Origin: an uncultured Pirellulales bacterium
Lineage (GTDB): Bacteria; Planctomycetota; Phycisphaerae; Sedimentisphaerales; Anaerobacaceae
Reading direction: 5' to 3'
Assembly (NCBI GenBank): GCA_964601355.1
Contig: CAZRNB010000001.1
Coordinates: forward strand, 825-64,824
DNA: 64,000 nt
Below the pieces are notes generated by a model. That model saw nothing but the letters and a program-made list of their open reading frames with translations, made no database searches and was not told the DNA's origin. A program made the position numbers and the translations under genes. Shown in pieces: positions 1 to 64,000 of this stretch; positions within the stretch are counted from its first letter, which is position 1, and every line of letters starts with the position of its first letter.

Positions 1-228
1 TCTAAGCGCTGCGTTTGCTTCGCGCAGTGACTCGCGTTCAACTGTTAACTGCTTGTTTGTCTCCTGGAGTTTGCGTTCGGCTGAAAGCCGCATTGCCACC
101 GCACTGATGTTTTCAGCCACGGCATCAAGCAGGGTGCGCTCTTCTCTAAGAAACGGCCCTTCGTACAGGGCCGGCTTCTGCTGTGTATAAAATACCTCGA
201 CCTCGCCGACAGGCTCATTGAACATCAT
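1..228 (-). CDS. partial signalling protein fragment (end of a GAF-like module plus coiled-coil linker); runs off the window edge
   Basis: Minus-strand frame is open from 327 to position 1, with the first ATG at 228. Translation MMFNEPVGEVEVFYTQQKPALYEGPFLREERTLLDAVAENISAVAMRLSAERKLQETNKQLTVERESLREANAALR resembles sensor-kinase GAF-end/linker regions. Absent from the ORF track because there is no in-window stop. Confidence 0.35.
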   Translation of the reverse strand, partial: MMFNEPVGEVEVFYTQQKPALYEGPFLREERTLLDAVAENISAVAMRLSAERKLQETNKQLTVERESLREANAALR

Positions 229-691
229 AATCCTGGCAGCCTGCCGGGACTTGCGTCTGGTGTGAGCTGGGCAAGGGCTTCCAGTGCACACGCCAGGTAC
301 AGGCAAGATAAAATCCGCCGTTCCATATCAACTCCTAGCTCTACTTGGTGTTCTATACGGATTTAGCATTAACGTATTGCTTCACCAAATTTTTGTGCTA
401 AGTTCAGTCATCAAATCCCGCCATAAATTAGATGAAAGCAGACTGTCTGAACTTATTTGTTCCTCCAATTACCGATAACCCAGAATATTCAGTGACAGCA
501 ATTATGAAAGCTGTTTGCTGAAAAATTTTCTGATAGATTCTCTGTTAATTTTTCCTTATTCATGCGTCAAATCGTGCCGATATTATACGCACATTCATAA
601 GATGTTTCATCTTAGACATGCAAGCATATGCTGCACCGTGGGATATAGCAAACTTTTGTAGCAAGGCAAAGAATACAAGGAATATAAATTT

Positions 692-1132
692 ATGACAAGC
701 GAACCCCAAAAATCTCGAATTGAGGAATTATCGAAATTGTTCCATGATCGGGCACGTCAGAGTGCTGTAGAGCTTCATCGGCTTCTGCTCTCATTGTCAA
801 CTGGTGCTGTAGCAGTATTCTTTTTTGCTCTAACTATGAAGGTTGACCCTCCGCTGGGCCTCATTCAGAAGATTGCCGTCCTAATGAGCTTGGTTGCTAT
901 GTCTCTTGCAACCGGTGCGGGTATTAGAGCTTTACGTGCGGATATTCTTGTGAATTACTTCTGTGGCAAAGATATGCAATCTCAAGAATGTATAGAAAAA
1001 GAAAAATTCCGCCAGCAAAAGTATAAAAACGAAAAATCGAAAAGTAGGTCACAATGCGTTTTTTTGACCTCATTTGTCATCGGGGTGGTTACTTCTGTGA
1101 TCTATATTGTTCTTCGGGTATTGGGGATTTAG
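692..1132 (+). CDS. hypothetical small membrane protein (3 predicted hydrophobic helices)
   Basis: 146-aa ORF in an AT-rich segment with hydrophobic stretches LLLSLSTGAVAVFFFAL, IAVLMSLVAMSLATGAG and VFLTSFVIGVVTSVIYIVL. No recognisable family. Confidence 0.45.
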   Translation: MTSEPQKSRIEELSKLFHDRARQSAVELHRLLLSLSTGAVAVFFFALTMKVDPPLGLIQKIAVLMSLVAMSLATGAGIRALRADILVNYFCGKDMQSQECIEKEKFRQQKYKNEKSKSRSQCVFLTSFVIGVVTSVIYIVLRVLGI

Positions 1133-1166
1133 TCGGCGTAAGACGAATTTTTGCATACCTTACGAT

Positions 1167-2114
1167 TTACTCGGCAGTCGTAAGATGCTTTTTGAGATCC
1201 GGGTGAAAATGTCCCTCGAAGACTCCTTCAACCGGGCCGATCATCTGGATGCCCCAGTCGTTGTCGATTTCAACCAGCAACGTTCCGCCGGGCATTTTAA
1301 CATTTATGATTCTATCTACAAGTCCCAGCTTATAGGCCGCTGCGGCTGCTGCACATGAGCTGCTGCCGGAAGCAAGGGTATATCCTGCTCCTCTTTCCCA
1401 AATCCGTATCTCGATATTATTTCTGTCGAAGACCTTTAGAAGCTGCATGTTAATGCGATTCGGAAACACCTTGTGATTTTCAACGAAAGGCCCAATCTGT
1501 CGTGCCTTTTTCTCGCTCACCTCCGCCATCGGAATAACGCAATGGGGATTACCAATGGATAAACATGTCACTTTGTACTTATTTTTATTTATTTCAAGCT
1601 CCTCGTTGACAACCTCTCTTTTTTTGCCCGCAACCGGTATCTCGGTGCTGATGAAGGTGACTTTCCCCATACCGATTTTTATTAAGTTTGCAGTGTCATC
1701 TTTTATCTGAACTTCAACAACACCGCCTAATGTTTTGATTTTAAAATTCTTTTTATCGACGTATTTATTTTCAAATAGATATTTGGCAAATATCCGCAGG
1801 CCGTTGCCGCTTTTTTCAGCCTCGCTGCCGTCGGGATTGAAGATACGCAGCCCATATAAGTTTTGAGTTTTGAGTTCCCTCGACTCCGCTCGGGACAGGT
1901 TTGAGTTTTGAGTTTCTTTGATGGGGCCGTATAAAATTCCATCTGAGCCGATCCCATAATTTCTGTCACAAATCAGCCGAATGAACTGCGGCGTCAGCTT
2001 AATATCGTTGACGTTGGGGTCGATAACGAGGTAATCATTTCCAAGCCCGTGGTACTTTTTAAAATGTACTTCCATAGTTTTGCCCCTGATTATCTTCGCA
2101 GAAGTATCGGCCAA
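1167..2114 (-). CDS. dapF: diaminopimelate epimerase
   Basis: Motifs GLGNDYLVID, GIGSDGILYGP, IFNPDGSEAEKSGNGLRIF, SIGNPHCV and ERGAGYTLASGSSSCAAA are typical DapF. Carries an extra repeat-encoded segment (see 1860-1916). Confidence 0.9.
   Translation of the reverse strand: MADTSAKIIRGKTMEVHFKKYHGLGNDYLVIDPNVNDIKLTPQFIRLICDRNYGIGSDGILYGPIKETQNSNLSRAESRELKTQNLYGLRIFNPDGSEAEKSGNGLRIFAKYLFENKYVDKKNFKIKTLGGVVEVQIKDDTANLIKIGMGKVTFISTEIPVAGKKREVVNEELEINKNKYKVTCLSIGNPHCVIPMAEVSEKKARQIGPFVENHKVFPNRINMQLLKVFDRNNIEIRIWERGAGYTLASGSSSCAAAAAAYKLGLVDRIINVKMPGGTLLVEIDNDWGIQMIGPVEGVFEGHFHPDLKKHLTTAE
1860..1916. repeat. in-frame repeat insertion inside dapF: (GTTTTGA)n 7-mer flanks around CCCTCGACTCCGCTCGGGACAGG
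   Basis: Sequence gttttgagttttgagtt-ccctcgactccgctcgggacagg-tttgagttttgagtttc encodes TQNSNLSRAESRELKTQN between the conserved DapF blocks GILYGP and LRIFNPDGSEAE. It shares GGGACAGGTTTG with the pdxA insert. Confidence 0.75.
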
Positions 2115-2133
2115 ATCTCCATAGTTAGGATTT

Positions 2134-2751
2134 TTATACTATAAGGCTTACAAGGACTAACAGCCCGAAACCGGTGATAACTATGCCGGAAATCTTGTTC
2201 AGCCAGGTCAATTTAGCAAAATCCATTTTTTTCAAAAAAATACTCGTAATGCTATTCAATATAAACCACCAAAGTCCGGCACCAATAAACACGCCTCCAA
2301 CTAATACGCCGATTAATGAATATGGTACATTTGTGGTTACTACGCCTAATCCTGCGAATACCGCAGCGAAGATAAGAAATGCACCTGGATTCGTAAGCGT
2401 GAGAATAAATGCCGATACATAATTTCTAAAATAGCTTGTGCCGTTTCCTAAAGCATTTCGTTGCACCGGTCTTGAGCGAAAAAGCCTTACGCCCATATAG
2501 CAGATAAAAAGACCACCCACCAGGCGAAGCCAAAGCTGCTCTTTAATAATAAAATTTAAAATAAACGTCAGGCCGGAAGCTGCAATGAAACCATAAAAAG
2601 CATCGGCGGTAGCTGCTCCCAGTCCTGAAACTATTCCGTGAATCCTGCCCTTATTTAAGGTTCGCTGTATGCAAAGCATTGCGATAGGCCCCACAGGCAT
2701 TGAAATCAGGAAACCTATGAATATTCCTTTAAGAAGGATAATGGTCGCCAT
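2134..2751 (-). CDS. LysE/RhtB-family amino-acid exporter
   Basis: 205 aa, about 6 TM helices. The N-terminal GxxxGxxISxPxGP-like motif (GFLISMPVGPIAMLCI) is typical of LysE translocators. Confidence 0.8.
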   Translation of the reverse strand: MATIILLKGIFIGFLISMPVGPIAMLCIQRTLNKGRIHGIVSGLGAATADAFYGFIAASGLTFILNFIIKEQLWLRLVGGLFICYMGVRLFRSRPVQRNALGNGTSYFRNYVSAFILTLTNPGAFLIFAAVFAGLGVVTTNVPYSLIGVLVGGVFIGAGLWWFILNSITSIFLKKMDFAKLTWLNKISGIVITGFGLLVLVSLIV

Positions 2752-2881
2752 AAATACTACCTCTGGAGTATAGAACGTAAGCTATTCAAATTGGCTGATT
2801 CACTGCTGTTAATAATCTAAACTTTTTTATGTGCAAAGCAATACAGCATTTTATAATTCCTTTGACTCCGTTCCGAATTAT

Positions 2882-3385
2882 TCACACCAATTTCATCTCC
2901 ATAAAAATCATACCATCTACGTCGAAATGTTCATAGGGCGAAATCTCTTTAAATCCAAGAGAGCGGTAGAGCTTTTCCGCGCCAGCCATTCTACGATTAC
3001 TATCCAGGCGAATCGACGTATAACCGAGATTTCGGCCGTGCTCAATAACGGCATTAGCGAGGGCCTTTCCTATTCCCAATCCTCGATATTTGGGTCTGAC
3101 AAAGAGTCTTTTTAGCTCGCATATTCCGCCTCCCACGTCCCGAAGTCCAACACAGCCAGCCGGCTTTCCATCCTTCACGGCAAGCAGCAGACACCCTTTA
3201 TCTGTACCATAAGATCCGGGTAGAAAATTGGCAATTTCCTGCTCATAATTTCGGAAGTACTCTTCAAAGGCGGGTAAGTGCGAACGTTCATGGAAACAGC
3301 TCTTTAGAAATTCCCCGTATTCCCGCCAAAGTATCCGGACCTGCTCAAGATTTTCACCACTTTCCACCATACATAACTTTAACAT
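2882..3385 (-). CDS. GNAT-family N-acetyltransferase
   Basis: Acetyl-CoA motif RLFVRPKYRGLGIGKALANAVIEHGR; 167 aa. Confidence 0.8.
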   Translation of the reverse strand: MLKLCMVESGENLEQVRILWREYGEFLKSCFHERSHLPAFEEYFRNYEQEIANFLPGSYGTDKGCLLLAVKDGKPAGCVGLRDVGGGICELKRLFVRPKYRGLGIGKALANAVIEHGRNLGYTSIRLDSNRRMAGAEKLYRSLGFKEISPYEHFDVDGMIFMEMKLV

Positions 3386-3411
3386 TTCAGTCTATCCTTG
3401 TGCTTTTGGAT

Positions 3412-3858
3412 TCAGCTATCCACTGCCAGCATTTCTTCAAGAATCTCAGCGGCATCCTGAACGAGCCTGGGACATCTCGAAGTATACAGGCCTTTTTCCT
3501 CTGCCTGTTTCCGTCCTTCCGGCGTGCTTATATCACAGCCAAGCAAATCTCTACACATCACGGAGCCGTTGAGAGCCTTGAATCGTCTTGTATATTCCTC
3601 GACTTTTGTGTATGTCTTTGCTTTTGACTGCTTATCTTCAGCCGCGATATTGCCGTATTTTAAACCGAGCACCATCAAAGCGCCTGTTACTGCTCCACAG
3701 GTATCGCCCATGCGCATTCCGCCGCCAAAACCCGTTGCCACTCTAAATGCTTTTTCGCAATCAAGGCTGAACTGTTCACTGTAGCTGCTCAATATTGCCT
3801 GAGAACAGTTAAAACCTTTTTTGAATTTTTCAACCGCCTGTTCAACTTTCACACTCAT
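3412..3858 (-). CDS. C_GCAxxG_C_C family redox-active protein
   Basis: NCSQAIL..., GDTCGAVTGALMVLG and CRDLLGC match the C-GCAxxG-C-C signature. Confidence 0.8.
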   Translation of the reverse strand: MSVKVEQAVEKFKKGFNCSQAILSSYSEQFSLDCEKAFRVATGFGGGMRMGDTCGAVTGALMVLGLKYGNIAAEDKQSKAKTYTKVEEYTRRFKALNGSVMCRDLLGCDISTPEGRKQAEEKGLYTSRCPRLVQDAAEILEEMLAVDS

Positions 3859-3883
3859 AAATCTTCTCCGATTATTAGAAGCT

Positions 3884-4159
3884 CTAAGATTTTTCCTCCT
3901 CGATCTTAAAGATGACCTTAGCCAGGGGATCGGGGCACTGCCATTGGTCTAAAATATCCAAAATACCTTCACCTTTCTGGCTTTTGATAATCGCAGCCGT
4001 AATGGCCTGCAAGATACTGCCAAGGGCGAAGATACATAGACCCTGCGCCGGAGGAAGCTCCAACTTTGCGTTTCTCACATAGAATGTGTCACCTGGTTTG
4101 GAACGGCTGCACTGGCCTTCGACTTTTACACAAGTTATTTTTAAGTTTTTAAATGACAT
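3884..4159 (-). CDS. small TIGR04076-like protein
   Basis: 91 aa. The pattern C-x-GDxF...GLCxxAL...CPD resembles the TIGR04076 family, which is often paired with C_GCAxxG_C_C proteins. Confidence 0.55.
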   Translation of the reverse strand: MSFKNLKITCVKVEGQCSRSKPGDTFYVRNAKLELPPAQGLCIFALGSILQAITAAIIKSQKGEGILDILDQWQCPDPLAKVIFKIEEEKS

Positions 4160-4253
4160 TTTTGGTCTCCTTCATTACTACTTTACTCAAACCGACCGAT
4201 TTACTGAAAAACAATATCACAAGTAGCTATGCAGCAATAATGTAGCACAATAT

Positions 4254-4349
4254 GTCATTCCAGCGCAATGCCTGCCCTGAGCGCAGCCGAATGGGCGGGA
4301 ATCCACTGCTTCGATACGATAAATGGATACCCGCCTTCGCGGGTATGAC
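4254..4349. repeat. composite palindromic intergenic repeat (GTCATTCC...GGGAATCC / GGATACCCGCCTTCGCGGGTATGAC)
   Basis: gtcattccagcgcaatgcctgccctgagcgcagccgaatgggcgggaatcc followed by ggatacccgccttcgcgggtatgac (stem ATACCCGC/GCGGGTAT). The module CCCTGAGCGCAGCCGAA is related to the CTCAGGAC/CTCGGGAC modules at 1880, 13185 and 18145. Confidence 0.6.
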
Positions 4350-4433
4350 AAATTGTACTATTTTGTTGTTAAATAGTCACTTATAGCAATGTCCTATCGT
4401 AAAACGGTCGGTTTGAGTTCTTTAGATATTTCC

Positions 4434-5321
4434 CTAAACCAACTCTCCTTTGGCAACCATTACTACTTTTCCGCCGACGAACACATCTATCTTGCCGCTT
4501 TTCTCTTCCGCCCGCAGATAGAGCAGCGATGGCCTGCCTATTTCATGGCCTTGCTCTACACGAACATCAATTTTGCTTGTTCCGAAGTACCGATACTTGA
4601 CAAGATACCCAGCCAGACAGCAATTCGCACTTCCCGTAGCAGGGTCCTCTTGTATCCCGTAATAGTCAGCAAAGAACCGAACGTTCAAATGATTTTCGGG
4701 CTTATAAGTTTCCGGGCAAAAAACGAAAATGGTTTTCGCCTGCTTATTTTTAGCCCAATCGAAAAGTTTATCTTTGATAACGCCCGCTCTTCTGACAGCG
4801 TCCAATGTCCGAAGCGGCACAAAAACAAAATCAACGCCGACAGAGACCTGCTGGATCGGAAACCTGTCATCGATGTCTTCTCTACGCACCGTCAAAAACT
4901 GAGTTAACTCATCCGCCTTAAATATTTGTCCGAAGGTCGGCTCTATCGGCCTCATCCATAGAAGCTCCTCTCCGTTTGCTTTCCGGTCAAAAGTCACCGG
5001 AATCTGCCCGACCTTCAGATTCAGGATTACTTTGTCGATGGTTTTTTTGATAATTTCTTTCTGTATTATATAAGCGGTTCCAAGGGTCGGATGCCCGGCA
5101 AAAGGCACTTCCGCTGCCGGTGTGAAAATCCGAACATCATAGCCTCCATTGCACTCGGTTTCAGAGACGATGAACGTTGTCTCTGAGTAGTTCATCTCCT
5201 TGGCGATCTGCTGCATTTGGCTATTCGATAAAGAAGCTGCGTCTCGGACTACTGCAAGCTGGTTGCCTGCGTATTTTTCCTCAGCAAAAACATCCACAAT
5301 ATAAAAAGTCGGTTTTTCCAT
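4434..5321 (-). CDS. PhzF-family isomerase
   Basis: N-terminus FYIVDVFAEEKYAGNQLAVV, later FAGHPTLG and DPATGSANCCLAGYL; typical PhzF superfamily. Confidence 0.85.
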   Translation of the reverse strand: MEKPTFYIVDVFAEEKYAGNQLAVVRDAASLSNSQMQQIAKEMNYSETTFIVSETECNGGYDVRIFTPAAEVPFAGHPTLGTAYIIQKEIIKKTIDKVILNLKVGQIPVTFDRKANGEELLWMRPIEPTFGQIFKADELTQFLTVRREDIDDRFPIQQVSVGVDFVFVPLRTLDAVRRAGVIKDKLFDWAKNKQAKTIFVFCPETYKPENHLNVRFFADYYGIQEDPATGSANCCLAGYLVKYRYFGTSKIDVRVEQGHEIGRPSLLYLRAEEKSGKIDVFVGGKVVMVAKGELV

Positions 5322-6026
5322 TTAGTTTCTCTCCGTTACCGGATTCTTTTTGAATCCCCTTCCATTTGGGCAGAGCTTGCGACAATTATTGCAGAGATAT
5401 ATCCGATCGCCCTTCTTGGTACGTCCCTCGCACTTCTCTCTGCAAAGCTTTTGATTTACTCTTTTTCCGTCAAGAGCTCCAGCCGGACAGTTTCTTATAC
5501 AGATTTGACAATCGTCCGAGCAAAAATCATAGTCTGCCAAATCGTCAGGCTCAAGGGTTACGTTCAGTAAGGCTGCACCAAGTGAAATGCGATTGCCAAA
5601 GGTTGTATTTGTCAGCAGTGTATTTCTGCCAAGAATCCCTAATCCGGCCATATATCCGGCGTGACGTAATGAAAGGATGCCTTTACCTTCGCGTTTTTCT
5701 TCGTCCCAATATTCATAAGGCTCACTTGGCACGGGAACCGCAAAGACACCATCTTCCTGCTCAAGCCGGCAGCAAAGTGCACAGGCGAGGTTGATAACAT
5801 CTCTTATTATAACGATACTGGCAACTGTATAAGGAATCGGGCTATTAGACAGGAATGGCCCTTCAGGAAATCTCTTGGCGACAACAACCACTGATTTGGC
5901 GTCCGTATAAATATCTGTCGGCTTGAAACCAACAGGAGCTTCGCGAAAACGGTCCACCGATGCGATTCCACACAAGTCAGCGCCTAATTTTAGAGCCAGG
6001 TTCTTTACAAAATTAGCATTAATCAT
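5322..6026 (-). CDS. 4Fe-4S cluster protein, epoxyqueuosine-reductase-like
   Basis: Cys cluster CSDDCQICIRNCPAGAL plus a second Cys-rich tail. The N-terminal LGADLCGIASVDRF resembles the QueG/reductive-dehalogenase-related family. Confidence 0.55.
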   Translation of the reverse strand: MINANFVKNLALKLGADLCGIASVDRFREAPVGFKPTDIYTDAKSVVVVAKRFPEGPFLSNSPIPYTVASIVIIRDVINLACALCCRLEQEDGVFAVPVPSEPYEYWDEEKREGKGILSLRHAGYMAGLGILGRNTLLTNTTFGNRISLGAALLNVTLEPDDLADYDFCSDDCQICIRNCPAGALDGKRVNQKLCREKCEGRTKKGDRIYLCNNCRKLCPNGRGFKKNPVTERN

Positions 6027-6038
6027 ATTTCCACCTAT

Positions 6039-6176
6039 TTATTTTTTAAATACTGTATCCATCACTTCAAGGGCGAATCATGTTGATACTGTGGCAGGGC
6101 CGACACCCATCTCCATTCCAACCTATACCGCTTTAAGAACTTCCCGCATCGAGGCCCCAGCGTTTGAACCGTGAGC
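6039..6176 (-). pseudogene. decayed 3' fragment of a carboxymuconolactone-decarboxylase (AhpD-like) paralog
   Basis: Nucleotide similarity to 11803-11940. Translation AGASMREVLKAV*VGMEMGVGPATVST*FALEVMDTVFKKK* versus intact AGASMQEVLEAIEVGMEMGGGPATVSARFALEVMDTVFKE*. Two in-frame stops (6123-6125, 6078-6080) and no 5' part. Confidence 0.75.
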
Positions 6177-6298
6177 TGAACGACGCGGCGTAATACTTAA
6201 GGCCAAACGGATTGGATAGTTCTGAGCAGCTCGTGCTACGTAGCTCCCGCAGCTTCGTTTGCGAAGCAAACTGCAGGGGCAGAGTAGCAAAAGAAGAG

Positions 6299-8122
6299 TT
6301 ATCCCAGCTCTTCGGAATCCAGAATACTCATAAAAGCTTCCTGGGGTATCTGTACCGAGCCTATGCTCTTCATACGCTTCTTGCCTTCTTTTTGCTTTTT
6401 GAGCACCTTCATCTTTCGAGTGACATCACCGCCGTAAAGTTTGGCGGTTACGTCCTTACGATAAGCCTTGACGGTTTCCCTGGCAATAATCTTGGCCCCG
6501 ATGGCCGCCTGGAGTGGTATCTCAAACTGATGTCGCGGGATTGACTTGCGAAGCCTGGTTATAAGTCTTCGGCCGCGAGCCTCAGCAGTGCTTCGATGAA
6601 CAATCAGAGAAAGTGCGTCAACAGCGACTTTGTTGACAAGAACATCCATCTTGACAAGGTCGCTCTTTTCAAAATCCATAAACTCGTAGTCCATCGTCGC
6701 ATAGCCGTGGCTTATGCCCTTAAGGACGTTGTAGAAATCATAGACTATTTCAGCGAGTGGTGCTTTGTATTCAAGCATGACTCGGGTTCCACTTATGTAA
6801 TCGGTCTTGAGCAGTCTGCATCGTCGGCTCTCGGCCAGCTTCATAATATCACCTATCGAGTCGCTTGCCGTGACTATCTCCAGTCGAACAAACGGCTCAC
6901 GAAGCTCGGCGACTTTTGTAATGTCGGGCAGCTCGCTTGGAGAATCAATCCTTGTTACCTTGCCGTCTTTAGTCAGGACTTCATAGCTGACAGTCGGAGC
7001 AGTTTGGATGACGTTTATACCATGCTCGCGCTCGAGCCGCTCCTGGATAATATCCATGTGCAGGAGTCCCAGGAAGCCGCACCGAAAACCAAATCCCAGA
7101 GCGGGTGAATTGTGTGCAGAAAAAGAGAAACTTGCGTCATTGGGCGCCAATTTCTCAAACGCTGCCCGAAGTTTGGGATAGTCGGTATTATTACCGGGAT
7201 AGAAATCGGAAAACACCATCTGCATCGGCGGCTTATAGCCGGCCAGCGCCTTGTGAGCAGGTTCAGCGTTATCGGTAATCGTATCCCCAATAGTGACGTC
7301 AGCCAATTCGCGAATATTGGCAATCACATAGCCGACCTCTCCTGTGCCCATTTCGTCCACAGGTTTCATTTTGGGTGTGAACTTGCCTAACTCAGTTATG
7401 GTATATGTCCTGCCATTGCTCATAAAGCGAATCTTCTGCCCAACTCTAAGGCTTCCTGCGAATACCCTGACATAGCATATTACGCCCCTATAGTCATCAC
7501 AGTGACTGTCGAAAACAAGCGCTGCTGTTTGCTCGCGGCTTCGGTCGGGAGGCGGCGGAAGAAGCGTTACTAATGCATCCAGCAGCTCCGGAACCCCCGT
7601 GCCTTTCTTGGCACTGATGTGAAAACATTCATTCTTCCTGATTCCTATTGTGTGCTCAATTTCCTCTGCGACAATTTCGGGCCGGGCCGATGGGAGGTCA
7701 ATCTTATTCACCACGCCAATAAGCTCCACGTTATTTTCAACAGCCAGATGCGCATTGGCAACCGTCTGGGCCTGGACACCCTGGGTCGCATCAACCACCA
7801 GAAGCGCCCCCTCGCATGCCGCCAAAGCACGTGAGACTTCATAATGAAAATCCACGTGCCCGGGCGTATCAATGAGGTTTAGCATGTACTTTTTTCCTTC
7901 GTGCTCGTAGTTGAGGGTGACAGCGGAAGCTTTGATAGTGATGCCGCGCTCTCGCTCAAGGTCCATATCATCGAGTATCTGGTCCTTCTTTTCACGCTCA
8001 GTCACCGCCCCGGTAAGCTCCAGTATCCGGTCGGCCAGTGTGCTTTTACCATGGTCGATATGTGCTATTATCGAGAAATTTCTTATATGTTCTGTACTCA
8101 TCAATATTTCACCAAAATGCAA
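6299..8122 (-). CDS. lepA: elongation factor 4 (LepA)
   Basis: IRNFSIIAHIDHGKSTLADR, DTPGHVDF, NKIDL and the LepA-specific C-terminus. An alternative start is at 8101 (MSTEH). Confidence 0.95.
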   Translation of the reverse strand: MHFGEILMSTEHIRNFSIIAHIDHGKSTLADRILELTGAVTEREKKDQILDDMDLERERGITIKASAVTLNYEHEGKKYMLNLIDTPGHVDFHYEVSRALAACEGALLVVDATQGVQAQTVANAHLAVENNVELIGVVNKIDLPSARPEIVAEEIEHTIGIRKNECFHISAKKGTGVPELLDALVTLLPPPPDRSREQTAALVFDSHCDDYRGVICYVRVFAGSLRVGQKIRFMSNGRTYTITELGKFTPKMKPVDEMGTGEVGYVIANIRELADVTIGDTITDNAEPAHKALAGYKPPMQMVFSDFYPGNNTDYPKLRAAFEKLAPNDASFSFSAHNSPALGFGFRCGFLGLLHMDIIQERLEREHGINVIQTAPTVSYEVLTKDGKVTRIDSPSELPDITKVAELREPFVRLEIVTASDSIGDIMKLAESRRCRLLKTDYISGTRVMLEYKAPLAEIVYDFYNVLKGISHGYATMDYEFMDFEKSDLVKMDVLVNKVAVDALSLIVHRSTAEARGRRLITRLRKSIPRHQFEIPLQAAIGAKIIARETVKAYRKDVTAKLYGGDVTRKMKVLKKQKEGKKRMKSIGSVQIPQEAFMSILDSEELG

Positions 8123-8176
8123 AAAATGTTATATTAACATCTTTTACAGTTAAAAGCAATTTATACTAAACGCTGG

Positions 8177-8449
8177 TTGTGTCCTAATTTGAAAAAAGAT
8201 TGGTACAATCAAACAGAAGAACCCATCAGAGAATTAGTTCGCCTGCTTTGTAATAATGGCTTTAATACGACTTGTTCTTGTGGACATGAGATGTCTGTTC
8301 AAATGGAATGGTATGGATTTGAAGAAGAAATCCGCAGACTTTATAACCCGCTGGGCCAAAACGGCTACAATAATTTTGAATTGCGCATATTTTGGCCCAG
8401 TTCAGGTATTGGTCAGTTTATGGAGGTCAAATTACTTAATGCTAATTAA
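8177..8449 (+). CDS. hypothetical small Cys-containing protein (non-ATG start)
   Basis: 90-aa ORF in the AT-rich islet. Its stop overlaps the convergent HNH gene by 4 nt. No recognisable family. Confidence 0.35.
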   Translation: MCPNLKKDWYNQTEEPIRELVRLLCNNGFNTTCSCGHEMSVQMEWYGFEEEIRRLYNPLGQNGYNNFELRIFWPSSGIGQFMEVKLLNAN

Positions 8450-8727
8450 CCACCATAAGAGCCAGTATTTTCATGGCACGGTATACAAAGGGCTTCGCAG
8501 TTGCTTAGTGTATCGCCACCACCTGCTGCAACGGAAGTTTTGTGATGAGCGTGCCAATTGTGAGCGGTCAAAGTCTTGTTACAACGACCTATATGTCCGC
8601 AAGTTATTCTGGTACATTCGCATTTGCCCCCAGAACGTCTCCATACTTGGTCAATAACAGATTGTGGAAATGCCATATTTTTTTTCTCCTTTAATAATTT
8701 TTTTGATAGAAATATGCGCCCAGCCAC
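8446..8727 (-). CDS. small HNH endonuclease-domain protein
   Basis: CECTRITCGH...HAHHKTSVAAGGGDTLSNCEALCIPCHENT fits the HNH (His-Asn-His, Cys4) motif. Confidence 0.7.
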   Translation of the reverse strand: MAGRIFLSKKLLKEKKNMAFPQSVIDQVWRRSGGKCECTRITCGHIGRCNKTLTAHNWHAHHKTSVAAGGGDTLSNCEALCIPCHENTGSYGG

Positions 8728-8959
8728 ATAACTGAGCGCATGATGTTTGAGCCTTTATAAGCCCTTGTAGGACATAAAAGTCCAATGGCGCTTAAAAGGC
8801 CGAACAAATACAATTTGTTTTGGAATGGCCGGCATCCTTTCCGAGAATCACTTGACTTATAGGGCAGGATAGCCGATAATGATGATAGATATACGGGGCT
8901 ATCCCGCCCCTGCCTAATGGTTTGATTCCCTTATGAACCATTAGGAGTAACAAAATTCA

Positions 8960-8985
8960 GGGCTACTCTTGACAGAGAGTAGCCC
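8960..8985 (-). terminator. stem-loop immediately 3' of the 239-aa ORF
   Basis: gggctactct/agagtagccc is a 10-bp perfect stem with a 6-nt loop. On the minus strand it is followed by ctgaattttgtt. Confidence 0.55.
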
Positions 8986-9704
8986 TACTCTTTTGGTTCT
9001 TCTACTGCATTAACTTTTTTATAAAAATCCATAAAATCTTTGATTGTATCTAAATCCTTTATGGTTGGTTCTCCACTTGGAATAATCAACGTGGCAATCC
9101 TTCCTTTTAATGGTATATTCAAAACAAAATCACCTTCTTTGGGTTTTTGCAAAGGTGGTTTGGGTATTACTGGCGTTGAGGGCGAAAAGATTGGAAACTC
9201 TAATTCTTTATTCTCAACAGACTTTACTTCTGGTAGTTTTACCAATTCTCTCGTTTCTCTGAAAGACTTTATTAGTTTCTTTGATGATTCCTCGGTATAG
9301 GGCACTGGTCTCCTCAATAGATAGGCTTTCAAAGTATCATCGGAAGGTAAGTCAGTAGGATATTGGTTTATCAATTCACGGAAAATCGTTGGACGGTTAG
9401 CAGCTTCTTGAATGGCTCTTGCTCTATCATCAATGGATTTTGGAAGCAGTATATCTAACCCTAATTCCGTAATTTTAATTTTTTGCTTGCCTGCTCGTTC
9501 TATTAGCCCAAACTGTGCAACGGATGCAATCGTTTGTAGCGCAGGCCCGCTTACGCTATTATATCCCCACGCCTTGACCGCCACATCATTAACTACAGGT
9601 GCTGTCTTTTCACGTTCATATAAACTTTTTAACTTTTCTATGGCAGTGCTTAAACCCATACTTGGATAATTAGGACTTCTTTGGTATTTCTTTTTTTCAG
9701 CCAT
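8985..9704 (-). CDS. hypothetical protein
   Basis: 239-aa ORF with good coding look, in the AT-rich islet. No family recognised. Confidence 0.55.
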   Translation of the reverse strand: MAEKKKYQRSPNYPSMGLSTAIEKLKSLYEREKTAPVVNDVAVKAWGYNSVSGPALQTIASVAQFGLIERAGKQKIKITELGLDILLPKSIDDRARAIQEAANRPTIFRELINQYPTDLPSDDTLKAYLLRRPVPYTEESSKKLIKSFRETRELVKLPEVKSVENKELEFPIFSPSTPVIPKPPLQKPKEGDFVLNIPLKGRIATLIIPSGEPTIKDLDTIKDFMDFYKKVNAVEEPKE

Positions 9705-9848
9705 AAATGGCCTCCTTATAATATTTGGTCAATGTCAGGTTTTGATATATTATACATAGACCGAGATATAGCACAAGATAAATCTTCACTAAATTGAATA
9801 TTATTTCAAATTATTCTAAGTATTCTCTTGGCAGTTATAGAATAGGTG

Positions 9849-10223
9849 TTATGATTGTAAATGAAAAGTAAATAAAAAGGCCCCGTTGGGCAACATGCAA
9901 GTAACTACACAACAGGGCGATTGTTTAGGGCTTGGAACGGACTGAATCAGCCGCAACAGGATTTCGACATTGGCAACATCAGTAATCCGCATTTTGCCGT
10001 CTTCAGCAACCATTTTCAACCGGTTACATTTTGTAACCGTTTCACTGCCTTCTTTGTTCAGCCTGTTTTTCAAGACTTTCCAATAGTTTCTGGCAGCCTG
10101 GAAATCAGGCTGCTGTATCAGAACCTGTATAATATCCACTACTGAGAAATACCATGTTTCTGTTTCTTCATCGTACAGACGACGGATTTTGTAGTCTTCA
10201 AAAATGGCTAAATTGTTCTTCAT
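9849..10223 (-). CDS. Bro-N-like (phage antirepressor N-terminal) domain protein, probably C-terminally truncated
   Basis: IFEDYKIRRLYDEETETWYFSVVDIIQVL...ARNYWKVLKNRL...KMVAEDGKMRITDVANVEILLRLIQSVPSPK resembles Bro-N/DinD-type proteins. The tail QSPCCVVTCMLPNGAFLFTFHLQS looks like out-of-family read-through. Confidence 0.5.
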   Translation of the reverse strand: MKNNLAIFEDYKIRRLYDEETETWYFSVVDIIQVLIQQPDFQAARNYWKVLKNRLNKEGSETVTKCNRLKMVAEDGKMRITDVANVEILLRLIQSVPSPKQSPCCVVTCMLPNGAFLFTFHLQS

Positions 10224-10517
10224 AACAACTCCCTAATTGTATTCAGGTTTTCCGCAGACTGTTTACGCCAGAGGCGTATAAATCTGCCAGTACTGGCCCC
10301 TGCGTCTCCCGACGCAAGTCGGGGCAGCGGGTAAGAAGTTCCCGATGTTTCTTCAATCGTCTGCCGGACGGCAATGTTGACGGACGAAGGTATGATTCTC
10401 TGCCCCCGGCCTTAAAGTATCAATATATCGTTAAACCAAGGAAGAAAACAAGCTTTTTGCGCAGCTATATAAAAAACAGCGTTAATCTGCGTTAATCAGT
10501 GTCTAAAAAATCCCATT

Positions 10518-11672
10518 CTAAACGCCTGCAAAATCGCATAGGATCGAATCAGCAATTCCAAACGCTTGGCGCGTAAGGAAAATCCGTCCATGGTCGGTAT
10601 TAATTAACCCCAGTTTCTGATACGTCCGAATCGGTTCTGCAAATAGCTGCATGGCGTCAAAACCAGTCCGTGTTTTGAATTCCACCAAATCAATCCCACA
10701 CCGGCGACGCAGATTCAGCACCGCTGTCTCATAAGCCCGTTCGACATCGCTGAGCGTTTCACTGGCCGCGACCACACTTGCCCCGCTTGCAACTGCCTCG
10801 GCATACCTGTTTATATCAGCGAAATTTGTATTTCTTGTCCCATTCATGTACGAAGCTGCACCAGGCCCAATCCCGACATAACCTCCGTTCGCCCAGTAGT
10901 TAAGATTATGTCTGCACTTGAAACCATCCCTCGCGAAATTTGATATTTCGTACTGGTCAATGCCGGCCCTTTCAAGCTCGTCAATTGTTAGCTCGTACAT
11001 TGCCCTGTCGGTATCTTCATCGACGGGTTTTATCAGCCCAGCCGCAAGTTCCCTGCCAAGAGGAGTCTGGTCTTCGTAAGTAAGGCTGTAAGCGCTTACA
11101 TGGTCTATTGCCAGTTTGATTGCCGAGCGGAGATTGTGCTTCCATGAGTCGAGACAAGAGCCCGGAACGGCGAAAATCAAATCCAGACTGATATTGTCAA
11201 AACCCGCCGTCCTGCCCTGTTGGACCGATTTACGTATGCAATCGACAGTATGGCCCCTACCCAAAAAATCCAGCTCCCGCTGAATAAAAGATTGTGCACC
11301 GATTGAGAGCCGATTTACCCCTGCTCTGCGTAACTCATTAAGCAGTGTCTTATCCACTTGGCCGGGATTGATCTCGACTGTAAACTCCTCTGCCGCCGGG
11401 CACCGCAGCGTCAGCCGGTTAACCAGCCGAAGTATAAGTTCCTGCGTAAGGGAGCTTGGACTTCCACCGCCGATGTAAAGGGTTTTTATGCTCTCGCCCA
11501 GTTCATATCGCTCCATCTCGGCAATCATCGTGCTGACAATAGCACCTGCATCGTATTTAGCGATAGGCTCGGAGTAGAAGCCGCAGTAGCGGCACTTGGT
11601 CCGGCAAAATGGAACGTGAACATATAAGCCGGTACCGTCTGAACAAGATTTTGAGCTGCAATCACCTGACAT
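10518..11672 (-). CDS. hemW: radical-SAM heme chaperone HemW (oxygen-independent coproporphyrinogen-III-oxidase-like)
   Basis: LYVHVPFCRTKCRYCGF radical-SAM CxxxCxxC, GGGSPS and an HemN_C-like tail. Confidence 0.9.
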   Translation of the reverse strand: MSGDCSSKSCSDGTGLYVHVPFCRTKCRYCGFYSEPIAKYDAGAIVSTMIAEMERYELGESIKTLYIGGGSPSSLTQELILRLVNRLTLRCPAAEEFTVEINPGQVDKTLLNELRRAGVNRLSIGAQSFIQRELDFLGRGHTVDCIRKSVQQGRTAGFDNISLDLIFAVPGSCLDSWKHNLRSAIKLAIDHVSAYSLTYEDQTPLGRELAAGLIKPVDEDTDRAMYELTIDELERAGIDQYEISNFARDGFKCRHNLNYWANGGYVGIGPGAASYMNGTRNTNFADINRYAEAVASGASVVAASETLSDVERAYETAVLNLRRRCGIDLVEFKTRTGFDAMQLFAEPIRTYQKLGLINTDHGRIFLTRQAFGIADSILCDFAGV

Positions 11673-11802
11673 TTTCCCTGACCTGCACTACTGACGAAAT
11701 TTTTACGACCACCTGATGAAGTTTATCAGAAAGTGGCCGAATATAAAAGAGGCGCATCTGAAGAAACGGATACGAAGATCACAGGGGGTCACAGAGCACT
11801 AC

Positions 11803-12156
11803 CTATTCTTTGAAGACGGTATCCATCACCTCAAGGGCAAATCTTGCTGATACCGTAGCAGGGCCGCCGCCCATCTCCATTCCAACCTCTATCGCTTCAA
11901 GAACTTCCTGCATCGAGGCCCCGGCCTTAGCTGCCTGCTCAATGTGCCACTGCATACACGATTCGCAGTTAATTACCACCGAGATGCCGATTGCAATAAG
12001 TTCCTTGGCCTTTTTAGGTAAAGCGCCATCAGAGTAAGCAGCTTTCTCCATCTTGAGAAAGGATTCATAAACCTTGGATTTGAGTGACACCAATTTTGCA
12101 TGCGCTTCTTTTCTTCTTTTCGATATTTCTTCTAATCGACTCATATTTTTCTCCAT
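11803..12156 (-). CDS. carboxymuconolactone decarboxylase (AhpD-like) family protein
   Basis: 117 aa with the CxxC-like CESCMQWH motif typical of the CMD family. Confidence 0.85.
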   Translation of the reverse strand: MEKNMSRLEEISKRRKEAHAKLVSLKSKVYESFLKMEKAAYSDGALPKKAKELIAIGISVVINCESCMQWHIEQAAKAGASMQEVLEAIEVGMEMGGGPATVSARFALEVMDTVFKE

Positions 12157-12165
12157 GATTTCCAG

Positions 12166-12699
12166 TTAAATTCCAATTAGTTTACTTCTGCGTTCGGCAA
12201 GAATAACGTCACGCCATCGTCCATTCATACAGCCGATTTTTTCTCTTCTTCCAACTACTCGAAAGCCGCAACTCCTTTGAAGAGACAGGCTTGCGGCATT
12301 CTCGGGAAAAGTGCCGCCTTGAAGCATCCAGATACCAATGCGTTCCGATTCTTCTATAGCTGCTTTCAGCAAAGCTTTACCCACGCCTTGTCCCCTTGCC
12401 GATGATTTAACGTACAGGCTTACTTCAGACACGCCGCGATACGCACATCTGTCGGAAACCGGACTCAGCGCGACCCAGCCAACAATCTGCCCTGCGATTT
12501 TTGCAACCAATCTGCAATCTCGTAAGTGAGTTTTATCCCACTGCTGTCGGCTCGGCACTTCAGTTTCAAAGGTTGCATTGCCTGTATCGATACCTTCTTG
12601 ATAAATTTGCTTCACAGCAGGCCAGTCCTCATCTTTCATTTTTTCTATTATGACATTCATAATATTCTTATTTGCTCCGTAGAAAAGACCCTCTGTCAT
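12166..12699 (-). CDS. GNAT acetyltransferase, phosphinothricin-acetyltransferase-like
   Basis: GNATFETEVPS...WVALSPVSDRCAYRGVSEVSLYV...RGQGVGKALL. The likely true start is MNVIIEK at 12657. Confidence 0.8.
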   Translation of the reverse strand: MTEGLFYGANKNIMNVIIEKMKDEDWPAVKQIYQEGIDTGNATFETEVPSRQQWDKTHLRDCRLVAKIAGQIVGWVALSPVSDRCAYRGVSEVSLYVKSSARGQGVGKALLKAAIEESERIGIWMLQGGTFPENAASLSLQRSCGFRVVGRREKIGCMNGRWRDVILAERRSKLIGI

Positions 12700-13128
12700 C
12701 TCCGAAATCGCATTTTATGTCAAACTAATTTCATTTTTGAATCAAAATTTACAGACAAACACTATAAACATAGATTCTGCCATAATTTCTTTTGGCTTCG
12801 TACCAGGTCATCTCCTCGCCGTCAATGCGGCATGAATATGTCCGGTGGGCATGTCGCAATCATTTCGCGGGCCTCTATTGACTCATGACATAAACGCGCT
12901 TATGCCCGCCTCGACGAAACCTTTAAAATACCACGTTCCTGATAATGCTCCTTCTTCTTCAATATCCAATACGTCCCCTCCGCTCAAGACGGATGTTCTT
13001 TATTCCTTCACCCGAACTTACACACAATATATTACACTACTATACGCGTCTCCTTTCTGCGGCTTAACCGCAAATGTTTTTCTGATGCAGGGATTATATC
13101 CCAACACCAGGAGACGCGCTTTCATAAA

Positions 13129-13270
13129 ATCATTTCGAGCGAGCCGAAGGCGAGTCGAGAAATCTGCTTTAGATCCTTCGACTTCGCTCAGGACGCCTTA
13201 CGGCGGATTTCTCCGCTTCGCCCCTGTTTCTGTCTTCGACAGAAGACACGGGGGCTTCGCTCGAAATGAT
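13129..13270. mobile_element. MITE-like 142-bp element with perfect 14-bp terminal inverted repeats
   Basis: atcatttcgagcga at 13129-13142 and its exact reverse complement tcgctcgaaatgat at 13257-13270. The interior contains the CCTTCGACTTCGCTCAGGAC module and a gtctt/aagac hairpin. No coding capacity. Confidence 0.45.
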
Positions 13271-13595
13271 AGTGGGTCTTTTCTACAGAGCAATTTTGGT
13301 ATGTAATTTTTTATTTGTGCCTTTTGTAATTTAAATTTGTCTGGGCTGCCTTAAAGCCGATGATATACACTGACAAGCTGTTTCAACTGCATATATCTTT
13401 CGAACCTTTCAGATGCGCTTAAACTTACGAAACTTTCTAACGTCCTATAATTTTTATATTATCATATTTTTTATTCTCTTTCCTCATGTAATAGAATCTG
13501 CCTAAATTGCCTGTTCAATTCTATTTAGATTTTTTTAAGGGTTGATAATAAATAGCTTATCATGGCTAATATGGGAAATTTAATAATTTTTATTC

Positions 13596-13624
13596 TTGAC
13601 AACGAAAAGCTCCATAGTTAAATT
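13596..13624 (+). promoter_or_regulatory. sigma70-like promoter candidate for the response-regulator operon
   Basis: TTGACA (13596-13601), 17 nt, TAAATT (13619-13624). Followed by a small hairpin aggccg...cggcct and an RBS GGAAGGGATGGAGA before the ATG at 13690. Confidence 0.45.
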
Positions 13625-13689
13625 AGGCCGAAAAGGCAATATGGCGGCCTTTTGTCAAAAGGAATTGGCTAAAAAGGAAGGGATGGAGA

Positions 13690-14256
13690 ATGAAGGATTT
13701 GTTTACGACCGGCGAAGCCGCTGAAGTCTGCAGAGTAAGTCAACAAACAATTATCCGCTGTTTTGATTCCGGTCGCTTGGAAGGATTCCGTGTTCCAGGC
13801 TCAAAATTCCGCAGGATTCCACGTCGAAGTCTGATCAGGTTTATGAAGGAAAATAATATCCCTCTTGATCAGATCGAATCCGGTAAAAAGAAAGTACTTG
13901 TAGTTGACGATGACGCTGAAATAATAGAGTTGATAGTAGAGGTCTTGTCTCGAGACGGGAGATTCGAAGTTAAAACCGCTTCAAGCGGCTATGAAGCCGG
14001 GATATCTACTCAGCAGTTTCGACCCGATCTGATATTACTCGACTATATGCTGCCCGATGTTAATGGCAACATAGTCTGTCAGACCATAAGGAAAAACGCC
14101 GAATTCGAAGACACCAAGGTTATCATCGTAAGCGGCGTCGTCAAACAGGATGAAATCGACCAGCTGCTGAAATCCGGCGCTCAAGGTTTTTTAAAAAAAC
14201 CGTTCAACATTGATGAGCTTAACGATAAAGTCACTACCGTTCTGCAGATGAAATGA
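13690..14256 (+). CDS. response regulator with an N-terminal excisionase/MerR-type HTH and a C-terminal receiver domain
   Basis: TTGEAAEVCRVSQQTIIRCFDSGRLEGFRVPGSKFRRIPR (excisionase-family HTH), then KKVLVVDDD...DLILLDYMLPD...KPF receiver motifs. Confidence 0.85.
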   Translation: MKDLFTTGEAAEVCRVSQQTIIRCFDSGRLEGFRVPGSKFRRIPRRSLIRFMKENNIPLDQIESGKKKVLVVDDDAEIIELIVEVLSRDGRFEVKTASSGYEAGISTQQFRPDLILLDYMLPDVNGNIVCQTIRKNAEFEDTKVIIVSGVVKQDEIDQLLKSGAQGFLKKPFNIDELNDKVTTVLQMK

Positions 14257-14345
14257 AAACTGCAACCACGCAGCAGATTCCAAATCCCACGACAGCCGGC
14301 AGGGGTAATAACGGGTATTTTCTTAAAGTGGATACCTAATACGTC

Positions 14346-16673
14346 ATGCCGGTTCCAAGAGGCAAGGACGACTATATGCAGGTAAAGAACTCTGACCCAA
14401 CTATTGCACAGCAGATATATCTCGCAATAGGTCGGATTGAATCGTTTTCTACACTGCCCTGTATTGCCGTGCGATTCCTTCCCAGGCTCATGGAAGGCCA
14501 TTTCTCGCCGGCAGCCTTAGCGGATATTATAGAATCGGAGCCGGCCCTTGCCGCCAAGATTCTTTCAATCAGCGGCAGGCGAAATATAAGCCTGCCTGAT
14601 GAAAGGTTATCGCTTCGCCATATCCTTGACAGGCTCTCTGCGGATGAGGTTCGTAGCGCCCTTTTATCCATTAAAGTCCTTCCGGCTTTTGAATCAGGCC
14701 ATCCAGCGGCGCAAAGAATTCCGCTTAGAAGTGAGCTTTTACTTCACAGCCTTGCGGTGGCCTGCTGCGCAAAAGAAATTGCTGAAATAACTTTACCTCA
14801 GGCGGACCCGCACTTAGCTTACTGTGCAGGTCTGCTGCACGATATTGGAAAACTGGCTATCGAGGAGGCGATGCCGAAAAGTTTTGAACGAATTATTGAA
14901 CAGGCACGTTCGGCAAACGAATGTTCCTGCACTATTGAGCGACAGCATCTTGGCGTCGATCATACTATTCTGGGCAAGCACTTGGCTGAAAAGTGGCACC
15001 TGCCGAGTCAAATTGTCCTGGCAGCCTGGCTGCACCACAGTGACACTGCAACCATATCATGGCACGTGCCTGAGGCACGAATAGCCCAGGTCATTCAGTC
15101 AGCCGATTCCATAGCCCGGCAAGCCGGCATTGGCCAATCCGGCAGCTTCAATTCGCCCGAGCAGCCGGAAAAAACGGCATGGTCACTCGGAATAAGCCTT
15201 GCTCAACTGCAGCAAATTATTCAAAAACTGCCGGAAATAGTGACAGAAAAATCCAAAGTTCTGGGCCTGGCTTTACGAGATGCTCATGCGCGTTATTGTG
15301 ATATCCTCCACGCCGCCGCCGCACAGTTTGCACGCAAACAAATAGATTTATCCGGTGAAAATCGCCGGCTGCAAACCGCATCGAGTCACCTGGATTTTAC
15401 AACAGATTTCCTGCTCAATATCAGCTCGGCTGCAGCAGCTATTGAAATAGCAGAATACTTTGCCGCTCGCTGGCAAAGGTTCTATCAGACCGGTACAGTC
15501 TGTGTGTATTTAGCTCCTCCTGACGAGGGGCCACGTAGCCGGTTTCTCGAAGCCGTTGTTATAGAAAGCCTCGGGCAAAGCAAGACCGTTTTTCTGAATG
15601 TCCCTGAGAACGTGACACCGATACCGGAGACAATAACAAAGAGCTTTGCTATTTTAGACGCTCACAAGCACGTCGATTGGCTGTTTGAGCAATTAGACGT
15701 TGAATTCGGTCGGCAGCAAACCAGGCTGGTGCCGCTGCTTTCGGGCGGCAGAGCGGTCGGAGCGATAGTTTTTGAGCTTCACTGGCCGATAGACTCAAAT
15801 CTGATGGAGGAAAATTTTAGAATAGTGACCTCAATCGCAGGATCCGTTTTGGATTCTGCCTTCAAGCGGCAGAAACAAAAGCATCTTGCCGAATGTTTCG
15901 CCCAGCTTATTTGCAGTCCCACCCCGTCCGAGCCCTCAAAACCTGCGGCGTCAAAGGAGAAAATGACTCACGAGATTTCTTTTCCGGCTACGGCTCGGCG
16001 CTTCGCCGAGACGAGTGAGGCACTGGCTGAGATGGCGTCCGGCATAGCACATGAGCTGAATAATCCGCTCTCGGTCGTTTCCGGACGTGCGCAGTTGCTC
16101 GCAGATGCTGAGACCGACCCAAAAAAGAAACAATCGCTTAGACAAATACATGAAAAAGCATACGAGGCCTCTGCAATTATCTCAGACCTGATGGGCTTTG
16201 CTGAGCCTTCGCAGCCAAGGCCGACCCAGACGGATATGAAGCAGATGCTCATTGAAGCTATGCAATTAGCCGGCCAGAAGGCCAATGTAGAAAATATCGA
16301 CGCTCAGATTAGGGTCACTGAAGATGTCGGTAACGTCTTTGCAGACTCAGCTCAGATTGCATCAGCAATCGCAAACGTTATATGTAATTCACTCGAATCT
16401 TACGCAGACGAAATTGGGCCAATAACAATTACCGCTGACGCTGAGGGAGATACTCTGGTGAGACTGCAAATCAGTGACGAAGGTTGTGGAATGGATACGG
16501 AAACCCTGCGAAAAGCAATACAGCCGTTCTTCTCAGCAAGGCCTGCGGGCCGCAAACGAGGAATGGGTCTTGCCCACGCAGCAAGACTTATTCAATTAAA
16601 CAATGGCACATTGGATATAACAAGCCGGCCAGGCAGCGGAACTACAGTGACAATCACCCTGCCCTGTAAATAA
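14346..16673 (+). CDS. HDOD-domain sensor histidine kinase
   Basis: HDOD-like N-terminus (LLHDIGKLAIEEA, HHS), a central GAF-like region, H-box GIAHELNNPLS and an HATPase_c (DEGCGM...GMGL...GSGTTVTITLP). Confidence 0.8.
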   Translation: MPVPRGKDDYMQVKNSDPTIAQQIYLAIGRIESFSTLPCIAVRFLPRLMEGHFSPAALADIIESEPALAAKILSISGRRNISLPDERLSLRHILDRLSADEVRSALLSIKVLPAFESGHPAAQRIPLRSELLLHSLAVACCAKEIAEITLPQADPHLAYCAGLLHDIGKLAIEEAMPKSFERIIEQARSANECSCTIERQHLGVDHTILGKHLAEKWHLPSQIVLAAWLHHSDTATISWHVPEARIAQVIQSADSIARQAGIGQSGSFNSPEQPEKTAWSLGISLAQLQQIIQKLPEIVTEKSKVLGLALRDAHARYCDILHAAAAQFARKQIDLSGENRRLQTASSHLDFTTDFLLNISSAAAAIEIAEYFAARWQRFYQTGTVCVYLAPPDEGPRSRFLEAVVIESLGQSKTVFLNVPENVTPIPETITKSFAILDAHKHVDWLFEQLDVEFGRQQTRLVPLLSGGRAVGAIVFELHWPIDSNLMEENFRIVTSIAGSVLDSAFKRQKQKHLAECFAQLICSPTPSEPSKPAASKEKMTHEISFPATARRFAETSEALAEMASGIAHELNNPLSVVSGRAQLLADAETDPKKKQSLRQIHEKAYEASAIISDLMGFAEPSQPRPTQTDMKQMLIEAMQLAGQKANVENIDAQIRVTEDVGNVFADSAQIASAIANVICNSLESYADEIGPITITADAEGDTLVRLQISDEGCGMDTETLRKAIQPFFSARPAGRKRGMGLAHAARLIQLNNGTLDITSRPGSGTTVTITLPCK

Positions 16674-16960
16674 CCTTGCAGGCAATCGCAAGGCCAACCG
16701 ATTATTGGCTTAATGAGATTCAGTTAAACTATACGATATTGGCCTCTAATAACGCTGTTTTTGTCCTTGCAAATCCCCCTTATGCAGGTTAGCATCTCAT
16801 TGAAGTGCAGGAAGCTCAGAAAGATGTTGCCAAAAACATGGCTGAAACAGCTATCACCGTGACCCGCGACTTGATCGGGGCTTAAGAATAATCCCAGGAA
16901 AATGACACAGCAGGATATAGAAAGAATCTGACGTAATCTTGTGAACAACAAGTAATCCTA

Positions 16961-17905
16961 ATGGTCAAACAAAATCGCCAAGACGGCTTACGCCAGAAAT
17001 ATCGTGGTGTTGTAGTCCCTATGGTGACTCCTTTTACACCGCATGGCGATATCGATCTGGACACCACCGGGAGACTCGTTGACCACATCGTTGGTAACGG
17101 GGCTTGCATATTCGCGCTCGGCACTACAGGAGAAGCAGCCTCTATCAGGAACTCGGCTAAGGCACAATTTATTGACACGGTCGTTAAAAAAAACGCGCAT
17201 AGAGCTATGACTTATGCAGGCATATCAGATAATTGCCTGGCTATTTCCGTGGACTTGGCCAAACAGTTTTTTGATTTAGGCGTTGATGTGGTCGTGGCAC
17301 ATGTGCCGAGCTATTATCCCTTGACCGGCGATGATATACTGAGCTACTACGAAACTCTGGCTGAGCACATTGGCGGCCCTTTGATGCTATACAATATTCC
17401 GATAACAACAGGAGTGTCAATTCCCTTAGAGGTAATTGACCGGCTCAGTCATCTTCCGACGATTATAGGATTAAAAGACTCGGATAATAACATGGACCGC
17501 ATGAAACAAGCCATTGCCTTGTGGAAGGACAGGGATGACTTTTCATACCTGAGCGGCTGCACGTCTCTGAGCAAGACTGCATTAGCTATGGGTGCAGACG
17601 GAATTGTGCCGAGCGTGGGCAACATTGTACCTGATTTATTCGTCAAGCTCTATAACTCTGTGCTGAATGGCGATCCGGATGAGGCGGAGCGGTGTCAGAG
17701 ATGTGCCAACGACATCTCGGATATTATTCAGAAGAACAAAACTTTGAGCCAATCGCTGCCTGTCCTGAAGGTGATAATGCACATCCTGGGATTTTGCGAG
17801 CCGAAAGTCCTGCCGCCTCTGCGCGACTTGACCGAAGATCAGATTCAAGACGTCAGAGAAACTTTGAATGACATGGGTCTCTTACAGGAAGGCCACTCAC
17901 TATGA
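16961..17905 (+). CDS. DapA/N-acetylneuraminate-lyase-family class I aldolase
   Basis: VVPMVTPF, GTTGEAASI, YNIP, and GLKDS (Schiff-base Lys). Confidence 0.85.
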   Translation: MVKQNRQDGLRQKYRGVVVPMVTPFTPHGDIDLDTTGRLVDHIVGNGACIFALGTTGEAASIRNSAKAQFIDTVVKKNAHRAMTYAGISDNCLAISVDLAKQFFDLGVDVVVAHVPSYYPLTGDDILSYYETLAEHIGGPLMLYNIPITTGVSIPLEVIDRLSHLPTIIGLKDSDNNMDRMKQAIALWKDRDDFSYLSGCTSLSKTALAMGADGIVPSVGNIVPDLFVKLYNSVLNGDPDEAERCQRCANDISDIIQKNKTLSQSLPVLKVIMHILGFCEPKVLPPLRDLTEDQIQDVRETLNDMGLLQEGHSL

Positions 17906-18999
17906 AAGACACAAGGCCTATTCTTGGAATCACGATGGGCGATCCTCACGGCATCGGCCCGGAGGTTGCCGTCAAGGCCCTGTCAAATAAGGACGTCTAT
18001 TCGCTTTGCAGGCCCTTGCTTATCGGCGATGCCAATGTATTCAAGCAGGCTATTACTTTTACTCGTCCCGGCGTAGCGGGCCGGAGCGGGACAGGTTTGG
18101 AATTGAAAGTCCGGCCGGTGCAAAGTGAGACCGATGCTGATCCTTCGACTTTGCTCAGGACAAGTTTCGAGCCGGGCCAAATCGACGTGCTTCAGCCGCA
18201 AGGCGGCTGTGTCCAAGAACTAAAATACGGAACTATCTCGGCTCAGGCCGGTCAGGCCGCTTTTGCTGCAATTGAAAAGGCAATCGAGCTGGCTCTTGGC
18301 GGAAGGATTGATGCAGTAGTGACAGGCCCGATCAATAAAGAAGCGATACGTTCAGCGGGACATAACTTCCCCGGCCATACCGAGATATTCGCCCATTATA
18401 CGGCTACCAGCGATTACGCAATGCTTCTGATCCATGGCGACCTGAGAGTAGTTCATGTCACAACCCATATTCCTATTCAGCAAGTCAGCCAAGCGATTAA
18501 CCAAGCGCGCATCTTAAAAGTTATTAAGCTGGCGCACGACGCCTGCCAAAAGCTCGGCATAATCCATCCTCGAATCGGCGTAGCAGGATTGAATCCTCAT
18601 GCCGGTGAGGGAGGTTTGTTTGGCCAAGAGGAGCACGAGCACATCGCACCAGCCATCGAAGCGGCCAGATCTATTGGGATCAATGCCGAAGGCCCTATTC
18701 CGCCGGATACGTTATTTCCAAAGGCTATTGGCGGATGGTTCGATGTCTGCGTTGCCATGTATCACGACCAGGGACATATACCCTTAAAAGTGATGGGTTT
18801 TATCTGGGACAAGGAAAATAAGCGATTGTCTTCCGTCAACGGTGTCAATATCACACTGGGACTTCCCATTATAAGAACTTCGGTTGATCATGGCACAGCC
18901 TTCGATATTGCAGGCCGAGGCATTGCCTCGCCGGACAGTATGATAAGCGCGATTACATACGCCGTAATATTGGCGAACTCAAACAAGACACAGGAATGA
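17902..18999 (+). CDS. PdxA-family NAD-dependent phospho-hydroxyacid dehydrogenase/decarboxylase (PdxA2-like)
   Basis: LGITMGDPHGIGPE, VTGPINKEA, GHTE, NPHAGE, MYHDQGHIPLK and RTSVDHGTAFDIAG. Start overlaps the upstream stop (ATGA). Contains a repeat insertion (18064-18175). Confidence 0.9.
   Translation: MKDTRPILGITMGDPHGIGPEVAVKALSNKDVYSLCRPLLIGDANVFKQAITFTRPGVAGRSGTGLELKVRPVQSETDADPSTLLRTSFEPGQIDVLQPQGGCVQELKYGTISAQAGQAAFAAIEKAIELALGGRIDAVVTGPINKEAIRSAGHNFPGHTEIFAHYTATSDYAMLLIHGDLRVVHVTTHIPIQQVSQAINQARILKVIKLAHDACQKLGIIHPRIGVAGLNPHAGEGGLFGQEEHEHIAPAIEAARSIGINAEGPIPPDTLFPKAIGGWFDVCVAMYHDQGHIPLKVMGFIWDKENKRLSSVNGVNITLGLPIIRTSVDHGTAFDIAGRGIASPDSMISAITYAVILANSNKTQE
18064..18175. repeat. in-frame mosaic repeat insertion inside the PdxA-family gene
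   Basis: ccggcgtagcgggccggagcgggacaggtttgg...gatccttcgactttgctcaggacaagtttcgagccggg encodes RPGVAGRSGTGLELKVRPVQSETDADPSTLLRTSFEPG. It shares GGGACAGGTTTG with the dapF insert and CCTTCGACTT(T/C)GCTCAGGAC with 13185-13204. Confidence 0.65.
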
Positions 19000-20180
19000 T
19001 ACTTGCCGTAGCAGATGATATCAGTGGCGCCGCAGAGATCGCGGCGGTTGGACGGACATTCGGCCTAACAGCTCAGATCCAGACCAGGCTGCGGCTATCT
19101 CCGCCCAGACGAGTGAATGTCCCCAGGAGCACATCTTCTGATCTTGTGGTTGTTGATACGGACACCAGATACAGGACATGCGATTCAGCACGTGACATTG
19201 AGCAGGCGCTGGCAAATTGCGACAGGTCCGCAGTTGAGTGGTATTATAAAAAGGTGGATTCCGTGCTGCGCGGCAACGTGGCCGAAGAATTATGCGCCAT
19301 GATGCAGATTCTGCAAAAAGACAGGGCCATTCTGGCCCCGGCCAATCCGGCTAAGGCAAGAGTGATATCAAACGGGCAGTATTTCATCAATGGTCATCTT
19401 CTCCATGAAACAGACTTTGCGAACGACCCGGATTATCCGGCTACAACATCCGATGTCGTCAAGCTATTAAATGTGCCGAAAGGTTATCCTCTCCAGATAC
19501 GGACGTGGAGGACTTATGACAATAATGAGCAGGGCATCATCATCGCAGAAGCCCAAAGCATGAACGACCTGGTTCGATGGTCGCATTGCGTAGATGAGCA
19601 TACGCTGGCAGCGGGCGGCTACGACTTTTTCAGAACCTTGCTCGAGAAGAAACTTCCTTCGGTAAGAGCGCAATCTGAGATGGGCATTATTGCTGTCTCA
19701 GGCAAGAAGCTGTTTGTTTGCGGCAGCACATCGGAGACCTCAAGAAAGGCCGTCGCCCAGGCCGGCGATTTGGGCGTCACTGTGTGTCCTATGCCGGATA
19801 CCTTGTTTAATGATACTCCGGCTAATGATACTCTGCTGGCGCGATGGTCAGATGATGTTTTGAAGGCCTTGTCAAAATCCGGCTGCGTTATCATAGCAAT
19901 CCTTCAGCCGGTTGTGCGCGATTCTAAATTGGCACAAAATCTGCGTATGAAAACCGCCGCCTTAGTGCAAAGGGTGCTCAATAAGACAGCGATCCATGAG
20001 CTGTTCCTCGAAGGCGGGGCAACGGCGGAGGCCGTGCTGCACAAACTACGATGGGACACCTTCGACGTGCTCGCCGAATACGGACCTGGTGTAGTACAAA
20101 TGCGCGTCACACTGGAACCAGATAATTATGTCACTATCAAGCCTGGCAGCTATCCATGGCCTAAAAAGATTTGGATATAG
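18996..20180 (+). CDS. four-carbon acid-sugar kinase family protein (DUF1537-type)
   Basis: N-terminus ILAVADDISGAAEIAAV matches the ADDxTGA motif of DUF1537 kinases. Translationally coupled to the PdxA-family gene (ATGA overlap). Confidence 0.75.
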   Translation: MILAVADDISGAAEIAAVGRTFGLTAQIQTRLRLSPPRRVNVPRSTSSDLVVVDTDTRYRTCDSARDIEQALANCDRSAVEWYYKKVDSVLRGNVAEELCAMMQILQKDRAILAPANPAKARVISNGQYFINGHLLHETDFANDPDYPATTSDVVKLLNVPKGYPLQIRTWRTYDNNEQGIIIAEAQSMNDLVRWSHCVDEHTLAAGGYDFFRTLLEKKLPSVRAQSEMGIIAVSGKKLFVCGSTSETSRKAVAQAGDLGVTVCPMPDTLFNDTPANDTLLARWSDDVLKALSKSGCVIIAILQPVVRDSKLAQNLRMKTAALVQRVLNKTAIHELFLEGGATAEAVLHKLRWDTFDVLAEYGPGVVQMRVTLEPDNYVTIKPGSYPWPKKIWI

Positions 20181-20192
20181 AAAGGTTTCAAA

Positions 20193-21740
20193 ATGCCGTA
20201 TGAAAAGCTCCACTTGTTAGACTATCTCGTGGTCTTGTTATATCTGGGTGTCATTGTGTACATCAGTGCATACCTCTCCAAGAGACAAAAATCCACAGAA
20301 ACCTATTTTGCAGGCAATCGTTCGGTTCCTGCCTGGGCGGTGGGTATGTCCATGCTGGCCACAATTATCAGCAGTGTCACCTTCATAGCCTATCCGGGCG
20401 AAGGATTTACCGGGAACTGGATTCGTCTGGTTCAGGGATTAGCCGTGCCTGTGGTGCTTCTGGTCATTATCTGGTTCATTGTGCCCATGTATCGCCAGAT
20501 TATCGGGCTTAGCGCGTATGAGTACTTCGAAAAACGGTTTGGCTATTTCGCACGCTTGTATAGCTCATTGGCCTTTATTATGGCACATTTTACCAAGATG
20601 GGCTCGGTACTCTATCTGCTGGCTCTGGCGATAGCTTCCATGACGGGTATGAATACATACAATGTGATCCTGATATTAGGAGTGATAACAGTCCTCTACA
20701 CACTGATTGGGGGCATTGAAGCGGTTATCTGGACTGACGTCATTCAAGGATTCATCCTCATCGGCGGCGGGCTAACTTGTGCCGCTGTGTTACTGCTCAG
20801 GCCGGAGCAGGGGCCTGTGGCTGTGATACAGACAGCCTGGGAAAACGGCAAGATGGGCATGGGGCCTTTCGACTGGGACTTCAAACGCCTGACATTCTGG
20901 GTTATGGCCATCAACGGTATCTTCTATGCCATCCAAAAATACGGAACGGACCAAACCATCGTACAGCGATTCATCGTAACAAAGTCGAATAAAAGCGCCA
21001 TCAGAGCAACGCTCATGGGCGTACTATTATGTGTTCCTGTGTGGACGTTATTTATATTCATCGGCACATTACTATGGGTCTTTTACCGCACGTCAACCGC
21101 TAAACTTCCCGATGGCATTACAGGCGATGCGGTATTTCCCTATTTTATCATGTCACAACTTCCCCCCGGCGTGACCGGGTTAATCTTAACTGCACTGATC
21201 GCAGCAGCCATGTCCACTCTGGATTCGGATATGAACAGCTTAGCAGCGGTCGCCGTTGTGGACTACTATCGTCGTTTCAAGCCTCATGCCACGGACAAGC
21301 AATGCCTGACCATGGGAAAGATAATCGTCACTGTCAGCGGGCTGGCCTCGATCGGCATTGCGTGCCTGTACGTTCATTTTGGGGGCGAGGCCATCCTCGG
21401 CACGATTTTTGCCCTGTATGCAATTTTTTCCGGTGGTATTGCGGGCCTGTTTGTTTTGGGATTTCTAACGGTTCGCGCCAACCGCAAAGGTCTCTATGTC
21501 GGCATTGCGGCCTGTGTTCTATTTACGGCCTACGCGTTTTTAACCAGCACCAAGTTCGATCTGGGAGGACCCGAGACAATTCAAATACTCGATTTCGGCA
21601 GATTTAACTTCCCTCATCACAAGTACATGCTCGGCGTATATAGCCACATCGTACTTTTTGTTGTCGGCTACTTTGCGAGTTTTCTATTCCGCCCAGACAA
21701 GGACACCAGAAGCTTAACTCTCTACGGCTGGCGCCGTTAG
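20193..21740 (+). CDS. sodium:solute symporter (SSS family)
   Basis: 515 aa, about 13 TM helices. YFAGNRSVPAWAVGMSMLATIISSVTFIAYPG is typical of SSS transporters. Confidence 0.85.
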   Translation: MPYEKLHLLDYLVVLLYLGVIVYISAYLSKRQKSTETYFAGNRSVPAWAVGMSMLATIISSVTFIAYPGEGFTGNWIRLVQGLAVPVVLLVIIWFIVPMYRQIIGLSAYEYFEKRFGYFARLYSSLAFIMAHFTKMGSVLYLLALAIASMTGMNTYNVILILGVITVLYTLIGGIEAVIWTDVIQGFILIGGGLTCAAVLLLRPEQGPVAVIQTAWENGKMGMGPFDWDFKRLTFWVMAINGIFYAIQKYGTDQTIVQRFIVTKSNKSAIRATLMGVLLCVPVWTLFIFIGTLLWVFYRTSTAKLPDGITGDAVFPYFIMSQLPPGVTGLILTALIAAAMSTLDSDMNSLAAVAVVDYYRRFKPHATDKQCLTMGKIIVTVSGLASIGIACLYVHFGGEAILGTIFALYAIFSGGIAGLFVLGFLTVRANRKGLYVGIAACVLFTAYAFLTSTKFDLGGPETIQILDFGRFNFPHHKYMLGVYSHIVLFVVGYFASFLFRPDKDTRSLTLYGWRR

Positions 21741-21804
21741 AAATACACAATTTTAGGAAGGCAGGTAAATTTCTTGCGATAATTGTGCCGATAAATTAAA
21801 ATTA

Positions 21805-21862
21805 GGATACCACGTGGGCAGCAGTGGCATACGCCACGCCGTGTGCCGGTATCCCACTGTGG
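21805..21862. repeat. nested hairpin repeat GGATACC...GTGGC-ATAC-GCCAC...GGTATCC directly upstream of clpX
   Basis: ggataccacgtgggcagcagtggcatacgccacgccgtgtgccggtatcccactgtgg. A shortened copy ggataccacgtggagtatcccacagtgg lies inside the S41 peptidase ORF at 37124-37151. Confidence 0.65.
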
Positions 21863-21875
21863 AAGGAAGGTAATA

Positions 21876-23147
21876 ATGGCCAAGCAATCAAATATGAAAG
21901 GGCCGAAAGCAATCTGCAGCTTCTGCGGACGATCGGCAAGCCAGGCTGATACGCTCATAGAGGGCCCGAACAGGGTTTTTATTTGTCCGGAATGCGTTGA
22001 GCTTTGCCATAACATCATTCGACAAAACCGAAAACATCCCGTCCGCACAAGTACAAATCTGCGAGAATTGCCCAAGCCAAAGGAAATAAAAGCGTTTCTC
22101 GACCAATATGTAATCGGGCAGGAGCACGCCAAAAAATATCTCTCCGTCGCCGTGCACAATCATTACAAACGGCTCCTCCATAGTGACACAGCCGACAGCG
22201 ACATCGAGATAGACAAATCCAATGTGCTGCTAATCGGGCCGACCGGCAGCGGCAAAACGCTGCTCGCCCGCACGCTGGCCCGGAAATTAGAAGTGCCGTT
22301 TGCGATATGCGACGCCACCACCGTTACCGAGGCCGGCTACGTCGGTGAAGACGTCGAAAATTTCCTGCTGCGGCTGCTGCAGAACGCCGACTACGACCTG
22401 GAAGCCGCCCAGCGAGGCATTGTCTATATCGACGAAATCGACAAAATAGGCAAAACTTATCAAAATATCTCAATCACCCGTGACGTCTCCGGCGAAGGTG
22501 TGCAGCAGGCACTATTAAAGATGCTGGAAGGAACAACCGCTAATATCCCGCCCCAAGGGGGAAGAAAGCATCCGGAGCAGACCTATATACAAATGGACAC
22601 CACGCAAATACTTTTTATATGCGGCGGAACCTTCATAGCCCTGGACAATATCATCAAAAAACGTTTGGGCAGAAAAATGATCGGCTTCGGCTCGGAAATA
22701 TCCGGCAGAACCGATGAAAAAACAGAGTATAGCGACATCCTCAGACAGGTTACTCCTGAAGACCTAATAGAGTTCGGCATGATACCGGAGTTCGTCGGAA
22801 GATTGCCTGTAATTGCCAATCTTGACGCACTCGATGAAAAGGTGCTTATGGAAATATTAACCAGGCCGAAAAACGCATTGATAAAGCAGTATCAGAGATT
22901 CTTCGAGATGGAGGATGCCGGGCTGGAATTTACAACGGGCGCCTTACAATCGCTGGCTCAAAAGGCGCTCAAGCGGGACACAGGCGCCAGGGCTCTTCGT
23001 GCAATTACTGAGGAGCTGATGGTGGACCTGATGTACCAGCTTCCGGATGAATCCAGAGGCGCAAAATACGTAATTACCCGTGACATTGTCGAAGGCAAAG
23101 CCGACCTATTCACTGCAAAACAAACGAGAAAAAAAGAATCCGCTTAA
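21876..23147 (+). CDS. clpX: ATP-dependent Clp protease ATP-binding subunit ClpX
   Basis: Zinc finger CSFCGRS...CPEC, Walker [14 protein letters not shown] and the ClpX-typical IGF-like loop region. ATG at 21876 is preceded by GGAAGGAAGG. Confidence 0.95.
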
Positions 23148-23154
23148 GTCTGTT

Positions 23155-23228
23155 GATCGATACTCGATGCTTTGATGCTCTCCACAGGACACCTTTCGGC
23201 GGGCGAGTATCGAATATCCAGGATCGAG
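23155..23228. repeat. hairpin element: 7-mer arms (TCGATAC/GAGTATC type) around the 22-nt core, between convergent clpX and the L,D-transpeptidase gene
   Basis: gatcgatactcgatgctttgatgct-CTCCACAGGACACCTTTCGGCG-ggcgagtatcgaatatccaggatcgag, where tcgatactcg pairs with cgagtatcga. Likely a bidirectional terminator. Confidence 0.7.
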
Positions 23229-24308
23229 TTAATCTACGACTCTGACCTGCGAATGAACCGGCACTAACATATTATAAAGGAGTATTGCATCACCATTATG
23301 CAGACGAATACAACCTCTGGATTCGGCAGCACCAATCGTATCCGGCTCTTTTGTGCCGTGAATACCAAAGCCGGTTCGGTCCCTGGCTGGTCCTTCCACG
23401 CCTTGCAGCTCAATCCATCTTGAGCCTAAGGGATAATCCGGATCGGTAGGCTTATATACCCGATGTGTATCAGGGTCTGTCCAAATGGGCTTTTCCATTT
23501 TTCCATCTTTTTTCACACGCCAGAGCCCTAACGGCGTTTCCTTGCCCGGCTTGCCAAGCCCCACGGGGAAGCTACGAATGTAAGTATTCTGCAGATATAA
23601 ATCCATTGTAAAAGTCGAACGATTTACCTTAGCATTGAAAGGGCCATTAATGGCCTTTATAGTCTGTCCGACCTGTAGTGCCTGCGGACTGCTGATATTG
23701 TTAATCTGCATTAAAATCTCATAAGGCACTTTATACCGCTCACCAATTATTCTTAGCTCATCACCCTGTTTGATTCTATAACTGCTGCAAATTTTATCAT
23801 CCGGAAAAAGACTTTTGCTGAAGAGCCAGCGCTCTGAGAGACCGGTTAGCTGCCCTTTAATAAATTCTCGCTGCCTGGCGTCACGGCATATTATTAGCGC
23901 ATCATTCAACCTGTCGCGTGCCTCTATAACCAAGCTGGGCTGACTGTTGATCAGCGCCATAGCCTCGCGAATAATCTCGGCGACCTTAGGATCCGATTGA
24001 ATCGCTGATTTCGATAAAAGACTTACCACATTAGGCTCAAGCCTGGATCCTGCCGCCAAGGTCGCAACAGACTGTGGCGTTTTGATGCCTAAATCAGGCT
24101 CAGGCAAACTCTTAGCCACGGCTTTTTCATTTCCCTCGGCCACGCTCTCCACAGGACGCCTGTCGGCGGGGGCAGATTTGCCGAAAGGACCGAGACCGTA
24201 AATCACGGCAATTATCGCAACAATGATAAGAAGAGCTAAAATGATGTATATTCCATTTGTGCTCAGGCTTATCCGTCTGCCAGGCAATGGGAAAGGAAAA
24301 CGAGCCAT
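23229..24308 (-). CDS. L,D-transpeptidase (YkuD) with LysM domain, membrane-anchored
   Basis: LysM: YRIKQGDELRIIGERYKVPYEILMQINNISSPQALQVGQTIK. YkuD: GFGIHGT...SRGCIRL. The ATG at 24308 has an AAGGAG RBS; the ORF-track start at 24335 is less likely. Confidence 0.85.
   Translation of the reverse strand: MARFPFPLPGRRISLSTNGIYIILALLIIVAIIAVIYGLGPFGKSAPADRRPVESVAEGNEKAVAKSLPEPDLGIKTPQSVATLAAGSRLEPNVVSLLSKSAIQSDPKVAEIIREAMALINSQPSLVIEARDRLNDALIICRDARQREFIKGQLTGLSERWLFSKSLFPDDKICSSYRIKQGDELRIIGERYKVPYEILMQINNISSPQALQVGQTIKAINGPFNAKVNRSTFTMDLYLQNTYIRSFPVGLGKPGKETPLGLWRVKKDGKMEKPIWTDPDTHRVYKPTDPDYPLGSRWIELQGVEGPARDRTGFGIHGTKEPDTIGAAESRGCIRLHNGDAILLYNMLVPVHSQVRVVD
24147..24168. repeat. diverged copy of the 22-nt core inside the L,D-transpeptidase linker
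   Basis: ctccacaggacGcctGtcggcg has 2 differences from the copy at 23180-23201. It encodes ADRRPVES. Confidence 0.55.
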
Positions 24309-24309
24309 A

Positions 24310-24894
24310 TTAATCTCCTTTTCTACGGCTTTCAAAATACAGTATCTCTTCGTCGGTTACTAAAAAATCTACCGGCTCATCGCACTCCGTTACCGGTATT
24401 GAGCTGACCACCTGCTCTTCAAAAGCAAAGCCACACCGAAAGGCCCGAAGCTGCTTATTACTGAAAAGCCTGTCATAGAAGGAACCGCCTCTGCCGAGAC
24501 GATGGCCTTTCCTGTCAAATCCCAACGCCGGGGCAACCACTAAATCGATTTCCTCAAACGGTATCGGTATGCCTGTCACCGGATTCCGCAGTCCTGAAAC
24601 CTCTATGGTAAAATCCGTCTCCAATGAGTTGATTTGCACGGGTATCATGTGCCTTTGCTGCCATGAAATTTTCGGCACCGCGACAGTTTTACCGAGCTGC
24701 CAGGCCTGAAGTATAGCCTCAGAGGTGTCCACCTCATGGGGAAGTGATAAATACATCATAATCGTCGAAGCATCCTGAAATTCCTTCGTTGAAATCAGAT
24801 TCCGACAGGCCTTGTGACTTTTCTCAACACGCTGCTTTTCATCGATCTCGAATATACAATTTTTTAACTCACACCGCAATCGGCCTTTATCCAT
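24310..24894 (-). CDS. 5-formyltetrahydrofolate cyclo-ligase
   Basis: 194 aa. VAVPKI..., GFDRKGHRLGRGGSFYDR matches the 5-FCL family signature. Confidence 0.8.
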   Translation of the reverse strand: MDKGRLRCELKNCIFEIDEKQRVEKSHKACRNLISTKEFQDASTIMMYLSLPHEVDTSEAILQAWQLGKTVAVPKISWQQRHMIPVQINSLETDFTIEVSGLRNPVTGIPIPFEEIDLVVAPALGFDRKGHRLGRGGSFYDRLFSNKQLRAFRCGFAFEEQVVSSIPVTECDEPVDFLVTDEEILYFESRRKGD

Positions 24895-26283
24895 TCAATA
24901 ATCCTTCGTTTCAGAAATATCTTTATCAGATTTGCTATTTTGTACCAACGTTTGAAACTTTTGTAAATAATGCCTGATATTTTTTTCATATCCGATTTCT
25001 TTTGGCTCATAATATTTGCTCTTCATCGCCGTCGGAAAATACTCCTGTGGCACAAAGCCATTCTCAAAATCGTGCGGATATTTATAATCAGCCCCATAGC
25101 CCAGCTTTTTCGCAGCCGGGTAATGACTATCCTTCAGATGCTTAGGCACAGGTTTAATCGGCTGCTCTTTAACATCGGCCATAGCCTTCCATATAGCCTT
25201 CGCTGCTGCGTTTGATTTTGGAGCACAAGCCACATATAAGGCCGCCTGCGCCAGAGCGAGCTGCGCTTCCGGCAAACCCACGAATTCGGAAATTTGAATA
25301 GCCGCTGCCGCCAGCACCGCTGCCATAGGGTCGGCATTTCCAACGTCCTCGGCTGCACAAACCGCAATCCGCCTCGCGATAAAACGCGTATCTTCTCCGC
25401 CGGCTATCAGCCGGGCAAGCCAATAAACAGTAGCATCAGGATCGCTGCCCCTCATGCTCTTCTGCAGCGCACTTGCCAAATCGTAGTGCGTATCGCCCGT
25501 ACGGTCATAGACAATAGCCTTTTGTTGTATCGACTCTTTAGCAGCTTCCAAATTAAATATTATTTCTCCTTTATGCTTCCGGGCGGATTGTGATAAGATG
25601 CCTATCTCCAGTGCCGTTAAAGCCCTTCGGGCATCACCATCGCACATCACGGCTAAGTATTTAAGCGCATTTTCATCCGCCTGGATGTCGAATTTGCCCA
25701 GGCCACGTTCAGAATCAACAATCGCTCTTTGCATCAACAATAGAATATCCTGCTGACTTAGCGGCTCAAAATGAAAGACGGTGCTGCGGGAAATTAACGG
25801 CGAATTTATCGCAAAGTATGGATTTTCCGTCGTAGCGCCTATGAGAATCAAGACACCGGCTTCAACATCATCCAGCAATACATCCTGCTGGGCCCGGTTG
25901 AAGCGGTGGATTTCATCAATAAAAAGCACCGTCCTGCCGCCGCTAACAGCGAGTCTGTCTTTCGCAGCAGTAATTATCTCGCGAATATCCTTCACGCTGG
26001 CAGCCGGTGCACTTAAATAATAGAATTTGGCCTTGGTATAATTAGCGATGACCATCGCTAATGAGGTTTTGCCTACGCCGGGCGGGCCATAAAATATCAG
26101 GCTGGTCAGCTTGTCGGCTGCAAGAATCCGAGTTAACAGCTTATCAGGCCCAAGGAAGTGACTTTGCCCGATAAATTCATCGAGATTTTTCGGCCTCATC
26201 CGCACCGCTAAAGGCTCGGCTGAGACTATATTGGCCTTTTCGTGTGAATCAAACAGCTTTTTATCGGTCGAATCTTTGCGCAT
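24895..26283 (-). CDS. rarA: replication-associated recombination protein A (RarA/MgsA)
   Basis: LAVRMRPKNLDEFIGQ, Walker A GPPGVGKTS, DEIHRFN, and a MgsA C-terminal domain (YDLASALQKSMRGSDPDA, YAKAP-like). Confidence 0.9.
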   Translation of the reverse strand: MRKDSTDKKLFDSHEKANIVSAEPLAVRMRPKNLDEFIGQSHFLGPDKLLTRILAADKLTSLIFYGPPGVGKTSLAMVIANYTKAKFYYLSAPAASVKDIREIITAAKDRLAVSGGRTVLFIDEIHRFNRAQQDVLLDDVEAGVLILIGATTENPYFAINSPLISRSTVFHFEPLSQQDILLLMQRAIVDSERGLGKFDIQADENALKYLAVMCDGDARRALTALEIGILSQSARKHKGEIIFNLEAAKESIQQKAIVYDRTGDTHYDLASALQKSMRGSDPDATVYWLARLIAGGEDTRFIARRIAVCAAEDVGNADPMAAVLAAAAIQISEFVGLPEAQLALAQAALYVACAPKSNAAAKAIWKAMADVKEQPIKPVPKHLKDSHYPAAKKLGYGADYKYPHDFENGFVPQEYFPTAMKSKYYEPKEIGYEKNIRHYLQKFQTLVQNSKSDKDISETKDY

Positions 26284-26370
26284 CGAAGATATTATATGCT
26301 GACCACTTAAAACTGTCGAAAATTTATTTTCTGCCGATCGTAGGATATGCCACGCATACCATATTCTTGT

Positions 26371-27384
26371 CTAAACCGTCCGGTTGGCCATAAATTTAGC
26401 CGTTTCAATCAAAGCCTCTTTAGCACGGCTTTCCTTCAGGCTGGTTATGGCCGATAGTGCCGCATCGAGAAAATCCTGTGCCCGGCTGTGCGCATATTTT
26501 AAACTCCCATGATCCGTCAGCATTTCCAGAAGCTTTTCCTTATCAACTCCTGATGTTTGGTTGAACGTATCATGGACCTTTTTCCCCTCTTTATCATCGA
26601 CAACTCTCAGCAGATGTATTACAGCTAAAGTCAGCTTATACTTGTTGACGTCGCTGCCGGCCGTTTTTCCGGTTTGGTTTTCATCGCCGGTCAGGTCAAG
26701 CAAATCATCGGCAATTTGAAATGCTATACCGGCATTGAGACCAAAAAGCTTAAGCGATTGGACATGAGTTTCACTTCCGCCAGCCAGAAGGGCACCAACA
26801 CCGCAACAATCACTAAAGAGAGCAGCACTTTTTTCGGTGATTATATCAATATATTCCGACTCACTTAGCTGCCAATTATGCCTCTGTATCACCTGCCTTA
26901 ATTCACCTTCACAGGTTCGCGCAGCAGCAGAAGCAATCACGTTAATGACCTTTGGCTCCAAATCGGAGCATATCTTAAAAACCCGGCTTAACAGGAAATC
27001 GCCCAATATTACGGCTGATTCGTTGCCCCAAAGCTTGTTTATGGTAGGCTGTCCTCGTCGCTTTTGCCCTTCATCTATAACGTCGTCGTGCAGCAGCGTA
27101 GCATTATGAATCATCTCAACAACTGCTGCAATTCTTATATGCTCATCAGCAATTTTGCCAACGGCGCTGCCGGCAAGCAAAACCAGGCCCGGCCGAAGCA
27201 TTTTTCCAGGACGGCTGTTTATATATTGGAGTAATTGCTCAATATCCCCTGCTTTTACAGGGACGGCCAACTGTTTATTGATCAGCTCTCTTACCTGGTC
27301 TAACTTGACTTCGATAAGTTTAAAAGGAGGGATGCCGCTGCGTGGAATCCTATCGGTTATATCGGTATGTATTGGTAACTCCAT
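26371..27384 (-). CDS. polyprenyl diphosphate synthase (IspB/heptaprenyl-octaprenyl type)
   Basis: First DDxxD: LLHDDVIDEGQKRRG. Second: FQIADDLLD. Confidence 0.9.
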   Translation of the reverse strand: MELPIHTDITDRIPRSGIPPFKLIEVKLDQVRELINKQLAVPVKAGDIEQLLQYINSRPGKMLRPGLVLLAGSAVGKIADEHIRIAAVVEMIHNATLLHDDVIDEGQKRRGQPTINKLWGNESAVILGDFLLSRVFKICSDLEPKVINVIASAAARTCEGELRQVIQRHNWQLSESEYIDIITEKSAALFSDCCGVGALLAGGSETHVQSLKLFGLNAGIAFQIADDLLDLTGDENQTGKTAGSDVNKYKLTLAVIHLLRVVDDKEGKKVHDTFNQTSGVDKEKLLEMLTDHGSLKYAHSRAQDFLDAALSAITSLKESRAKEALIETAKFMANRTV

Positions 27385-27431
27385 ATATCGTAGGTCAGCA
27401 GACAGCGTTCAGCGTACAGGAAAAATAAGAC

Positions 27432-27514
27432 GAATTTGAATTAAGAATTGAGAATGTAGAATTTAGAATTAAACTTTTCCCTTTTCTCAATTCTCAATTC
27501 TAACTTCTAAATTC
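27432..27514. repeat. hairpin element, family A (AGAATTG/TAGAATT 7-mer arms)
   Basis: gaatttgaattaagaattgagaatgtagaatttagaatt-loop-tctcaattctcaattctaacttctaaattc followed by a T-run. 3' of ilvE. Related copies at 44293-44376 and 54013-54068. Confidence 0.75.
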
Positions 27515-27538
27515 TTTTTTTGCCTGATATTCAGATTT

Positions 27539-28432
27539 CTACGCAGTATGGCTTGCGCCACTGCAACCTGATTTTCTGCTGTGCGCATATTCAAAGAAGT
27601 TCTTTCTCATTAGCTGAGTAATACACCCGGGTTTACCGTCACCTATTACTCTGCCGTCTATTTCGACAACACCAATGACCTCGGCGGCGGTGCCGGTCAG
27701 GAATAATTCATCACAGATATATAGATCAACTCTTGTGAGATTCTTTTCAACCACCGCCAGCTTTTCTTTTTTAGCCAGCCGAATAACCACAGCTCGCGTT
27801 ATTCCTGCCAACGCCCCTGCTTCAACCGGTGGTGTATAAATCACACCATTTTTGACAATGAAGACATTGTCGCCCGTCGCTTCGGCAACATAGCCTTCGT
27901 GGTTATACATAATCGCTTCCGGCACATTGTTGTCCAGCGCCTCAATCTTGGCCAGAATGTTATTGAGATAGTTTAGGCTCTTGATCTGTGGCGGAATAGC
28001 AAGCGAATAGTTACGAACCGTCGTAGCGCTTATCACCTTCATCCCTGTTTCATAAAGCTCCCCCGGATAAAGCTGAATATTATCGGCGATGATAAACACT
28101 TTGCTGCTCTCACAAACGAAAGGATTCAGCCCCAACGTTCCTTCTCCTCGAGTAACCACCAGCCTGATGTAGCCGTCAATAACGCCGTTTGCTTCAACGG
28201 TTTTCTCGATAGCACTTGTAAGCAAGCTCTTTTCCATTGGGATTTCAAGCCGAATAACCTTAGCTGACTCGTAAAGCCGTTTTAAGTGAGCGTCAAGCTC
28301 AAAAATCCTGCGATTATAGACACGAATGCCTTCAAAAACGCCGTCGCCATAAAGCAGTCCATGATCAAAAACAGAAATTTTAGCATCCGCCTCATCAACA
28401 AGCTTATCATCAAGCCAAATCTTCAATGACAT
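27539..28432 (-). CDS. ilvE: branched-chain amino-acid aminotransferase (class IV)
   Basis: FDHGLLYGDGVFEGIRVYN, YIRLVVTRGEGTLGLNP, SLNYLNNILAKIEA and FLTGTAAEVIGVVEIDGR. Confidence 0.9.
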   Translation of the reverse strand: MSLKIWLDDKLVDEADAKISVFDHGLLYGDGVFEGIRVYNRRIFELDAHLKRLYESAKVIRLEIPMEKSLLTSAIEKTVEANGVIDGYIRLVVTRGEGTLGLNPFVCESSKVFIIADNIQLYPGELYETGMKVISATTVRNYSLAIPPQIKSLNYLNNILAKIEALDNNVPEAIMYNHEGYVAEATGDNVFIVKNGVIYTPPVEAGALAGITRAVVIRLAKKEKLAVVEKNLTRVDLYICDELFLTGTAAEVIGVVEIDGRVIGDGKPGCITQLMRKNFFEYAHSRKSGCSGASHTA

Positions 28433-28482
28433 AAAAAACCTCTACGAACTCAAAATTCCAAGCACTTTGGCATTTTAATTTT

Positions 28483-28566
28483 GTAGGGTGGGGTCATACC
28501 CCACCAATCGTTATCCTTCGTCATATAAATCAAAATGTTCGGTGGAGTAAAAGACCCCACCCTACC
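28483..28566. repeat. inverted partial copy plus 50-bp direct repeat copy 1 (28517-28566)
   Basis: gtagggtggggtcataccccacc (28483-28505) is an inverted relative of the repeat end. ttcgtcatataaatcaaaatgttcggtggAgtaaaagaccccaccctacc (28517-28566) recurs at 29200-29249 with one mismatch. Confidence 0.8.
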
Positions 28567-29179
28567 ATTCTCTTTCTCCCATCTTCCAAATAGGATAGTA
28601 ATACCAAATCGCAAGTTCGATTTGCCGCAATGCACAATCATGGAGTTCGTTATGATCCTGCTGCAGTTGCAGCAGTCTGCTACGGAAGTTAATGTAATCG
28701 CGTACTAAAATATCATTTCTTACACTGTCCTGTCTCATCCCGAGTACGACCAGCGTCCTAAAATCAACAATGCCAAACTGTATAGGATTCCAAGCAGTAA
28801 GTAGAGCGCTCGCCGTCGGGATCGCCACTCCGTCCAGTTGAGTTAACTCCCGTAATGCGTTACTAATATCATTGTCTTGTAGTACCTGTTCATCCAGATG
28901 GAATAAAGCCCTTTGCCAGCAATTGCTCACTTCGTCCTGCCTCATTTGACGCACCAAACGGGATCTCCTTTGGGACTTCCAGTGACAAATGTTTCTAAAT
29001 AAACCCAATGGAATAGAATTACGATTTGAGCGCCATTTAAGTGAATTTTGCAAATAGAACACCTTATCATCTTGTGGCAATACAGGAGCAAGATGGCATA
29101 CGAAATTCACGTATGTATAGGCATCTACTGGGCGGCTGCCGTATGAGTATTTCATACTTTTTTCCTTTGTTCTATCCAT
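28562..29179 (-). CDS. hypothetical protein, possible helix-hairpin-helix-like fold
   Basis: 205-aa ORF bracketed by the 50-bp direct repeats. The segment LDGVAIPTASALLTAWNPIQFGIVDFR resembles an HhH-type 'GvG..tAS.iL....P..f.i.D.r' motif (weak). MKYSY at 29155 has a better RBS than the first ATG. Confidence 0.5.
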   Translation of the reverse strand: MDRTKEKSMKYSYGSRPVDAYTYVNFVCHLAPVLPQDDKVFYLQNSLKWRSNRNSIPLGLFRNICHWKSQRRSRLVRQMRQDEVSNCWQRALFHLDEQVLQDNDISNALRELTQLDGVAIPTASALLTAWNPIQFGIVDFRTLVVLGMRQDSVRNDILVRDYINFRSRLLQLQQDHNELHDCALRQIELAIWYYYPIWKMGEREW

Positions 29180-29199
29180 AACAAAATCATCAAATCTTT

Positions 29200-29249
29200 T
29201 TCGTCATATAAATCAAAATGTTCGGTGGGGTAAAAGACCCCACCCTACC
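29200..29249. repeat. 50-bp direct repeat copy 2
   Basis: 49/50 identical to 28517-28566. Contains the hairpin ggtgggg-taaaaga-ccccacc. Confidence 0.8.
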
Positions 29250-29262
29250 TTAATTGATGAAT

Positions 29263-29308
29263 AGGGTTCGGGGGTCAGTAAAAACCAGACCTCTGAACCC
29301 TGATCCCT
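29263..29308. repeat. hairpin element, family C (GGGGTCA / TGACCCC type), short copy
   Basis: agggttcgggggtcagtaaaaaccagacctctgaaccctgatccct, directly 3' of lolD. Confidence 0.65.
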
Positions 29309-29311
29309 TAA

Positions 29312-30001
29312 TTAAGAACCAGCCGTCATCTTTCCATCTACCATTTTTATAATCCGTCCTGCTCTTTTTGCGACTCCTTCATTATGAGTTACCATTACAA
29401 TGGTTTGGCCGGCTTTATTTAGTTTTTCAAAGGTCTCTAAAATACCACTTCCTGTTGCCGAGTCAAGATTTCCCGTAGGTTCATCGGCTAAAAGCAGCTC
29501 AGGCTCATTCATCAGGGCCCTTCCGATAGCAACCCTTTGTCTTTCTCCGCCGGAGAGCTGGTATGGTTTATGTTCGGCTCTGTCCGTTAGACCAAGCTGA
29601 ACCAGCAGCTCTTTGGCTCGGCTTTTCGCCTGCTTTCGGCACGTGAGCCAGCCGACCACGCTTTTCGAGGCCATTGCCGGCAGATAAACGTTTTCCAATA
29701 CAGTTAATTCGTCCAATAAATGGTAGAACTGAAAAACAAATCCAATCATTTTATTACGAAACCTGTTTAATTCGCCGGAACTGTAGCTATTTAAATCCCT
29801 GCCTTCAAACTTAACTATTCCTTTATCGGGCCTGTCCAGAGCACCCAATATATGCAATAACGTGCTTTTACCACTTCCGGAAGCCCCGATTATCGCAGCA
29901 AATTCGCCCTTTTCAACAGACAAATCAACACCTTTGAGCACCTTAACTTCGGTTGCACCCATGCGATAAGATTTATATATTTCCTCGGCTCTTAACATCA
30001 A
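29312..30001 (-). CDS. lolD: ABC transporter ATP-binding protein, LolD/MacB-type
   Basis: Walker A GASGSGKST, signature LSGGERQRVAIGRAL, Walker B LLLADEPT. Adjacent to two FtsX-type permeases. Confidence 0.8.
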   Translation of the reverse strand: MMLRAEEIYKSYRMGATEVKVLKGVDLSVEKGEFAAIIGASGSGKSTLLHILGALDRPDKGIVKFEGRDLNSYSSGELNRFRNKMIGFVFQFYHLLDELTVLENVYLPAMASKSVVGWLTCRKQAKSRAKELLVQLGLTDRAEHKPYQLSGGERQRVAIGRALMNEPELLLADEPTGNLDSATGSGILETFEKLNKAGQTIVMVTHNEGVAKRAGRIIKMVDGKMTAGS

Positions 30002-30020
30002 TTGTCCTACATAAAATTGT

Positions 30021-30085
30021 GAGTAGGATTCGGGGGTCAGGGGTCGGGAGTCGGCAAAAACCTGACCCCTGATCCCTGATCCCTT
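30021..30085. repeat. hairpin element, family C, full copy
   Basis: gagtaggattcgggggtcaggggtcgggagtcgg-caaaaac-ctgacccctgatccctgatccc. Nearly identical to the copy inside lysS at 34347-34417. Confidence 0.85.
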
Positions 30086-30106
30086 AATTTTTATATTTGA
30101 TATTCT

Positions 30107-31528
30107 TTATAATTGGCTTACCTGCAAAGTCTCTATCGTATTCCGCCTTGCCGCCTGCCGGCTCGGTATAAATGCACCAATTAAACATACAGCAACCGCG
30201 GAGAAAATAATCAGTGCCAGAACATCAAACTCCACCTGATTCGGGATATCACCAATAGCATATATCGTCCTGTCCCAAAGTTGAAAACCAAAATGTTCGA
30301 AAAGCCACTGCTCAATCTGATTTATTTTCCGCAAAAATAACCAGCCGGTGAATAATCCTATTGCAGAGCCTATCAGGCCGACAGAAAAGGCAAATCCCAA
30401 AAAAAGCATAATAATATTGGTATTTGAGACACCGACGCTTTTTAGTATCCCAATATCTTTGCTTTTATGACTGATAATCATATAAAAGACAACTAAGACT
30501 ATAAAAACCGTCGTAATTCCCACGAGTGCAAATAATACGGTCATCATCGTCTGCTCTTTCTCCATGGCAGCGATGTACTCACGTCTGTACTCCTTCCAGC
30601 TTTGAACGGTTACCGTATCTAACAGGTACGCCTGCTCTTCGGCGGCTTTTCCCTGCTTAAATTTGTCCCAGAGCAAAGCGACTTTTTCGCAGCCGATGTG
30701 CAATCTGATATCGGGTTTGAACTTTATATGAATGGTGTTGACTCGTTTCAAAGGGCCATCCATACCACAAAGCCATTGGGCCTGCTCAAAAGGAATATAT
30801 ACGACAGAACCATCCACTCGGGCTAAACCGCTGTAAGAATAGTCACTATAGTAGAAATTTTGAGTGTTAATCAGCCCTAAGTCAGCTTTAGCCGGCGCAC
30901 CTTTTGCCGTCAGGGGAACACAGCTAACAGATACAGATGTTTCATCAAGACGGTCACTAAAAAAATAGTCTCCTCTCGGCCCGCGCTGCGGCGCCATAGC
31001 GATTCCCAGCCTGTTACCAACCTCGATACCCAGCACGCACCCAATGAGGTTCGGGTCGCCCTGCCCAAGGCGGGTCTGACCTCGTCCAGGCATTTGGCCT
31101 GGCCGGCCCGGCGGCTCAAATGCCTTCGAGAGATCGCCTCTGTGGTAATACAGCATCTCGCCGAAACCCGTGGTACTGCTGTGCCTGACCGGCTCGATAC
31201 CCATAATCTCCAGGCCGACCCCGCGCTCCGTCCAGCTCGGACAGACCAGCGCGTAACTTTTTATCACAGCAGATACACTATCAATAAAATCGGCCTGCTC
31301 CAATATCTTCATAAAATCTTCGTAGTATGTAAAACCAACCAATGTCTCAGTACCGACCACGCAATCCCCGGTAAAGCGGTGATTTTTCTGCTTAAAGTCA
31401 CGCACTAAGCCCGTCAGCACAGTCATTACCACTAAAACGATAAAAACGCAAAGTGCAACAGTAAGCACCACAAAATACGTTATATGGCGCTTCACCAAAT
31501 ATCTGCTTGCAAGAATAAGCTTATACAT
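30107..31528 (-). CDS. ABC transporter permease, FtsX/LolC-E family
   Basis: 473 aa. N-terminal TM, large periplasmic domain and three C-terminal TM helices (FtsX fold). KSKDIGILKSVG motif. Confidence 0.8.
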   Translation of the reverse strand: MYKLILASRYLVKRHITYFVVLTVALCVFIVLVVMTVLTGLVRDFKQKNHRFTGDCVVGTETLVGFTYYEDFMKILEQADFIDSVSAVIKSYALVCPSWTERGVGLEIMGIEPVRHSSTTGFGEMLYYHRGDLSKAFEPPGRPGQMPGRGQTRLGQGDPNLIGCVLGIEVGNRLGIAMAPQRGPRGDYFFSDRLDETSVSVSCVPLTAKGAPAKADLGLINTQNFYYSDYSYSGLARVDGSVVYIPFEQAQWLCGMDGPLKRVNTIHIKFKPDIRLHIGCEKVALLWDKFKQGKAAEEQAYLLDTVTVQSWKEYRREYIAAMEKEQTMMTVLFALVGITTVFIVLVVFYMIISHKSKDIGILKSVGVSNTNIIMLFLGFAFSVGLIGSAIGLFTGWLFLRKINQIEQWLFEHFGFQLWDRTIYAIGDIPNQVEFDVLALIIFSAVAVCLIGAFIPSRQAARRNTIETLQVSQL

Positions 31529-31541
31529 ATCTCAAAGTTTA

Positions 31542-31600
31542 GTTCATTGTTATTAGTTCATAGTTCATCGTCAATAAACAACGAACTATGAACAATGAAC
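31542..31600. repeat. hairpin element, family B (GTTCATN 7-mer arms)
   Basis: gttcattgttattagttcatagttcatcg-tcaataaaca-acgaactatgaacaatgaac. Related copies at 38344-38406 and 53882-53923. Confidence 0.75.
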
Positions 31601-31604
31601 CAAT

Positions 31605-32978
31605 CTACTCATATCGCAGGATCTCCACCGGCTTTGTCTCGGCTGCGACAATCGCAGGGATTAATGTTCCGATAGCAGCTGCTACGACGGCAAACAATAC
31701 GATAGGCAAAACCGATGACCAGTCAATATTATTCGGAATCCTGCTGAACATATAGACACTGCTTTTCCAAAGCTTCAGCCCGAAGATTATCCTAATCCAT
31801 TCCTCAAGCGTATTGATATTCTTTGTAATAATGTATGCCAAAACAGCTCCGAGACCTGAGCCGACGGCTCCTACAAAACCTCCAAAACCGAGAAACACAA
31901 GGGCTACTGAGCTGCTCGTCGTCCCGCAGCTTTTTACTATGGCGATGTCACGCTGCTTAAGCCTGACTATCATGTAGAATATACAGAATATAAGCACTAT
32001 TACACTGAAACTGACGACGCCAAAAATCAGCAATAAAACTCCCATTTGCTTTCGCAGCTCACCGGCATACTGACTCTGCATCTGTTTTGCCGTTTCAATG
32101 TCTGTATAGCCTATAAGATATGGATTTGCGTTAAGGTGCTGATTAACAAAATTCAGCCACGCGCCACGAATTTGGGCTATTGCAGCATCTGTCCTGGCAG
32201 CACTGGTGAGCTTAATTTGAATCTGGTTGGCAAGCGGCTCTTTTTCCGTCGGATATAAAACCTGCTGTAATTGTTCTATGGGAAGGTACACAAATCCTTT
32301 ATCAAGGTCATAGACGCCGGTCTGTACAATATCTACAATGGTTAATTTTAAGGCCTTTCTTTTAAACCTGATGCCGGCCTGACCACTTGATGGCGAATCT
32401 TCAGATCCTATTTTTGCACCTGTAGTGAGAACAACCTGCTGGCCAATCATGCTATCGACCACTCTGTAATCATATTCATCTGTCGTTTCATTAGGTTCGG
32501 TTATCACTGCGATCCCAACAAATCCACCGACATCGTTTGGCGAGTCCGCCACTTCAAAAGAAGGCTCCTCATCCGATTGTCCCTGTCTGCGCAAAAACTG
32601 TTTAAAGCCGGTTACCCTCGCACGTTTGGCAGGCTCAATCCCCCAAATGTGCACTGCACGCACATTGCCTTTGCCTAAATGCAGAAGTCCCTGTGACGAT
32701 AGTGTAGCCGTGGCCGCATCAACAGCAGAAATCTTCTCGAGCTGCTCAATAAATAGTGGATACTTTGCAAATGTTACCGGTGCCGAAAGAACAACGTCGC
32801 CTATTGTCTGAACCGCCGCCTGTTCAAGCATATTGATAAAACCGGTGAACAGGCTGGCCACAACAATCAACAGCGACGTTGACAACGCAACCGCAGCGAT
32901 GCTCAACAGTACAATTTTTTTCTTACAGAGGTATCGAAACCACAAAAATAATTTCAACATCTCGTTTCGGAGGTTCAA
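31605..32978 (-). CDS. ABC transporter permease, FtsX/LolC-E family
   Basis: 457 aa with the same architecture as 30107-31528. KQRDIAIVKSCG motif. Confidence 0.8.
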   Translation of the reverse strand: MNLRNEMLKLFLWFRYLCKKKIVLLSIAAVALSTSLLIVVASLFTGFINMLEQAAVQTIGDVVLSAPVTFAKYPLFIEQLEKISAVDAATATLSSQGLLHLGKGNVRAVHIWGIEPAKRARVTGFKQFLRRQGQSDEEPSFEVADSPNDVGGFVGIAVITEPNETTDEYDYRVVDSMIGQQVVLTTGAKIGSEDSPSSGQAGIRFKRKALKLTIVDIVQTGVYDLDKGFVYLPIEQLQQVLYPTEKEPLANQIQIKLTSAARTDAAIAQIRGAWLNFVNQHLNANPYLIGYTDIETAKQMQSQYAGELRKQMGVLLLIFGVVSFSVIVLIFCIFYMIVRLKQRDIAIVKSCGTTSSSVALVFLGFGGFVGAVGSGLGAVLAYIITKNINTLEEWIRIIFGLKLWKSSVYMFSRIPNNIDWSSVLPIVLFAVVAAAIGTLIPAIVAAETKPVEILRYE

Positions 32979-34564
32979 TCTTTAAAAGGTTTCAGAAGTG
33001 GAAACAATACGACATCACGAATACTCAAAGCGCCGGTCAAGACCATAACCAATCTGTCAATTCCGATACCCAATCCACCTGCCGGCGGCATACCATACTT
33101 CAGCGCCGTTATATAGTCCTGGTCCATTTTGGTTAGTGATTCTTCCTGGCCGCGAAGCTGCGTAAGAAAATTCTCATATTGTTCCGCAGGGTCATTCAAC
33201 TCAGTATATGCATTCGCCAGCTCCATCTGGGCGACGAACAATTCAAATCGCTCGGCAAATCTTCCGTCATCCTTTTTACGTCTGGCTAAAGGACACAATA
33301 CGGCCGGATAATCAATCACAAACGTCGGGGCAATGAGATGCTCCTCAACGGTGGTCTCAAATACCTCATTGGTAACTACCGCGTCATCCAAAACATCCTC
33401 TTCTATACCGAGCGATTTTGCTTTTATTCTGATAGCTTGTATATCATCAATATTACAGCCGCTGTATTGCTTTAGAAGGTCCGCGTATCGGGCTCGCCGC
33501 CAGGGCCGCGTGAAATCCACAGCCATTTCGCCGAACATCACCCCATTAGAAATTTCTCCCTGAGAGGTAATCGCCTTCTTTTCGTTATTTCCAACGGGGT
33601 GAATCTGTTTGGCCGCGCTAAGTTTTTCCGCGCATGCGGAGATAGCATCCTCAGCCAATTCCATCATCACATTGTAATCAGCGTACGCTTGATACGCTTC
33701 GAGCATCGTAAATTCCGGATTGTGGTATCTGCTGATTCCTTCGTTGCGGAAGCTGCGATTTATCTCGAAGACCTTTTCCATCCCGCCCACCAGCAGTCTC
33801 TTGAGAAACAGCTCCGGCGAAATCCGCAGGAATAAATCCATATCAAGACTATTATGGTGCGTTATGAAAGGCTTTGCCGCGGCTCCGCCGGCTATGGTCT
33901 GCATCATCGGCGTCTCGACTTCCAGAAAACCCTTCGATACAAGGAGCTGGCGAATCGCAGCAATGACGTCGCTGCGTTTTTTAAACCGCTCCAGCACCTC
34001 AGGATTAGCCCACAGGTCAACGTATCTCTGCCGGTAGCGCAGGTCAATATCCGCCAGACCGTGAAACTTTTCCGGCGGCGGATACAAACACTTGCTCAAA
34101 AGTGTAAGGCGGTCAACCCAAATGGTTATCTCTCCCGTTTGGGTCCTGCCCAATTGACCGGCAGCACCGATTATATCACCAAGCTCAAGCAGCTTGGCAA
34201 GCTGCCAATCGTTTGCATTGGTTCCAATCAGACCCTTGCTCAAGCCGACCTGGATGGTTCCGCTGCTGTCACGCAGAGTAATAAATATCAGCTTGCCAAT
34301 ATCCCTCAGCAGCACAATCCTGCCTGCACAATTGGCACGCCCCGATGAGTAGGATTCGGGGGTCAGGGGTCGGGGGTCGGCAAAAACCTGACCCCTGAAC
34401 CCTGATCCCTGACCCCTTGCCGGGTCTTTGAATCTGCGCTTTACATCTTCAGCCGGCTCCGTATCCTCATATCTGCCGCCGTACGGCTCAATACCAAGCT
34501 GCTTAATTTGGTTCAGCTTTTCCTGTCTTTGTCGTTCAAATTTATCTTGTTTTGTATCTTGCAT
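32975..34564 (-). CDS. lysS: lysine--tRNA ligase (class II)
   Basis: RYRQRYVDL, EVETPMMQ..GGAAAKPF, FRNEGIS..HNPEFTMLE and GGLGIGIDRLVM. Contains a repeat insertion at 34347-34417. Confidence 0.95.
   Translation of the reverse strand: MQDTKQDKFERQRQEKLNQIKQLGIEPYGGRYEDTEPAEDVKRRFKDPARGQGSGFRGQVFADPRPLTPESYSSGRANCAGRIVLLRDIGKLIFITLRDSSGTIQVGLSKGLIGTNANDWQLAKLLELGDIIGAAGQLGRTQTGEITIWVDRLTLLSKCLYPPPEKFHGLADIDLRYRQRYVDLWANPEVLERFKKRSDVIAAIRQLLVSKGFLEVETPMMQTIAGGAAAKPFITHHNSLDMDLFLRISPELFLKRLLVGGMEKVFEINRSFRNEGISRYHNPEFTMLEAYQAYADYNVMMELAEDAISACAEKLSAAKQIHPVGNNEKKAITSQGEISNGVMFGEMAVDFTRPWRRARYADLLKQYSGCNIDDIQAIRIKAKSLGIEEDVLDDAVVTNEVFETTVEEHLIAPTFVIDYPAVLCPLARRKKDDGRFAERFELFVAQMELANAYTELNDPAEQYENFLTQLRGQEESLTKMDQDYITALKYGMPPAGGLGIGIDRLVMVLTGALSIRDVVLFPLLKPFKD
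34347..34417. repeat. family C hairpin element inserted in-frame in lysS
   Basis: gagtaggattcgggggtcaggggtcgggggtcggcaaaaacctgacccctgaaccctgatccctgacccct encodes ARGQGSGFRGQVFADPRPLTPESYS, N-terminal to the anticodon-binding OB fold. Confidence 0.85.
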
Positions 34565-37283
34565 CTTGTAATAGGAGACAGGAGACAGGAGACAGAAGAC
34601 AGGAGTTAATATTCTGTATTCTGTATTCTGTATTCTGTATTCTTTCCTGAGCCAGTTTAGTTTTAATAACCAGGACGGCTACCGCCAGCTCCGGGTCCGC
34701 CGCTAAGGTCTCTTCGATAGTATGTCTTTTCGGCATCTCTCTGCCGGCGCCACGGTCGGCTTGAGATCCGTTAGAAGATTCTTTTCTGCCGGTTAGAGTA
34801 TTCTGATCCTCCCTTCGGGTCTGAGCCTCAGGGTCGAAGACTAACACGGTTTTTCTAACGGGTTGAACAAGCACGTCATTATCGCGCTGAATATCGAGCA
34901 TTTTCTTGAGATCATCACTTGTCAGCACTATTTCAACGTTTGGCCCGACACCCCAATCTTTGCCGCCCTGTTTTTCGACCTCATCTCGGCTTTTAACTCT
35001 TTGACCGGAAGGTAAATGATAGTATGCCATCGTATATTTTAGCTGTGCTCCGCCGCCTGGATATTCGGTTATTCCCTGTACGCTGCCTTTGCCATGCGTT
35101 CTTTCGCCGACCAGGACCGCCCGGTTGTGCATCTGGTCTGCTAAAGCTCCCGCTACAATTTCAGAAGCGCTGGCCGAGTCGGAATTAATCAATATGACCA
35201 GCGGATAATCCGGATGCGTCCCCTTGGCGTGCGCCGCTTTATAACTCGGCGTCCTGCCGAAGCCGGGTTGTGTTCTGACTATCAATCCCTCTTTTATGAA
35301 ATGGTCGGCCACATCCACGGCACTTTCCAGCAGACCCCCGGAATTGAATCGCAGGTCCAGGATAAGCCCTTTCAATCCTTCCTGCTCTAATTGACTTAAT
35401 ACCTTATCAAGCTCCACGGGAGCATCTGCGGAAAAGCTGGTAAGACGAACATAGCCGACTTTGTTCTGCTGGTCGATCATATACAGCCAGTCGCCTGTTC
35501 CAGTCCTTTGCCAGCCCCGAACCGATGAAACAGTTATCCTGGCTCTGGTAATGGTAATATCCTGAGTTTTTTCTTCGCCCGGCCGCTTAATCGTCAGCGT
35601 CACCTTCGTGCCTTTGGGGCCGGTGATTTTATGAACAGCGCATATAAGACTCATATCTTGCGCATCAAGGCCGTCCACCGCCGTTATCACGTCACCGGCG
35701 TCAAGACCGGCTTTATATGCCGGTGTATCCGGCAATAAGCTGGACACCGTCAACAGCCCTTTGGGTTTGGAAATCTCTATCCCAATGCCCGTGAACTCAT
35801 TGGTCATTATCTTCTCGAAATCCTGCACTTGCCTGGGCCATACTATAACCGTATAAGGATCAAGCGAAGATAATGCCGCTTCTGCAAACTGGGAAATCAG
35901 CACCTGCCGAGGCAGCTGAATCGTTACGGCGTTCAGTGACATTATTCTCTCAAAAATTTCTATGAACTTATCTTTAGTGAGCCCGGCAGACAAAGTAAGG
36001 CCCTGTATATGACCTCCGGTCGAGCTCGATGCGGCTTCAGCCTCGGACAATTCGTTAAGGCGGACAAGAGCAGCTGAGAAGGCGGCAAGCTCATTGGCAT
36101 CCACCCCCCGCAGCACTGTGGAGGATTGATTGGGCGATGAGCCTTCCACTGTGGGATTACTATCTTCACCCTCCGACATGGCCAAAGGTAACTGCCGACC
36201 GGCTTGAAAATATGTATTTACAATCTCGGCCAACAGCTCACAACGTTTGATAGCATCGGCAGTCATCCGGCTATAATCGATAGTATTGACGTAATGCGTA
36301 TCGAGCGCCTCTATCGTCCGAATGAACATCTCTTTTTTAATCCCCTGGAAACGTTCTTCGCGTGTTTCACAGGGACTGTCCTGAAGAGAAGCAATAATGC
36401 CGGCTTTATCCAAAAGCTGATCTGCATAATCTGAATAAGCCTCGTTGTTTGGATCAATTGCCTGCAGCCAAAAGTAGCAGGTTGTGTATGCTTCAAGATA
36501 TTTACCCTGAAGCTCAAGACCGGATGTCCTATCTATGGCCTTTTGAAAAACCTGTTTAACATAAGAATTAGATAATAGCTCCGCTTTCTGCGCATCATCT
36601 GCCAGCTCACCTGCCGCGGTGATAACAGAAAGCATTTTAATTATATCATTTACGTCGTTTACGTCGTTTGCGGAGGATTTAGAGGCCGAATCGTTGACGT
36701 GGATTCCTGCTAAGGGGGGTTCGTCGCTGCTGTGCATCTTGGCCTGAAGTTTCTCCAGCTCAGTTAACTGCTGCTGGTAAGCTGATTGCCGAGCTGATCG
36801 ACGCTGTCGATCTAAAGTCTGATACGCATCAATAATCTCCAACAACTGACGAATAGTTCCACTAAATCCACCTGCATTGCCCTGGTCGATTTGTTTCAGC
36901 AGCTCGCCGGCAAAATCGAATTTACCCTTGTAAATCAGTTCGCACGCTGCGCGGATAACGCTTAACGGCGATTCCGACACTTCATTAGCGTTTGGTTCCG
37001 CCGGGAGGGGCTTTGGAACTTCAGCAGGCGTTAGTTTATCCTGAAGTATGCTGTCAGCTGATACGTCAGCAGCAGGTGTTTCCAGGGCAATTAGCGGAGT
37101 TGAAAATCTATGCCCAAGAGATAGGATACCACGTGGAGTATCCCACAGTGGCCAGCAGAAGAACACCAAAAGAAAAGAGCATAGAAGCAGCAGGAACAAA
37201 GTGACTTTTACACTTTTAGCTCGATTGTCCTGCCAAAATAATTTTTTTAATCTTAACAACTGCAATGAACCGCTCCTTACCAA
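34542..37283 (-). CDS. S41-family C-terminal processing peptidase with PDZ domain and a long N-terminal extension
   Basis: PDZ (GIGIEISK...PAYKAGLDAGDVITAVDG) and S41 core (LILDLRFNSGGLL, INSDSASASEIVAGAL, GERTHGKGSVQ). TTG start, so uncertain. The C-terminal 30 aa are read through the family F repeat. Confidence 0.85.
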   Translation of the reverse strand: MVRSGSLQLLRLKKLFWQDNRAKSVKVTLFLLLLCSFLLVFFCWPLWDTPRGILSLGHRFSTPLIALETPAADVSADSILQDKLTPAEVPKPLPAEPNANEVSESPLSVIRAACELIYKGKFDFAGELLKQIDQGNAGGFSGTIRQLLEIIDAYQTLDRQRRSARQSAYQQQLTELEKLQAKMHSSDEPPLAGIHVNDSASKSSANDVNDVNDIIKMLSVITAAGELADDAQKAELLSNSYVKQVFQKAIDRTSGLELQGKYLEAYTTCYFWLQAIDPNNEAYSDYADQLLDKAGIIASLQDSPCETREERFQGIKKEMFIRTIEALDTHYVNTIDYSRMTADAIKRCELLAEIVNTYFQAGRQLPLAMSEGEDSNPTVEGSSPNQSSTVLRGVDANELAAFSAALVRLNELSEAEAASSSTGGHIQGLTLSAGLTKDKFIEIFERIMSLNAVTIQLPRQVLISQFAEAALSSLDPYTVIVWPRQVQDFEKIMTNEFTGIGIEISKPKGLLTVSSLLPDTPAYKAGLDAGDVITAVDGLDAQDMSLICAVHKITGPKGTKVTLTIKRPGEEKTQDITITRARITVSSVRGWQRTGTGDWLYMIDQQNKVGYVRLTSFSADAPVELDKVLSQLEQEGLKGLILDLRFNSGGLLESAVDVADHFIKEGLIVRTQPGFGRTPSYKAAHAKGTHPDYPLVILINSDSASASEIVAGALADQMHNRAVLVGERTHGKGSVQGITEYPGGGAQLKYTMAYYHLPSGQRVKSRDEVEKQGGKDWGVGPNVEIVLTSDDLKKMLDIQRDNDVLVQPVRKTVLVFDPEAQTRREDQNTLTGRKESSNGSQADRGAGREMPKRHTIEETLAADPELAVAVLVIKTKLAQERIQNTEYRIQNINSCLLSPVSCLLLQDARYKTR
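34574..34642. repeat. hairpin element, family F (GGAGACA / TTCTGTA 7-mer arms)
   Basis: ggagacaggagacaggagacagaagacaggag-ttaat-attctgtattctgtattctgtattctgtattc. Arms pair with G-T wobbles. Related long copy at 62724-62826. Confidence 0.8.
37124..37151. repeat. short copy of the GGATACC...GTATCC element inside the S41 peptidase ORF
   Basis: ggataccacgtggagtatcccacagtgg encodes WDTPRGIL in the N-terminal membrane-proximal region. Confidence 0.6.
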
Positions 37284-37290
37284 GGTATCT

Positions 37291-37363
37291 GGTAATTGGT
37301 GAGTGGTTAATTGGTTAAATGGTTAATTGGTTAATTAACCACTCACCGCTCACCATTTAACCA
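37291..37363. repeat. hairpin element, family E (GGTTAAT 7-8-mer arms)
   Basis: ggtaattggtgagtggttaattggttaaatggttaattggttaatt|aaccactcaccgctcaccatttaacc, 3' of fba. Confidence 0.75.
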
Positions 37364-37365
37364 GT

Positions 37366-38310
37366 TTACAAACACTCCGCCGCTTTGCCGGCACAACCGA
37401 GGACGTGCAGTTTATGCCTGACCATCTTCTCGATAGCCTCTCTGCCCGGGCCGAGGTACTTACGGGGGTCAAACTCACCCGGCTTTTCCGCAAAGACCTG
37501 CCTGATTTTAGCCGTCAGCGCCAGTCTCAAATCCGTATCAATATTAACCTTGCAGATGGCCATCTTTGCAGCTCTGCTGATTGCTTCTTCCGGCACGCCC
37601 ATAGCATTGGGCATTTTGCCGCCGTACTTGTTAATAAGGTCAACGAACTCTTTTAGCACAGTGCTTGCGCCGTGCATTACCAGCGGAAAGCCGGGCAGCC
37701 TGTCGGCTATCTCCTGTATTACGTCGAAAGCTAATTTGGGTTCACTTTTGAACTTATAAGCCCCATGACTTGTGCCGCAGGCCACCGCCAGCGAATCACA
37801 GCCGCTCTTTTCCACAAACTCTTCCACCTGATCCGGGTCAGCCAGGTGTTTATGCACATCGTCAACGCTGACCACGTCCTCTTCAATACCGCCCAATTGG
37901 CCAAGCTCAGCCTCAACGCATACGTCCCTTGCGTGCGCATATTGAACCACCTTTTTAGTAATCTCGATGTTTTCTTTAAACGGTCGGCTCGAAGCGTCAA
38001 TCATCACTGAGGTGAAACCATCATCCACGAATTGTTTGCACGTCTCAAAGGAATCACCATGGTCGAGATTTGTGGCTATGGGTATGCCGGGATTTTCTTC
38101 AACTACCACATTGATAATCGCCTTAAGATAGCTATTCTTTGCATAATCACGGGCGCCCCTGGATATCTGCAAAATAAGCGGGGCTTTTTCCGCACCTGTG
38201 GCAGCAATAATACCCTGCGTTATTTCCATATTGTTCACGTTGAAGGCCCCAACTGCATAGCCATTTTTATAAGCCATCTCGAACATCTTTCTTGTATTAA
38301 CCAACGGCAT
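37366..38310 (-). CDS. fba: class II fructose-1,6-bisphosphate aldolase
   Basis: GYAVGAFNVNNME, LDHG, HGASTV and the TDLR-type motifs. The ATG at 38310 has an AAGGAGA RBS; the ORF-track start is 38337. Confidence 0.9.
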   Translation of the reverse strand: MPLVNTRKMFEMAYKNGYAVGAFNVNNMEITQGIIAATGAEKAPLILQISRGARDYAKNSYLKAIINVVVEENPGIPIATNLDHGDSFETCKQFVDDGFTSVMIDASSRPFKENIEITKKVVQYAHARDVCVEAELGQLGGIEEDVVSVDDVHKHLADPDQVEEFVEKSGCDSLAVACGTSHGAYKFKSEPKLAFDVIQEIADRLPGFPLVMHGASTVLKEFVDLINKYGGKMPNAMGVPEEAISRAAKMAICKVNIDTDLRLALTAKIRQVFAEKPGEFDPRKYLGPGREAIEKMVRHKLHVLGCAGKAAECL

Positions 38311-38343
38311 AATTGTCTCCTTAAATATGGACGTCATTTTGAA

Positions 38344-38406
38344 CGTTCATTGTTATGAGTTCATAGTTCATCGATGAACAATGAACAGCGGACAATGAAC
38401 AACGAA
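38344..38406. repeat. hairpin element, family B
   Basis: gttcattgttatgagttcatagttcatcg|atgaacaatgaacagcggacaatgaacaacgaac, between the LptD-like gene and fba. Confidence 0.75.
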
Positions 38407-38411
38407 CATAG

Positions 38412-41400
38412 TTAATAGTTTACCGGACTGCCAACTTCCATATATCTTCTTGATCCCAGCGTTAGCTCCGCCAAACCTTCAGGCCATAAGCTAAATACCA
38501 CTGAATGGTCGTTCATCGACTCATCCACGCCATACGTCAAAGCAAAATTAACCCTGTGATATTTTCTCACGAGCGTTACTTCGCTGCGGACGTTTTGGCC
38601 GTAGTCGAAATCATACTGCTGTGAGAAGACGGCCGTATAACGCGGATCGAGCACATACGTAGCTGCGAAAGTAAAGGCGTTCGAGCCTTCCTGGCCGAGA
38701 CCGTTTTCGAACCGTTTTAAATATCTGCTTCCTATGTAATAACTTAAATTAGGCCAGCGCAGAACTGAAACGCCGATATTAAACTGCTGCACAACTCCGC
38801 TTTGCATATCATAATTCAAATCGCTCAATATCGCCGTAACATCGCTCAGATTCCATATATAGTCCGCCGAGAAGTAATTGCGCCTTGGACCGAAGTTGTC
38901 ACTGCTGCGTCTGTCCACCGGCGGTATCAAGGCCTGGCCAAATTTGCTGCTGTATCTATTTGCTAAGGGGATAAACGGCTTATTCCAGATGAATCTGTCC
39001 GGCCCTGCGGATGCGTCATCTGAGTTATTTACCCATGTCACATCCGTATCCAGCCGCATCCAGTCAACGGTTCGCTCCTTGTCGCCGGCGCCTCGCTTTG
39101 TCTGCAGCCGCTGAGAAAGACCAATGTTCAGCGTATCTCGCTGCTCAATAACCGATTCATCCTGAGCAAAAGCAACGGCTGTCAGCCGTGGACTTATAAC
39201 GTGCCGCAAGCCGTTCAAATCCCAAAGACGCGACTTTGCATTTGGATAAATCTTCCAAAAAGGCTGCGTTGCCGCACGCATACCCGCCTCACCGAGCCAG
39301 ACGGCATTTTCTGCCGGCTCAGCAGAGCCGTCGATATTGGTTCTGAAGCCGCTGCCGTCGTCATATCCGAATGTCCCCGCCAGGAAAGGCACAACTTTTG
39401 ATCTGCCCAAAACCATCGGCAGGTCCATCTCATTTCTTGTTGAAGCAAACGTGTAAAAATCATTCAAGGCGGCTGATGAATCGCTGGTACCTAAACGCTG
39501 ACGAAACTGGTCAAACTGGGTATCACTATAGAACGTCAGCGTATCGTTACGAAAAGATTGACCCGTCCAGTGAAACTCGGCGCCGGGCAGCTCCTCTACT
39601 ACGTTTTGAAAATCATTCATCCGAGCTTTGCCCAAAAAAGCCAGAGCCCAATTATCTTCGATGCGCTTTAAATAAAGAGCTGTCTCCTGCTCTTTATCGG
39701 TATAGAACTCGCCGCGATAAAACTGCTCTATAAAATTCTCATCGGAAATATAGCTTGCCTCAGCGGTTAGCTGCCAGTTGTACGGCAGAAAGTGCCTGTG
39801 CTGCCAACTGAACCGGCCGCGCAGGTCGCGCGGCGGCTCAAGGTCTCTACGGCTGCCGGCCCTTCCAAGCCTGTCCTCACCGGAGTCACTAATTATATAA
39901 CCCAACATTCTGCCGAAATATTTTTCTCTTTCGTAACTAATCTCTGCACCGCTGCCTAAGCCGCGCTTACTATAATAATCCAAAGAAACAGTGCTATCCG
40001 TCCCTTCAGACTCATGCAGACCCAGCAGCCGGGCCAGGTACCATTGAGTCTCAATCGACGTTCCCCAGGTGCTGTCATTACCGACACTAACACTTTTAAG
40101 CGGAACATCGGGCCTTTGAAGATTACTCCGCACGTATGGCCAATAAAAAAACGTTTTATCATACACCTTAAATCGCACATCCTTCATCTCTGCGTCGAAG
40201 CTGTCATCAGAAAGCCTGCCGCTTCGCTCATCAACAGGCGTAGTATCTGTAATACTTATTTTCGAAGCGTTAACTGAAAGCTGCGGCAGATAAAATTCGC
40301 TTGTTGTCAGGGTAATATCGTCAGCCGTAAATGTATTTTCCGCCAGCTGTTTTAGCTTTGCCGCTCTGATATAAATCGGTATCCCCCTGGATGCATCAAA
40401 GGTCCTGGCTACCGCATTTATCGCAAGGGCTTGTTTCCGGTGGAAATCATAGTAAATCTCGTCCGCCCGGATCGTTCGCTGCCCCTCTGTCATCACTACG
40501 TCACCGGACAGATAAATCGCCTGCACCTTCCCGGTTGCCAAAACATCCTCGATACCACCGGTTTGGCCGGAACCTTCATAAGTCTGCTCGGCAAAAAATA
40601 TAACTGCATTATCCGCCTGCAATTCCAGCAGACGGCCGGATTCATCCTGTTTTTGCCACAGATAAAACCTGCCGATAACTGTTCCGATCTTTGCTTTAAC
40701 GTCCCATTCTATTCGCGGCGCAACACCTCCGGCAGGCGATAGATTGATCGGATACAAAAAATAAGGTTTCTTTTCCTGCGGCGTAATAGGCAGCACCTCT
40801 TCAGACTCCAGGCCCTCTTCTGGCGGCGTCAAAATCGGCTTGAGCTGAGGCTCCGCAGGACCGACGGCGGCAAAGGCTTTTACATACAGCTCCAAACCAC
40901 GGGGATCCTCGGCTTCTCTTTTTTCCGCCGTCACAAAGACTTCGCCTCTGAAGCCGAAACTAACTACCGTGGCTGTGCCCTGTTCAATCAGGACCTTCTT
41001 CAAAAAGATAGGCTCGGTATCTTTAGCCTCTTCGGCTGATATATTGCCCTGCAAATACATCCTCACTTCGTAACCAGTGGCTAAGCCACCAGCTAACGCG
41101 CTGTCTTCGCGCTTAGTCACGACATTTGTAAGCCAGACAACGGCACTATCGCTCTTTAACATGGTATCGCCGAAAACAAACGAAAAGCCCTTTTGGAAAA
41201 CAAGAATGTGCTCGTTTCCCCTTTCAGTGCTTATCTGATGACTTACAACCTCCCGCCCGGCCAAGTGCAAATTCCGACCGATAAAAACCAGCTTTGCATC
41301 TTTATTACCGGCGAACGATAACTCCATCGGCAGCAAAATTATAATTGTAAAAAGAGTAAAAATGACTGGTTTTCTTTGTCCCATACTAACCTTAACTAAT

Positions 41401-41438
41401 TTCGTTATGCGTCGTGCGAAGAAATTGGGCAATCCCAC
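38412..41438 (-). CDS. large outer-membrane protein, LptD/OstA-like
   Basis: Signal/anchor at the N-terminus and OstA-like beta-jellyroll segments (ADNAVIFF...GDVVMTEGQRTIRADEIYYDF). The long C-terminal region is rich in alternating aromatic beta-strand patterns and ends in an aromatic residue (VNY). Start possibly at 41384. Confidence 0.5.
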   Translation of the reverse strand: MGLPNFFARRITKLVKVSMGQRKPVIFTLFTIIILLPMELSFAGNKDAKLVFIGRNLHLAGREVVSHQISTERGNEHILVFQKGFSFVFGDTMLKSDSAVVWLTNVVTKREDSALAGGLATGYEVRMYLQGNISAEEAKDTEPIFLKKVLIEQGTATVVSFGFRGEVFVTAEKREAEDPRGLELYVKAFAAVGPAEPQLKPILTPPEEGLESEEVLPITPQEKKPYFLYPINLSPAGGVAPRIEWDVKAKIGTVIGRFYLWQKQDESGRLLELQADNAVIFFAEQTYEGSGQTGGIEDVLATGKVQAIYLSGDVVMTEGQRTIRADEIYYDFHRKQALAINAVARTFDASRGIPIYIRAAKLKQLAENTFTADDITLTTSEFYLPQLSVNASKISITDTTPVDERSGRLSDDSFDAEMKDVRFKVYDKTFFYWPYVRSNLQRPDVPLKSVSVGNDSTWGTSIETQWYLARLLGLHESEGTDSTVSLDYYSKRGLGSGAEISYEREKYFGRMLGYIISDSGEDRLGRAGSRRDLEPPRDLRGRFSWQHRHFLPYNWQLTAEASYISDENFIEQFYRGEFYTDKEQETALYLKRIEDNWALAFLGKARMNDFQNVVEELPGAEFHWTGQSFRNDTLTFYSDTQFDQFRQRLGTSDSSAALNDFYTFASTRNEMDLPMVLGRSKVVPFLAGTFGYDDGSGFRTNIDGSAEPAENAVWLGEAGMRAATQPFWKIYPNAKSRLWDLNGLRHVISPRLTAVAFAQDESVIEQRDTLNIGLSQRLQTKRGAGDKERTVDWMRLDTDVTWVNNSDDASAGPDRFIWNKPFIPLANRYSSKFGQALIPPVDRRSSDNFGPRRNYFSADYIWNLSDVTAILSDLNYDMQSGVVQQFNIGVSVLRWPNLSYYIGSRYLKRFENGLGQEGSNAFTFAATYVLDPRYTAVFSQQYDFDYGQNVRSEVTLVRKYHRVNFALTYGVDESMNDHSVVFSLWPEGLAELTLGSRRYMEVGSPVNY

Positions 41439-41573
41439 TCACGCAATACGCATCACGAATTATAGCTGCTAATTCGACCAACGCCAGAAAAAATCATTAC
41501 TATAATATCGACAGCTTGATTTAAATATAATTATCATTTAAAAATGATTTCCTGAATAGACAAGAGGATTGCT

Positions 41574-41855
41574 ATGGCGAAAAATGAGTATTCAGACTAT
41601 CAGAAAAAAGTTATATCAGGCTATTACGACAACCTTAATGCGATAATGCTCCAGAAATTAAGCGAGCTTGTAACAGAATTGTACTTAGCCGATTCGCAGG
41701 CCAGGAAAGACCGGCTCTGGCAAAGGGCCAACAAGGCCATGTTAAATCTAAAAATCCCGCCCGCAATCATCAATCATATTATGCAGAAAAAAGACGTGGA
41801 AGTTTTAGCCAAAAACCTCCAGGACTGGCTTGCCACAGCAAAAAAGAAAAAATAA
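41574..41855 (+). CDS. hypothetical small helical protein
   Basis: 93-aa ORF with a clear ATG and a Lys-rich tail. No family recognised. Confidence 0.55.
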   Translation: MAKNEYSDYQKKVISGYYDNLNAIMLQKLSELVTELYLADSQARKDRLWQRANKAMLNLKIPPAIINHIMQKKDVEVLAKNLQDWLATAKKKK

Positions 41856-41862
41856 AAAGAAC

Positions 41863-41889
41863 TATCCGTCGCCGTGCTGGCGACGGATA
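41863..41889. terminator. perfect 11-bp stem-loop after the 93-aa ORF
   Basis: tatccgtcgcc-gtgct-ggcgacggata. A T-run is present only on the minus-strand side (gttcttttta). Confidence 0.5.
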
Positions 41890-42019
41890 AACTTAGCCTT
41901 TGCTTTAGTATAGTTGCGTTGATATACTATCACCATGCCTTCCCAAGTGGGATGGAATTTTCGATTTTTACTATTAACAAAATACTGATTACTAACGACT
42001 AATTCCGGTGGAGGCAAAT

Positions 42020-43156
42020 ATGTCCGAAGGTTATCCTGAAACAGCGAAGGTCTATCCAACTGAAAAACTGGGTCAGCTCAGCATCCTCGATATGCTTGTC
42101 TATTTTGAGCAGCACGGAGCGCTGCGAGTCTCAGACCTGCACCTCAAAGTCGGCGCACCGCCCACGTACCGCATTGACGGCGACCTGGTAAAACTCAAAG
42201 GCCCATCCGTAACTGCGGATATGGCAGCACGCCTTATTTACCCCCTTATAAGCGATGCAAATTTGAAAAAGTACCAAAGCAAAAACAGCGTCGATTGCTC
42301 CTATCGGCTTCGCTCGCTGCAATTCAGAATAAATATCTTCAAAGAAAATGACGGGATAGCCGCAGCCATCCGGGCATTATCGCTGGACGTTCCAAAAATC
42401 GAAGACATCGGCTTCCCAAACAATGTCTGGGAGGATATTCTCGACCTCAAGCAAGGTCTGGTCCTCTTAACCGGCATCACCGGCGCCGGCAAATCTACAA
42501 CAATCGCATCATTTATCGGCAGAATCAGCGAAAAACACGCCTGTCGGATGATAACCGTTGAGGACCCGATAGAATACATCTTCCAGCAGAAATATTCGAT
42601 TATCTCCCAAAGGGAGGTTGGAAGGGACGTCAAATCCTTCATTGAGGGACTGAAAGAAATGATGCGGGAGGACCCGGACGTGATATTCGTCGGCGAAATG
42701 CGAGACCCCGAGACCATAGCCATGACGCTTATGGCCGCCGAGACCGGCCATTTAGTCTTTTCCACGCTGCACACCAGAGATGCGACCGGCACAGTGTCAC
42801 GAATCCTGGACTATTTCCCGTCCGGCAGGCAGCAGGAAGTGCGAAATCAGCTCTCGCTCGGACTTGCCTACATCATCAGTCAAAAGCTCATACCGAAAAA
42901 AGACGGCACGGGCAGGATCGCCGCGATAGAAATCCTCAATAACAATTACGCCTGCGCCAACCTGATTCGCATCGGCAAGATAGAACAATTATATTCACAA
43001 TTGCAGACAAAGACGCGAGAAAAACCCGATGAAAAAATGATAACGATGGAAAAGCATCTGGCGATGCTGGTAAAGCAGGACAAAATCGACCTGCTCGAAG
43101 CCAAAAAGTGGGCCAACGATCTTAAAGCCTTCACCGACTGTATGCAGCGAGAATAA
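42020..43156 (+). CDS. pilT: type IV pilus retraction ATPase PilT
   Basis: Walker A GITGAGKST, Asp box ITVEDPIE, Walker B-like FVGEMRD, His box TGHLVFSTLHT. The ATG at 42020 follows GGAGG. Confidence 0.9.
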   Translation: MSEGYPETAKVYPTEKLGQLSILDMLVYFEQHGALRVSDLHLKVGAPPTYRIDGDLVKLKGPSVTADMAARLIYPLISDANLKKYQSKNSVDCSYRLRSLQFRINIFKENDGIAAAIRALSLDVPKIEDIGFPNNVWEDILDLKQGLVLLTGITGAGKSTTIASFIGRISEKHACRMITVEDPIEYIFQQKYSIISQREVGRDVKSFIEGLKEMMREDPDVIFVGEMRDPETIAMTLMAAETGHLVFSTLHTRDATGTVSRILDYFPSGRQQEVRNQLSLGLAYIISQKLIPKKDGTGRIAAIEILNNNYACANLIRIGKIEQLYSQLQTKTREKPDEKMITMEKHLAMLVKQDKIDLLEAKKWANDLKAFTDCMQRE

Positions 43157-43176
43157 ATACGTTGTGCGTCTTATAA

Positions 43177-43263
43177 GTGCCTAAAGTGAGCTAAAGTGTC
43201 TAAAGTGAACTAAAGTTGTTGTTCTTAACTTTAGGCACTTTTAACTTTAGTCACTTTAGTCAC
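43177..43263. repeat. hairpin element, family D (CTAAAGTG 9-10-mer arms)
   Basis: gtgcctaaagtgagctaaagtgtctaaagtgaactaaagt-loop-aactttaggcacttttaactttagtcactttagtcac, 3' of pilT. Second copy at 60681-60789. Confidence 0.8.
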
Positions 43264-43310
43264 CGGCCCTTCGTATTAACAATGAACAATAAACTTTTTG
43301 CGGAGCGGGA

Positions 43311-43343
43311 CGAGTATCGAGTATCCAGCATCGAGTATCGAGT
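43311..43343. repeat. tandem 7-mers (GAGTATC/CAGCATC) abutting the start codon at 43344, preceded by a core remnant GCGGAG
   Basis: gcggagcgggacgagtatcgagtatccagcatcgagtatcgagt-ATG. Confidence 0.6.
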
Positions 43344-44237
43344 ATGACCATAGAATTTAACTGTCCCTATTGCGAGGCTCTGATTGCCTTCGACAGCAAA
43401 CACTGCGGCAAACGCGCACGATGCTTAACCTGCGGACAGCTCTTCATAATACCTTCTAAAGACTTTGAAAAAGCGGAGAAAATTAAGCCTAAAATTGAAA
43501 GAGCTGAACCACTGCCCGGCTTTTACCGAGCCGTATTTGTCGGAAGCTGGAAGTTATTCATCAATCCAGAAAACGCAACCTCAATTGTGTTCGTTTTCGT
43601 AGCGATATGCTTTAAATTTCTTTTCGGCAGAGGGATATGCTGTATGAATCATATCTCATTTATAGTTGTCTGGGGCTGGCTGCTGGGATTCTACCTGAAT
43701 ATTATCTATGAGACGGCATACGAGATAGATAAGCTGCCAAAAATTTACCTCGGTACAAGCATTACATTTCTGTGGTACATTATTAAGCCGCTTTTTATTT
43801 TCTTATGGACTATGGCGTTCTTGGAGCTTCCATTTATTATCACACTGAGCATCTTACAAAATAAGAATTTGACTGTCGAAAATATGTGGCGGTTAGGAAT
43901 CGGACTACAATTGCTGCTTCAAACTCTATTTATTCTTGGCTTATTCCTTTTTCCAATGGCGATATTAACTATTGCGGTCGGTAGAGACATCACCTTATTA
44001 AGGCCTGATTACGTTTTCAAGCCGGTTTTTAGAAAACCTGGGCCGTATTCAGTATCCGTGCTACTACTTGCCACTGCGGCTATTATTGAGATGCAAACGA
44101 GGTCATTTACCGGTATAAATCTTACTGTAGATGTGGTCTATTTAATGTTGGACCTTTCAGCCCAGGTGATTGCCATCATTTCTATGCGTGCGATCGGCCT
44201 ATTCTATCGCCACTATAGCTGTCATTTTGCATGGTAA
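43344..44237 (+). CDS. membrane protein with an N-terminal zinc ribbon
   Basis: CPYC...17 aa...CLTC zinc-ribbon pattern, then about 6 hydrophobic helices (DUF4013-like architecture). Confidence 0.6.
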   Translation: MTIEFNCPYCEALIAFDSKHCGKRARCLTCGQLFIIPSKDFEKAEKIKPKIERAEPLPGFYRAVFVGSWKLFINPENATSIVFVFVAICFKFLFGRGICCMNHISFIVVWGWLLGFYLNIIYETAYEIDKLPKIYLGTSITFLWYIIKPLFIFLWTMAFLELPFIITLSILQNKNLTVENMWRLGIGLQLLLQTLFILGLFLFPMAILTIAVGRDITLLRPDYVFKPVFRKPGPYSVSVLLLATAAIIEMQTRSFTGINLTVDVVYLMLDLSAQVIAIISMRAIGLFYRHYSCHFAW

Positions 44238-44292
44238 AATACGGATGATACCAGGCAAATTAGACTTGACGCAAGTAATTGAGAAACATAGT

Positions 44293-44376
44293 ATTTAGAG
44301 TAAGAGAATTTTGAATTTAGAATGTAGAATCCAGAAAATTCAATTCTCAATTCATCATTCTTAATTCTTAATTCTA
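44293..44376. repeat. hairpin element, family A
   Basis: atttagagtaagagaattttgaatttagaatgtagaat-loop-attcaattctcaattcatcattcttaattcttaattct. Confidence 0.75.
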
Positions 44377-44431
44377 CCGAAATGACCCTGTTCATCTGAT
44401 AACCTGATTTCCTTTTTAGGCATTTAGACTT

Positions 44432-46036
44432 ATGAAACTGGTCAAAAACAAAAAAGTCTTCTTAATAGCTATATTGCTTGCCGTCTGTTTTGCAGTCGGC
44501 TGCGGCAGGATATTTAGCACTAAACGCAGCTCAAAAGAACCGGCACCTAAGCTGGGTCCTACAATAGGAACGTTAGCCGATGTAATCGTGCCGGAATCGA
44601 TCGCTGTGGAAGGTTACGGAATAGTGGGAGGTCTTAACGGAACAGGCTCGGCTGAATGTCCGCCGCCTGTTAGAGTATATCTAAAACAATATATACTCAC
44701 GCAGCTGCCGGAACGCATAGATATAGGCAAATTTATCGAAAGTCTCGATACTGCCGTAGTACGTGTCGAGGGAGTAATACCCGCAGCGGCATCGAAGAAC
44801 CAGTCCTTTGATGTGAAAGTAACCGCCCTTCCGGGCACACAGACAACCTCACTGGAAAACGGCTGGCTCTACGGCACGGAGCTTATCCTTAAAGGAACCT
44901 TCGGCATAAGTACAAGGGTCATGGCTAAGGCAGAAGGACCTCTGTTCATAGATAAAATCGATGTTCCCAGGGTGGATACAAAACTTGCATACATATTGGG
45001 CGGCGGTAAGGTTGCCGAAGAAAGCATTATAAATCTGGTTATCCGCAAACCCGACTATAGAATCACCAGCCTCGTTCGCAACCGTTTAGACGAACGTTTC
45101 GGCTTTGGCATTGCTAAGGCGGTCTCAGCCAGCCGGATCGAATTGAACGTGCCGGCCAAATATAAAGAACAAAAACAAAAATTTGCCGGGTTAGTTAAAG
45201 CGCTTTATCTTGATAATCAGCCGCAAGCTACTCAGGAAAGAATCACAACCTTAGTCAACAAACTTGCAGGCCCACAGGATAAAGGTGAAAGTGAAATCGC
45301 TCTTGAAGCCATAGGCAATGAATGTCTCAATGCACTGTCGCTTTTTTTAAATTCCTCCGAGGAGCAGGTCCGGCTGCGAGCAGCCAGATGCATGCTTAAT
45401 CTGGGCGGCGACCAGGGCCTGCCGATTCTTCGGGGGATAGCAATGGACAGGAGCTCCACTTACAGGCTTGAAGCCTTACAGGCGATAGCCACAGCAGCAA
45501 GGCGTGAAGATGTCGCCGCAATATCACGGAAATTACTTCGTGATAATGATTTTGACATCCGGCTGGCAGCGTATGAACAATTGCATAAATTAAAAGATTT
45601 TGCTGTAACACAAAGACTCGTGGCACGCAGTTTTTATCTGGAACAAACCGCACAAACCGAGCATAAGTCTGTCTTCGTTTTGCGCAGCGGCCAGTCGAGA
45701 ATTGTACTATTCGGCGCACCAATTTATTGCCGCGATGATGTTTTTGTGCAGTCGGCAGACGGCAATATAACAATAAATGCTTCGCCCGGCGCCGAATATG
45801 TCACAATAATACGCAAACATCCCAAACGGCCCGATGTAGTTCTGCAATTGAAAAGCTCCTTCGATCTGGCCGATATTATTATGACACTATGCGAAGAGCC
45901 TCTGACAAAAGAAAAGCAGGAACGTCAGGGTTTAGGAATCTCTTATTCCGACATAATATCCCTTTTGAAACAGATGTGCGACAAAGGAGCAATTACAGCA
46001 GAGTTTCGAGCTGGGCCCATTCCTAAAATCGGCTAA
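44432..46036 (+). CDS. lipoprotein with a FlgI (flagellar P-ring)-like N-terminal domain and HEAT-like repeats
   Basis: Lipobox LLAVCFAVGC. VEGYGIVGGLNGTGS and AVVRVEGVIPAAASKNQSFDVKVTALPGTQTTSLENGWL parallel FlgI blocks (GYGLVVGLxGTGD; AAVMVTAxLPPFxxxGxxIDVTVSSxGDAxSLxGGTL). Residues about 290-400 are HEAT/armadillo-like. Confidence 0.55.
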   Translation: MKLVKNKKVFLIAILLAVCFAVGCGRIFSTKRSSKEPAPKLGPTIGTLADVIVPESIAVEGYGIVGGLNGTGSAECPPPVRVYLKQYILTQLPERIDIGKFIESLDTAVVRVEGVIPAAASKNQSFDVKVTALPGTQTTSLENGWLYGTELILKGTFGISTRVMAKAEGPLFIDKIDVPRVDTKLAYILGGGKVAEESIINLVIRKPDYRITSLVRNRLDERFGFGIAKAVSASRIELNVPAKYKEQKQKFAGLVKALYLDNQPQATQERITTLVNKLAGPQDKGESEIALEAIGNECLNALSLFLNSSEEQVRLRAARCMLNLGGDQGLPILRGIAMDRSSTYRLEALQAIATAARREDVAAISRKLLRDNDFDIRLAAYEQLHKLKDFAVTQRLVARSFYLEQTAQTEHKSVFVLRSGQSRIVLFGAPIYCRDDVFVQSADGNITINASPGAEYVTIIRKHPKRPDVVLQLKSSFDLADIIMTLCEEPLTKEKQERQGLGISYSDIISLLKQMCDKGAITAEFRAGPIPKIG

Positions 46037-46144
46037 TTATCAAGAAATAACGAACCGTCGGCCGATAATAGTATTAAATATCAACCTGAAGTGATTGCGT
46101 GACTTTAGTATATTTATTATAGGACGTTAATAATAGGGTGAAAA

Positions 46145-49100
46145 ATGAGACTTGAAAAAATCGTTCTTGATGGATTCAAAAGCTTCGCAGACAAAACAGA
46201 TTTTAATTTCAGATCATCAATAACCGCTGTCGTAGGACCCAACGGCTGCGGCAAAAGCAACGTTGTCGATGCGGTAAAATGGGTGCTCGGAGAGCAAAGC
46301 GTCAAAAGCCTTCGGAGCGACCAGATGGCCGATGTGATATTCGGCGGCAGCAGCAGCCGTAAGCCGCAGGCGGCAGCCGAAGTCAATTTGTTTATTTCAA
46401 ATCCCGATGGAAGCATAACAGGCAAATTACCGCTCGCTTCTGACGAAATACAAATAAGCCGCAGAATATACAAAAATGGTGAAAGCGAATACCGAATAAA
46501 CAACAACATCTGCCGGTTAAAAGACTTACGAGAGCTATTCATGGACACCGGCCTCGGTACAAAAGCCTATTCGATTATCGAGCAGGGACAGGTCGAGCAA
46601 TTGTTAAGCGGCTCGAAGATAGACAGAAGAGCCCTCTTTGAAGAAGCAGCGGGCATAAGCAAATATAAAGCGCATAAGAAAGAAGCGATTCGCAAACTTG
46701 AACGCACCGAGCAAAATCTGCTGCGGCTTGTGGATATTTTAAGCGAAGTCACCAGAGAATTGCGAAGCATAAAGATTCAGGCTGCCAAAGCACGAAATTA
46801 CTTACAATACAGCCAAAGACTCAAAGAGCTGCAGGTCAATTATTGGCTGGCTGAATACGCCAGAAACCAAACCCAGCTTACAGAGAAGGCAAATTCCCTC
46901 GACCATATTGAGCAGCAGCTGCAGCAGGTGGATGTAGAAGTGGCAAAAGACGATGCTCTGCTCAGTAAGATGGGAGAAGAAAAAATCGAAATCGAGCATA
47001 AGCTGAACCATACCGACAACCTTCTGGTCTCTATCCAGAGCAAAATTGAGCAGCTTCTTCAGCGTATCGAGTTCCTGCGAACCAGAATAACAGAACTCCA
47101 GCAAAGGAAAGAAAACGCCGGCCTGCGTATCGAAAAAATACAGGAGCAGGAAAGGATTCTTCAGGAAAATTTGTCTGGTCACAAACAGGAGCAGGCCGAC
47201 TGCGAAAAAATGCTGCAGGAAAAAAGCAGCTCCGTCGAGCAGACCCAAAAAGCAATCCAGCAGATTAATGCGGACTGTGCCTCGCTCGAGGCAGATTTGG
47301 AAGACAATAAGTCAGGTATTATAGATATGGTTCGCAGAACCGCACAACTGCACAATGAAATTCAAAGCATTTCAGTCTATCGCAATAATTTGTCTAACCA
47401 GAAGGACCGCCTTGCAGGCAGAGCGGAAACCGCCAATGCCGAGCTTGAAAAACTCTTTGCTGAAAAAGCACAATGCAAAGCCCGCCTGGAGGACATCGAA
47501 AAAGTGCTGAGTGAGCTGCATCGGAGTCTGGATTCCAAACGCACAAGAGCAGAAGAAATTACCAGCCTTACCGAAGCAGATAATAAGCGATTGGCCCATA
47601 CCAAAGAGGCACGCAGCGCATTGTGCAGCGAGCTGGCCGTATTGGAAGATATGGAAAAAAAATACGAGGGCCTAAACAGCGGGGTTAAAAGCATCCTGCA
47701 GAATAAAACCGTTGATAAATTAGATTATATCGAAGGCTTGCTGGCTGAAATAATAAAAGCTGATTTGCAGTACGCCAACGCGGTCGAGGCCGCTCTCGAA
47801 GGCAAGACCGACGCCCTGGTAGTTGATAACACAAACAGACTGCTTGCTGATACCGAAACCATTGAGAAGCTCGAAGGCAGAGTGAGCTTTATCTGCATGG
47901 ACAAAATAGAGCCTTTTTCAGATCAGAAAGACTTTTCAAGCCGGTCAGGCGTCAAGGGTCGTCTTGCTGAATTTGTTAATGCCGAGAGTAAATATGCACC
48001 TTTAGTCTGGAAACTGCTGGGCAAAGTGATACTGGTTGATTCGATTGCGAACGCGATTGAGATGGCGAACGAAAACGGCAGTGATTATACGTTTGTCACT
48101 TTAAAAGGTGAATCCGTAAGCAACGATGGCACCGTGAAGCTTGGGCCGATGAGCAAGCCGGCCGGGCTGATATCTCGCAAGAGCCGGCTGCGCCAATTGG
48201 AACAAAGTATCGCAAAAATACAATCCGAAATCACGATGCTCGAAGAGGAAATTGATAAGAAAAATCGGGAAAACTCACATTTAGACAAGCTTTGCAAGGA
48301 CCTGCGAACCGCCGTCTATGAAGCCAATACCGAAAAGATGCACATAACCTCAAAGCTGACCGTTTGCGAGCAGGATATAAATCGGCTCAAAAAAGAGCAG
48401 CCTTTGATAGCCGGGGAGATCGACCTGCTGGAGGCTCAGATCGCCCAATCGGTGCAAAAAGAGTATGACTCACAGCAGAAATTGCAGGAGCTTGAGGCTG
48501 TTAATAAGCAGCGCACGGAACGCATAAAAGAGCTTGAGACAAAGTTCAGCGAACAAAAAGAGATGCAGCAGAGGCAGATGACCCTGCTTACCGACCTTAA
48601 GGTGGCTTTGGGACAAGCTGCCGAGCAGAGCCGGGCTTTGAAACAGATAATAATGAACCTGGAAAGCCAGGTGCGGTCAAACCGTTCGGCTGCAGAAACG
48701 GCACAGAATGAAATTAAAAGCTGCAGCGAGCAATGGCAGCAGGCTCAAAGAGACATCCTTGGCAGCGAAGCGGCTGTATCGGAACTTTTCGTCGAGAAGG
48801 AGCAGAACCAGAAAAACAATCAGCTTTTATATCAACAGATAGAAAAGCTGCTCAGCGAGAAAAAACAAATAGAGGAAACTCTGCTGCTTAAGCGGTCCGA
48901 AAAAGGCAAATTCGAGTCCGTCATAGGGGAGCTTAAAATAGAGCTGGGCCAATTGGAGGTAAAAAAACAGAACTTAATTGACAGGGTCCAGGAGGAGCTG
49001 CAGATTAACCTTGTCGAGGCATACAAAAATTATACGGACAGGGACGTCGATTGGGATAAGGTTCGGGAAGAGATAGCCGAGCTACGCGGCAAAATCGAAC

Positions 49101-49762
49101 GGCTTGGCAACGTAAATATGGACGCCATCGCTGAGCAGGATAATCTTGACCAAAGGCATAAATTTTTGAGCAGCCAGGTTGACGATTTGAACTCAAGCAA
49201 AGCTCAGCTTCAGCAGCTAATAAATCGGCTTAACAAAAAGAGCCGGGAGAAATTCATCGAGACTTTTGAGCAAATCAGAGGTCACTTCCAGCAGATTTTC
49301 CGTAAGCTCTTTGGCGGAGGTAAGGCTGATATAGTGCTTGAATCCCTGATTCAGCCGGGAACCGGCCAAAGCGGAGAATCGGACCCGCTTGAAGCTGGGA
49401 TAGAAATTATTGCAAAACCTCCCGGCAAAGAGACAAGGAGCATATCTTTGCTTAGCGGCGGTGAGAAATCAATGACAGCGATTGCACTTTTATTTTCGGT
49501 TTTTAAGACAAAGCCTTCTCCATTTTGTTTCCTCGATGAAATCGACGCGGCGCTGGACGAGGCAAATAATGAACGTTTCAATATTCTGCTGCGGGAATTT
49601 CAAAAAGATACTCAGTTCATCGTAATTACTCACTCCAAGCGCACGATGAGCGTTGCTGATGAGCTATTCGGCATAACTATGCAAACCCAGGGAGTAAGTA
49701 AGAAGATAAGCGTCAGGTTCGACCAGTTCGGCCGGCAGGAGGAAACTGCTGCCGTAGCGTAA
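46145..49762 (+). CDS. smc: chromosome segregation protein SMC
   Basis: N-terminal Walker A GPNGCGKSN, long coiled coils, hinge region, C-terminal LSGGEKSMTAIALLF signature and Walker B FCFLDEIDAALD. Confidence 0.95.
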   Translation: MRLEKIVLDGFKSFADKTDFNFRSSITAVVGPNGCGKSNVVDAVKWVLGEQSVKSLRSDQMADVIFGGSSSRKPQAAAEVNLFISNPDGSITGKLPLASDEIQISRRIYKNGESEYRINNNICRLKDLRELFMDTGLGTKAYSIIEQGQVEQLLSGSKIDRRALFEEAAGISKYKAHKKEAIRKLERTEQNLLRLVDILSEVTRELRSIKIQAAKARNYLQYSQRLKELQVNYWLAEYARNQTQLTEKANSLDHIEQQLQQVDVEVAKDDALLSKMGEEKIEIEHKLNHTDNLLVSIQSKIEQLLQRIEFLRTRITELQQRKENAGLRIEKIQEQERILQENLSGHKQEQADCEKMLQEKSSSVEQTQKAIQQINADCASLEADLEDNKSGIIDMVRRTAQLHNEIQSISVYRNNLSNQKDRLAGRAETANAELEKLFAEKAQCKARLEDIEKVLSELHRSLDSKRTRAEEITSLTEADNKRLAHTKEARSALCSELAVLEDMEKKYEGLNSGVKSILQNKTVDKLDYIEGLLAEIIKADLQYANAVEAALEGKTDALVVDNTNRLLADTETIEKLEGRVSFICMDKIEPFSDQKDFSSRSGVKGRLAEFVNAESKYAPLVWKLLGKVILVDSIANAIEMANENGSDYTFVTLKGESVSNDGTVKLGPMSKPAGLISRKSRLRQLEQSIAKIQSEITMLEEEIDKKNRENSHLDKLCKDLRTAVYEANTEKMHITSKLTVCEQDINRLKKEQPLIAGEIDLLEAQIAQSVQKEYDSQQKLQELEAVNKQRTERIKELETKFSEQKEMQQRQMTLLTDLKVALGQAAEQSRALKQIIMNLESQVRSNRSAAETAQNEIKSCSEQWQQAQRDILGSEAAVSELFVEKEQNQKNNQLLYQQIEKLLSEKKQIEETLLLKRSEKGKFESVIGELKIELGQLEVKKQNLIDRVQEELQINLVEAYKNYTDRDVDWDKVREEIAELRGKIERLGNVNMDAIAEQDNLDQRHKFLSSQVDDLNSSKAQLQQLINRLNKKSREKFIETFEQIRGHFQQIFRKLFGGGKADIVLESLIQPGTGQSGESDPLEAGIEIIAKPPGKETRSISLLSGGEKSMTAIALLFSVFKTKPSPFCFLDEIDAALDEANNERFNILLREFQKDTQFIVITHSKRTMSVADELFGITMQTQGVSKKISVRFDQFGRQEETAAVA

Positions 49763-49795
49763 TTTATGTGAACCCAGCAATAAATCTGTTTAGCG

Positions 49796-49818
49796 GTCGC
49801 CGGTACGGCGACGGTTTT
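49796..49818 (+). terminator. intrinsic terminator candidate after smc
   Basis: gtcgccg-gta-cggcgac followed by ggttttc. Confidence 0.5.
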
Positions 49819-49945
49819 CGGCAACAACCAATCATGCCCGATATACGCAGGGTCTTGGCTGCATTTTCTTTTTACATTCTGTAATTGCAAATATTCATGT
49901 CTATTAGTAGAATTCACATTTCATTTTTATTGTTTCACAAGAGAA

Positions 49946-51184
49946 ATGACGATGGCAGAAAAACTTGACAAACACACATTGAAAAACGGGGTGGTTCTTC
50001 TCGGCGAACCTATGGAGGCCGTCAAATCAGTAGCGTTTGATTTTATGCTGCCGGCCGGAGCCGCTGTGCTTGCCGAAGGCTGTTGTGGCGCAGCAAACGT
50101 CATCACAGATTGGATCTTCAGAGGCGCCGGTTATAGAAACAGCAGACAATTAGGCGACGCCCTTGATGGCCTTGGCCTGCACCGTGATGAGTCGGTCGGC
50201 AGCTCCCATATAACCATTGGAGCAGCCCTGGAAGCCGACAATTTAACAAAAGCCCTGGACTTGTACGCTGATATTATACGGCAGCCGCGTCTGGAAGAAG
50301 ACCAGTTCGAATTGGCCAGGCAATTAGCAATTGATGAGGTGCATGCTTTAGATGATGAGCCGCGGCAAAAAGTTAAGTTTAAGCTGCGAGAAAAGTTTTA
50401 TCCACATCCGCTCGGACGCAGCACTGCCGGCAATATTGATGAGCTAAAGAAATTGACCGCAGACAAAACCCGGGAAATTGTAAAGGATAATTTAAATCTT
50501 TCGCAGACAATTTTTTCGATTGCAGGCAAATATGATTTTGATGCGATTTGTCGGCAGATGGAGAAGCTGTTTGAGGCGAACCAGCAAAAAGCCCTTGAGC
50601 CGGTTACATTGGGTCTAAAAGCCGGCGGTTATACACATATAAATGAAGATTGTGCGCAAGTGCATATCGGCCTGATGACAGAGACAGTTAAGCCGACTGA
50701 CGACAACTACTATAATGTGATGACGGCTGTGTCGGCTCTTTCCGGCGGAATGAGCGCAAGATTGTTCACAGAGGTAAGAGAAAAAAGAGGCTTATGCTAT
50801 GCAATCGGGGCACGCTATCATGGCTTAAAAGAAGCGGCCGGCATAATGTGCTACGCTGGCACAACACCGGATAAGGCTCAGGAAACGCTCGAATGTGTCA
50901 TCGGCGAATTTAACCAGCTAAGCTCTGGAATCAGCGAAGAAGAAATTAACAGGGCTAAAGTCGGCTTAAAAAGCTCTTTAATTCTGCACAGCGAATCGTC
51001 CGGCAGCCGGGCCGGCTCAATTGGAAGCGATTACTATATGTTAGGCAGAGTGCGGAGCCTGGATGAAATTAAAAACAAGATAGAGACAACTAACGTCGAT
51101 TCAGTTTTGGATTTTCTCGGCTCCAATAAATTCAAGGATTTCACGATTGTTACAATCGGCCCAAAGGAATTAACAATCAAGTGA
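49946..51184 (+). CDS. M16-family peptidase-like protein, non-catalytic subunit type
   Basis: M16 fold features, but no HxxEH at the N-terminus (region ...AFDFMLPAGAAVLAEG...). Confidence 0.8.
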   Translation: MTMAEKLDKHTLKNGVVLLGEPMEAVKSVAFDFMLPAGAAVLAEGCCGAANVITDWIFRGAGYRNSRQLGDALDGLGLHRDESVGSSHITIGAALEADNLTKALDLYADIIRQPRLEEDQFELARQLAIDEVHALDDEPRQKVKFKLREKFYPHPLGRSTAGNIDELKKLTADKTREIVKDNLNLSQTIFSIAGKYDFDAICRQMEKLFEANQQKALEPVTLGLKAGGYTHINEDCAQVHIGLMTETVKPTDDNYYNVMTAVSALSGGMSARLFTEVREKRGLCYAIGARYHGLKEAAGIMCYAGTTPDKAQETLECVIGEFNQLSSGISEEEINRAKVGLKSSLILHSESSGSRAGSIGSDYYMLGRVRSLDEIKNKIETTNVDSVLDFLGSNKFKDFTIVTIGPKELTIK

Positions 51185-51191
51185 CAAAAGT

Positions 51192-52460
51192 ATGGAATTT
51201 AAGGGAAAAAGATTATCGAATGGTCTGGATTTAATTGGAGAGGTTAATCCATCCGCTAAATCGGCTGCGGTTGGTTTCTTCGTTAGAACCGGCTCTCGAG
51301 ATGAGACCGGGCAAATAAACGGAGTTTCACACTTTCTGGAGCACATGCTGTTTAAAGGTACTGAAAAGTTAAACGCGTTTGAAGTCAATAAGGCATTCGA
51401 CAATACGGGGGCGCAGTTCAACGCCTTTACCGGCGAGGAAAATACTGTTTACTACGCAGCCGTTTTGCCAGAGTACGTCATAGAAGTCACAAAGCTATGG
51501 ATCGAATTGATGAGGCCGGCCCTTAGAGATACAGATTTCAATATCGAGAAAAATGTCATCAAAGAAGAAATAGCAATGTACAAGGATACGCCCAGCTTTG
51601 ACGTCGTGGATAGATGCAGAAGTCTGCACTTCGATAGACATCCATGCGGCAACAGTATTCTCGGCAGCGAAAAAAGTATAGACGGTCTCACAGTCGAGAA
51701 GATGCGGGACTATTTTATAAGGCGTTATACACCGGACAATATGATGTTCACCTGTACCGGCAACTTCAACTGGGAACAAATCTGCCGGACCATGGAAGAG
51801 GCCTGTTTCAGGTGGCAGGGACAAACTGCTTCCAGAAAGTTAGAGCACTTTGGCGGCAGCAAAAAGAAAGAAAGGATTGAAAAATCCAATCTGGCCTGCG
51901 AGCATATATGCCTGATAGGCCCGTGCGTGTCCTTTCAGGATCCGCTAAGGTTCGCAGCCTCGCTCTTGACGGTTATTGTCGGCGACAACGTCGGCTCAAG
52001 ATTCTTCTGGGAATTAGTGGATAAGGCGTTGGCAGAAGCAGCCACGATGCAATATAGCCCTATGGACGGCACAGGGGCGCTGTATAGTTATATCAGGTGC
52101 AGCAGCAAAAACGTCTCCAAGGTTCTGGACATCGTCAGGATTATCTTCCAAAGCTTATCTGAAAACGGCGTAACGGAAGATGAATTGAGAAAGGCCAAAA
52201 ATAAAGTCCTCAGCGCATTGGTGATTAAAAATGAGCTGCCGATGGGTCGTCTCCTTGACCTCGGTTTTAACTGGATTTATTTAAAAGAATATTGTACCAT
52301 TGAATACGACGTTCAGGCCGTTAAGGCAGTAAGCATTGATGATATTAACTCACTGATAGAGCAATTTAATCCGGGTGAGTTCACACAATTTTCTATAGGT
52401 CCCGTTAGAAATACCGATCTAACGAAAAATCTTATAGAGAATGAATTTCTAACGGGATAG
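51192..52460 (+). CDS. M16-family zinc peptidase (catalytic subunit type)
   Basis: Inverted zinc motif HFLEHMLFKGT and a downstream conserved E. Confidence 0.9.
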   Translation: MEFKGKRLSNGLDLIGEVNPSAKSAAVGFFVRTGSRDETGQINGVSHFLEHMLFKGTEKLNAFEVNKAFDNTGAQFNAFTGEENTVYYAAVLPEYVIEVTKLWIELMRPALRDTDFNIEKNVIKEEIAMYKDTPSFDVVDRCRSLHFDRHPCGNSILGSEKSIDGLTVEKMRDYFIRRYTPDNMMFTCTGNFNWEQICRTMEEACFRWQGQTASRKLEHFGGSKKKERIEKSNLACEHICLIGPCVSFQDPLRFAASLLTVIVGDNVGSRFFWELVDKALAEAATMQYSPMDGTGALYSYIRCSSKNVSKVLDIVRIIFQSLSENGVTEDELRKAKNKVLSALVIKNELPMGRLLDLGFNWIYLKEYCTIEYDVQAVKAVSIDDINSLIEQFNPGEFTQFSIGPVRNTDLTKNLIENEFLTG

Positions 52461-52469
52461 GACCTGCAC

Positions 52470-52994
52470 GTGGTGAATATGGCCAACAGCAATAAACAAA
52501 ATGATGACGGCGTTCTTCGAGCAGGCGATATAATACCGCCCTACAACACTCGACCGGCTCGGGAAACCCCGGCAGAACAAACAGACACAAAACAGCAGGC
52601 AAGCGACATACCGAGATTTAACTTAGCCGAGCAGATCTTGGCAGAGCAGCGAAAAATATCCTCTACAAAAAGAAAATCTCCCGGCCCAAAAAGTATACCT
52701 CCAAGCCGACTCATCACGGCGGAGCGTGCCGGAGCGAGACAGGAAAAGAACGAGAAAAGCAGCGGAGTATTCATTCTCCGTCCCTTAGCGCCGAAAGGTG
52801 TCCTGCGGAGGACTGCGAAGGATGAAAGCCCCACTCAATTCTATTCGGCTGTTACACAGCCGGCAATACTGCTGTTAAACCAGCAGCAAATCATAGCAGA
52901 GATTGTAGCGAAGGATATAGCAAAGCTGTCCGGAGACTTGGCTGGTGGCCATCAAAAGCAAACATCCAGTGCATCAACCCCGTTAGAGAATTAA
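52470..52994 (+). CDS. hypothetical low-complexity protein
   Basis: 174-aa ORF immediately after the M16 pair, GTG start. Conserved-looking IPRFNLAEQILAEQRK and QQQIIAEIVAKDIAKL segments. The middle contains a core repeat. Confidence 0.5.
   Translation: MVNMANSNKQNDDGVLRAGDIIPPYNTRPARETPAEQTDTKQQASDIPRFNLAEQILAEQRKISSTKRKSPGPKSIPPSRLITAERAGARQEKNEKSSGVFILRPLAPKGVLRRTAKDESPTQFYSAVTQPAILLLNQQQIIAEIVAKDIAKLSGDLAGGHQKQTSSASTPLEN
52767..52830. repeat. 22-nt core (reverse orientation, 52789-52810) with imperfect inverted flanks, in-frame in the 174-aa ORF
   Basis: gtattcattctccgtccc-ttag-CGCCGAAAGGTGTCCTGCGGAG-gactgcgaaggatgaaagcc encodes GVFILRPLAPKGVLRRTAKDES. Confidence 0.7.
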
Positions 52995-53038
52995 GTTCTC
53001 TAATCCTGATGTATCTGGAGAGGCTTTCTCTAACGGGG
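52978..53038. terminator. 13-bp perfect inverted repeat between convergent genes
   Basis: ccccgttagagaa (52978-52990) pairs with ttctctaacgggg (53026-53038). An inner ttagagaa/ttctctaa hairpin is present. Confidence 0.55.
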
Positions 53039-53061
53039 TCAACGAAGGCCTAAAGAAAAGC

Positions 53062-53688
53062 TCAAAACGTCTTCGCAATTCGCTTAGCTTTCTCAATGGC
53101 TTCCGCCTGTTTTTGTTTCGCAACGTCGGCGCCGCCGGCGAGGGTCGGCTCAACAATTACGGAGCGAATATCAGACAAACCCATAAAGCCCAAAATAAGC
53201 TCAAGATAGCTCTTTTGCATATCAAAAGCTTTGCCGGCTTCCGATGAGTACTGCCCGCCACGCGCGTATGCAATAAAGACCAGCTTATTTTTTACCAATC
53301 CCTCATAGCTGCCGTCTTTTTTGGCGGTGAAAGTTAAACCGGGCTGAACAATGACGTCTATATATTGTTTCAGCCGGTAAGGAATCGAAAAATTCCACAT
53401 CGGCACCGCGAAAACATATTTGTCCGCTGCCTTGAACTTTTCTATTACAGAAACAATCCCCTGCCAGATTTGGCGGTCTTTTTGTGTATGCTCTTTGGAA
53501 TGCATTATTTTGTATTTTGCGGCTGCCGCCGGCAAATCAAACGCCGGCAGCTCTTCCTGAAAAATGTCGATGGTTTTGATTTCATCGCCGGAATGGCTTT
53601 GGCGATACGATTCAATAAACGCGTCGGCTGCCGCAATTGAGTGAGAAAGACTACCAAGCGGCGAGGCTTTGATGTATAAAATAGTGCT
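53062..53688 (-). CDS. azoR: FMN-dependent NADH-azoreductase
   Basis: STILYIKASP...S.S, VFAVPMWNFSIPYRLKQYID and GLTF fit AzoR/flavodoxin-like. The ATG at 53688 is 9 nt after AAGGAG; the ORF-track start 53802 is unlikely. Confidence 0.85.
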   Translation of the reverse strand, partial: STILYIKASPLGSLSHSIAAADAFIESYRQSHSGDEIKTIDIFQEELPAFDLPAAAAKYKIMHSKEHTQKDRQIWQGIVSVIEKFKAADKYVFAVPMWNFSIPYRLKQYIDVIVQPGLTFTAKKDGSYEGLVKNKLVFIAYARGGQYSSEAGKAFDMQKSYLELILGFMGLSDIRSVIVEPTLAGGADVAKQKQAEAIEKAKRIAKTF

Positions 53689-53881
53689 CATAGTGTTCAT
53701 CTCCTTGAATACTTCTGAAAATTTATATGTGGGGCTTAACACCACATTATTCTTTAGATTGCTGCAATTATAATTGATACACTCCGAATAGTCACTTAAC
53801 AAATCATTCAGAAATCAGCTTTGAGGTTAATATTGATGCTGATAAAATGCTCATAAAATGTTCAAGTGAACAGCCCTCATA

Positions 53882-53923
53882 GTTCTTTGTTCGTCGATAA
53901 ACAATGAACTGATAACAATAAAC
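53882..53923. repeat. degenerate family B element
   Basis: gttctttgttcgtcgataaacaatgaactgataacaataaac. Confidence 0.45.
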
Positions 53924-54012
53924 TACCATTGCCATTAGGCTTTGACTTTAGCAATATAAACAAATATATACGTAGCCCTGTGCTATAGTTTCTAAAGCCT
54001 GATCTGTTCAAT

Positions 54013-54068
54013 TTTGAATTAAGAATTGAGAATTTAGAATGAAGAAAAATTTAATTCTCAATTCTTCA
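54013..54068. repeat. hairpin element, family A
   Basis: tttgaattaagaattgagaatttagaatgaag-aaaaat-ttaattctcaattcttca. Confidence 0.7.
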
Positions 54069-54191
54069 TATCCTGATTCTCTAAGCACCTGCTCTGTTGC
54101 TCGGTTAGGATGGTCAAATTTGGGTAGGTTTAACGGAAGAATTATACGAGAATTTAGACACAAAATAAAACGGATTTTCAAAAAATAAAAC

Positions 54192-54220
54192 TTGACCTAT
54201 AACGTTATGTGTTATATAAT
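54192..54220 (+). promoter_or_regulatory. near-consensus promoter of higBA with an embedded palindromic operator candidate
   Basis: TTGACC (54192-54197), 17 nt, TATAAT (54215-54220). The palindrome ATAACGTTAT (54199-54208) lies in the spacer. The ATG at 54232 is only 11 nt after the -10, and no SD is visible. Confidence 0.6.
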
Positions 54221-54231
54221 CTATTTGATTT

Positions 54232-54513
54232 ATGATTAAAACCTTCAAGTGTAAAGAAACGCAAAAGATTTTTTGCCGGCGATATTCCAGAAAGCTGCCT
54301 TCTGATATTCAAAAGGTAGCTTTTAGAAAACTGCGTATGATCGACCGTAGTTACACATTAAGTGATTTGAAAGTTCCGCCAGCTAACAGGTTGGAAATGC
54401 TGTCCGGTAAAAGAAAAGGGCAATATAGTATTCATATTAATGATCAATGGCGAATTTGCTTTAGATGGATAGATAATAATGCCCTTGACGTAGAAATTAC
54501 AGATTATCATTGA
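54232..54513 (+). CDS. higB: HigB-type toxin (RelE/ParE superfamily, 'killer protein')
   Basis: MIKTFKCKETQKIF...LRMIDRSYTLSDLKVPPANRLEMLSGKRKGQYSIHINDQWRICFRW is the classic HigB/plasmid-maintenance killer pattern. Confidence 0.85.
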   Translation: MIKTFKCKETQKIFCRRYSRKLPSDIQKVAFRKLRMIDRSYTLSDLKVPPANRLEMLSGKRKGQYSIHINDQWRICFRWIDNNALDVEITDYH

Positions 54514-54522
54514 GGTAAGAAA

Positions 54523-54825
54523 ATGAGAAATAATAAAATACCTCCACTGCATCCTGGAGAGATTCTTCTTGAAGAATTCTTAAAGCCTCTGAATATAAGC
54601 CAAAATCAGCTTGGTCGAGACTTAGGAGTGTCTGCTCGAAGAATAAACGAGATTATTCATGGCAAAAGGAGCATAACAGCAGATACGGCTCTCCGTTTAG
54701 CCCGGTATTTTGGCAATTCGCCGCAGTTTTGGCTCGGCCTTCAAATAGATTACGATTTGGACGTGGAGACAGACAGGCTCTCACATCGAATAAAAAAAGA
54801 AGTGAAAAAATTAGCCTATGCGTAG
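54523..54825 (+). CDS. higA: HigA-type antitoxin (XRE-family HTH)
   Basis: HPGEILLEEFLKPLNISQNQLGRDLGVSARRINEIIHGKRSITADTALRLARYFGNSPQFWLGLQ. Confidence 0.9.
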   Translation: MRNNKIPPLHPGEILLEEFLKPLNISQNQLGRDLGVSARRINEIIHGKRSITADTALRLARYFGNSPQFWLGLQIDYDLDVETDRLSHRIKKEVKKLAYA

Positions 54826-55051
54826 GGTTCCCGCAAGGTGGGGTCCCAATCAAGAGATGCTATCACTTTTCAACCGAAAGGTAGGCAGTAAGAATGCCTG
54901 CACGACCCAAAGACTTATAGCTTTTCAACCTATTTGGAAGTTCATGCTTAAATCTCAAGCTTCCGCAAAATTACGTTATGTTTACAGAAATACGGGGTTT
55001 TATATAATACAATGTAGGTTTCCAGATAGGACCATCCGTTTGGATTGATTT

Positions 55052-55612
55052 ATGGATGAATCTCTGAAAGACTTACTCTTTAACTGTGGTTTGCAGAGTC
55101 CAGGTTCGTGGCTTATGAGCGCTTTATGACTCAAGCGTGCGGCTGAGGAGATTGACTATTGGAAGCATTATAAGGCTGATATAAATAGCCCGGAAGGCGA
55201 TTTTCAATTCATGATCCCCGTCTACAAGTTACTTTTAGGGCTCTCTTTCGAGAACTTGCTGAAAGGGATTGCAGTAGAACAACGTGGTTCAGGAGGTTCG
55301 CTTGGCAAGATCGAAAAAGATTTGACAACTCACCATATGGAGGACTTGCTAGATCTTGCCGACTTATCTGCGGTTTATATTTCAAATGAAGAAAGGTCTC
55401 TGCTGATTGATTTGGAGCAGTATGTAGTTTGGGCAGGTCGGTACCCACTCCCAAAGAAATCTGCAGACCTTTTTGCCAAAATGGACTCTTCCAATGACAA
55501 CAAAAATAGATTGGGACTTTGGGATCGCCTATTTACTCATCTAAAAAGTATCGGTTGGGTCACTAAGATGGACGGATCTAAATTATTCACTGGTAAACCT
55601 GTCAGTGAATAG
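55052..55612 (+). pseudogene. hypothetical (possibly HEPN-like) gene interrupted by an in-frame TGA, or a shorter 133-aa ORF starting at 55211
   Basis: The ATG at 55052 opens a frame that hits TGA at 55127-55129, then continues in the same frame through the ATG at 55211 to 55612. The segment YKLLLGLSFENLLKGIAV resembles the helix-1 'aiELlLKa' pattern of HEPN-type proteins (weak). Confidence 0.4.
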
Positions 55613-55627
55613 TTGCCAAAGCATAAC

Positions 55628-57283
55628 TCACCTGTTTCGTGTTTTAAGATAATCAAGAACCACTAATTTGTCGCTGAAATTGAATTTCTGGGTTCCGATT
55701 ATTTGGTAGTTTTCATGGCCTTTGCCGGCGATAAGCACAATATCATCCTTGCCGGCAGTTCTTATGGCTAACTCGATGGCCTTTCTTCTATCCGGCTCAA
55801 TTATTTTCGTCGCTCGTCGCTCGTCGCTCGTCGCTCGTAATTCCGTATGCGGTACCGCAGGCCCTTTTTCAAAACCTGTAACTATTTCATTAATGATGCC
55901 TCCGGGTTTTTCTGTTCGCGGATTGTCACTGGTGACGATTACAATGTCTGCTAATTCCTCGGCGACTTTGGCCATTCGAGGACGTTTGGTTCTGTCCCTG
56001 TCGCCGCCGCAGCCAAAAACGACTATCAATCTGCCTTTGCACAAAGGTTTCAGTGTCGTCAGGACGTTTTTCAAGGCATCATCAGTATGGGCATAATCAA
56101 TTAACACGTGACTCGTCCATTCTCCGTAGCACTGCGAAGGATGAATCGCTTGTCGCTCGTCGCTCGCTGCTCGTTCCCTGACCCCCGACCCCCGACCCCC
56201 GACTCCTGAACAATCGACTTTTTCCAATCGGCCAGGCACGCCCTGCAGGACCGAAAGGCCTGCTGCTATCGTTTCCAAATCCATGCCGGATGCAAGGCAC
56301 AATCCCGCTGCTGCAAGGTGATTGCTGACATTATGAAGACCCAATAAAGGAGTCTTTACGAGTGACGAGTGACGAGTGACGAGTGACGATTCGTCTGCAT
56401 ACTCTAAAGTGAAAACCGTTCCATTTATGTCCGTCGATTCGGTGTGAGCAGTAATATCCGCTGGTTCATCGATAGCATACCATAAGATTTTGGCCTTTGT
56501 ATTTTTGGCAATATGCTCAGCCTGGGGTGATTGCTTGTTCAATACCGCAACCGCATCAGGCAAAAGGGCGGAAAAAAGTTTCGTCTTGGCGGCCAAATAA
56601 TCTTCTGTGGTCTTGTGATAGTCCAGGTGGTCGCCGGTGAGGTTGGTAAAAGCTGCTGCTGTAAAATTTATCCCAGCCAGGCGATTCTGTGACAGGGCAT
56701 GGCTGCTGGCCTCGATGACCATATATTCGCAGCCGGCTTTAATCATTTCCTGCTGGATGCGTGCAATTTCCAGGCAATCCGGTGTTGTCATTGAAGCCTG
56801 GCAGATGCTACGGCCTGTGTCGTATTCAACGGTGCCGATTAGGCCGCACTTTTTGCCGGCCGTTTGTATTATCGACCGAACCAAATAAGCCGTAGTAGTT
56901 TTGCCGTTTGTGCCGGTGACGGCGAGATTGATTAGTAGCGAAGCCGGATTACCAGCCCTTGCCTGTGCCAGAAGGGCTGCCGCTTCTGCGGAATTTTTCA
57001 CGTCGATAATCTCGATACTCGATGCTTGATGCTGGATACCGTCACCACAGGGGTGACGGCTAAACATCGTCCATCGTCCGTCGTCTCTCGTCCCTCGTTT
57101 TTTCTTCTGGCAAACTATGTATTTTGCGCCTTTGGCGATGGCCTGGTCGATGAAGTCATGGCCGTCACAGTTGGCGCCTTTGATAGCTACAAATATATCG
57201 CCGTCTTTGACGAGCCGTGAATCAATGCAAATATTTGGGTGATCGACGGAAGATGCCAACGCTAATAATTCGTTGAATGTCAT
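55628..57283 (-). CDS. murE: UDP-N-acetylmuramoyl-L-alanyl-D-glutamate--2,6-diaminopimelate ligase
   Basis: VTGTNGKTTT, EASSHAL, FTNLTGDHLDYH, IDYAHTDDAL, FGCGGDRDRTKRP, DNPRTE and AGKGHE. The ORF is intact despite four repeat insertions. Confidence 0.95.
   Translation of the reverse strand: MTFNELLALASSVDHPNICIDSRLVKDGDIFVAIKGANCDGHDFIDQAIAKGAKYIVCQKKKRGTRDDGRWTMFSRHPCGDGIQHQASSIEIIDVKNSAEAAALLAQARAGNPASLLINLAVTGTNGKTTTAYLVRSIIQTAGKKCGLIGTVEYDTGRSICQASMTTPDCLEIARIQQEMIKAGCEYMVIEASSHALSQNRLAGINFTAAAFTNLTGDHLDYHKTTEDYLAAKTKLFSALLPDAVAVLNKQSPQAEHIAKNTKAKILWYAIDEPADITAHTESTDINGTVFTLEYADESSLVTRHSSLVKTPLLGLHNVSNHLAAAGLCLASGMDLETIAAGLSVLQGVPGRLEKVDCSGVGGRGSGVRERAASDERQAIHPSQCYGEWTSHVLIDYAHTDDALKNVLTTLKPLCKGRLIVVFGCGGDRDRTKRPRMAKVAEELADIVIVTSDNPRTEKPGGIINEIVTGFEKGPAVPHTELRATSDERRATKIIEPDRRKAIELAIRTAGKDDIVLIAGKGHENYQIIGTQKFNFSDKLVVLDYLKTRNR
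55805..55864. repeat. murE insertion 4: (TCGTCGC)x4 plus the palindrome GCGGTACCGC
   Basis: Tandem 7-mers at 55807-55834, then taattccgtatgcggtaccgcagg. Encodes GPAVPHTELRATSDERRATK between VTGFEK and IIEPDRR. Confidence 0.85.
56109..56216. repeat. murE insertion 3: mosaic of a core-like module, degenerate TCGTCGC 7-mers and family C GACCCCC units
   Basis: ctccgtagcactgcgaaggatgaatcgc-ttgtcgctcgtcgctcgctgctcgttcc-ctgacccccgacccccgacccccgactcc encodes CSGVGGRGSGVRERAASDERQAIHPSQCYGEWTSH, between GRLEKVD and VLIDYAHT. Confidence 0.85.
56360..56387. repeat. murE insertion 2: (GAGTGAC)x4 perfect tandem 7-mers
   Basis: Four exact copies encode SSLVTRHSSLV, before the conserved PLLGLHNVSN. Confidence 0.85.
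57012..57100. repeat. murE insertion 1: TCGATAC/GATGCTG 7-mers, perfect hairpin CCGTCACC-ACAG-GGGTGACGG, CATCGTC 7-mers
   Basis: Encodes KRGTRDDGRWTMFSRHPCGDGIQHQASSIE between IVCQKK and IIDVKNSAEA. Confidence 0.85.
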
Positions 57284-57287
57284 ATAA

Positions 57288-58172
57288 TCAAATAACTGCC
57301 GTTTTGTGCCTGTGACTGTGGCATTCGATATTCACTGCTACCGGCAGTGAGGCAATGTGGCAGGGTGCCATTTCAACTGCAGCCGCCAAGGCGGTAGTAT
57401 CACCGCCGAGTCCCTGCGGCCCCAAGCCAAGTGCGTTAATCCTCGAAAGCAAATCCGCCTCAATCGCAGCGTAAAACTCGCTGGGATTGTGTGAAGCCAG
57501 ATTTCGCAGCAGCGCCTTTTTGCTCAGCAGGCAGCTTAATTCAAAATCGCCGCCAATGCCCACTCCCACAATAAATGGAGGACAGGCATCCGCCCCAGCC
57601 GTTTTTACAGCATCGACGACCCAGTCAATAATCTGGTTTCTTTCCGCGGTGGGTTTAAACATCCTGAACTGGCTTTTGTTCTCACATCCGCCGCCCTTGG
57701 CCATGACGGTCAACTTTAACTTATCGCCGGGTACAATTGTATAATGAATTACAGCAGGCGTATTAGAGCTGGTATTTTCACGTTTATTCAAAGGTTCTGC
57801 AACAACGCTTTTTCGCAGGTATCCTTTCTCGTAACCGGCCTTGACGCCTGCATTGATAGCGTCGAGTGGGGTGGCGCAGTCTTTCCCTCCGCAGGACACC
57901 TTTCGGCGGACGGAAGATTTGAAAACGACATCCGCTCCCTGCTCGACAAACACTATCGCCAGGCCTGTGTCCTGACACAATGGTATTTGTTCAGCCGAAG
58001 CCATGCGGGCATTTTCAATGAGCTGATTTAATATTTTTGCTGCACGGGGATTGGATTCTTTACGTGCGGCTTTTTCCAGAGCAGCTAAAACGTCCTCAGG
58101 CAGCTCGTAATTAGCTGCTATACAAAGGGATTCGACCGTCTCAGCGATCTTTTCAAGCTCGATGTAGCGCAC
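57288..58172 (-). CDS. class I (Fe-S) fumarate hydratase / tartrate dehydratase alpha subunit
   Basis: LCIAANYELPEDV, IPLCQDTGLAIVF, NTPAVIHY and AKGGGCENKS. The GTG at 58172 is preceded by GAGGGA and avoids the 80-nt overlap implied by the ORF-track start 58274. Confidence 0.8.
   Translation of the reverse strand: MRYIELEKIAETVESLCIAANYELPEDVLAALEKAARKESNPRAAKILNQLIENARMASAEQIPLCQDTGLAIVFVEQGADVVFKSSVRRKVSCGGKDCATPLDAINAGVKAGYEKGYLRKSVVAEPLNKRENTSSNTPAVIHYTIVPGDKLKLTVMAKGGGCENKSQFRMFKPTAERNQIIDWVVDAVKTAGADACPPFIVGVGIGGDFELSCLLSKKALLRNLASHNPSEFYAAIEADLLSRINALGLGPQGLGGDTTALAAAVEMAPCHIASLPVAVNIECHSHRHKTAVI
57887..57908. repeat. 22-nt core copy in-frame in the fumarase alpha gene
   Basis: CTCCGCAGGACACCTTTCGGCG, read on the minus strand as RRKVSCG within the extra segment KSSVRRKVSCGGKDCATP. 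Confidence 0.8.
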
Positions 58173-58194
58173 AATAATAAAATCCCTCAAATCC

Positions 58195-60666
58195 TTATTT
58201 TCCCGGCAGATCGAAAGTTTTATACGTTGTATTATCAACGTCGTCTTTGACTTTGACGGTGAGGATATGCTCACCGGCTTTCAAATCTTCTACTACAATT
58301 GTGAAGCTCTCATCTGTAGTATCATAAACCAGGTCGTCAGGAATGGAGCCTTTCCATTCTGCATTGCTGTCAACGGTGTATTGCACCTCGCCGATTATGC
58401 TTAGCTCGTCATGCACCAGCAGCTTTAATGTTATTGTGCTGTCGGTTTTTGTAATAGAGTTTTCACCGATGACCGGCCCGGTATTATCGATTATCACCGG
58501 ATCGCTTATTCTGCTGTCCGTCAGTTTGGTTGCCGCATTATTGCTTCTTTCATCGCTTGCGGTTACTCTGAGCTCATACCGGCCATCTTCAACGGTCCTT
58601 CCGTCCCAGTCGAAGCTATCTGCTTCGTGCTCGTCTTCAAGCTCAATCCAGTTAGTTCTGCCGATTTTTCTAAGGTCTATCTTGTAGATCAGCTTGTCAC
58701 TGTTGTCGTCCTTTGCCTTATAGGTAATTTTGAATCCTCCGGGAAGGATTTTATTGGTAGGCTCAACCCGGCTGACATTGACGGATTCAACCTTCGGAGC
58801 CAGATTCGGCACGGTGCTGGCAACTGCAATTTCCCTTATAATGGGAGTTTTAAGACCGTCTTCGCTTTTCAGGATAAGTTTATATTGGCAGAATCTGCCG
58901 ATTGGACAAGACAGTTGTACCGGCTCATTTATCTCTATCGGCTCAGTCCAATCCGAAAAAGTTGGGTCGTTCACGTCTTCAACGTTACCGCTGCGGGATG
59001 CTATCAAAACCTTGCATCCCTGCGGGATGTCGGCCTCAATTTGCAGCTTGCCCCACCTGGCAGGCTGACCGGCGTCAATCAGGTCGGAAATGTAGGTACC
59101 ATCCGCAGCAAAAGTTTTGTTTAGCTTTATCAGCTTTGGAGGATTTGCGGTCCCAAGATACACAACACCATCGGCCACGGCTATCGATGTTATCTGTGAT
59201 GCCTGCTCGTCCTCATAAACAATTGCCTGCTGCTCCGTCGCCGGGTCGATGGTAAAAAGTTGAGCGGAGTTTCCCGTTCCTACAAGCAGCTTTGAATCTT
59301 GTTCGGCCAAGCAGAAGAAAACCGCTGTCTCGCTGAATACATCGGTTACAAAACCCTCTTTGTTTATTTTGTGTATAACGCTGGTTTTATCAGATTTGGC
59401 TGCCTGGCGGGGTGGCATCTTTTTGCCGGCTGATTCATCAACTGCTCGTCTTTTTATATTTGCTATTTGCAGCTTACGTCCCGATACATCGGGATTGACG
59501 GAGTCTTCCCGCTTTTGCGAGGGCACCTCAGGCCGACCCGCCACAAACGATTCCGCTGCAAAACTTGTTTCAGCCTGGACGGCCTGGGCCGATGTTGCCG
59601 CCGCGTATAAATATGTATCTGCAGAAGTCAAAGTCGATGCCGACAGCAGCGCTGTAATCTCAGGCTGCTCACTGTCATACAAAACCGTCGCTGTTTTAGT
59701 GCGTGGATTTATTTTATATACCAGTCCTCGGCCGTCGCTGCCGGCATAAATTGAACCATCTTTTGCAGTGGCTAACGAAAGGATGTTTTTGTCTCGACTG
59801 GTATAAATAATTTGTGCCTCTCTGCCCAGAGAGTCGAGCTGATACACATTGCCCTTCGGCCCCGTACCTAAATAAATATTACCTACATTATCGGTAGCTA
59901 TGGCGAAGATATATCTGGTGTCATCCGCAGCGCCGAAAGGTGTCCTGCGGAGCGGCGGGTCTGATCCGGTCCAGGCTTTCAGCCTGGTCGTCCTGGGCTC
60001 AAAAATCGTTTCCAGCTTGTTTCCTTCAAGCCGACACAGTCTGCATTCTTTACCACTTATACCTGCCAGCAGCCTGCCAGAAACATCGGTAGCCATCGCA
60101 AAAATATGCTCATTTGACAGATGCCGTTCTTCCCCCTCGGCTGCACTCGGGACAGGCTTAACCTCGTTTGCATCGTTGATCTCGTCTGTACTTTCAATCT
60201 CCGCAGGACACCTTTCGGTGCTGTCGGTGGCAGGCTCATTATCCTGCTCGGCATCCGGTTCTTCCCCCCGGAAGGGGTCCTGTGGACTGGGAGGATCTTC
60301 TATTGTGGGATTTTTCTCGGGCTTTTGATCACTTTGCAGAGGATATACCTTTGTCAATTGCCCGATGCTGTATTTATAAATGCCTCCGTTGGGACTTGTG
60401 CCGATGTAAATTATGCCGCCGCTTATAACGATGCTGTTTATCGACCAGACATTCTCGAGCTTCTCAACCAGAACTTGCGAGGCATATCCAAGCTGAATAA
60501 TCCCCCGAAGGTCAATGACAATGTTTTCGGTTTTGCCCTTTAGTAAATCAGCACCGCTTTTGTGGTGTATAATTTTTGTTGTGACCGCTCGGCTCTGAGT
60601 AACAAAAAACATAGGTAATATGCAGCTTGCAAGTGCACAAATCACAAAAATTCTTTTATGTGTCAT
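58195..60666 (-). CDS. secreted repeat protein (beta-propeller-like repeats plus C-terminal Ig-like region)
   Basis: Signal peptide (FVICALASCILPMFFV). A recurring motif (I/V)Y(L/I/A)G(T/S)xxxGx(V/I/L)(Y/F/I)K(Y/I/L) appears at least 5 times. An acidic disordered linker is present, and the C-terminus is beta-rich. Confidence 0.65.
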   Translation of the reverse strand: MTHKRIFVICALASCILPMFFVTQSRAVTTKIIHHKSGADLLKGKTENIVIDLRGIIQLGYASQVLVEKLENVWSINSIVISGGIIYIGTSPNGGIYKYSIGQLTKVYPLQSDQKPEKNPTIEDPPSPQDPFRGEEPDAEQDNEPATDSTERCPAEIESTDEINDANEVKPVPSAAEGEERHLSNEHIFAMATDVSGRLLAGISGKECRLCRLEGNKLETIFEPRTTRLKAWTGSDPPLRRTPFGAADDTRYIFAIATDNVGNIYLGTGPKGNVYQLDSLGREAQIIYTSRDKNILSLATAKDGSIYAGSDGRGLVYKINPRTKTATVLYDSEQPEITALLSASTLTSADTYLYAAATSAQAVQAETSFAAESFVAGRPEVPSQKREDSVNPDVSGRKLQIANIKRRAVDESAGKKMPPRQAAKSDKTSVIHKINKEGFVTDVFSETAVFFCLAEQDSKLLVGTGNSAQLFTIDPATEQQAIVYEDEQASQITSIAVADGVVYLGTANPPKLIKLNKTFAADGTYISDLIDAGQPARWGKLQIEADIPQGCKVLIASRSGNVEDVNDPTFSDWTEPIEINEPVQLSCPIGRFCQYKLILKSEDGLKTPIIREIAVASTVPNLAPKVESVNVSRVEPTNKILPGGFKITYKAKDDNSDKLIYKIDLRKIGRTNWIELEDEHEADSFDWDGRTVEDGRYELRVTASDERSNNAATKLTDSRISDPVIIDNTGPVIGENSITKTDSTITLKLLVHDELSIIGEVQYTVDSNAEWKGSIPDDLVYDTTDESFTIVVEDLKAGEHILTVKVKDDVDNTTYKTFDLPGK
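59931..59987. repeat. 22-nt core (59931-59952, reverse orientation) plus hairpin CCAGGCT-TTC-AGCCTGG, in-frame
   Basis: Encodes ...KAWTGSDPPLRRTPFGAADD... in the propeller-like protein. Confidence 0.75.
60199..60220. repeat. 22-nt core copy (one substitution) in the acidic linker of the same protein
   Basis: CTCCGCAGGACACCTTTCGGTG, read as TERCPAE. Confidence 0.75.
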
Positions 60667-60680
60667 AATAACTCCCAGAA

Positions 60681-60789
60681 GTGCCTAAAATTTAGAGTGA
60701 CTAAAGTGCCTAAAGTTACGAAATATAATCTTAGCTTGCTTTAGGCACTTTAGCTCACTTTAGGCACTTTAGCTCACTTTAGGCACTTT
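60681..60789. repeat. hairpin element, family D, long copy
   Basis: gtgcctaaaatttagagtgactaaagtgcctaaagt-loop-ctttaggcactttagctcactttaggcactttagctcactttaggcacttta, between the S55-like gene and the propeller-like gene. Confidence 0.8.
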
Positions 60790-60810
60790 ATCTAATTGGA
60801 TTCTGTCACA

Positions 60811-62862
60811 CTATTTCTCTACCGTTATACGCATACTTTTTCTATCGGCTACGATTGTGCCTGTTCTTACACTTTTTTCGAGCCATTGTGGATAGGGCTG
60901 GATTCTTAATGCTCTTATATCATCCTGCATGACAAGCGTTTTTGTCGCCGGCAAATCAGGAAGCTCAGACCTTTCTACTGCTATGCCGCTGGGCGGTAAA
61001 ACTAAAAGGCAGTACAATTTATCTCTATTGATGCTTAAAACATCGTTCAATGCCTCAATCAGACTCGTCATATCATACGCGATAAATCTATACGGGACGG
61101 TTTTCCGCAGATGCTGTTCATATTCGGACGAGCCTAATACAATCAATTCGTATTTCCCGGGATTGAGACCTTCGGGTATTTTCAGGCTGAACTGATATTT
61201 TTTCTTTTCTGAGAGGTACGATTCGAGAACGACGTCCACCTGGATTTGATGCCCAGGCTTAATACTCGAATCAGACAAATCGACCGACCATATATAAGAG
61301 GCGATGTTTTTCGGCAGGATGCGGATATCGAAATCAAGTGATGTTATATCAACTTCCTCAAAGGGATTGTTCATTAGCAGAAGCACGGAACCTTTACTTT
61401 CGGCTATCATTTCAGCCGTAGATAGTCCTGTGGATATATTTTCAAAATTGATCCCTATTTGTTGGGATTTGTCTTTCAGGCCGATACTTACCTTGTATTC
61501 AATCGTATGGTCCGGCGGAAAGCTGCCGAGGGACATAACTGCTCCAGACACGGTTGCATGGAGCAGCTCAGGAGTAAGCAATCGATTGTTGGCGAGCCGG
61601 CAGTTAAAACTTGCATCCCGTCGAAATCGGCTTTGCTCCCGTCCAGACAATCGGCCTGGCTGCTCTTGTGTGTTAAAACGGCTCACTTTTATCGTCAGCG
61701 GTATCATCTGCGGCGTTGCACCGATTTGCCCGAAAATCGCTGTTGGTTCGTCGGTTGTCAAGGCGCCGACTATTTCCATGCTGCTACCGAGCTTAAAAGA
61801 ACGAGCCAGATTTGATACAATGGTATGCACTTGGCCGGTGGCCATTGGCAAATCTATCGCTCCATAACCAAGCAGGCTGTGGCCAAAACCATAGACCTTA
61901 TCTCCCACAATCTCAGTGACGGTCCCAAGCACAGTCGATGTTATATCACCATCGACTAACGGCACCGTAAGAACTGCACCCGGGGTTAGCTGCACCTTTT
62001 GAGTATTGTTGGCATCCGAATTGCCTCCAATGCCCGAAACAGCCATAAGCCCGTAAGGCTCAAGCAAGGCCTCGAATTGTTTACAGGCATCAGGCGGCAG
62101 GCCGGAAATAATTAACGGGCACGGCAGCCATCCCAGCGCCGAAAGGTGTCCTGCGGAGCTGGATGCTGGATGCTGGATGCTGGATGCTGAATGCTCGACG
62201 AGAATCGAGCGTCGAGAATTGAGCATCGAGTTAATTTCAGCAAAATCGATCGGCTTGGAAAAATCGAGCGCAAATCCCATTTTGTTGGATTTCAAATCGT
62301 TGGCACTGCCTACTTTGAGCATTTCTTTAATCGGCGTAACGCCGTAAAGCGGGTCTTTGCTGAGTGTCCAGGCGAAAGACATCGCCCCGGCCAGCCGGCC
62401 TTCAATATAGACCGGCGAGCCGCTGCACCCGGCTACGGGACCTGTGTAAATAAAACGCTTATCTGTGCCTTGAACCAAAATCGCATCTCGACCCGGCTCA
62501 ATATTGTGCACCACACTTATAACATCCAAATCGAACTTCTCGATTTTGGTGCCGCTGTAACAGGTAAGACAATATGCCTTCATCCCAGGAGTAATCTCAT
62601 CAATGCTTATATATTTGGCTGGATCCCAAAGGTCTTTTGCAGAGCTTTTGCTGGGTGGGGCCGTATCTGGCGCAGCATTTTTTCCCACCTGCTGAGCGGA
62701 TTCACAAAGAGAGTCAGCTAAAAGCAGAAGACAGAAGACAAAAGCCGGAAAACAGAGGACAGAGGACGGAGAACGGAAATTCTGCCTTCTGTCTTCCGTC
62801 TTCTGTCTTCTATATTCTGTATTCTTTTTTTGCCCTTTTGCCCTTGTTTTTATTATGAACAT
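60811..62862 (-). CDS. secreted SpoIVB/S55-like serine peptidase-domain protein
   Basis: GCSGSPVYIEGRLAGAMSFAW (GxSGSP serine motif) and GTVTEIVGDKVYGFGHSLLGYG resemble peptidase S55. The N-terminal signal peptide is encoded by the family F repeat. Confidence 0.55.
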   Translation of the reverse strand: MFIIKTRAKGQKKNTEYRRQKTEDRRQNFRSPSSVLCFPAFVFCLLLLADSLCESAQQVGKNAAPDTAPPSKSSAKDLWDPAKYISIDEITPGMKAYCLTCYSGTKIEKFDLDVISVVHNIEPGRDAILVQGTDKRFIYTGPVAGCSGSPVYIEGRLAGAMSFAWTLSKDPLYGVTPIKEMLKVGSANDLKSNKMGFALDFSKPIDFAEINSMLNSRRSILVEHSASSIQHPASSSAGHLSALGWLPCPLIISGLPPDACKQFEALLEPYGLMAVSGIGGNSDANNTQKVQLTPGAVLTVPLVDGDITSTVLGTVTEIVGDKVYGFGHSLLGYGAIDLPMATGQVHTIVSNLARSFKLGSSMEIVGALTTDEPTAIFGQIGATPQMIPLTIKVSRFNTQEQPGRLSGREQSRFRRDASFNCRLANNRLLTPELLHATVSGAVMSLGSFPPDHTIEYKVSIGLKDKSQQIGINFENISTGLSTAEMIAESKGSVLLLMNNPFEEVDITSLDFDIRILPKNIASYIWSVDLSDSSIKPGHQIQVDVVLESYLSEKKKYQFSLKIPEGLNPGKYELIVLGSSEYEQHLRKTVPYRFIAYDMTSLIEALNDVLSINRDKLYCLLVLPPSGIAVERSELPDLPATKTLVMQDDIRALRIQPYPQWLEKSVRTGTIVADRKSMRITVEK
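62137..62230. repeat. 22-nt core followed by about ten 7-mers (CTGGATG x3, degenerating to CTCGACG/AGAATCG/AGCATCG), in-frame
   Basis: CGCCGAAAGGTGTCCTGCGGAG-ctggatgctggatgctggatgctgaatgctcgacgagaatcgagcgtcgagaattgagcatcgag encodes SRRSILVEHSASSIQHPASSSAGHLSALG. Confidence 0.85.
62724..62826. repeat. long family F hairpin inside the 5' end of the S55-like ORF
   Basis: Left arm gcagaagacagaagacaaaagccggaaaacagaggacagaggacggagaacggaa, right arm ttctgccttctgtcttccgtcttctgtcttctatattctgtattc. gaagacagaagac and gtcttctgtcttc are perfectly complementary. Confidence 0.85.
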
Positions 62863-63024
62863 CTACACCCTTTCGATTATTTATTGAATAAGATTTTAAT
62901 AGTTGAATATCTTCATTGCAAGGCTAAAGAAATTTTGATAAAATGCGGACCTGGTTGTATAGTGGAACAATGATAAATGATAAATAAGGATAAAAGGGAA
63001 CCAGAATAAAAAACGGAGAATATA

Positions 63025-63870
63025 ATGAAATCTGGGCATAGACATGAGCTTAAAACAAATGAATTAGCCGAGTGGATGTCAAATTTTCCAGAATGGATCA
63101 AAGAAAATCGCATAACAATTATCAGCTTATTGTTGGTTGTTGTTGTGGCCGGTATTCTGTCCGTCTGGAGAAATCAAAACAGAAAAGTCACTATCAAAAG
63201 ACAGCTCGAGTTTACAGGTTATTTGAGCCAGTTGTTAGGCGGCAGGGCGCAAATTATGAGCTCTCAAGCCCAGGGTAAAGACCTTTCATACATACTGCTG
63301 CAGCCGGCCAATAGTCTGGCGAATTTTGCTCAAACTGTAAAAGACAGCCGGATGTCCGCTTTTGCGCTTATTAAACGAGCGGAAGCTCTGCGAGCCGAGT
63401 TACATTACCGACTCGGCCCGGTAAATGAGCAGGATTTTGCAGCTCAGATAAGTCTGGCGAAAGACAGCTACAATGAAGCAATTAAAAAAGCTGGTTCCGA
63501 TCCTTCACTGATGGCAGAGGCAAAATTCGGCCTGGGACTATGTGAGGAAGAGCTGGGCAATTTTGAGGCTGCCCGGCAGATATATCAAGACGTGGCGGCC
63601 AATCCCGATTTTGAAGGCACAGTAGCTAAAACCGCTGCAAAGCAGCGCCTTGTGACAATGGCTGATTATAAGACAAAGATTATCTTTATGCCATCTGCCA
63701 AACCAAAACCTCCGGCTGCTATACAGCCGAAGATAGAATTAAAACCCGTTGACATCAATAGTCTGCCGGACGGCGTAAAGAAATCGCTTCAGTCCGCAGG
63801 ACGCCTTCCGGCGGACCCGAATAGAATTCGTAACGTTCCCGTCATAAATATCGAACCAAACCTGCGGTGA
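63025..63870 (+). CDS. membrane-anchored TPR-like protein (YfgM-like architecture)
   Basis: N-terminal KTNELAEW...ITIISLLLVVVVAGILSVW anchor, helical TPR-like body and a Pro-rich tail. Confidence 0.55.
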   Translation: MKSGHRHELKTNELAEWMSNFPEWIKENRITIISLLLVVVVAGILSVWRNQNRKVTIKRQLEFTGYLSQLLGGRAQIMSSQAQGKDLSYILLQPANSLANFAQTVKDSRMSAFALIKRAEALRAELHYRLGPVNEQDFAAQISLAKDSYNEAIKKAGSDPSLMAEAKFGLGLCEEELGNFEAARQIYQDVAANPDFEGTVAKTAAKQRLVTMADYKTKIIFMPSAKPKPPAAIQPKIELKPVDINSLPDGVKKSLQSAGRLPADPNRIRNVPVINIEPNLR

Positions 63871-64000
63871 AACCGCAGGCTAAATCCGCCAAAGGCGGAT
63901 AAATATTTAGCCCCACGTTTCACGTGGGGTTCATATGCAAAGCAAAATGTGCGAGTCGCCGGATACCACAGCGCCGAAAGGTGTCCTCCGAAAGGAGTCC
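63861..64000. repeat. cluster of at least five short stem-loops, including a core copy
   Basis: cctgcgg-tgaaa-ccgcagg (spans the stop codon), atccgcc-aaa-ggcggat, ccccacg-tttca-cgtgggg, then ggataccacagCGCCGAAAGGTGTCCTccgaaaggag, with cgcc-GAAA-ggtg and ctcc-GAAA-ggag tetraloop hairpins. Confidence 0.7.

Follow-up and report, generated by a model that had tools for sequence, protein, structure and literature searches.

What is the short motif that recurs in both orientations, between and within genes, of the 64-kb window (the whole stretch of DNA analysed here), and how did it arrive there? Our analysis revealed that it is a dispersed insertion element, found between and within genes. Scanning the window with the 22-mer at up to 3 mismatches gave 9 matches, against 0 in 100 shuffles, and a covariance model recovered 9 full and 2 partial copies at 16-44 bits over a background below 10 bits. 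The eight copies listed in the first-pass annotation were all present at the coordinates given; the list was incomplete, as a full copy at 63792-63813 (+), a stem variant at 60266-60286 (-) and a 17-nt partial copy at 13189-13205 (+) were found in addition. Alignment of the copies with their flanks bounded the conserved span to only about 21-24 nt, the flanking sequence being unconserved. The unit is exactly 21 nt long, 5'-TCCRCAGGAC-RCC-NNNN-GGY-G-3', and is laid out as two neighbouring mini-hairpins, TCC-RCA-GGA followed by CRCC-tetraloop-GGYG. Within the window, 6 copies lie on the plus and 5 on the minus strand, 8 of the 11 are located in ORFs, and 8 of the 11 are clustered in the last 12 kb. 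A few copies form inverted pairs (60200/60286 and 63793/63988, plus pairs in L030 and L082), and most are singlets.

The nature of the motif was revealed by four comparisons of filled and empty sites, each of which gives an exact insertion of 21 nt with no target-site duplication. In the fumarase alpha ORF (57288-58274, -), the full copy TCCGCAGGACACCTTTCGGCG at 57888..57908 (+) is read in frame as RRKVSCG, adding 7 codons relative to the empty site of L092; an alignment gap against PDB 7XKY falls at the same position, where L093 carries a decayed copy. The TPR protein ORF (63025-63870, +) contains the full copy TCCGCAGGACGCCTTCCGGCG at 63793..63813 (+), read as QSAGRLP near the C-terminus, and is 7 codons longer than its syntenic counterpart in L096, with the best-fitting 21-nt deletion at an offset of -2 to 0. 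At site A of the propeller protein, the stem variant TCCACAGGACCCCTTCCGGGG at 60266..60286 (-), with the stem and loop CCCC-TTCC-GGGG, is read in frame as PQDPFRG and adds 7 codons in comparison with L096 and L098 (offset -1 to +1). In the comparisons of the TPR protein and of propeller site A with L096, the best-fitting 21-nt deletion is the conserved block itself. The fourth site lies in a composite palindromic repeat (13129-13270), which has the 17-nt partial copy CAGGACGCCTTACGGCG at its centre (13189..13205, +) and an empty target site in its right arm (13257..13270, +), TCGCTC/GAAATGAT, where the slash marks the junction. This junction, GCTC/GAAATGA, is empty in the window and holds exactly the 21-mer in the homologous composite repeats of four other MAGs (L007, L017, L032 and L050), making the boundaries unambiguous. 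The proposal that selection or homogenisation had acted on pre-existing coding sequence is therefore contradicted, as the copies are 21-nt insertions missing from orthologous sites.

A target preference is seen in the bases that flank the copies. At position -1, 97% of copies have C or G; G stands at +1 in 73% and A at +2 in 61%. The empty sites of the TPR protein and of the composite repeat already contain the GA, and that of propeller site A has AG, with GG in the flank of the window. The element thus shows a loose target preference, usually directly 5' of GA after C or G, in either orientation.

The remaining copies of the window include several larger insertions. Site B of the propeller protein carries a 36-nt insertion (60196..60231, +), comprising the 21-mer at 60200-60220 and a partially duplicated hairpin half, which reads on the gene strand (reverse complement) as GCCACCGACAG, the 22-mer and ATT. 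Site C is a 69-nt composite insertion (59926..59994, -) with the 21-mer at 59931-59951, a second module made of AGGAC and the hairpin CCAGGC-TGAAA-GCCTGG, a spacer, and a CTGCG that pairs with TCCGCAG; its extended hairpin reaches -8.7 kcal/mol when folded as DNA. The S55-like peptidase ORF has a net gain of 15 codons in the region 62128..62229 (-), in which the 21-mer at 62137-62157 (SAGHLSA) is accompanied by four GCATCCA heptamer repeats and the partly complementary CTGGGATGG. A full copy at 52789..52809 (-) is read as APKGVLRR within a putative 174-aa ORF (52470-52994, +), which has no Pfam match. The variant TCCACAGGACGCCTGTCGGCG at 24148..24168 (+), with a perfect G-C stem and a GACA loop, encodes ADRRPVE in the N-terminal part of a LysM/YkuD L,D-transpeptidase (ORF 23229-24335, -). 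The copy at 23181..23201 (+) is intergenic, as had been noted before, sitting between the convergent clpX (21843-23147, +) and L,D-transpeptidase genes with the partly complementary flanks GATACTCG / CGAGTATC. The partial copy at 63972..63988 (-), a hairpin half plus GGA, is preceded by a CTCC-TTTC-GGAG mini-hairpin and marks the margin of a cluster of small hairpins in an intergenic region.

The identity of the copies lies at the level of the nucleotides and not of the peptide, as the first-pass annotation had argued. Translation confirmed the peptides RRKVSCG, APKGVLRR, STERCPAE and LRRTPFG (both in the propeller protein) and SAGHLSA, and ADRRPVE follows from its sequence and frame; the count of five reading frames has to be raised, since all six are used once QDPFRG of the 60266 copy is included. 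The six frames are used both in the window and, elsewhere, among 36 independent copies lying in long ORFs, and the hosts (fumarase alpha, TPR, propeller and peptidase proteins) are not confined to one paralogous domain. The unit is free of stop codons in all six frames and corresponds to 7 codons, so that proteins with a copy in a loop remain viable. Where the loop is tolerant, the copy would add just a heptapeptide and would be kept by selection, and the survival of such in-frame insertions explains why the same nucleotides are read in six frames. A stop-free sequence is found in 35% of same-composition shuffles and a length divisible by 3 in one case out of three; neither is individually significant, and the idea that the stop-free, 3n design is a demonstrable adaptation is unsupported. 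Open frames of at least 150-200 codons hold 55-61% of copies versus 77-82% of random positions. There is no strand bias relative to transcription, the orientation with respect to the host gene being 4:4 in the window and 24:26 elsewhere (about 50:50).

The stem of 4 bp covaries, with 9 A-T, 58 G-C and 4 mismatched pairs (Fisher p = 4e-8) and a C-G to T-A swap in three copies, and paired cells amount to 97.9% compared to 33-56% in slid controls. The GNRA mini-hairpin suggested earlier is thus upheld as a tetraloop hairpin but not as a strict GNRA, as the loops are GNNA, with GACA and GGCA common. The stem is weak (-3 to -4 kcal/mol as DNA), and for the sequence variant of the window the hairpin is not the predicted minimum-energy fold. 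Rfam searches of the window and 11 loci gave no family at the gathering score for the motif, the sole match being a tRNA. A longer hairpin, formed by the flanks with the core as its tip, was rejected, as pairing between left and right flanks barely exceeded that of a control with shuffled partners (p = 0.03). A recognition site at the RNA or ssDNA level had been suggested. A substrate that is single-stranded DNA or used in recombination fits best, whereas a site at the RNA level, and with it a strand-specific RNA role of the 21-mer, is disfavoured because of the even orientation relative to host genes.

Beyond the window, the 21-mer was found in 91 stretches from about 45 MAGs of Phycisphaerae/Sedimentisphaerales-type Planctomycetota. 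The copy number is low in most genomes, with no more than 12 or so pattern matches per MAG and roughly one further copy in each 60 kb; a metagenome scan for the exact 22-mer gave only 2 loci. The consensus is genome-specific, position 4 being G in 10 of 11 copies of CSMAG_2761 and A in 5 of 5 of MFD06995. The closest relatives have 0 copies in 35 kb of syntenic DNA, indicating that the lineage of the window gained or retained its copies itself. At three loci (L038, L058 and L081), the motif follows the stop codon of one gene and precedes the start codon of the next, and a GGAG is found 7 nt upstream of the ATG. The genes neighbouring the motif include recurrent gas-vesicle Pfam families, which probably belong to this set of loci. 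Some other readings were discarded: a CRISPR repeat, as no arrays were found; a phage link, as the motif is on no viral contig; the end of a DGR target (3' recognition sequence plus hairpin), as no variable-repeat-like similarity lies upstream of the copies; and a hammerhead-like ribozyme, suggested by the junction/hairpin/GAAA layout of the L007 type, as the CUGANGA core is unmatched, Rfam is silent and the loci are a composite DNA repeat.

Taking these results together, we favour, with reasonable though incomplete confidence, a REP-like miniature insertion element, probably recognised as a single-stranded DNA hairpin. Its persistence across these Planctomycetota would be due to a conserved trans-acting enzyme that keeps copying the element and recognises one strand in its folded form, with CRCC-GNNA-GGYG-TCCTGYGGA as the likeliest strand. 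The enzyme may be an HUH/Y1 'peel and paste' transposase, RAYT- or IS200/IS605-like; this step is only a guess, as the searches revealed no such enzyme. No RayT homolog was detected by phmmer in about 0.75 Mb around about 100 copies, no transposase was found near the dense copy region, and a Pfam survey of 150 neighbouring genes revealed housekeeping families only, with no recurrent mobile-element or transposase family. A REPtron arrangement was also rejected, as the genes between clustered copies are metabolic (L080, L004 and L043) and phmmer found no RayT. The more specific proposal, that the 21-nt singlet is itself actively mobile and is mobilised by a putative enzyme conserved across a Planctomycetota order or class, is tentative, and we regard it as possible rather than probable.

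Spread might instead need no dedicated transposase. A broken end, during break or fork repair, would use 2-3 nt of microhomology to prime on a copy already present, copy the 21-mer and rejoin, in the manner of templated insertion. Neither a target duplication nor a transposase was found, flanks are often AG/.../GA and resemble the internal CAG/GAC, partial or duplicated copies occur (the duplicated hairpin half of site B and the 17-nt partials at 13189 and 63972), and the window copies are strongly clustered, all of which speaks for such repair. Against this, four independent sites share the same exact boundaries, one of them without rotational ambiguity, the stem covaries, and a single 21-mer consensus across about 45 species would be expected more readily from an enzyme that recognises the sequence, making repair an unlikely source. 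A host-functional cis element, selected wherever present because, for instance, an RNA-binding protein or an RNase binds or processes it, or because it affects translation as a module of a hairpin and a Shine-Dalgarno-like GGAG/AGGA, appears improbable to a similar degree. The conservation of the motif across species with its covarying stem, the mostly GNRA-like loops of one strand and the three copies placed between genes just upstream of an ATG agree with such a role; the balanced orientation, the location of over half of the copies inside ORFs in six frames, the orthologous sites of close relatives that lack copies, the decay at the fumarase site in L093, the silence of Rfam and the weak fold do not. 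A DNA uptake or genome-marking sequence of the DUS/USS kind, which naturally competent bacteria have and which would accumulate where it stands as mutation creates it and uptake or conversion favours it, would share a short motif in both orientations, all frames and in or outside genes of related species, but this very remote reading is contradicted by the filled and empty sites, where copies are 21-nt insertions and not substitutions, by a density far too low in most genomes compared with the about 1 per kb of DUS/USS, and by a structured stem at 21 nt unlike known uptake sequences.

Selfish DNA within protein-coding genes is familiar from intragenic REPs and from the RPEs of Rickettsia, and the REP-like insertion element extends it to environmental Planctomycetota. 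The unit has sharp bounds and an unusually small size, and its length and sequence keep the frame at every insertion. Clean filled and empty sites, which are rare for REP-like repeats, provide exact ends and a target preference, so that the mobilising enzyme becomes searchable, by phyletic profiling and then by biochemistry. For annotation, the element accounts for the indels on the scale of a heptapeptide that recur in conserved enzymes of these lineages, and flags spurious ORFs built on repeat clusters. If the singlet is indeed mobile, it would rank with the smallest known transposable DNA units, having exact ends and making no target duplication. Being seven codons long and stop-free, it would be able to colonise protein-coding genes, and proteins such as fumarase, propeller proteins and peptidases would keep receiving loop insertions from it.

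Among known systems, the element most invites comparison with REP/REPIN sequences moved by RAYT, a Y1 HUH enzyme. Both are short dispersed stem-loop repeats (REP 20-40 nt) in both orientations, with some inverted pairs, a genome-specific consensus and apparent long-term persistence by vertical inheritance. However, the stem of the 21-mer is only 4 bp, well below the 5-13 bp that REP stems are reported to have (PMC3733652), and is joined to a conserved 9-nt tail that is unpaired or a mini-hairpin. The REP tag GTAG/CGTC is lacking: the left-flank 4-mers are GCAG, GCTC, TAAG or GCAC, with GTAG in few, and CGTC appears only within G-variants (GGCGTCC), the dominant form of the window having TGTC. 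In REPINs an inverted doublet is the main or replicating form; here some inverted pairs occur, but the mobile unit appears to be the singlet, the form seen at the filled and empty sites. REPs are mostly extragenic, whereas over half of the 21-mer copies are in long ORFs; and a REPtron has a RAYT gene flanked by repeats, whereas no RAYT gene adjoins any 21-mer copy examined. With IS200/IS605 the element shares the absence of target duplication, as seen at its four compared sites, a conserved hairpin and a short preferred adjoining sequence (TC/ on the hairpin-first strand), but it is non-coding, has a single hairpin instead of separate left and right ends, and has a loose target (GA at +1/+2 in 61-73% of copies); no TnpA was identified for it, and the lagging-strand mechanism of IS608 predicts a strand bias, compared with 6:5 in the small sample of the window. 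The 21-mer resembles MITEs in its small size, its dispersal and its lack of autonomy, and in that some copies are nested in other repeats, but its ends (TCC... / ...GCG) are not inverted repeats, it makes no target-site duplication and it is about 10 times shorter. Rickettsia palindromic elements of the RPE-1 type are about 100-150 bp long and lineage-specific. Intragenic REPs have been documented, including those of Opitutus terrae, which belongs to the PVC superphylum as do Planctomycetota (PMC3733652). The 21-mer, with 21 nt (7 aa) and defined ends, shares no sequence similarity with either, but like them it is a palindromic selfish repeat carried in frame by functional genes, in regions that tolerate it.

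The first-pass annotation had described a 22-nt core dispersed in both orientations, and the repeat proved to be real: the 22-mer CTCCGCAGGACACCTTTCGGCG has 9 matches in the window at up to 3 mismatches, compared with 0 in 100 dinucleotide-preserving shuffles. The copies listed there hold, but a full copy at 63792-63813 had been left out. With looser patterns and a covariance model, a stem variant (60266-60286) and a 17-nt partial copy (13189-13205) were also recovered, for a total of 9 full and 2 partial copies separated from the background by a clean gap in covariance-model score. Eight of the 11 lie within the last 12 kb, and comparison of the flanks revealed no sequence common to them. A HigB-like toxin and HTH antitoxin pair (54232-54825), between a flavodoxin-like gene and a Mur ligase gene, is also located in the copy-dense part.

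Comparison of filled and empty sites shows that the repeat is inserted as a block of exactly 21 nt. The 120 fumarase alpha homologs compared (P0001-P0120) have a modal length of 287 aa, and one loop of the window protein is longer by 7 residues; its alignment with PDB 7XKY has a gap at RRKVSCG, and its codons show +21 nt against the empty site in L092, a locus from another genome. A decayed copy occupies the same position in L093. Syntenic loci in the closest relatives, L096-L098 at about 73% amino-acid identity, provided a comparison over several genes at once: the TPR protein and propeller site A each show +7 codons, and a slid 21-nt deletion gives the best collinearity at the conserved block, within 1-2 nt. 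In a composite palindromic repeat, the empty form, GCTC directly followed by GAAATGA, is present in the window copy and in opposite arms, and the filled form GCTC[TCCACAGGACGCCTGTCGGCG]GAAATGA in L007, L017, L032 and L050, with unambiguous insertion boundaries and no target duplication. Composite sites of the core in the window measure +36 nt, where the hairpin half is partly duplicated, +69 nt, where another AGGAC-plus-hairpin module is present, and about +45 nt, where GCATCCA heptamers occur.

The composite repeat itself (about 140-230 nt; window 13129-13270, L007 560-900, L017 2770-3110, L032 60-400, L050 2890-3230) occurs in at least five genomes, and its flanks in them are unrelated. It consists of outer inverted repeats CTCTGTTGAAAA/TTTTCAACAGAG, inner inverted repeats (A/G)TCATTTCGA...TCGAAATGA(T/C) and GAGAAATCT/AGATTTCTC, and one variable hairpin per arm. 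An overlapping 153-aa ORF (12845-13306) matches no Pfam family and is probably not a real gene.

Internal length variation in the fumarase homologs is almost confined to one loop (window about 57870-57925), after VEQGxxV and before DAIN, the other length differences being differently called N-termini. At least eight unrelated short inserts from different species occupy this loop, such as RAVKICG, GAKYLACG, ILNPKFQI, GARETRDEGRGAN and ELDTGYSILDTRK, and the loop is thus either an insertion hotspot or tolerant of several repeat families. GAKYLACG exemplifies the in-frame inserts of 24 nt or more that a second small-palindrome family has made in fumarase alpha of other species (window 63850-63965, an intergenic cluster; L094 1492-2379, L095 1501-2484, L040 about 6890-7000). 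Its G/C-rich hairpins, CCTGCGG-TGAAA-CCGCAGG, CCGCC-AAA-GGCGG and CCCCACG-TTTC-ACGTGGGG, are linked by CTAAAT or the palindrome GCTAAATATTTAGC. The propeller gene of L098 (about 6730-6770) carries a 30-nt in-frame insert, CCACCCTCCGCAGTGCTACGGAGGACGGGC (PPSAVLRRTG), with a hairpin CTCCG-loop-CGGAG followed by GAC; it has CTCCGCAG and AGGAC in common with the core, is not detected by the model and may represent a related element family. Unrelated to the core are two in-frame differences from L096, a 48-nt imperfect tandem duplication in the S55 peptidase (61612-61659; GCCGATT...ACGGGA twice) and a 24-nt insert in the propeller protein (60133-60156; PVPSAAEG).

The unit reads TCC-RCA-GGA, then C-R-C-C / NNNN / G-G-Y-G. 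Since R and Y were left free in the database pattern, their association is an unbiased test of the hairpin proposed earlier, and the stem pairing indeed covaries (A-T 9, G-C 58, mismatched 4; Fisher p = 4e-8). In copies outside the pattern selection, replacement of the closing C-G pair by T-A and a C-G second pair also occur, and 97.9% of cells are paired overall, compared with 33-56% in slid controls. Loops on the opposite strand are GAAA, GGAA, GACA, GGCA, GCAA and GUAA. The dominant form in the window's genome has A.C on one strand and G.T on the opposite one, which suggests that the strand that folds is CGCC-GAAA-GGTG-TCCTGCGGA. This fold has little stability, and the hairpin resembles a recognition structure more than a stable terminator. 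In the flanks the base at -1 is C or G, never T, with G at +1 in 73% and A at +2 in 61%. GA is already present in the empty sites of the composite repeat and of the TPR protein, and therefore reflects target choice and does not belong to the element. Low-complexity sequence of 7-nt period (GCATCCA x4, CGTGGTT x2, AATTCGA-like runs) often directly adjoins core copies, at 62160-62190 inside the S55 ORF and in the flanks of L034, L053, L026, L063, L055, L057 and L072, at times inverted across the core.

The quoted peptides are correct, and the five reading frames claimed become six when the 60266 copy (QDPFRG) is counted. Host ORFs have Pfam support (Fumerase, Peptidase_S55, beta-propeller protein, LysM+YkuD, TPR protein), the 174-aa ORF without a Pfam match being the sole exception. 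Each of the six frames is represented in a set of 36 independent long-ORF copies, in which the small-residue readings SAGRLSA and AGRRPA are moderately over-represented. As the 21-mer equals 7 codons and is stop-free in every frame, insertions in tolerant loops survive, which accounts for six-frame translation without selection on the peptide.

Scanning one genome per species, we found the pattern in 91 stretches, all but about 7 in some 45 Planctomycetota MAGs labeled Phycisphaerae, Sedimentisphaerales or 'Pirellulales' bins; for this pattern, chance would be expected to give about as many matches as these 7 outliers. The other genomes are copy-poor, with only about 10 secondary matches in 640 kb, and the nearest relatives have 0 copies in 35 kb of syntenic DNA. 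The motif was not found in viral contigs. By our own reading of the alignment against the locus list, the R position has a genome-specific consensus. Long open frames hold about 55-61% of copies, compared with about 80% of random positions. A strand bias, raised earlier as worth checking, was seen neither in the window nor relative to the host frame (24:26). Three species have an orthologous intergenic copy (L038 536-564, L058 1622-1650, L081 3236-3264), which separates a gene's stop codon from the start of the gene that follows. The GGAG of this copy precedes the ATG by 7 nt and may now serve as a co-opted ribosome-binding site; we infer that these loci are the gas-vesicle (gvp) Pfam-match set.

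The 21-mer is a discrete insertion without duplication, in both orientations and with a loose target preference; copies were gained in a lineage-specific manner and the stem was kept by compensatory change. A conserved trans-acting enzyme probably recognizes the folded single strand. An HUH/Y1 enzyme (RAYT or IS200/IS605-like) would be a candidate, since it fits both the hairpin and the absence of duplication; searches in the neighborhoods of copies found none. Less probable are spread of the 21-mer by repair-templated copying and a host function as an RNA or protein site. The indels at filled and empty sites contradict an uptake-sequence model.

We found no description of the repeat in these lineages in the literature searched. 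Unlike REPs, the 21-mer lacks the defining GTAG or CGTC tag, is not mainly extragenic and has no adjacent RAYT, and its inserted unit appears to be a singlet rather than a doublet. Nevertheless, intragenic REPs and Rickettsia RPEs have been documented (PMC3733652), and the phenomenon is thus already known.
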